Shown: in pieces, positions 1-24,537 of the stretch | How positions within the stretch are numbered: the first letter of the stretch is position 1 | How the letters are laid out: every line of letters begins with the position of its first letter | Origin: a phage | Assembly (NCBI GenBank): GCA_025881525.1 | Contig: GCA_025881525.1_4849.1 | DNA: 24,537 nt | Reading direction: 5' to 3' (one strand) | The notes under the pieces: model-generated | The model's input: only the letters and a program-made list of their open reading frames with translations | What the model was told of the DNA's origin: nothing | Database searches by the model: none | Program-made: the position numbers and the translations under genes

Positions 1-8
1 CCCTTTTT

Positions 9-123
9 ACCCACGAAAAATAAAAACATTCAAATCAATGATTTACGATGAAAAACGTGGGGCAACCAACCTTCCCCACGACCTGCCCCACGGGCAAAAA
101 TTTACCCCACGAGCACGTTTTTA
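9..123. repeat. Cluster of CCCCACG heptamer repeats (about 5 copies, direct and inverted), including hairpin CGTGGGG-N11-CCCCACG at 56-80
   Basis: Read directly: cccacga 10-16, cgtgggg 56-62 (inverted), ccccacg 74-80, 86-92, 105-111; non-coding leader upstream of first gene. Confidence 0.55.
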
Positions 124-134
124 ACTCATTCCTG

Positions 135-163
135 TTGACGTAGAATCGCAGCTGATGTAGATT
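135..163 (+). promoter_or_regulatory. sigma70-like promoter candidate TTGACG-17bp-TAGATT for early plus-strand block
   Basis: TTGACG 135-140, 17 bp spacer, TAGATT 158-163; about 30 bp upstream of first ATG; overlaps conserved TTGACGTAGAAT motif. Confidence 0.4.
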
Positions 164-193
164 GAACTCATCGAAACAAACGAGGGTGAAGAG

Positions 194-379
194 ATGAAAG
201 AAGAAAGCACGTACAGTATCGACCAGATGAAATTGTTCAGCGATATATGCATGGCATTGTCACAACAGGTTCCAAGCCTTCCTGCTGACACGCGTTCAAA
301 TGCCATCATTGATGCAGCAAACATGATTTGCGAGGCTTATGCGATGAGTGAAGATGAATACAAGGCTTTGAAGAAATGA
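194..379 (+). CDS. hypothetical small protein (61 aa)
   Basis: ORF with GAGGG RBS upstream; first gene of co-directional early-type block. Confidence 0.5.
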   Translation: MKEESTYSIDQMKLFSDICMALSQQVPSLPADTRSNAIIDAANMICEAYAMSEDEYKALKK

Positions 380-471
380 CAGGCGCAGCATTCGAGCTTA
401 TCGCCAGTCTGGTTATTGTGGCGTTCATTATCATTGCAGTGGCAGTTTCTATATCAGGGTATAAGGAGTGA
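376..471 (+). CDS. hypothetical small hydrophobic peptide (31 aa)
   Basis: ATG overlaps upstream stop (ATGA); translation MTGAAFELIASLVIVAFIIIAVAVSISGYKE, single TM-like segment; below ORF-track cutoff. Confidence 0.3.
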   Translation: MTGAAFELIASLVIVAFIIIAVAVSISGYKE

Positions 472-475
472 CAGA

Positions 476-559
476 ATGAGCAACTGGCATAACGAGCACA
501 TCATGCGATGGTATCGTCGCCGCATTAAGGCAATCATTAACTCTTACGAGGTGCAATAA
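476..559 (+). CDS. hypothetical small basic peptide (27 aa)
   Basis: AAGGAG RBS 8 nt upstream of ATG; fills gap between neighbouring genes. Confidence 0.25.
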   Translation: MSNWHNEHIMRWYRRRIKAIINSYEVQ

Positions 560-742
560 ATGGCAAAGACTATCTATCGTCGCGAGAAACTGGAACAAGA
601 ACTCGGTCACGTTGGCGCTCAGAACTTCATGAGCAAGCAGGCACGCAATGCAATGGAATCTATCCGCGTAAATCGCGTTGTGCGCGTGTTTAATGGTGAA
701 GGAAAGCGAAGAGTAATTGATGAGCTGATTATCGTATTCTGA
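560..742 (+). CDS. hypothetical protein (60 aa)
   Basis: ORF starts immediately after previous stop; GAGGTG RBS. Confidence 0.45.
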   Translation: MAKTIYRREKLEQELGHVGAQNFMSKQARNAMESIRVNRVVRVFNGEGKRRVIDELIIVF

Positions 743-778
743 CATCGATTCAGCAGGCTTATTTCTAATGGTGATGAT

Positions 779-1012
779 ATGGAAAAAGTGAAAACATACG
801 AGTTCTGGTTTGCTCAGAACAAAATGTATTCGATCAAGACAATCAAGCAGGTGCGATGGTGGAATAAATGGTTAATCCTGTCAGGATGCATTGTGCTGGC
901 AAAGTGCAAATTCAAAGCGGTTGACATCACAGATGATGATGCGCTCAAAATCGCAAAGATTGAGTTTGAAGAAGATGGTTATTACGAAGAAATAATGGGG
1001 GTTAGGGTATGA
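779..1012 (+). CDS. hypothetical protein (77 aa)
   Basis: ORF in co-directional block. Confidence 0.5.
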   Translation: MEKVKTYEFWFAQNKMYSIKTIKQVRWWNKWLILSGCIVLAKCKFKAVDITDDDALKIAKIEFEEDGYYEEIMGVRV

Positions 1013-1089
1013 GTGAAGTTAAAACATACGCAGTAAACTTCAACATCAGTGAATTTGCAGCCCAGCTTCACAAAGGAGTGCAGTCATGA
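1009..1089 (+). CDS. hypothetical small peptide (26 aa)
   Basis: ATG overlaps previous stop; N-terminus MSEVKTY resembles MEKVKTY of the preceding gene; ends in ATGA overlap with next gene. Confidence 0.25.
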   Translation: MSEVKTYAVNFNISEFAAQLHKGVQS

Positions 1090-1472
1090 ATAGAGAGCTT
1101 AAAAAAATTGTGAAGATTAAGCGTTCCCGCCACTCGCTTGATTTTTTCATCGGTGATTACGTCGAGTGCGAAGTTGGCAATGGATTCATCTACGAAATGC
1201 AGTTTCGCCTTGAGGCATGGTATCTGATGGGGAAATATTACGATTATATGGATGAGCAGTGGTACGTGGATCATAGAAAATCATTCCGGCTGGAATGCCC
1301 AGCTGAAGCCTTTATTGCTCTTGGTAATAGCCTAACGAAGCTTAGCAGACTTCACAACTGTGACAACCTGGCTGAACACCTAACTAAACTGATGAAAGAC
1401 GTTGCTTCGCACGCTGCTATTAGTGAATCAGAGGGAAACGCCAAACTTCGCAAAGGAGGTGAGCAAAAATGA
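1086..1472 (+). CDS. hypothetical protein (128 aa)
   Basis: ORF with AAGGAG RBS; overlapping stop/start with neighbours. Confidence 0.6.
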   Translation: MNRELKKIVKIKRSRHSLDFFIGDYVECEVGNGFIYEMQFRLEAWYLMGKYYDYMDEQWYVDHRKSFRLECPAEAFIALGNSLTKLSRLHNCDNLAEHLTKLMKDVASHAAISESEGNAKLRKGGEQK

Positions 1473-1771
1473 CAATCACAAAACAACGAGTAGAAGAAAT
1501 CATATCGCGCATTGAAATGTATGGACATGGTGCAGGGTATACCGCTGATGAGGTTTATGACCTTGCTGTACTGGCGCTGAATTTATCGAATATCGCAAAA
1601 CTCAAGCGATACGAGCTTGATATGAGTGGTTGTGACTCATGCGGTCAGGATTGTGGCGCTGATATGACTGAAGACCCTGATGGCGAATTTGTCATGTTCT
1701 ACGATGTTGTCAATCTTGTTCAGTTTGACACCACCAACCAGCAATTCGAAAGCCTGGCTAAAAGTGAATAG
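1469..1771 (+). CDS. hypothetical protein (100 aa) with CDSCGQDC cysteine cluster
   Basis: ORF with GGAGG RBS; ATGA overlap with upstream gene. Confidence 0.6.
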   Translation: MTITKQRVEEIISRIEMYGHGAGYTADEVYDLAVLALNLSNIAKLKRYELDMSGCDSCGQDCGADMTEDPDGEFVMFYDVVNLVQFDTTNQQFESLAKSE

Positions 1772-1834
1772 CTACACGTTCATATTAGTTATCAGTGCGC
1801 TCTATGTGGCGCACGCTTTAGTGGAGATATTGAG

Positions 1835-1942
1835 ATGACCAGACATCAACGACGCCGATACACCACTGGCGCTAAAATTTTCCTTGCTGTTTATGCGCTG
1901 GCACTTGTAGCGGCTATTGCAGGAGTTGTGCATTATGTTTAA
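1835..1942 (+). CDS. hypothetical small membrane peptide (35 aa)
   Basis: Translation MTRHQRRRYTTGAKIFLAVYALALVAAIAGVVHYV: basic N-terminus plus one TM segment. Confidence 0.3.
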   Translation: MTRHQRRRYTTGAKIFLAVYALALVAAIAGVVHYV

Positions 1943-2114
1943 CGACATTAGCGACGCAATGGAATTCATGTGGAAACGATACCGGGACAGCATGAAGACG
2001 TGTCACTACATGATGGTGCAGATAGGTAATTACATTGAGGTTGTGCCTGATAACGGCATGCATAACATCAAGTGCATGTGCTCAACGAGGGATTATGCTA
2101 ATGCAAACCACTAA
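1935..2114 (+). CDS. hypothetical protein (59 aa)
   Basis: ORF track 1917-2114; internal ATG at 1935 preceded by GGAG preferred as start. Confidence 0.45.
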   Translation: MFNDISDAMEFMWKRYRDSMKTCHYMMVQIGNYIEVVPDNGMHNIKCMCSTRDYANANH

Positions 2115-2274
2115 GCAAAAAGTTTGGCAACTAGCCAAACAGCACGAGCTGGATGACTTTATCGCGAAGGTTGCAAAGACATTCCCTGATGCGCTTGAAA
2201 TCGTTCATGTGCAGACGCGAAATGAAAATGCATGGTGCTATGCTGGCAAGCGTGATAATGATGGTGTACAATAA
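2101..2274 (+). CDS. hypothetical protein (57 aa)
   Basis: ORF track 2035-2274; ATG at 2101 preferred; last gene before terminator. Confidence 0.45.
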   Translation: MQTTKQKVWQLAKQHELDDFIAKVAKTFPDALEIVHVQTRNENAWCYAGKRDNDGVQ

Positions 2275-2319
2275 GCGCATAATCACTATTGCTTTCACTC
2301 ATATCATCACCCAACCTTT

Positions 2320-2347
2320 AACCCGCCTTGTGCGGGTTCTTTTTTAT
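2320..2347 (+). terminator. Rho-independent terminator (CCCGC-cttgt-GCGGG followed by TTCTTTTTT)
   Basis: Stem 2322-2326/2332-2336 and T-run read directly; ends early block. Confidence 0.6.
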
Positions 2348-2392
2348 CTGTGTTAAACTAACGATATCGAAATACGAAAAGACGAAAACAGA

Positions 2393-2839
2393 ATGGCTAA
2401 TCCAAACCCTGTCATGAAATTTTCCTCTGAGTACCAGCCTGCTGGTAGAGGATTAAGCTACAGAAACAGGCTGATTGAGGCACTAAAGCGTTGCGGGCTT
2501 GGCGAGGAGGAATTCCTTGACGCATTCATCAGGACGTCAATCAGAATGACGGAGGAAAACCCGACTCAGGGCGTGCAGATGCTGAAGGAAATATTCCTGC
2601 GCATCAGTCCCGTGCAAAAAAGTATGGCACCTCCGGTTAATTTTAAATACCGCAAAGATGCCACGCCAGTTGAGCAGATAGAGGACGTCATTCAATCTGT
2701 CTCCAGTGGTGAGCTTCCAATTGATGTTGCGTCTCAGGTTGTGTCTATGATTAAGGTTGGCCTTGACGTAAAAGAATTAACCGAACTCGCCGCGCGACTT
2801 GAGCGACTGGAGAAATTGCTGGAGCAGCAGAATGCGTGA
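2393..2839 (+). CDS. putative terminase small subunit (148 aa)
   Basis: Position immediately upstream of large terminase; small protein with helical C-terminus; no motif-level confirmation. Confidence 0.45.
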   Translation: MANPNPVMKFSSEYQPAGRGLSYRNRLIEALKRCGLGEEEFLDAFIRTSIRMTEENPTQGVQMLKEIFLRISPVQKSMAPPVNFKYRKDATPVEQIEDVIQSVSSGELPIDVASQVVSMIKVGLDVKELTELAARLERLEKLLEQQNA

Positions 2840-2969
2840 CTTTGCGTTTACTATTGGCGGCATGATGGCAATGGCTGGATTCTTTGCTGCCGATAATATT
2901 ATCTCACATGTCATTTGTTGGCTGTTTATTCTGTCGATGGCTATCTACTCTCAATTTAAGCCGAGGTGA
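2832..2969 (+). CDS. hypothetical small membrane peptide (45 aa)
   Basis: Translation MRDFAFTIGGMMAMAGFFAADNIISHVICWLFILSMAIYSQFKPR; start overlaps upstream stop. Confidence 0.3.
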   Translation: MRDFAFTIGGMMAMAGFFAADNIISHVICWLFILSMAIYSQFKPR

Positions 2970-3128
2970 ATGATGCTTAAGCTAGCCCTCTCAAATATGG
3001 CGCTCGCAATGTTGATGTTTATCGCTGGCGGGGCTTCAGGAGCCGCCGCTTTCGCGATATGGGGATGCATGTTCATGCTGACGGCAACAATAATTACTAT
3101 TGTTGGAACTTCGCGTTATGGCTCGTAA
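2970..3128 (+). CDS. hypothetical small membrane peptide (52 aa)
   Basis: Translation MMLKLALSNMALAMLMFIAGGASGAAAFAIWGCMFMLTATIITIVGTSRYGS; overlaps terminase start. Confidence 0.3.
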   Translation: MMLKLALSNMALAMLMFIAGGASGAAAFAIWGCMFMLTATIITIVGTSRYGS

Positions 3129-4542
3129 ACGCCTGTCCGCTCTGGCAATCGAAAAGCTGGAAGCGCAGATTGATGACGCGATGACAGATGTTGCAGAGTC
3201 AGCTATCTTTGGCATCTGCGATATGCAGAAGAACGTCATAAAGCGGTTAAGGATGACTGCCACTGGCGTTGATGACGTGACCAATGCAACAACTCATGCT
3301 GACCACCTTATTCCGGCAAAACTTGAGAGACTGCTTTACCCCAAACGATTCAAGTTTGTCTACGGTGGCCGTGGGTCAGGGAAAACGAGAACGATTATCA
3401 CCATCCTTACTGAGCGCGCAAGGTTTCGACCTGACCGCTTTGCATGCTTTCGTGAGATTCAGCAATCCATTGAGGATTCAAGCTATCAGGAGCTTGTTGA
3501 TGAGATAGCCCGCAAGGGTGAATCGGCAGAGTTCCGTGTTATCAACAACGAGATAACACACAAGAAGACCAAAGCTAAATTTCGCTTTAAGGGTCTGTAT
3601 CGCAACCAGACTACGGTTAAAGGTTTTGCTGGCATCACCGTAGGCTGGGTAGAGGAAGCTGAGAACGTCAGCCAGACAAGCTGGGATATTCTTGTGCCTA
3701 CCATCCGTGCCGCCAATTCCGAACTGTGGTGTTCATTCAACCCCAACAAGGAAACAGACCCAACATGGAAAAACTGGATTGCCCCCTATCACTCACAGAT
3801 GGTTGATGGCATATTCGAAAATGATGAAATTCTGATTATCGAATGTAACTATTCAGACAACCCGTGGTTCTGGGATACGCCTCTGCCATCCGCTATGGAG
3901 CAAATGAAGCGCGTCGATTTCGACCGCTACATGTGGATATGGGAAGGCAAATTTAATAAACGCAGCGACGAGCAGGTCTTCGGCGGCAAATGGCGCATTG
4001 ATAACTTTGAGGTTAAACCTGAATGGCATGGCCCATACTTCGGGATGGACTTCGGATTCTCCACGGATCCTACCGCGATGGTTGAGGTTTATATCGAAGA
4101 GTTACCGGGTGGGCGGCGCAACATTTATATTAATCGCGAGTACGGCAAAGTTGGTCTTGAGATTACCGATACACCAGCCGCGATGGAGCAATCATTTCCG
4201 ATGGCTAAGCGCGCACGATGGTATGCCGACTGTGCGCGCCCAGAAACCATCAGTCACATCAAGCGCTCTGGATTTGATATTCACCCGTGCACAAAATGGC
4301 CAGGGAGTGTTGAGGATGGCGTAACGTGGCTGCGTGGGTGCGACAGCATCATCATCCACAATCGATGCAAGGAAATGCAGAATGAAGCGACAATGTACAG
4401 CTACAAGGTTGATAAACTGACTGGGAACGTGCTGACTGATATTGTTGATGCATTTAACCACTTCTGGGATGCAGTTCGCTACGCACTTAATGACCATATC
4501 GTTCAGCGTGGCAGTGGAATGCTCATCCGGCGCAGGCGATAA
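3118..4542 (+). CDS. terminase large subunit
   Basis: Walker A motif FVYGGRGSGKT near N-terminus, C-terminal nuclease-like region, about 475 aa; ORF track starts at TTG 3100, ATG 3118 preferred. Confidence 0.9.
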   Translation: MARKRLSALAIEKLEAQIDDAMTDVAESAIFGICDMQKNVIKRLRMTATGVDDVTNATTHADHLIPAKLERLLYPKRFKFVYGGRGSGKTRTIITILTERARFRPDRFACFREIQQSIEDSSYQELVDEIARKGESAEFRVINNEITHKKTKAKFRFKGLYRNQTTVKGFAGITVGWVEEAENVSQTSWDILVPTIRAANSELWCSFNPNKETDPTWKNWIAPYHSQMVDGIFENDEILIIECNYSDNPWFWDTPLPSAMEQMKRVDFDRYMWIWEGKFNKRSDEQVFGGKWRIDNFEVKPEWHGPYFGMDFGFSTDPTAMVEVYIEELPGGRRNIYINREYGKVGLEITDTPAAMEQSFPMAKRARWYADCARPETISHIKRSGFDIHPCTKWPGSVEDGVTWLRGCDSIIIHNRCKEMQNEATMYSYKVDKLTGNVLTDIVDAFNHFWDAVRYALNDHIVQRGSGMLIRRRR

Positions 4543-4558
4543 ATCCGCATCGCCACAC

Positions 4559-4590
4559 TTGACCAATCTACACCGAGCGCATAGTATAAT
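4559..4590 (+). promoter_or_regulatory. promoter-like element TTGACC then TAGTAT (17 bp spacer) or TATAAT (20 bp spacer)
   Basis: Read directly; shares gcatagtat...tctacatca with the minus-strand reading of the 9781-9800 region. Confidence 0.3.
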
Positions 4591-4618
4591 CTACATCAGG
4601 CTTACCGGAGATATCACT

Positions 4619-4825
4619 ATGCGCAGCTATGCAGGATTTACACAGGAGGAAAAAGAGCAGGTCTATTCACTGGCGCGGGCTGGCGTGCCTGATGATGTGA
4701 TTTGCCGTAGGTATGACATCGACGAGGATTTCCTGCTGCGCGTTATTGATGATGTTTTCGTTAACCTGCAAGAGAAACGCGGGTACAAGGGTATCTGCTG
4801 CAAGAATGATTTTTTGAGAGGGTGA
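4619..4825 (+). CDS. hypothetical protein (68 aa)
   Basis: ORF track 4442-4825; ATG 4619 with GGAG RBS preferred since upstream part overlaps terminase. Confidence 0.5.
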   Translation: MRSYAGFTQEEKEQVYSLARAGVPDDVICRRYDIDEDFLLRVIDDVFVNLQEKRGYKGICCKNDFLRG

Positions 4826-4829
4826 AAAC

Positions 4830-5027
4830 ATGAAAAGCATAATGAAAAGAATGGTCCGGGCATATGATAAAGAACTGTGCGTATTCAGAGATATGCGTAA
4901 TAACAAGAAAAAGCGCAGAGCTACGGCGCGCCAGTTAGCATCATATTACGATGAGGACGTTGCGATTGAATGCCAGGAGGATGCCGATGAATTTGCTCGT
5001 GATGATATTTACTATATGGTTAACTGA
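4830..5027 (+). CDS. hypothetical basic protein (65 aa)
   Basis: ORF with GAGAGGGTG RBS. Confidence 0.5.
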   Translation: MKSIMKRMVRAYDKELCVFRDMRNNKKKRRATARQLASYYDEDVAIECQEDADEFARDDIYYMVN

Positions 5028-5044
5028 TTTTGAGAGGGTGATGG

Positions 5045-5215
5045 ATGATTGTTATTGAAGACGAAACAAAAACGCCAATGTGCACGATAGCGATTGACTT
5101 TAACTCTGACCCTATGATCACTCAGGGTCATGACACTATTATTATTGACAAACATCAAGCAGCACAGCTAATCGAAGTCCTGCAACGCTGGGTTAATGGT
5201 GAGGAGATTGAGTGA
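5045..5215 (+). CDS. hypothetical protein (56 aa)
   Basis: GAGAGGGTG RBS (13-nt duplicate of the RBS region at 4812-4824); below ORF-track cutoff; TGATG overlap with next gene. Confidence 0.4.
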   Translation: MIVIEDETKTPMCTIAIDFNSDPMITQGHDTIIIDKHQAAQLIEVLQRWVNGEEIE

Positions 5216-5400
5216 TGAGCGTTTATTTTATTCATGCTGAAGTTATGTGGGCTGGTGATACCATCAAGAAGATTTCATGTATGGCCTCTACAAGTAATGC
5301 CATTGAAGCGTTTAACTCATTTATGATTTGCAGTGAGGTTAATGAGTTTAAATCTGGCGGGTATGATGTTGTCATTGATAAACTAGAAAAGGTAGAGTGA
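5215..5400 (+). CDS. hypothetical protein (61 aa)
   Basis: ORF track 5212-5400 (GTG); ATG 5215 with GGTGAGGAG RBS preferred. Confidence 0.5.
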   Translation: MSVYFIHAEVMWAGDTIKKISCMASTSNAIEAFNSFMICSEVNEFKSGGYDVVIDKLEKVE

Positions 5401-5876
5401 TGATTGATTGGGTATCTTTATTTGATTATGATGGAGTGTCTTTGGTGTGGAAGCATGGAAGGGGAGGTGTTTCCGTTGGCAGCATTGCGGGAACGGTTAA
5501 TGCTGGCGGGTACATTCAACTCAAAGCTAACGGAAGATTTTATTATGCCCACAGAATTATATGGGAAATGCATAACGGGCAAATACCTGACGACATGGAG
5601 ATTGATCATATAAACCACAACAAGGCGGACAACAGGATTGAGAATTTGCGTCTTGTTCGACACAAAACTAACACTAAAAACGCGCCTAAATACAAAAATA
5701 ACACCAGCGGCGTTACTGGTGTGAGTTGGTATAAGAGAGATAAAAAATGGCTAGCACAAATAATGGTTGATGGCAATTACATACGTCTTGGTCTTTTTGA
5801 TAATTTCGAAGCAGCAGTCGCCGTAAGAAAGGAAGCAGAACTAAGGTATGGATTTCACAAGAACCACGGCACTTGA
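5400..5876 (+). CDS. HNH homing endonuclease with AP2-type DNA-binding domain
   Basis: HNH motif EIDHINHNKADNRIENLRLV followed by AP2-like GVTGVSWYKRDKKWLAQIMVDGNYIRLGLFDNFEAAVAVRKEAE. Confidence 0.85.
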   Translation: MIDWVSLFDYDGVSLVWKHGRGGVSVGSIAGTVNAGGYIQLKANGRFYYAHRIIWEMHNGQIPDDMEIDHINHNKADNRIENLRLVRHKTNTKNAPKYKNNTSGVTGVSWYKRDKKWLAQIMVDGNYIRLGLFDNFEAAVAVRKEAELRYGFHKNHGT

Positions 5877-5885
5877 TGATATAAT
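5877..5885 (+). promoter_or_regulatory. extended -10 promoter element TGATATAAT upstream of portal gene
   Basis: Perfect TGnTATAAT directly after HNH stop codon, about 30 bp before portal ATG. Confidence 0.35.
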
Positions 5886-5913
5886 GACCCTTGCAGAAAT
5901 GTGAGGGTTTTTT

Positions 5914-7329
5914 ATGAGCGACAAAATCGCAGTATTGAATGCGTACATTAAGGATAGAGTGGCGAACAACAACCGGGCGATTCAGCAACAGCGGCTTTGT
6001 GCTGGCGGGAAGAATCTTGACCAGAAGCACGATCGTCTCTGGACGGAGTGCGGGTACCCACAGGAAATCACTGCCGAGATGTTCCGCTATGCCTATGAGC
6101 GACACCCAGCCGCCGCCGCTGGCATTAACCGCATTATTAATAAATGCTGGCAGAAATACCCTGAAGTGGTAGAAGATGGCGAGGATGACAAGAATTCTAC
6201 ACCGTGGGAGTTGTCCATCAACGACATGATGAAGCGTGCTTATCCGTTCATCAAAGAGGCTGACAAGCGCAACGCCATCAACCGCTATTCCGCTGTTATC
6301 CTGCAAATCCGTGACGGCAAGCAATGGAGTGAGCCAGTAGACATCACCAAAACCCGCCGCATTAAAGATAAATCCATTGTTCGATTCATTCCGGTATGGG
6401 AAGAACAACTACGAGTCAGCGCATGGAATAATGACGAAACCAGCGAAGACTACGGAATGCCAGAGATGTACGAATACCAGGAAAGCGCCGTAGAGGATTT
6501 CGATAGCGACGGAAAGCCTGAACGTTCCGTGCAGATTCATCCTGACCGCATCATTATTCTGGCTGAGGGTAGTTTTGATGGCAGCATGTTCAGCGGCATC
6601 CCAATGTTGCGTGCTGGCTACAACAGTCTTATCGACATGGCTAAAGTTTCAGGAAGTTCTGCGGAAGGCTTCCTGAAGAATGCAAGCCGACAACTGGCTG
6701 TTAACTACACGAAGGATAACGTAACGCCAGCAAGCCTCGCACAGTCGATGGGTGTCGATATTGAAGAACTAACCGACATCATGAATGAGAACATCGAAGC
6801 GCTGAACTCAGGTATCGACGCCGCTATGTTCACAATGGGAGCTGATGCAAAAGTTCTCGCTGTGACGCCAGCCGACCCGAAACCAACATGGGAAGTAGCC
6901 GCCAACCAGTTCGCTGCATCAATGGCGCTTCCGTTCACCGTCATCTTTGGTCAGCAAACCGGGCGCCTTGCAAGCGATGAGGACAAGATGCAGGAGGCGA
7001 TGACTGCCAAGCAGCGCCGAGAAACATGGGTTGATTATGTCATCTCAATGTTCGTTGAGCGCATGATTCAGTTCGGCATTGTCGATAAAGCACCGGCAAA
7101 TGGCTACAAGGTTAAGTGGGATGACCTGCTTGCCCCATCTGAACTGGATAAAGCTGAATTGCTGTCTAAGCTCGCCACTGCCAACAAGTCGTTCTTTGAT
7201 GCTGGTCAATCTGCGTTGCTGACCGTCGATGAAGCTCGCGGCATGGTTGGCATGGAGCCGATTGAACTTGACGAGAGTTATCGCGAAGACATGCCACCGG
7301 AAGATGAAAATGAAGATATTCCGGTTTAA
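5914..7329 (+). CDS. portal protein (putative)
   Basis: 471 aa, acidic C-terminus, sits between terminase and Mu F-like gene; GAGGG RBS; assignment by size and synteny. Confidence 0.7.
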
Positions 7330-8260
7330 CGCAAGGCTTCCACAGCCGCGCATATCGCAGAGTCTGACTGACCCGTTAGGAGCTGCAACTCGCCTGTCGA
7401 AGATGGACAAGGTGATAACGCGCAAATACAAACAACTAAGGACTCGTGCGCTTGAGTTGTTTCGATCTATTCCTCATAGTCAGGCTAACGCAGAATCGAG
7501 CGGCCTGTATTTCTACGATTTCAGCAGCGCGCGAGCTGCCACTTTCATGGATGAGCTACAGGCGCTGATTGACGAGATTCTGCTTGAAGGTGATGATTTC
7601 GGTCACGGCAGAATGTGGGCCAATGTGTTCATCGGTGATGCATACCAGGCTGGAACGCAGAAGGCCAACTCAGAGCTGTCAAGTCTTTCTCCGGTTTATG
7701 CTGAGCAAAGACCTATTGCTGCGATACTCTACAGTGAGCCTTACCTGAATCGACTCCAACTGGCTTATACGCAGGGATATTCAGACTGGCGCGGATTGAG
7801 TGATTATTCCCGCCAGCAACTGGCATCTGTCATTATGGAAGGCATTGCCCGTGGTGCTAATCCTCGCGATGTTGAAGCTGACATTGTTAAGCGTTTGGAT
7901 GTGTCACATAGTTACGCGAAACAGATAGCGCAAACCGAAATCACCGGAACGCTCAGGCAGGCTAACAGGCGAGAAGTTATTGAGGCGCGCGAAGAGTTAG
8001 GTATTGAAACGGTGATGCTGTGGCAGTCGGCATTAATGCGCACAACCCGCCAGACGCACGGGTCTAAACATGGACGGTTTTTTACTCCAGAGCAGATTGA
8101 TGATTTCTACTCTCGTGATGGCAATAAATATAATTGTCACTGCGCACAGGTACCAACACTGCTAATGGATGGCAAGCCAGTCATTCTTGAGTCATCGCAG
8201 GAAAGGCTCGATAAGCAGCGCGAGGCGTGGCAGGCGAGCAATAAAAAAGCCACCAAGTAG
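7310..8260 (+). CDS. head morphogenesis protein, Mu F-like / SPP1 gp7 family
   Basis: C-terminal conserved region [15 protein letters not shown] and YNCHCA typical of the family; ORF track start 7229 lies inside portal, ATG 7304/7310 preferred. Confidence 0.8.
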
Positions 8261-8275
8261 GTGGCTTTATATTAT
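8241..8275. terminator. bidirectional hairpin terminator (AGCCACC-aagta-GGTGGCT) with A-run upstream and T-rich tract downstream
   Basis: Read directly; convergent transcription units meet here; Mu F-like gene stop codon lies in the loop. Confidence 0.55.
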
Positions 8276-8400
8276 TTCGATGCCAGAATGAAACTTGCTG
8301 CCATCCAGATATTGGCGATTATCATGTTTGTATCACTATTAGTGATTATCGATAAAATTAACCAGCAAACACCAAGAGCAAATGCAAGCAACCATCGCAT
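8272..8400 (-). CDS. hypothetical small membrane peptide (42 aa)
   Basis: Minus-strand translation MRWLLAFALGVCWLILSIITNSDTNMIIANIWMAASFILASK; start 1 nt after upstream stop; last gene before terminator. Confidence 0.3.
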   Translation of the reverse strand: MRWLLAFALGVCWLILSIITNSDTNMIIANIWMAASFILASK

Positions 8401-8401
8401 A

Positions 8402-8947
8402 TTAATCATCCAGTTTCACGCCGGGAATCTTGCCTGCTGCGATGGCGTCGTAAATGAATGTGGCATCATTAATTCTCGGGTCGTCACCATAATCAAACAT
8501 TAACAATTCTTTTATCTTCTCCACTGCTGCATCTCGCTTCTTTTCTGCTTCTGTGCGAAGTGGGATGAAAACATCCTTATTGGATGGGGTTATTGCGTAG
8601 TAAATTTCACCAGATGGTCTGATAACTATTTTTTCGCCATCAATACCAATAACCTTGACTTTTCCCCATGACGTTCCGTTGCCGATATACTCACATTCAC
8701 ACCCAGCTGGCGGGACCCCTTCGCCGTTCCATGCTGGCTTTTGTAATGCGGCGAGTGCGGATTCGTATTGCTGCTTAGTAACCACATCCGCAATCCAGTC
8801 ATCGCATTTTTTGAGTTTAAAGTCACTGCAATAGTCAGATTCCATTTCAAACAACTGGCCCTCACTATCTTGCTCTACAGCATCAACTCCATCAGGCCAA
8901 CCACCACGCTTAGGCAATTCTTGAACTAACAGGTCGATAAGTTTCAT
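8402..8947 (-). CDS. hypothetical protein (181 aa)
   Basis: Long ORF in minus-strand operon with overlapping start/stop to neighbours. Confidence 0.65.
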   Translation of the reverse strand: MKLIDLLVQELPKRGGWPDGVDAVEQDSEGQLFEMESDYCSDFKLKKCDDWIADVVTKQQYESALAALQKPAWNGEGVPPAGCECEYIGNGTSWGKVKVIGIDGEKIVIRPSGEIYYAITPSNKDVFIPLRTEAEKKRDAAVEKIKELLMFDYGDDPRINDATFIYDAIAAGKIPGVKLDD

Positions 8948-9168
8948 TTTGTTTCTCCATCAGAAAGTATTTCTTTATATTCACCCTCAACCTCGTACAG
9001 ATCACCCAGCTTAAATACCTCATACGAGTTTTGGCCTCCTTCTCGCCATGAGTGAACCTCATTCAGTTTTTCAGCCACCGCATTAGCCTCCTGTTCAGTT
9101 GGGTAAACAGCAACCACATTTGATGAAACGCCGCATTCGATACACCCAATATTAAATACAAGCCACAT
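8944..9168 (-). CDS. hypothetical protein (74 aa)
   Basis: ORF in minus-strand operon. Confidence 0.55.
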   Translation of the reverse strand: MWLVFNIGCIECGVSSNVVAVYPTEQEANAVAEKLNEVHSWREGGQNSYEVFKLGDLYEVEGEYKEILSDGETK

Positions 9169-9170
9169 GA

Positions 9171-9485
9171 TTATTCTCCCAGTGCCTTATTAACCGCCGC
9201 ACGCGCATTATCCAGAACGCGACGCTTGCTTGATGTTGTCCAGACTTTGCCGTCTGCAGAATCGTAACATTCAATCATTTGCTGCATAGCAGCAATTAAT
9301 TCGGAAATAATCATGTCACGATAACCTAACTCCGCAGCAATGGCTGACTTTGGGTGTAAAGACTCAGATGTCATGGCGGATACATGCTTTAAGTAAAGCC
9401 CACCAAAATTATCAAGAGCCTCTATGTCACGCTCTGCATACAAATTGTTACTGTCAGTCATTTGATATACTCCATAATCTCGCAT
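9171..9485 (-). CDS. hypothetical protein (104 aa)
   Basis: ORF in minus-strand operon. Confidence 0.6.
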   Translation of the reverse strand: MRDYGVYQMTDSNNLYAERDIEALDNFGGLYLKHVSAMTSESLHPKSAIAAELGYRDMIISELIAAMQQMIECYDSADGKVWTTSSKRRVLDNARAAVNKALGE

Positions 9486-9601
9486 TCACGCATCTGCACC
9501 AGACCAAATGGTGCAACCACCTTGCCGCACGGACGGACTTTGATTTGCTCAAGACCGAACATTCCGCATCGTCCGTTCTCTTTGAATTTTACCATCACCA
9601 T
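9458..9601 (-). CDS. hypothetical small Cys-containing protein (47 aa)
   Basis: Translation MVMVKFKENGRCGMFGLEQIKVRPCGKVVAPFGLVQMRECEIMEYIK; fills gap in operon; overlaps next gene by 28 nt. Confidence 0.25.
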   Translation of the reverse strand: MVMVKFKENGRCGMFGLEQIKVRPCGKVVAPFGLVQMRECEIMEYIK

Positions 9602-9603
9602 GA

Positions 9604-9762
9604 TTAATGCCCGTTCTTCTTGGCTAATTGTTGCGCGCGCTTCTTCGTGTACCCGCAGGCCATCAGGCGCTTGACCTCGTTGCGGCGCTTTGCGAAATGG
9701 TACTCACGAGAATTAAATGCGCATTCGTTGCTAAAGGTAACATTACGTGGATTCATCTTCAT
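9604..9762 (-). CDS. hypothetical small basic protein (52 aa)
   Basis: Translation MKMNPRNVTFSNECAFNSREYHFAKRRNEVKRLMACGYTKKRAQQLAKKNGH; GAGTGAGGTG RBS; first gene of the minus block. Confidence 0.35.
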   Translation of the reverse strand: MKMNPRNVTFSNECAFNSREYHFAKRRNEVKRLMACGYTKKRAQQLAKKNGH

Positions 9763-9780
9763 CACCTCACTCATCGTTTG

Positions 9781-9836
9781 ATGTAGATACTATGCACCAC
9801 CACTCAATCTACGTCAACAGTCATTGTGATAGAATT
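9781..9836. promoter_or_regulatory. divergent promoter region: TTGACG -35 (minus, 9812-9817) and extended -10 TGaTAGAAT (plus, 9827-9835), built around the 15-mer AATCTACGTCAACAG
   Basis: Read directly; located between divergently oriented gene blocks. Confidence 0.45.
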
Positions 9837-9861
9837 AATCATTATTTGAACAGGAGGCAGA

Positions 9862-10140
9862 ATGAAGCTATCGCAACGCGGCGCGGAGGCTCTCGGAATC
9901 ACCGATGCCGTGGATATATCGCCTTACATCACCACTGAGACAACGCAGAATCAGTTTGATGCACTGACAAGTCTTGCTGCCGACATCGGCATTGACTCGT
10001 TCCGCAAATCAACGCTTCTGAAGAAACACAATCTCCGCTGCTTCTCATGTGTCGTTGCTCATTTCATCGTGTGGGGCGAGAAGACTGGCGACAAAGCAAA
10101 ACGCAAAGCTGAAAAAGAGGTTTACTGGTATGGCTATTAG
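9862..10140 (+). CDS. GH24 (T4/P22-type) lysozyme-like remnant lacking the catalytic N-terminal core (92 aa)
   Basis: C-terminal half QNQFDALTSLAADIGIDSFRKSTLLKKHNL resembles P22 gp19 NQNQYDALCSLIFNIGKSAFAGSTVLRQLNL (from memory); no E-x8-D-x5-T catalytic block; GGAGG RBS. Confidence 0.5.
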   Translation: MKLSQRGAEALGITDAVDISPYITTETTQNQFDALTSLAADIGIDSFRKSTLLKKHNLRCFSCVVAHFIVWGEKTGDKAKRKAEKEVYWYGY

Positions 10141-10594
10141 CAAAAACATGAAAGCGTTTCTGGATATGCTGGCATACAGCGAGGGCACGGATAACGGGCG
10201 ACAGAAAACCAATAATCATGGCTATGATGTGATTGTTGGTGGCTCGTTGTTTACCGACTACTCAGACCACCCGCGCAAGCTGATTAGCCTGCCTAAGCTG
10301 GGCATCAAATCCACCGCCGCCGGTCGCTATCAGGTGCTGGCTAAATTTTATGATGCATACAAAAAGCAGTTGCGTCTGCCTGACTTCTCTCCCGCATCTC
10401 AGGATGCTATTGCAATGCAGCTAATCCGTGAATGCAAGGCCACCGCTGATATTGAGGCTGGTCGCATTGCTGATGCCATCCATAAATGCCGCTCCCGCTG
10501 GGCTTCATTGCCGGGCGCTGGTTATGGTCAGCATGAGCAGAAACTGGATAAGCTGATTCAGGTATACAAAGAGGCTGGCGGAGTTGTGGCATGA
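10130..10594 (+). CDS. R: endolysin, lambda R-type lytic transglycosylase
   Basis: KAFLDMLAYSEGTDNGRQKTNNHGYDVIVGG...DYSDHPRKL...AGRYQ closely matches lambda R as recalled; ATG 10130 with AAAGAGG RBS preferred over track start 10049. Confidence 0.9.
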   Translation: MAISKNMKAFLDMLAYSEGTDNGRQKTNNHGYDVIVGGSLFTDYSDHPRKLISLPKLGIKSTAAGRYQVLAKFYDAYKKQLRLPDFSPASQDAIAMQLIRECKATADIEAGRIADAIHKCRSRWASLPGAGYGQHEQKLDKLIQVYKEAGGVVA

Positions 10595-10830
10595 AAAAGC
10601 TAAGCAACTGGCTGCTCGGCGCGTGGATTTCATTCTGCTCACTATTGCAGCTATGGCCTGATGCAATGATGCATGTGTGGGTAATGATGCCGGATGACCT
10701 GAAAGCAGCGCTACCGCCAATCGTGGTTAAAGGTGTGAGCTACTCAATCATGCTTGTTGGCATCCTCGGCAAAATGCACGGCATGAGGAAGGAAAACCGG
10801 AGGCTGCGCAATGATGTCAATTCTCGCTAA
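10591..10830 (+). CDS. putative holin (two TM segments, highly basic C-terminus)
   Basis: Hydrophobic WLLGAWISFCSLLQLW and VSYSIMLVGILG with C-terminal KMHGMRKENRRLRNDVNSR; sits between endolysin and spanins. Confidence 0.45.
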   Translation: MKKLSNWLLGAWISFCSLLQLWPDAMMHVWVMMPDDLKAALPPIVVKGVSYSIMLVGILGKMHGMRKENRRLRNDVNSR

Positions 10831-11302
10831 ATACTGGCGACCGCTGGCAATTATTATAATTGCTGCTGCTGGTGCGTTGTGGGTGCGTGGCGAAATTATC
10901 AGCTACGGCGACCAGCGATACGCAGAAGGCAAAGCTCAAGCAATCGCAGACCAGAAGGCCGCAGACGAACAAGAGGAGCAACGACGCAATGCAGAACTGC
11001 AAAAAATTCAGGCCGACGCACAGCAAAGAATTGATGCTGCGCGCAATGATGCTGTTAATGCTGCCGCTAAGTCTGGCAGGTTGCAGCAACAACTCACCAG
11101 TATCCGCAAGCAGCTCGTCGGATATTTCACCTCTGAGTCCATTGGCAACCCAGCCGCAGAAACCGGAGTTTTGCTTGGAGACGTGCTCAGCAAATCTGTC
11201 GAAAGAAATCGACAACTGGCAGATTATGCTGACAGGGCGAGAGAAGCGGGATTAGCGTGTGAGGCGCAGTACAATTCGCTGCGTAATAAAAAAGCCCCGT
11301 AA
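10811..11302 (+). CDS. Rz: i-spanin (Rz-like)
   Basis: N-terminal TM (LAIIIIAAAGALWV) followed by charged coiled-coil periplasmic domain; GGAGG RBS; hosts an embedded lipoprotein ORF. Confidence 0.7.
   Translation: MMSILAKYWRPLAIIIIAAAGALWVRGEIISYGDQRYAEGKAQAIADQKAADEQEEQRRNAELQKIQADAQQRIDAARNDAVNAAAKSGRLQQQLTSIRKQLVGYFTSESIGNPAAETGVLLGDVLSKSVERNRQLADYADRAREAGLACEAQYNSLRNKKAP
11034..11255 (+). CDS. Rz1: o-spanin (Rz1-like), embedded in +1 frame within Rz
   Basis: Lipoprotein signal with lipobox MLRAMMLLMLPLSLAG-C, Pro/Ser-rich mature part; fully nested in i-spanin gene. Confidence 0.6.
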   Translation: MLRAMMLLMLPLSLAGCSNNSPVSASSSSDISPLSPLATQPQKPEFCLETCSANLSKEIDNWQIMLTGREKRD

Positions 11303-11318
11303 TGGGGCTTGTGTTTAA
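11285..11318. terminator. bidirectional hairpin terminator (GCCCC-gtaat-GGGGC) flanked by A-run and T-rich tract
   Basis: Read directly; spanin stop codon in loop; convergent gene blocks meet here. Confidence 0.6.
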
Positions 11319-11441
11319 TTGCTTTGCTCAGAATCTTCTCTCTGCTTCCACATCTGCTTCAGCTGAAAATAAGCATATGCCTCATCACCATCCTTCGCAT
11401 TGCGTTCCATTTGTTCACACCATGCTGATGGTTTTGGTGGC

Positions 11442-11750
11442 TCACTCTGCTGGCACTGTTGCTGGCTCATCAACAGATTCCTCAGTTGCAGTTTCAACGA
11501 TGCGCACCAACGAACATTCAAGGTTCGGCGCATTGTAATTACCAGCCAGAAACAGAACGCTGCCGGTGCTAATCAGCACCTGTTTCGCGTTTGCCTGCGA
11601 CAGGTTCTGCACGATGAATTGCGCCGTTTCCGTGCCGATTTTTAGCACTGCGCTGCCGTCGCTATTCAGTGACACCAGTTGTGCGGAAGTGTCGGTAATG
11701 TTGGTATAGCTCGCGTTTCGTTGCGCGATGGTGATGTCGCAGAATGCCAT
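11442..11750 (-). CDS. hypothetical protein (102 aa)
   Basis: ORF in minus-strand operon; 3-prime end and the 140 bp between it and the terminator are unresolved. Confidence 0.5.
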   Translation of the reverse strand: MAFCDITIAQRNASYTNITDTSAQLVSLNSDGSAVLKIGTETAQFIVQNLSQANAKQVLISTGSVLFLAGNYNAPNLECSLVRIVETATEESVDEPATVPAE

Positions 11751-11947
11751 TATTTAATCTCTCCATTCAGTTCATTAACAATTAACGTTGCATAGCCAGC
11801 AATATCCTTCCAGCTATCGTCATATGTCGGGTCGCCATTCAGAATGCGCCCAATCTTGTGCTGAATCATGTCGAGCGCCTCGCGTTGGCTTGGTGTCATG
11901 TTATGCCAGCCATCCACTTCGCGCATGACAGTTTTCAGTTCCTGCAT
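11750..11947 (-). CDS. hypothetical protein (65 aa)
   Basis: ORF in minus-strand operon. Confidence 0.55.
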   Translation of the reverse strand: MQELKTVMREVDGWHNMTPSQREALDMIQHKIGRILNGDPTYDDSWKDIAGYATLIVNELNGEIK

Positions 11948-12001
11948 GATTTCAGCACCGTCTTTGAATTTGCCGTATCGACTACCGCGTTCGGTGATGA
12001 G

Positions 12002-12271
12002 TTACTCAGTAGTATCAGCTTCCGGCGCGCCAATGCAATCATTGAGGTCTTGCTCGTCATTTTCAAAAACGAACGACCACGATGGGTATTCGGCGAAAAA
12101 TTTATACCCATACTTATCAATCCCCTCTATTCTCGCGCATCTGCCAGCATCAACTTTTTTCAGTGTCATTGACTCAAATTGAATGTCATCATATGACTGC
12201 TCGATGCTTTGCGATTTATATATACGCACCGGACCGCCAGTACCAGAGTAAACCAGTTTGCCTTTAATCAT
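12002..12271 (-). CDS. hypothetical protein (89 aa)
   Basis: ATG 12271 overlapping upstream stop (ATGA) with GGAGAGAG RBS preferred over track start 12283. Confidence 0.55.
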   Translation of the reverse strand: MIKGKLVYSGTGGPVRIYKSQSIEQSYDDIQFESMTLKKVDAGRCARIEGIDKYGYKFFAEYPSWSFVFENDEQDLNDCIGAPEADTTE

Positions 12272-12492
12272 TTCTCTCTCCACTTAATCATCTCGCGTCG
12301 CGGCATTGTGACGCGGTTGTATTCATCAACATTAAAATTGGCCCGAATCAAATCATACATCTCATCCTTTGGCATATCAGCCAGCGCCACATAGCAACGG
12401 GCAAAGTAGCGAACATCACGGAGTGTCAGCGGCTGCCGCTTCTCCACAATGCTGGTGATAATGTCCATCGGCTCGCGTCGTGGTCTTGGCAT
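12268..12492 (-). CDS. hypothetical protein (74 aa)
   Basis: First ORF of minus block, AAGGAG RBS on minus strand. Confidence 0.55.
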   Translation of the reverse strand: MPRPRREPMDIITSIVEKRQPLTLRDVRYFARCYVALADMPKDEMYDLIRANFNVDEYNRVTMPRREMIKWREK

Positions 12493-12519
12493 ATTTACTA
12501 CTCCTTTTTCGAAATTTAT

Positions 12520-12575
12520 TATTGACGAATCTACGTCACTTAGTCAATACTGTTGGTGTAGAATGATTCTACCAC
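12520..12575. promoter_or_regulatory. divergent regulatory region with TTGACG, AATCTACGTCA motif, inverted repeat TGACG-N6-CGTCA and 15-bp palindrome GTAGAATgATTCTAC (12558-12572)
   Basis: Read directly; between divergently transcribed blocks. Confidence 0.4.
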
Positions 12576-12596
12576 AACGGAAAAGGTGATGTGGAA

Positions 12597-12794
12597 ATGC
12601 AATATAAAGAAATAGCAGCGAGATACCAGAAGGAAGTTCGCGAGGTTATGGAAATCCTTAATGTTCGCGAGGATACCATTAAGTTTGTGGAAACTGCCAT
12701 GTGCTCACTGGCACTTGAAGCGGAGGTTGCAGGTCGTGAAAAGGCTGACGAACTTATATCTGCGGTGGTTTATAGTTCAACCAGTAACGGTTGA
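12597..12794 (+). CDS. hypothetical protein (65 aa)
   Basis: ORF track starts at GTG 12591; ATG 12597 with AAGGTG RBS preferred. Confidence 0.5.
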   Translation: MQYKEIAARYQKEVREVMEILNVREDTIKFVETAMCSLALEAEVAGREKADELISAVVYSSTSNG

Positions 12795-12854
12795 GGATGA
12801 AGGTTATCTGTGCGTTGAGCACGTTGTTATCAAGTTCTACGGGAGAAATTATAA

Positions 12855-13049
12855 ATGGCGCATGACGAGCTGTACGAAGAATCGTTAATCCAGCGACTGA
12901 ATGAAGTTGAACGCACTCGCGAATGGCTGGAGTGCGAATTGCGAGAAGTGCGTAACCGACTGCAACGTAAGCGCAGTCAACAGAAGGATGTTATCGACTG
13001 GTCTGGCGATGCGCCTAAATTTAACAACATTGGAGAATGGTTGAAATGA
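12855..13049 (+). CDS. hypothetical protein, predicted coiled coil (64 aa)
   Basis: ORF in plus block. Confidence 0.5.
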   Translation: MAHDELYEESLIQRLNEVERTREWLECELREVRNRLQRKRSQQKDVIDWSGDAPKFNNIGEWLK

Positions 13050-13258
13050 GAAAGCTCAGTACGATACACGAATTGGTTTTAGCTGACATTCGTGAGTTAA
13101 ATGCCAGAAGCAAGAAACACAGAAATCAGCGGGAAAGTCATGCTACTCGCGACTTTATCAAGCAGATCTCACAGAACAACAAACGAAACAGTTATAGACG
13201 CGATAGAGTTTTGTTAAGGCTCTGTGATTTAAATATGAAAAGATACTTAAGGATATGA
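13046..13258 (+). CDS. hypothetical basic protein (70 aa)
   Basis: ATG 13046 overlapping upstream stop (ATGA) preferred over track start 13037. Confidence 0.45.
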   Translation: MRKLSTIHELVLADIRELNARSKKHRNQRESHATRDFIKQISQNNKRNSYRRDRVLLRLCDLNMKRYLRI

Positions 13259-13262
13259 CAAA

Positions 13263-13514
13263 ATGAGCGCACCATATATGCCGATGATGAATGACGAAAT
13301 GCTGCTTGAGTGTCCGTTTTGTGGAGATGCTCATGCGTATATAGATAACGATGGTCCTGGCGCGTTTTATGTCGCTTGCTCGCAGTGTGGGTGTGGTACT
13401 GATGAGTGGCCTCACCAAGCATCAGCAGTGAAGTCATGGAATACTCGCAACGGTCACCTCTACACCGCAGGCGACTTCAATCAGGTAGCAGAGGAACGCG
13501 ATTATGGATTATAA
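13263..13514 (+). CDS. Lar-family restriction alleviation-like zinc-ribbon protein
   Basis: CPFCG ... CSQCGC ... WNTR arrangement typical of Lar family small proteins (from memory). Confidence 0.55.
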   Translation: MSAPYMPMMNDEMLLECPFCGDAHAYIDNDGPGAFYVACSQCGCGTDEWPHQASAVKSWNTRNGHLYTAGDFNQVAEERDYGL

Positions 13515-13992
13515 GTCACAAATCATGCGCGTGATTGTCAATCATCCTGGAGCAACGCGTGCATATATTGAGAAGCATTGCGGCGGAAAGCATTCAAGCA
13601 CCACAACGCACCGTCTGCATGAAATGCTTGCGCTTGGCTTCATTCGTCGCGAGAAGTCAGTGATTCGTGGTGGTAAGTGGCAGTATAAATATTTCATCTC
13701 TGATGATGCGCCTGGAATTGATGATGCGATTAAGTGCCATTTGCTTGATAACGCTGGCGCAGAAGTGAAAGATATTAGCTCAGCCACTGGCATTGATTAT
13801 CGCATCGTGAAAAGCCGCATTCGCATCATGTTTCATAACGGAGATGTGACGCGAAGCTATGATCATCATAAGAAGTTTTGGCGTTATTCATGGAAGGAGA
13901 AGGAAGTAAATGTGAGCAACCTTTTTAATTCACTCCTTCGCAACGTAAGAGGTCAGCATGGGGAAAACCAAACGCAAGAAGCAAGAGTATGA
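13504..13992 (+). CDS. putative DNA-binding protein with two winged-helix-like repeats (162 aa)
   Basis: Two similar segments (around NHPGATRAYIEKH and DNAGAEVKDISSATGIDYRIVKSRI); inferred from pattern only. Confidence 0.5.
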   Translation: MDYKSQIMRVIVNHPGATRAYIEKHCGGKHSSTTTHRLHEMLALGFIRREKSVIRGGKWQYKYFISDDAPGIDDAIKCHLLDNAGAEVKDISSATGIDYRIVKSRIRIMFHNGDVTRSYDHHKKFWRYSWKEKEVNVSNLFNSLLRNVRGQHGENQTQEARV

Positions 13993-14134
13993 AACGCTGC
14001 CACCATGCGAAATGTCAGGAATGCCGCAGCATGAGGATGTGATTCTCACCGAAGCTGAGTGGCGCAAAGTGGCAAGAGTGCAAATCATGTTCCGCAAACT
14101 TGCTGAGGACGTACTAAATGAGATGGGCTATTAA
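13958..14134 (+). CDS. hypothetical small protein (58 aa)
   Basis: ATG with GTAAGAGG RBS; overlaps 3-prime end of previous gene in another frame; below ORF-track cutoff. Confidence 0.25.
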   Translation: MGKTKRKKQEYETLPPCEMSGMPQHEDVILTEAEWRKVARVQIMFRKLAEDVLNEMGY

Positions 14135-14501
14135 GCATAAATCCGGCAGAACTCTGTTTATTACATCTGATGAGTTTATTGCCAATAACCGTAGAGAGAT
14201 GGGGTGGATAGTGGAGGAAGTGAAGATGACGAGTAGAGAGCAGTTTGAAGCAAGCTGGTTGCGACGCGGAGGTGAGGAGTCAGACCTTGTCCGTTACCAT
14301 GAAAATCACCACGAGGTTGGCAGTGGTAATGTTGGTGGTCAGTATGTGATTGATGATGTTCAAGGTCACTGGCAAACATGGCAGGCATCACGCACAGAAA
14401 TTGAGATTCAAGCGTGCCCATGCCCAAACGATCATGGACCGAATGTTGATGACCATTATCGCGAGCAAATTAATAACGCAGGCTTAAAGGTGAAAAAATG
14501 A
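14118..14501 (+). CDS. hypothetical protein (127 aa)
   Basis: ORF in plus block. Confidence 0.55.
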   Translation: MRWAIKHKSGRTLFITSDEFIANNRREMGWIVEEVKMTSREQFEASWLRRGGEESDLVRYHENHHEVGSGNVGGQYVIDDVQGHWQTWQASRTEIEIQACPCPNDHGPNVDDHYREQINNAGLKVKK

Positions 14502-14824
14502 TTATCCCATTAAACGACATCATGAAAGCAGACATCATCCAGCTTGAAAATTATGACATGCAACTGGCGTTTGAGATCGAAACTGTTGAACGTCAACTGC
14601 AATATGCGGATAAGAAGAATGATCGCATCTGGCATGAGAAAGCACTTAAGGCGCGTGACCACATGAAGCGCACGCGAGCACTTATTAAAACCCGTCTGGA
14701 TAAGCTGTATTTTGGCGAAGAGCGCATGCTGCATGGCGCGATACTGGCGCAAATCCGAAAGGAAATGCCAATTGGCAAATTCATGACATACGTTCACCGA
14801 GCAAAGCAGGAGGCTGGGTTATGA
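14498..14824 (+). CDS. hypothetical protein (108 aa)
   Basis: ORF with ATGA overlap to upstream gene. Confidence 0.55.
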   Translation: MIIPLNDIMKADIIQLENYDMQLAFEIETVERQLQYADKKNDRIWHEKALKARDHMKRTRALIKTRLDKLYFGEERMLHGAILAQIRKEMPIGKFMTYVHRAKQEAGL

Positions 14825-14967
14825 TTCCATTACTGTGGATATTATCGGCCTACTCATTCGCAAGGGTATTTGAGGCTGACACTCTGTACCAGATGATTTG
14901 CTATGGTGCTCTGTTCTGCCTGTCAGGTGCTGCGCTAGCATTTATGGATGATGTGATTTCAGACTAA
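14821..14967 (+). CDS. hypothetical small membrane peptide (48 aa)
   Basis: Translation MIPLLWILSAYSFARVFEADTLYQMICYGALFCLSGAALAFMDDVISD; start overlaps upstream stop. Confidence 0.3.
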   Translation: MIPLLWILSAYSFARVFEADTLYQMICYGALFCLSGAALAFMDDVISD

Positions 14968-15022
14968 CTCCGTATATCTTTTGTTCATCATGGGCTGCTA
15001 TCATTTAATCAGGAGGTAGCCC

Positions 15023-15145
15023 ATGAATATGATCCCTATCACTTACTTTCTCACGCTATACGCACTCACCAATTCGCCACTGTTTGCACTGGCTACCGCC
15101 TCATGGTGTTATATCTCCCTGTGTTATAATTCGACCACAAACTAA
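15023..15145 (+). CDS. hypothetical small hydrophobic peptide (40 aa)
   Basis: Strong AGGAGGT RBS 6 nt upstream; translation MNMIPITYFLTLYALTNSPLFALATASWCYISLCYNSTTN. Confidence 0.3.
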   Translation: MNMIPITYFLTLYALTNSPLFALATASWCYISLCYNSTTN

Positions 15146-15161
15146 CCGTGGAGAGTTAACC

Positions 15162-17065
<1,904 letters not shown>

Positions 17066-17067
17066 TA

Positions 17068-18138
17068 ATGGAAAAGATTATTTTTACCAAAGACCTGGTA
17101 GCCAACTCCGCAGTGGTGGCTGACCAGTGGAAACATCTCACCATCGACCGCAAGGTGTTCTGCAACGCAGAAGCTGAGCTGGCTAAAACCTATGGTGTTA
17201 ACGCCACTGCACTGGTAACGAAAGATTACTGGCGCGACGTGGACAACGTCACGACCCGTGTTTTCCGCAACGAGGCTGGTCAGGATATGATGGCTGACCT
17301 GATGGGTATCGCGGCAAACATCAATATCGGTAAGACTGTGGCAATCAGCCGTATCGCTTCCGATGCTGGCAAGGTCGTCCGCACCCTGTCTGGTCAGGAG
17401 CCGGAAGATTTGGATAAAACTCGCTACGATTACACTGGCGATGTGATTCCAATCTTCAAGACTGGCTACAGCCGCGAATGGCGCGAACTGCTGGGTATGC
17501 AGTCCGAAGGTTTTGACCCGCTGCTGGACGATCAGGCTAACGTCACCTTTAACCTGCGTTCAGATATGGCACAATACCTGCTGACTGGCGACCAGACTCT
17601 GAACGTGAATGGCGTTTACACTGGCTACGGTATCACCAACCACCCGAACACTGTTCAGGTTAACCTGAATGCTTCCGGCGGTCTGAATATCGACCTGCAA
17701 ACTGCAACGCCAGACGAAATCGTGACCTTCTTCAATCAGGATTTCCAGGCTATTCTGGATGCACAGAACGTATTTGAGCAGGTTACTCTGTGGGTTTCCC
17801 CGGCAGTACGTCGCAGCTTCATGCGTCCGTATTCTAACGCGGCAGGCTTCAAAGGTGGCACTGTTGAGCAGTACATCACGCAGTTCGGCAATGGTCGCAT
17901 CGGCAAGATTGGCACCAACTTCCTGCTGACTGGTAACCATTTCGTTGGCTATGTTCGCAACGACATGTACATCCGTCCGCGTGTTGCTCAGCCAGTTTCC
18001 ACCTATGCGGCAGCCCGTGACAATCCGCACGATAACTTTAACTTTATGGTGTGGTCTGCTTTTGGTCTGCAGATTCGCAAGGATGCCGCTGGAAAAAGCC
18101 GCGTCTTTAATGGCTATGGTAGCCAGGAAGCTAAATAA
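17068..18138 (+). CDS. major capsid protein (putative)
   Basis: 356 aa, position after scaffold/decoration genes, followed by strong terminator; synteny-based. Confidence 0.6.
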   Translation: MEKIIFTKDLVANSAVVADQWKHLTIDRKVFCNAEAELAKTYGVNATALVTKDYWRDVDNVTTRVFRNEAGQDMMADLMGIAANINIGKTVAISRIASDAGKVVRTLSGQEPEDLDKTRYDYTGDVIPIFKTGYSREWRELLGMQSEGFDPLLDDQANVTFNLRSDMAQYLLTGDQTLNVNGVYTGYGITNHPNTVQVNLNASGGLNIDLQTATPDEIVTFFNQDFQAILDAQNVFEQVTLWVSPAVRRSFMRPYSNAAGFKGGTVEQYITQFGNGRIGKIGTNFLLTGNHFVGYVRNDMYIRPRVAQPVSTYAAARDNPHDNFNFMVWSAFGLQIRKDAAGKSRVFNGYGSQEAK

Positions 18139-18170
18139 TAAAAAAGGGGGTTTATCCCCCTTCTTTGTAT
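18136..18170. terminator. bidirectional hairpin terminator (AAGGGGG-tttat-CCCCCTT) flanked by A-run and T-tract
   Basis: Read directly; minus-strand HNH gene stop codon lies in the loop. Confidence 0.65.
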
Positions 18171-18958
18171 CTAATTTCACCGTAAACCATGTACTGTAAC
18201 ATGTAACAAAACTCCCATTCCGTCATATCTGTCCGTAGCCACTTCCTGTTCTTCTTGTAATTGTACTCCGCCGGCTCCGCTTTTAAATTGTGAAGAGCAT
18301 TAACCAGTTCTGGATATACGAGGTTATTCTTAACAAACCAGTTGACAGATAAAATATGGTCAATATGCCAATTATTGCGGTCATCAAAACTCATCCATGG
18401 AAGCATGGTTGATTTTATATGCTTAATGAAATCATCCTTTGAGTACCCGAGAACATCATCTACCGTTCTATCAAGCGCAATGTCAGATACTCTCATATCA
18501 AGCCGCTCAAGCATTTTTCTTAGGAACACGTGGTGTGGGTGCTTCTTTTGCCATTGCCTGACATTATCCAGAGCCTTTTTATTGCCTTTCTCTGAGTAGT
18601 ACCATCTGCGATAAGCTTCCCTTTTCTTTTGTAAAAACTCCTCCTTTTTCTCTGGATTCTCGTTAAGCCTTTGCATCTTCCTTTTGTTGTACTCCTGTTG
18701 TGATTGTTTTCTTTTCTTTTTGTACTCGCTGTTATCCTTGTTTTTCTGCCACTCCTTTTTTCTGTACTCACTTTCCTTGCGTTTGCGCTCCTCTGTTGTT
18801 CTCTGCTTCCTTGTTCTTTCGTATACGCAATGCTTGCACCCACATGATGCCGTAAAAAACACAGTTCCACCACATACAGAGCATGGGACCCATTCACATA
18901 TAAATTGCTTCAATCCAGCAACTCTTGCTTCTCGCGCGGCTTCTTTTCTTGTTTTCAT
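18152..18958 (-). CDS. HNH homing endonuclease with N-terminal Cys cluster and long Lys/Arg/Glu-rich linker
   Basis: C-terminal NWHIDHILSVNWF...N motif; N-terminal CEWVPCSVCGG...CGCKHC; AT-rich coding region; opposite strand to flanking structural genes; ATG 18958 preferred over GTG 18967. Confidence 0.8.
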   Translation of the reverse strand: MKTRKEAAREARVAGLKQFICEWVPCSVCGGTVFFTASCGCKHCVYERTRKQRTTEERKRKESEYRKKEWQKNKDNSEYKKKRKQSQQEYNKRKMQRLNENPEKKEEFLQKKREAYRRWYYSEKGNKKALDNVRQWQKKHPHHVFLRKMLERLDMRVSDIALDRTVDDVLGYSKDDFIKHIKSTMLPWMSFDDRNNWHIDHILSVNWFVKNNLVYPELVNALHNLKAEPAEYNYKKNRKWLRTDMTEWEFCYMLQYMVYGEIRYKEGG

Positions 18959-19045
18959 AAAAGTCACTCCTAATTTGGTTCTATATTACTACAGGTGTAA
19001 TGAGTGTGCTACAATTGACCTGCATTAACTCATGAGGATATTTAA

Positions 19046-19243
19046 ATGGCTAAATACGAAGTCATCGCACGCGGAATCTTTGTTAAAGAGAAAGGCAAGA
19101 TTCGTGAATTGCAGCTTGGCGAGGTGATTACCGAACCAGATGAGCATCTGCTGCCAAAACTGCGCGTTATGCCAGAACTGGAAAAGTCTTTCGAAGTCGC
19201 AACCCCGCAAGAAAAGACGACAAAGAGAAAGAAAGCAGAGTAA
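19046..19243 (+). CDS. hypothetical protein (65 aa)
   Basis: GAGGA RBS; immediately followed by terminator. Confidence 0.5.
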   Translation: MAKYEVIARGIFVKEKGKIRELQLGEVITEPDEHLLPKLRVMPELEKSFEVATPQEKTTKRKKAE

Positions 19244-19244
19244 A

Positions 19245-19272
19245 CTGAACCCGCATAATGCGGGTTTTTTAT
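19245..19272 (+). terminator. Rho-independent terminator (CCCGC-ataat-GCGGG followed by TTTTTT)
   Basis: Read directly. Confidence 0.65.
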
Positions 19273-19283
19273 TGGGGGTTTCT

Positions 19284-20102
19284 ATGGCTGTCAGGTACGA
19301 AATAAACACAACTCCGGCTGATGGAGAGGTTTTGCTTAGCGAAACCATGTCAGCAGACTGGTCAGCACTGCAGGTACAGATTGTGCCGCTAAATTCTTCC
19401 GGTGGCTATGAGCCATTAACAAGCGGAACCGTGTCCGTGAAGGTGTCGCCATTTGAATCTGGCAACTACTGGATTGACGTCAACAATAATAATTATTATG
19501 GCGTGGCGCTGCGACTGAAGGTGATCAAGTCACAGATACCTGCTGGCATTGCATCTCTGAAAGTCCTGGTATGGCGAACTGCTACATCAGTACCATCAAG
19601 TCAGGTTGTCGCGCAGTCCTATGCAGAGTTTGCCAACAAGCAAGGCAAGCTGTTCACTGCGTCTCGCAGAGTAACTGATGTTGCTGGCGGAGCCAGCCTT
19701 GACAGCATATTTATCACCGGAACAAAGCAGGTGATATTCAACCAGCGCATTATTGGTTACACAGGGAAAGGTGTTGTTGCATCAATCTATCGCGGTGCTG
19801 TTGCCACTGGTGGCACGGCGGCAGAGATTAACAACCCAAACGACATAACGCCACAGGCAGCCACTGCGCAGTTAATTACTGGCGCCACCGTGACAAACAT
19901 CGGGCAGCTGACGGTAGCAGCAACATACAGTGAGGGAAACGCATCGAATCAGGGGCAGGGTAACTCTCAGGCGAAGCTCGGCGAGCAGATTATCATGGCA
20001 CCAAATACGACGTATTTGCTTCGCATAACATCACTGGATACTGCGGTGCAGAATATCAATGCGTACGTTTCATGGTTTGAGGATGATACTTATCTGGCGT
20101 GA
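19284..20102 (+). CDS. hypothetical protein, Ala/Thr/Gly/Ser-rich (272 aa), possibly structural
   Basis: ATG 19284 with GGGGGT RBS; track ORF 19140-20102 would read through the terminator, so the shorter form is preferred. Confidence 0.6.
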   Translation: MAVRYEINTTPADGEVLLSETMSADWSALQVQIVPLNSSGGYEPLTSGTVSVKVSPFESGNYWIDVNNNNYYGVALRLKVIKSQIPAGIASLKVLVWRTATSVPSSQVVAQSYAEFANKQGKLFTASRRVTDVAGGASLDSIFITGTKQVIFNQRIIGYTGKGVVASIYRGAVATGGTAAEINNPNDITPQAATAQLITGATVTNIGQLTVAATYSEGNASNQGQGNSQAKLGEQIIMAPNTTYLLRITSLDTAVQNINAYVSWFEDDTYLA

Positions 20103-20104
20103 TA

Positions 20105-20135
20105 AAAGAAAAGCCCCGTGAAGGGGCTTTTTATT
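20105..20135. terminator. bidirectional hairpin terminator (AGCCCC-gtgaa-GGGGCT) flanked by A-run and T-run
   Basis: Read directly; convergent genes on both sides. Confidence 0.65.
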
Positions 20136-20136
20136 G

Positions 20137-20673
20137 CTACAGACGCATCGGCATAACAACAATCTTCGCAGCCTCGCCAGTTGGCGCACTAAGGCAGCAA
20201 ACTGCGGCATTTGTATTTCCGTTTAGTTCAAACTTAACGCTGCAGAATTTAGGATTGAACAGCTTCGTGGCTTTCTCAATATCAACAAGGTAGCCAGCAT
20301 TGAAGCCAATTTCCTCTGCTGGCAAGGTCTGATTCGGAATGACGCGATCAATATCAGGGAATCGGCCATCAATCTCTTCGCAGATACCAGCACCAACCAT
20401 TACACCAGCTTCATGATGATACGTTGCAATTTTCGAATTTGTATCAATAATGGCGTAGTCATAGCGTTTTGTTGGAGATTTCCCAATCTTGATGATCGCA
20501 TTTTCTGTCAGCTTATTGTCATGGTTGCCACCAATAAATGCGCGATGACCGTCAGTTGATGCAATGCGACCATCAGGCATGAAGCAAATACCATTCAGGT
20601 AATATCGCACATCATTGCGCGCCTGAAATATTAACGCTGATTCAAGTAATAATTTGCTGATTTTTAGTTTCAT
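20137..20673 (-). CDS. truncated beta sliding clamp (DnaN) homolog: domain II plus C-terminal part of domain III, no domain I
   Basis: Blocks DVRYYLNG, TDGHR, DGRFPD..RV.P, EIGFN and C-terminal VVMPMRL match E. coli DnaN residues about 130-366 as recalled; 178 aa versus 366 aa. Confidence 0.75.
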   Translation of the reverse strand: MKLKISKLLLESALIFQARNDVRYYLNGICFMPDGRIASTDGHRAFIGGNHDNKLTENAIIKIGKSPTKRYDYAIIDTNSKIATYHHEAGVMVGAGICEEIDGRFPDIDRVIPNQTLPAEEIGFNAGYLVDIEKATKLFNPKFCSVKFELNGNTNAAVCCLSAPTGEAAKIVVMPMRL

Positions 20674-20846
20674 CACTTCATCTTAATCATATGTTGTTTT
20701 GCAACCTTCAGGCATTCTTCAAAAATGCCACCCTTCTTTGCGCTCTGGTGACGCTTGTAATACTTAATTGCCGCATCAATTGCCATCTGGTCGATATCTG
20801 GCAGCTTGGCGCGCAGCTGTTTTTCGATAAATTGTTCAGCGTTCAT
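20673..20846 (-). CDS. hypothetical small protein (57 aa)
   Basis: Fills gap in minus operon; ATGA overlap with downstream DnaN-like gene; below ORF-track cutoff. Confidence 0.35.
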   Translation of the reverse strand: MNAEQFIEKQLRAKLPDIDQMAIDAAIKYYKRHQSAKKGGIFEECLKVAKQHMIKMK

Positions 20847-21090
20847 GATTTATCTTCACCCATCCTTTGCTTGCACCGTGCGATAAGATAAGACCTTTCT
20901 TGCGCAACGCCTGAAGGCGACGATCAAGGACTCGAAATCCCTCATGTGGTTTTGTTGATAACTTTCTGCATACAGAATGAATACCGTTACCACCAATGCC
21001 GCCATAAAAGTGGATCTCAGCGAATGTTTTTGGCTTGTTAAAATCCAACGCATTCATAATCATTGCGTCGAGTTCTTCATACTTACTCAT
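20836..21090 (-). CDS. putative winged-helix DNA-binding protein (84 aa)
   Basis: C-terminal VLDRRLQALRKKGLI resembles winged-helix recognition region; pattern-based. Confidence 0.45.
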   Translation of the reverse strand: MSKYEELDAMIMNALDFNKPKTFAEIHFYGGIGGNGIHSVCRKLSTKPHEGFRVLDRRLQALRKKGLILSHGASKGWVKINHER

Positions 21091-21899
21091 TTCATCTTCT
21101 CCAGAATTGCCATAACTTCGTGAATGTCAGCAACAGGAATCTGAATAAATTCCTCATCCTCTGCCACCACATGACCAGCAGGTAGAATTACATGGTCGGC
21201 TGGCTTCAATAACTCAATCAGGCGGTCTACTGGCTTAATCTTTTTCGACTTCAGCACTTTGGCTGTGACCTTGTCCTTGCCTTGCGCTTTGGCTTCTTCG
21301 ACTGCCTCGTCGATAACTTTAACCGCATCATCGCCATGTTCACGCGTTACTGCTACGGCATTTGCATAGCTGATTTGTCCTGCACTGATGCGCGCTTTTA
21401 CTTCTGCTGGCACATCACCCAGCGACAGGTGCATTTGCACGTCAGATACTGAGCGGCCTACCTTCTTGGCGATTTCTTCATTTGTCCAGCCAAATCCTTT
21501 CAATCGCGTGTAAGCCTTTGCACGCTCAAACGGGTCAAGCTGCTTGCCCTGACTGGATGACACCATGAAGGCGATTTTGTCCGCCTCGTCGCCAGTGAAA
21601 TCCTTGCACTCAATGCGAACGATTGGTGCGCCGCGTTCAATGGCTCGTAGTGCACCAAGATAGCGATGCTGACCATCAAGAATGCGGATTCCTTTGTCGT
21701 CAGGGATAACTGTTAATGCTGGCAATGGCTGACCTGATTCCCAGCACTGAGCGAAATATTCAACGTGTTGCTCATCTGCTTCACGGATGTTATATCCCGG
21801 CTCCAGATAGATTCGCTCCACTGGCACGAGATAGGTTTTGTTAACAGCAATACCGTTGCGCGTTTCTTTGTCTGAATAGATTTTGCTTAGTGTTTTCAT
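21087..21899 (-). CDS. ParB-like nuclease-domain protein (ParB/Srx fold with DGQHR motif) plus HTH region
   Basis: IRILDGQHRYLGAL motif; downstream segment VQMHLSLGDVPAEVKARISAGQISYANAVAV resembles ParB HTH region. Confidence 0.75.
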   Translation of the reverse strand: MKTLSKIYSDKETRNGIAVNKTYLVPVERIYLEPGYNIREADEQHVEYFAQCWESGQPLPALTVIPDDKGIRILDGQHRYLGALRAIERGAPIVRIECKDFTGDEADKIAFMVSSSQGKQLDPFERAKAYTRLKGFGWTNEEIAKKVGRSVSDVQMHLSLGDVPAEVKARISAGQISYANAVAVTREHGDDAVKVIDEAVEEAKAQGKDKVTAKVLKSKKIKPVDRLIELLKPADHVILPAGHVVAEDEEFIQIPVADIHEVMAILEKMK

Positions 21900-22222
21900 T
21901 GTTTCTTTCCTAATGCTTTCTTGATAGATTCTTCAGCTAACAGCAATTCTTCTGGGTATTGCTCATTCCAGTTTTGTTTGTATGCCTTGCCAAGCATTTT
22001 TTGCAGAGCTTCAAGCAACTCAGGTGCTGCGGCTATTAACTTTGCATTTGCACGCGTTTCATCAGCCTCTCTGGCATGAACATTTTCATAAACAGGTGTT
22101 AATACATTTGCCACCTTATATCGATGACCAATAATTGCGCCTCTGATTCTGATGTATGGCTTATCTACTTCTTCTGGTAAAACCTGCCACGGACCTTTTG
22201 TACCTTTGAATTCATCTTTCAT
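21896..22222 (-). CDS. Ead/Ea22-like phage protein
   Basis: Motif ANAKLIAAAPELLEALQKM characteristic of Ead/Ea22-like proteins (from memory); ATG 22222 with GAGGTGAGTG RBS preferred over 22240. Confidence 0.5.
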   Translation of the reverse strand: MKDEFKGTKGPWQVLPEEVDKPYIRIRGAIIGHRYKVANVLTPVYENVHAREADETRANAKLIAAAPELLEALQKMLGKAYKQNWNEQYPEELLLAEESIKKALGKKQ

Positions 22223-22249
22223 ATCACTCACCTCTAACATTTATTGTTG

Positions 22250-22310
22250 TTTCTACGTCACTAACTATAAACACGCCATCAATCTACGTCAACAGGAATA
22301 TGCTAAAATC
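22250..22310. promoter_or_regulatory. divergent promoter region with two direct copies of TCTACGTCA (22252-22260, 22283-22291); minus: TTGACG-17-TATAGT; plus: extended -10 TGcTAAAAT (22301-22309)
   Basis: Read directly; 15-mer AATCTACGTCAACAG identical to the copy at 9806-9820. Confidence 0.45.
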
Positions 22311-22339
22311 ATGCTAATCAAACAACAGGAGATTTAAAC

Positions 22340-22459
22340 ATGGGTTCCACCAATTCGCCTTCTCGTTCACGCGCTACTGGCAACACCAAAACTGGCGGCA
22401 AAACTGGCGCTGTGAAGCCAAACGGCTCCACTCGTTCACCATCACGCGGTAAAAAATAA
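22340..22459 (+). CDS. hypothetical small basic Ser/Thr/Gly/Lys-rich peptide (39 aa)
   Basis: GGAG RBS 8 nt upstream; TAATG overlap with next gene; low complexity. Confidence 0.3.
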   Translation: MGSTNSPSRSRATGNTKTGGKTGAVKPNGSTRSPSRGKK

Positions 22460-22899
22460 TGTTCGGCGCAGACGTTGCCATCATGATCATGTATGTGCTT
22501 GGTTTCGCCTGCACTGGCATGGTTGCGTTTCTGGTGTTCATTCCGGCAATGGTGATGTCTGTGTATCTTGGATGGGTGCTTGTTGATTCATTTCCCGCCG
22601 AATATCTGTATTACCTTGCGCAGTCTATGGTCTGGTTGTTTCCGGCTATTGCGCTGCGCAAAAGTACAAAGATGGCGCTCTGCGTGCTGACGATGAGCCT
22701 TTACGAATGGCTGGTAGCGATAGAGTCATTCGTATGGGAATTTATCACGCCTGTAGAAACGCCGCTTCATGCGCAGTACGCATTTATTATTATCGGCATC
22801 CATCTGTTCATCCTTTCCATCACTTTTAAATGGGGCGGCGAAATTGGACATTATTCTTGGCGTGGTCGCCATTGTTTTTTCGCTGATTCAAATCTATAA
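22459..22899 (+). CDS. hypothetical polytopic membrane protein (146 aa)
   Basis: Several hydrophobic segments; possible frame problem near 3-prime end. Confidence 0.5.
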   Translation: MFGADVAIMIMYVLGFACTGMVAFLVFIPAMVMSVYLGWVLVDSFPAEYLYYLAQSMVWLFPAIALRKSTKMALCVLTMSLYEWLVAIESFVWEFITPVETPLHAQYAFIIIGIHLFILSITFKWGGEIGHYSWRGRHCFFADSNL

Positions 22900-22931
22900 G
22901 TGCTGGAAACATATCATCAGCGAGACACGCA

Positions 22932-23216
22932 ATGAACGGAGCACTAAGGCAAGTCGCAGAGCAGATTATAAGCGGAACGGCGGGACAGGTGATTGACAAG
23001 GCTGGATATGCTTCTATTGGCACTGGCATCGGCCTGAAAGTCGCAGAGCAAACACCTGTCACGCAATCTTATTTTGAGGCTATGATTCCACACAGCCTGA
23101 CAGAGTGGGCGGCAGTAGCATCAATACTTGGTGCGCTATCTCTGGTAATAAAGAACCTGTTTGAAATGTGGTGGAAGGTACGGGAGTCTAAAAAAAATGG
23201 CAGCACCAACACCTGA
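22932..23216 (+). CDS. hypothetical protein with C-terminal TM segment (94 aa)
   Basis: Hydrophobic AAVASILGALSLVI followed by basic tail. Confidence 0.45.
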   Translation: MNGALRQVAEQIISGTAGQVIDKAGYASIGTGIGLKVAEQTPVTQSYFEAMIPHSLTEWAAVASILGALSLVIKNLFEMWWKVRESKKNGSTNT

Positions 23217-23589
23217 AGAATTAGTAAGCCAGATGGCATCCCGTGGGATGACTATCACCACGACGGATGCGTCCGGTATTCTGTGCCTTGTGGCGTCAAT
23301 CAGCGAATGCCTTGAGCTGAACTATCCAAACGATGAATGCCGACAAAATGCGATCATGTTGTGGGCTTCCATCCTGATTAGCGCAAATACCGCTGGTCGC
23401 TACGTTACCAGCCAAAGCGCACCATCTGGAGCATCACAATCATTCGCGTATGGCAGTAAGCCGTGGGTGGCGCTGTACAATCAGATGAAACTACTGGATA
23501 CAGCAGGATGCACTGGTGATTTGGTGGAAGACCCTGACGGAAGCGGTAAGCCGTGGTTTGCTGTTGTGCGTGGGAGTAAGTGCAAATGA
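23197..23589 (+). CDS. putative head-tail connector/adaptor protein (130 aa)
   Basis: ATG 23197 with GGGAG RBS preferred over TTG 23161; position at start of late joining block; synteny only. Confidence 0.45.
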   Translation: MAAPTPEELVSQMASRGMTITTTDASGILCLVASISECLELNYPNDECRQNAIMLWASILISANTAGRYVTSQSAPSGASQSFAYGSKPWVALYNQMKLLDTAGCTGDLVEDPDGSGKPWFAVVRGSKCK

Positions 23590-23927
23590 CTTCGCTGGCT
23601 AACTGGAGCTACACGCAACCATGCACAATCTGGCACAAAAGCGGCACTGACAAGTACGGAAAGCCGACTTTTGGCGCACCAGTGAGCATCATGTGCGATT
23701 ATGGCTTTAACGATGATATATCGACCGATGCGAAAGGCAATGAGATTGTGCAGAAGAACACTTTCTGGACAGAATACACTGTCGCGAAGGTTGGTGATTA
23801 CATCATGATTGGCACAGTGACAGAAGTTGACCCGCTGGTGGCTGGCGCAAATCAGATTCTGAATGTGATTAATTACGGCAACACGTTAAATCGTGCTGAG
23901 CCGCCTGACTTTGCGCTGGTGACATGA
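23586..23927 (+). CDS. putative head-tail joining protein (113 aa)
   Basis: ATG 23586 with GGGAG RBS; ATGA overlap with upstream gene. Confidence 0.45.
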   Translation: MTSLANWSYTQPCTIWHKSGTDKYGKPTFGAPVSIMCDYGFNDDISTDAKGNEIVQKNTFWTEYTVAKVGDYIMIGTVTEVDPLVAGANQILNVINYGNTLNRAEPPDFALVT

Positions 23928-24325
23928 TGCCAGCGAAATTAAGGGGCGTCAGGCAGGCCGTAGAGAGAACCTCGCAAATCGTGGATGAGATAATCGCCAC
24001 GAAAGCGGTGCGTGCTCTGAAGTCAGCGACATACATCATCCGCACCGAATCAGCTACGTTGACGCCGATTGATACATCAACGCTGATTAACAGTCAGTTT
24101 GATACCGTGGAAGTTAGCGGAACTCGAATCACTGGCAAGGTTGGTTACTCTGCAAAATATGCGCTGTACGTCCACAATGCCAGCGGTAAACTTGCAGGTA
24201 AACCACGCAGCAACGGCAATGGCACGTATTGGAGTCCGGGAGGGGAACCACAATTCCTGACCAAAGCGGCGCAGCGCACAAAAGAACTTGTTGATAGCGC
24301 GATTAAGAAGGAGATGACACTCTAA
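23924..24325 (+). CDS. putative HK97 gp10-like head-tail joining / tail completion protein (133 aa)
   Basis: Size and motif GYSAKYALYVHNASG reminiscent of gp10-like family; tentative. Confidence 0.45.
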   Translation: MMPAKLRGVRQAVERTSQIVDEIIATKAVRALKSATYIIRTESATLTPIDTSTLINSQFDTVEVSGTRITGKVGYSAKYALYVHNASGKLAGKPRSNGNGTYWSPGGEPQFLTKAAQRTKELVDSAIKKEMTL

Positions 24326-24537
24326 TGAATATGCTTGAGCTGGTTGATGCATATCTTCAGGATGCCGGATTGTATGATGGCTGGACTTCGCAGTTGCAGT
24401 TCTGGAATGATACCGGAGATGGCAACGAGCAGTTTATTGTTCTGCAAACCAACGGCGGCACACAGGTGATGGATGGCCTCGGCGGTGACTTCTATTTCTC
24501 GCTGTATATTGTCGGCAAACATGGACAGTATAACGTG
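24325..24537 (+). CDS. hypothetical structural protein, 5-prime partial (runs off window end)
   Basis: ATG overlapping upstream stop (TAATG), GGAG RBS; 71 codons without stop to window end. Confidence 0.45.
   Translation, partial: MNMLELVDAYLQDAGLYDGWTSQLQFWNDTGDGNEQFIVLQTNGGTQVMDGLGGDFYFSLYIVGKHGQYNV

Follow-up and report, generated by a model that had tools for sequence, protein, structure and literature searches.

The window, that is the whole stretch of 24,537 nucleotides that was analyzed, belongs to a Skatevirus-like siphophage. Over 1.1 kb around the locus it is 94-97% identical to Salmonella phage Skate, the E. coli phages swi2 and Bas80/81, and Shigella phage Sf11, and a nucleotide comparison matched this segment to 190 phage records. 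In these relatives the locus is annotated with three genes, coding for a 39-aa hypothetical protein, a 146-aa "lipoprotein" (A), and a 94-aa "membrane protein" (C). On the 3' side of C they encode a DUF7370 gene, a tail-terminator gene, and a major tail gene, and a divergently transcribed ParB-like gene cluster sits upstream of the block. The endolysin/holin/spanin cassette is about 11 kb from the locus in phage Bas80. A separate Imm-like gene is found elsewhere in the genomes of these phages. More than 100 independent genomes share the layout of a 39-codon gene, a 146-codon A, a 32-nt gap, and a 94-codon C, and it persists in lineages where identity between the A proteins has dropped to 34-60%. 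Even where the A proteins are about 60% identical, A remains 441 nt long and is followed by the 32-nt gap and then C. The features listed in the original prediction were each present in the sequence where it had placed them. The features considered here, including a fourth, proposed gene (B), are as follows.

22301..22309, + strand: extended -10 promoter-like element TGcTAAAAT, conserved in distant lineages
22327..22331, + strand: Shine-Dalgarno element AGGAG of the 39-aa gene, 8 nt before ATG 22340
22340..22459, + strand: gene for a 39-aa basic Ser/Thr/Gly-rich peptide (PHROG 34767, E = 7e-27)
22459..22899, + strand: gene A, coding for a predicted polytopic inner-membrane protein of 146 aa (PHROG 14688, E = 4e-96)
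22832..22843, + strand: putative Shine-Dalgarno-like GGGG and A-rich 8-nt spacer (GGGGCGGCGAAA) of B, near-invariant across lineages
22844..22996, + strand: proposed gene B, 50 codons with a TTG start, under selection in its frame and open in all lineages
22875..22880, + strand: T6 run (B codons GTT TTT TCG), judged not to be a functional slippery site
22932..23216, + strand: gene C, 94 aa with a Gly-zipper-like segment and a C-terminal TM helix (PHROG 13738, E = 8e-60)

The first ORF encodes MGSTNSPSRSRATGNTKTGGKTGAVKPNGSTRSPSRGKK, in which a basic linker lies between two GST(N/R)SPSR repeats. It matches PHROG 34767, a family listed as unknown, over its full length (positions 1-39 of 39). Across 5 sister pairs the pN/pS of the gene is 0.07 (P = 6.5e-17). 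Homologs vary in length in frame (35, 39, and 44 aa), and the C-terminal motif VKPNGS.xSPxRG is kept despite synonymous changes that include TCN/AGC serine switches. This pattern of change indicates that the 39-aa peptide gene is real and tightly constrained. Its AGGAG element pairs with the anti-Shine-Dalgarno sequence at -7.4 kcal/mol and is kept as AGGAG or GAGGA in relatives. Further upstream, TGnTA(A/C)AAT is retained about 30-35 nt 5' of the first ORF in distant lineages, and also in a clade of Klebsiella phages without the peptide gene and A. We infer that the element at 22301..22309 is a promoter; the four-gene block would lie downstream of it.

The TAA stop codon of the 39-aa ORF overlaps the ATG of A as TAATG, and the peptide stop overlaps or abuts the A start in all lineages. 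Together with the weak Shine-Dalgarno element of A itself (-3.1 kcal/mol), this supports translational coupling of the two genes, as had been proposed from the single sequence. Translation of A would be linked to ribosomes terminating at the peptide stop codon. We also considered whether a -1 slip at the A6 run (22451-22456) joins the peptide to A, and rejected it because relatives keep neither the run nor the relation between the two frames.

A matches PHROG 14688 over its full length (E = 4.3e-96, positions 1-146 of 146). The only label of that family is "lipoprotein", which we reject for A. The label goes back to a match of the PROSITE pattern PS00013 in phage Vi II-E1; homologs have F, V, or I in place of Cys18, and downstream of this residue lie several further hydrophobic helices. 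Hydropathy and charge distribution are consistent with the earlier description of A as a polytopic membrane protein. The basic loops are RR and RKSTK and the acidic loops DSFPAEY and EFITPVETP, a charge distribution suggesting five helices in A(1-128), the N terminus being outside and the C terminus inside. An HMM search for the A family gave 9 hits among 1.84 billion representatives, each from the same clade or too remote to inform, and the family is confined to the present phage clade. Nothing significant was found for the peptide, A, B, or C in Pfam, NCBIfam, or PADLOC, and PDB sequence searches with the peptide, A, and C gave no match.

Constraint on the A protein is limited to codons 1-128 (to ..KWGGE). 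Upstream of the near-invariant GGGG motif pN/pS in the A frame is 0.09-0.22 and after it 1.0-1.1, and in a protein alignment the tail past KWGGEIG is hypervariable. In sequence terms the last 18 codons of A thus appear to be an unconstrained read-through tail over B.

The +1 frame over this tail holds a 75-aa ORF at 22769-22996, which includes LDIILGVVAIVFSLIQIYKCWKH and then a basic tail. Alternative-frame ORFs are common in this DNA: 62 ORFs of at least 80 aa are listed for the window, many of them mutually overlapping, and a 78-aa antisense ORF also overlaps the same place. Because an ORF of such length is common, it is conservation and not length that lifts B above chance. In a six-frame test, only the B frame was open in 11 of 11 lineages; each other frame was closed by stops in 7-11 lineages. 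The antisense frame whose third positions coincide with those of B was interrupted by stops in 8 of the 11. B is full-length (42-51 codons) in 55 distinct combinations of motif and B peptide, except at contig ends. The +1-frame peptide begins LDILLGVIAIGFSLLQIYKCWKYIINEARNER.. in the L031 group, LDIFIGVIAIVFALLQIYKCWQYIIKEVKNER.. in L040, LDILQGIVLIAALFFVICRCWTEIRKGLEDVR.. in L038, LDILIGLLVIALALWRIYKVWSGIIREVRNER.. in L080, LDILIGVAALAYGLWQIYKCWRYIISEVRNER.. in L084, LDILLGLISIAATGWGLYRTWSWIIREVCNVR.. in L088, and LDILIPILTIAAAGYGIYSAWRQIIKGWKNER.. in Yersinia phage P400.

Selection was estimated by Nei-Gojobori counts over seven phylogenetically independent sister pairs. Upstream of the motif, pN/pS was 0.09 in the A frame, 3.9 in the B frame, and 3.1 in the C frame. 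Over B codons 1-32 the corresponding values were 1.13, 0.23 (P = 4e-11), and 1.68, and in the overlap of B and C they were 0.84, 1.06, and 0.24. When all pairs of 8 lineages were used, the B frame had a pN/pS of 0.43 versus 0.97 and 1.17 in the other frames. The constrained core of B runs from 22844 to about 22940 and takes in the supposedly intergenic 22900-22931. B shares 56 nt with A and 65 nt with C. The start codon and Shine-Dalgarno element of C lie inside B, with the first 21 codons of C falling within the variable tail of B; there C is the constrained frame (pN/pS 0.24 vs 1.06 for B).

These comparisons indicate that the +1 frame from TTG 22844 is a real protein-coding gene. A small overlapping membrane gene had been among the possibilities raised in the original prediction, and it is the one that the homologs bear out, with the B frame conserved and under purifying selection that is absent from the overlapping frames. 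The single frame ending at 22899 that was offered as the alternative does not describe the homologs, as the B frame is conserved in them too. The limits first drawn for the ORF held only in part: coding extends from TTG 22844 to 22996, and 22769-22843 evolves as non-coding sequence (pN/pS 3.9). ATG 22769 was rejected as the start of B since the codon is missing in divergent homologs and the intervening +1 codons are neutral or faster. In the window the product of B would be M/LDIILGVVAIVFSLIQIYKCWKHIISETRNER followed by a variable basic tail, with a predicted N-terminal membrane helix and a Y-K/R-C-W motif ahead of that tail. From hydropathy and charge distribution, B is predicted to cross the membrane once, in an N-out/C-in orientation.

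Could the stretch 22844-22931 instead be conserved at the nucleotide level, for instance because it folds into an RNA structure, ends transcription as an intrinsic terminator, or holds the ribosome binding site of C, and not for the B protein? A terminator-like hairpin plus the T6 run does lie at 22858-22880, and the Shine-Dalgarno element of C is inside the stretch. Against this, variation falls mostly at third positions of the B frame and otherwise makes conservative hydrophobic replacements, with pS at 0.66 while pN/pS is 0.23-0.43. The hairpin and the T run are not conserved, and terminator-like sites are no commoner than in shuffled sequence. RNAalifold gave only a weak consensus around the motif and detected no covariation, and Rfam returned nothing beyond a snoRNA match below threshold. 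We find this explanation highly improbable, and a protein-coding B is retained.

B also appears to have its own initiation site. GGGG is at 22832-22835, and TGGGG(C/T)GG(C/A)GAAATTGGA is essentially invariant across lineages, even where identity of the A proteins is down to 34-60%. Over the motif the synonymous rate in the frame of A is 0.115, compared with 0.70 nearby. The Shine-Dalgarno duplex of B with the 3' end of 16S rRNA (-8.5 kcal/mol) is in the top 5.4% of the 1,492 ATG, GTG, and TTG candidate starts in the window; its strength resembles that of real genes, with the background of the window at -3.5 +/- 2.6 kcal/mol. Across all lineages the duplex is between -5.8 and -9.8 kcal/mol, and a GGGG or AAGG element precedes the B start by 5-8 nt in every lineage. 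Among the 55 motif and peptide combinations, the start codon is TTG in every lineage save L130, where it is ATG. A +1-frame stop is found 6-11 codons before the TTG in L037, L088/89, and L093, with no start codon between the two. In the distant L130/L131, the B equivalent is started by ATG (TGGGGTAAAGATG..., encoding MLTSALATISIILVTYSAIRALSDTVRAIRRDRERRK..) and has a stop 5 codons upstream. The spacing from GGGG to the start is 5 nt in L130 versus 8 nt elsewhere, and such variable spacing fits initiation and not a stimulator of frameshifting acting at a fixed distance. Gene callers called B only three times among 5.8 billion protein clusters, and in all three calls (P0047, P0048, and P0077) they chose the TTG. 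A TTG with a GGGG Shine-Dalgarno-like element within a translated gene makes for a weak-looking start.

The distribution of the genes is consistent with B being a unit apart from A. B and C always occur together and overlap, and A and the peptide gene are optional. About 50 records from a sister group of Klebsiella-infecting phages without the peptide gene and A, including BUCT610, MK54, VLCpiS13b, KP591P1, and KpV2811, retain B as a stand-alone ORF beginning LDIAIGVIVIAFSLVQVYRCWKFIIRRIINERR... In this clade ...CGTAAGGCGGCGAAA-TTG-GAT-ATA... encodes LDIAIGVIVIAFSLVQVYRCWKFIIRRIINERRASARRKPDN, TAAGG is found 8 nt before the TTG, and the same extended -10-like element is upstream. The overlap of the stand-alone B with the C start is exactly that of the window. 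Selection on B was measured between clades, as sequences inside the Klebsiella clade are too similar. Compared with the A-containing lineages, the Klebsiella B has a pN/pS of 0.26-0.56, versus 0.8-1.8 in the other frames, and most differences are synonymous. With no upstream gene there is nothing to shift from, making the stand-alone B decisive for independent initiation. B would thus be translated by its own initiation at TTG 22844.

The earlier reading had noted the T6 run beside a possible frameshift. A programmed shift at the run is rejected, since it is absent from divergent homologs, where it reads GGATTTTCG, GTTTTCGCT, or GTCTTAGCG, and B stands alone in the A-less Klebsiella-phage relatives. 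A different +1 frameshift can be drawn at GAA_A (AAA_A or AAA_G elsewhere). It would be programmed and stimulated by GGGG, giving a 178-aa A-B fusion beside the 146-aa A, and B would not be an independent gene. The stimulator spacing in prfB is 3 nt. The GGGG is 4 nt 5' of GAA_A, near that spacing, and AAA_A in P400, L093, and L129 permits perfect re-pairing of tRNA-Lys. Real natural single-ORF A-B fusions of exactly 178 aa also exist. However, re-pairing from GAA to AAA leaves a first-position mismatch in most lineages, and there is no slow A-site codon, as ATT (GAT in L130) follows the candidate shift codon. The distance from the Shine-Dalgarno element to the shift codon is 4 nt in most lineages but 1 nt in L130. 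A start codon always follows the putative shift (TTG, or ATG in L130), and no downstream RNA structure is conserved (covariation term +1.52). In a fusion, the basic tail after the resulting sixth helix would be periplasmic, against the positive-inside rule. Phages with B and no upstream A, namely the roughly 50 of the Klebsiella type, further argue against it, as do natural A-null phages in which B is intact. These are 64795_sal3, with a nonsense codon at A90, and SB28, with a frameshift in A. We therefore give this frameshift little credence.

The two mechanisms might also be combined. In A-containing phages, some ribosomes would shift +1 at GAA_A, so that the RNA serves both as the ribosome binding site of B and as a frameshift site, and the products would be A, free B, and an A-B fusion. 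If so, recurrent 1-nt deletions at G4, A3, and T6 would lock genomes into the fused state. Such a dual use seems to us no more probable than the simple frameshift. Separate initiation of B at TTG 22844 remains the preferred explanation.

The fused state was found in public assemblies by a search with an artificial fusion of A(1-128) and B, which returned genuine single-ORF A-B proteins of 178 aa. The frames are joined in three ways. A change from G4 to G3 connects ..FKW to AAKLDI.., one from A3 to A2 connects ..KWGGE to LDI.., and one from T6 to T5 connects ..RGRHCF to SLIQ... The T5 forms, which have one T deleted and are present in a few assemblies, break the frame of B itself. The G3 form P0049 is represented by 15 contigs of one run series. 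Six inspected assemblies agree on it and it differs from the window by a single gap over 2.3 kb, so this fusion is taken as real. Fused forms account for about a dozen distinct sequences (about 1%), compared with more than 1,100 distinct split ones, and fall within the closest clade. Loss of any one nucleotide in the overlap is bound to fuse the frames, and the junctions vary among the G4, A3, and T6 runs as those of random 1-nt deletions would, which does not favor a programmed shift. The fusions are best read as tolerated mutations of what seems to be the unconstrained tail of A. An AlphaFold2 model of the natural fusion P0001 had low confidence (pLDDT 69, pTM 0.45) and placed TM5 and B in one long helix. 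With this low-confidence model, Foldseek retrieved only the same family among viral structures, namely the truncated A of 64795_sal3. PHROG 20960 (179 positions) was rejected as a fused homolog because its match was not improved by the artificial fusion (24.1 vs 24.7 bits).

The fused forms also bear on whether the split in the window is a sequencing or assembly error, or a recent frameshift mutation, the true gene being one ORF of 178 aa. The overlap does contain the homopolymers G4, A3, and T6, and some assemblies carry the single-ORF version of 178 aa. The split arrangement, however, is present in 103 phage records carrying A, and also in IMG/VR, in metagenome contigs, and in every divergent lineage. 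It is the fused forms that are rare, confined to positions nested in the closest clade, and produced by several different junctions. An alignment of 35 distinct close homologs has no indel in 22760-23000. The sequencing error raised in the original prediction is contradicted by more than 100 independent genomes that share the two-frame arrangement and lack indels around the T6 run; we regard an error of either kind as almost certainly the wrong explanation. Taken together, the comparative data make it very probable that the locus comprises four genes in three interlocked frames, with the unannotated B initiating by itself at TTG 22844 and neither a frameshift nor an error involved.

We propose that ribosomes would initiate B at TTG 22844 by means of the GGGG and the A-rich 8-nt spacer, from a site inside the 3' end of A. 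With the B start there, the last 18 codons of A would be left as an unconstrained tail over B. The product would be an inner-membrane protein whose N terminus faces outward and whose basic C-terminal tail is cytoplasmic.

Deletion mutants provide information on the need for A and B. A CRISPR-based genome-reduction study was carried out on phage seszw (PMC9825161). Its mutant seszw_300S has a precise deletion of gene 20 (A) that also removes B codons 1-16 and keeps C, and the mutant is viable (PMC9825161). Many other reduced seszw mutants have the gene-20 deletion in common. A and B are dispensable in these genome-reduced mutants, and by inference B is not needed for plaque formation in the laboratory. 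As the deletion of gene 20 also takes B, phenotypes assigned to gene 20 in these phages are confounded. C is encoded in 205 phage records, among them seszw mutants reduced to genomes of 36-38 kb, for example MZ375352 (35,993 bp).

As to function, no significant profile, structure, or defence-system library hit assigned a role to B, A, C, or the peptide. Since B and C always occur together and overlap, the most plausible reading is that B is a small protein of the inner membrane that works with C late in infection, in an accessory role at the envelope. B might act as an accessory, with its invariable partner C, in an envelope function such as lysis timing or superinfection exclusion. B and C do not fit the pattern of a holin or antiholin, as the lysis cassette is about 11 kb away in Bas80 and B had no hit. 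The similarity of C to the P21 holin S was only sub-threshold (E = 0.07, 13.5 bits against a cut-off of 26).

B is unannotated in every phage record inspected, a group of about 200, and would be an overlooked conserved gene of 42-51 codons in phages whose hosts include Salmonella, E. coli, Shigella, Klebsiella, and Yersinia. Members of the BASEL collection and isolates characterized as biocontrol candidates are among the phages affected. The existing annotation misleads at this locus: the "lipoprotein" label of A is wrong and the "intergenic" 32 nt between A and C are probably coding. The last 56 nt of A appear to encode both proteins, and constraint there falls on the B frame. The locus shows cleanly how comparative genomics can resolve a frameshift-like signature.

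The signature resembles that of prfB in having a G-rich Shine-Dalgarno-like element a few nt before a +1 change of the constrained frame. Unlike prfB, the locus has no slow A-site codon, its spacing is variable, the downstream frame starts with a start codon, and the ORF also occurs alone. Small inner-membrane accessory proteins of phages offer another comparison. T4 Imm and Sp, HK97 gp15, and antihol­ins are like B in size, single TM helix, charged tail, and dispensability in the laboratory, and HK97 gp15 is, like B, positioned among morphogenesis genes, but none of these proteins has sequence or profile similarity to B.

Rz1 within Rz of lambda (an o-spanin gene inside an i-spanin gene) and 18.7 within 18.5 of T7 are likewise small envelope-protein genes that lie in the +1 frame of a larger membrane-protein gene and have their own internal start. 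Rz1 is a lipoprotein with a lipobox and is encoded in the lysis cassette, whereas B is without a lipobox and about 11 kb from the cassette. B also differs from the Rz1/Rz pair in overlapping only the 3' end of A and in surviving without A in the Klebsiella clade. E of phiX174, in the +1 frame of D, and L of MS2 are like B short, with one TM helix and a basic region, and encoded in an alternative frame. L of MS2, which bridges coat and replicase, and B both extend from the end of one gene across an apparently intergenic gap into the beginning of the following gene. E and L serve as single-gene lysis proteins in small phages with ssDNA and ssRNA genomes, while the phage encoding B carries a canonical lysis cassette. 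Mutants null for B still form plaques, and no sequence similarity to E or L was found. In its arrangement B belongs to the well-known class of small overlapping phage genes that includes Rz1 in Rz, phiX174 E in D, and MS2 L.

The peptide gene, gene A (the 146-aa membrane protein), gene B (the 50-codon +1-frame gene overlapping it) and gene C are separated from the ParB-like cluster by a divergent promoter-like region. The features of this stretch considered here are as follows.

22264-22309: divergent promoter-like region between the peptide/A/B/C operon and the ParB-like cluster
22292..22264, minus strand: sigma-70-like element, TTGACG-17-TATAGT, oriented toward the ParB-like cluster
22301-22309: conserved extended -10, TGcTAAAAT, oriented toward the peptide/A/B/C operon
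22340-22459, plus strand: 39-aa peptide, a basic linker flanked by two GST(N/R)SPSR repeats, SPKK-like
22858-22880: terminator-like hairpin TGGCG-TGGT-CGCCA, then TTGTTTTTT, within gene B
23190-23197: A8 run at the 3' end of gene C, at the start of the DUF7370 gene (ATG 23197)

The gene for the 39-aa peptide is under very strong constraint (pN/pS 0.07). It also occurs in in-frame forms of 35 and 44 aa, produced where TGNTK/TGGK units have been gained or lost. Where a distant lineage has a longer and acidic ORF in front of gene A, the C-terminal end of that ORF is nevertheless GSTGRPPR or STQRPKRPS, directly preceding the start codon of gene A.

Genomes with a disrupted gene A occur naturally (the related loci L133, at KX017520 17938-18207, L036 and L123). 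In phage 64795_sal3 codon A90 is a nonsense codon, and for this reason only an 89-aa ORF is annotated for gene A; in phage SB28, and likewise in one gut-metagenome contig, the gene contains a 1-nt insertion. Gene B is intact in all three of these genomes. In the genome-reduced mutants of seszw, in which gene A is annotated as gene 20, the designed gene-20 deletion also removes codons 1-16 of gene B and gives the 39-aa peptide a new end, ..GKKYL in place of ..GKK (L094, MZ375354 2380-2560). Phenotypes assigned to gene 20 are therefore confounded.

Divergent homologs do not conserve the hairpin within gene B, and terminator-like sites are no more frequent than in shuffled sequence. Within 23190-23216, gene C and the DUF7370 gene overlap by 20 nt; the A8 run is absent from divergent gene C homologs.

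In the records NC_021534, JF974294 and OL617041, labelled 'Vibrio phage pYD38-A', 'Aeromonas phage pIS4-A' and 'Flyfo siphovirus Tbat1_6', the B peptide shares 98% identity with its counterpart in Klebsiella phages; the hosts that these labels name seem doubtful. In Klebsiella phage MK54 a 52-aa antisense ORF is annotated across the site of gene B (MW119258, 632-790, minus strand); it is likely a spurious call hiding the real plus-strand gene B.
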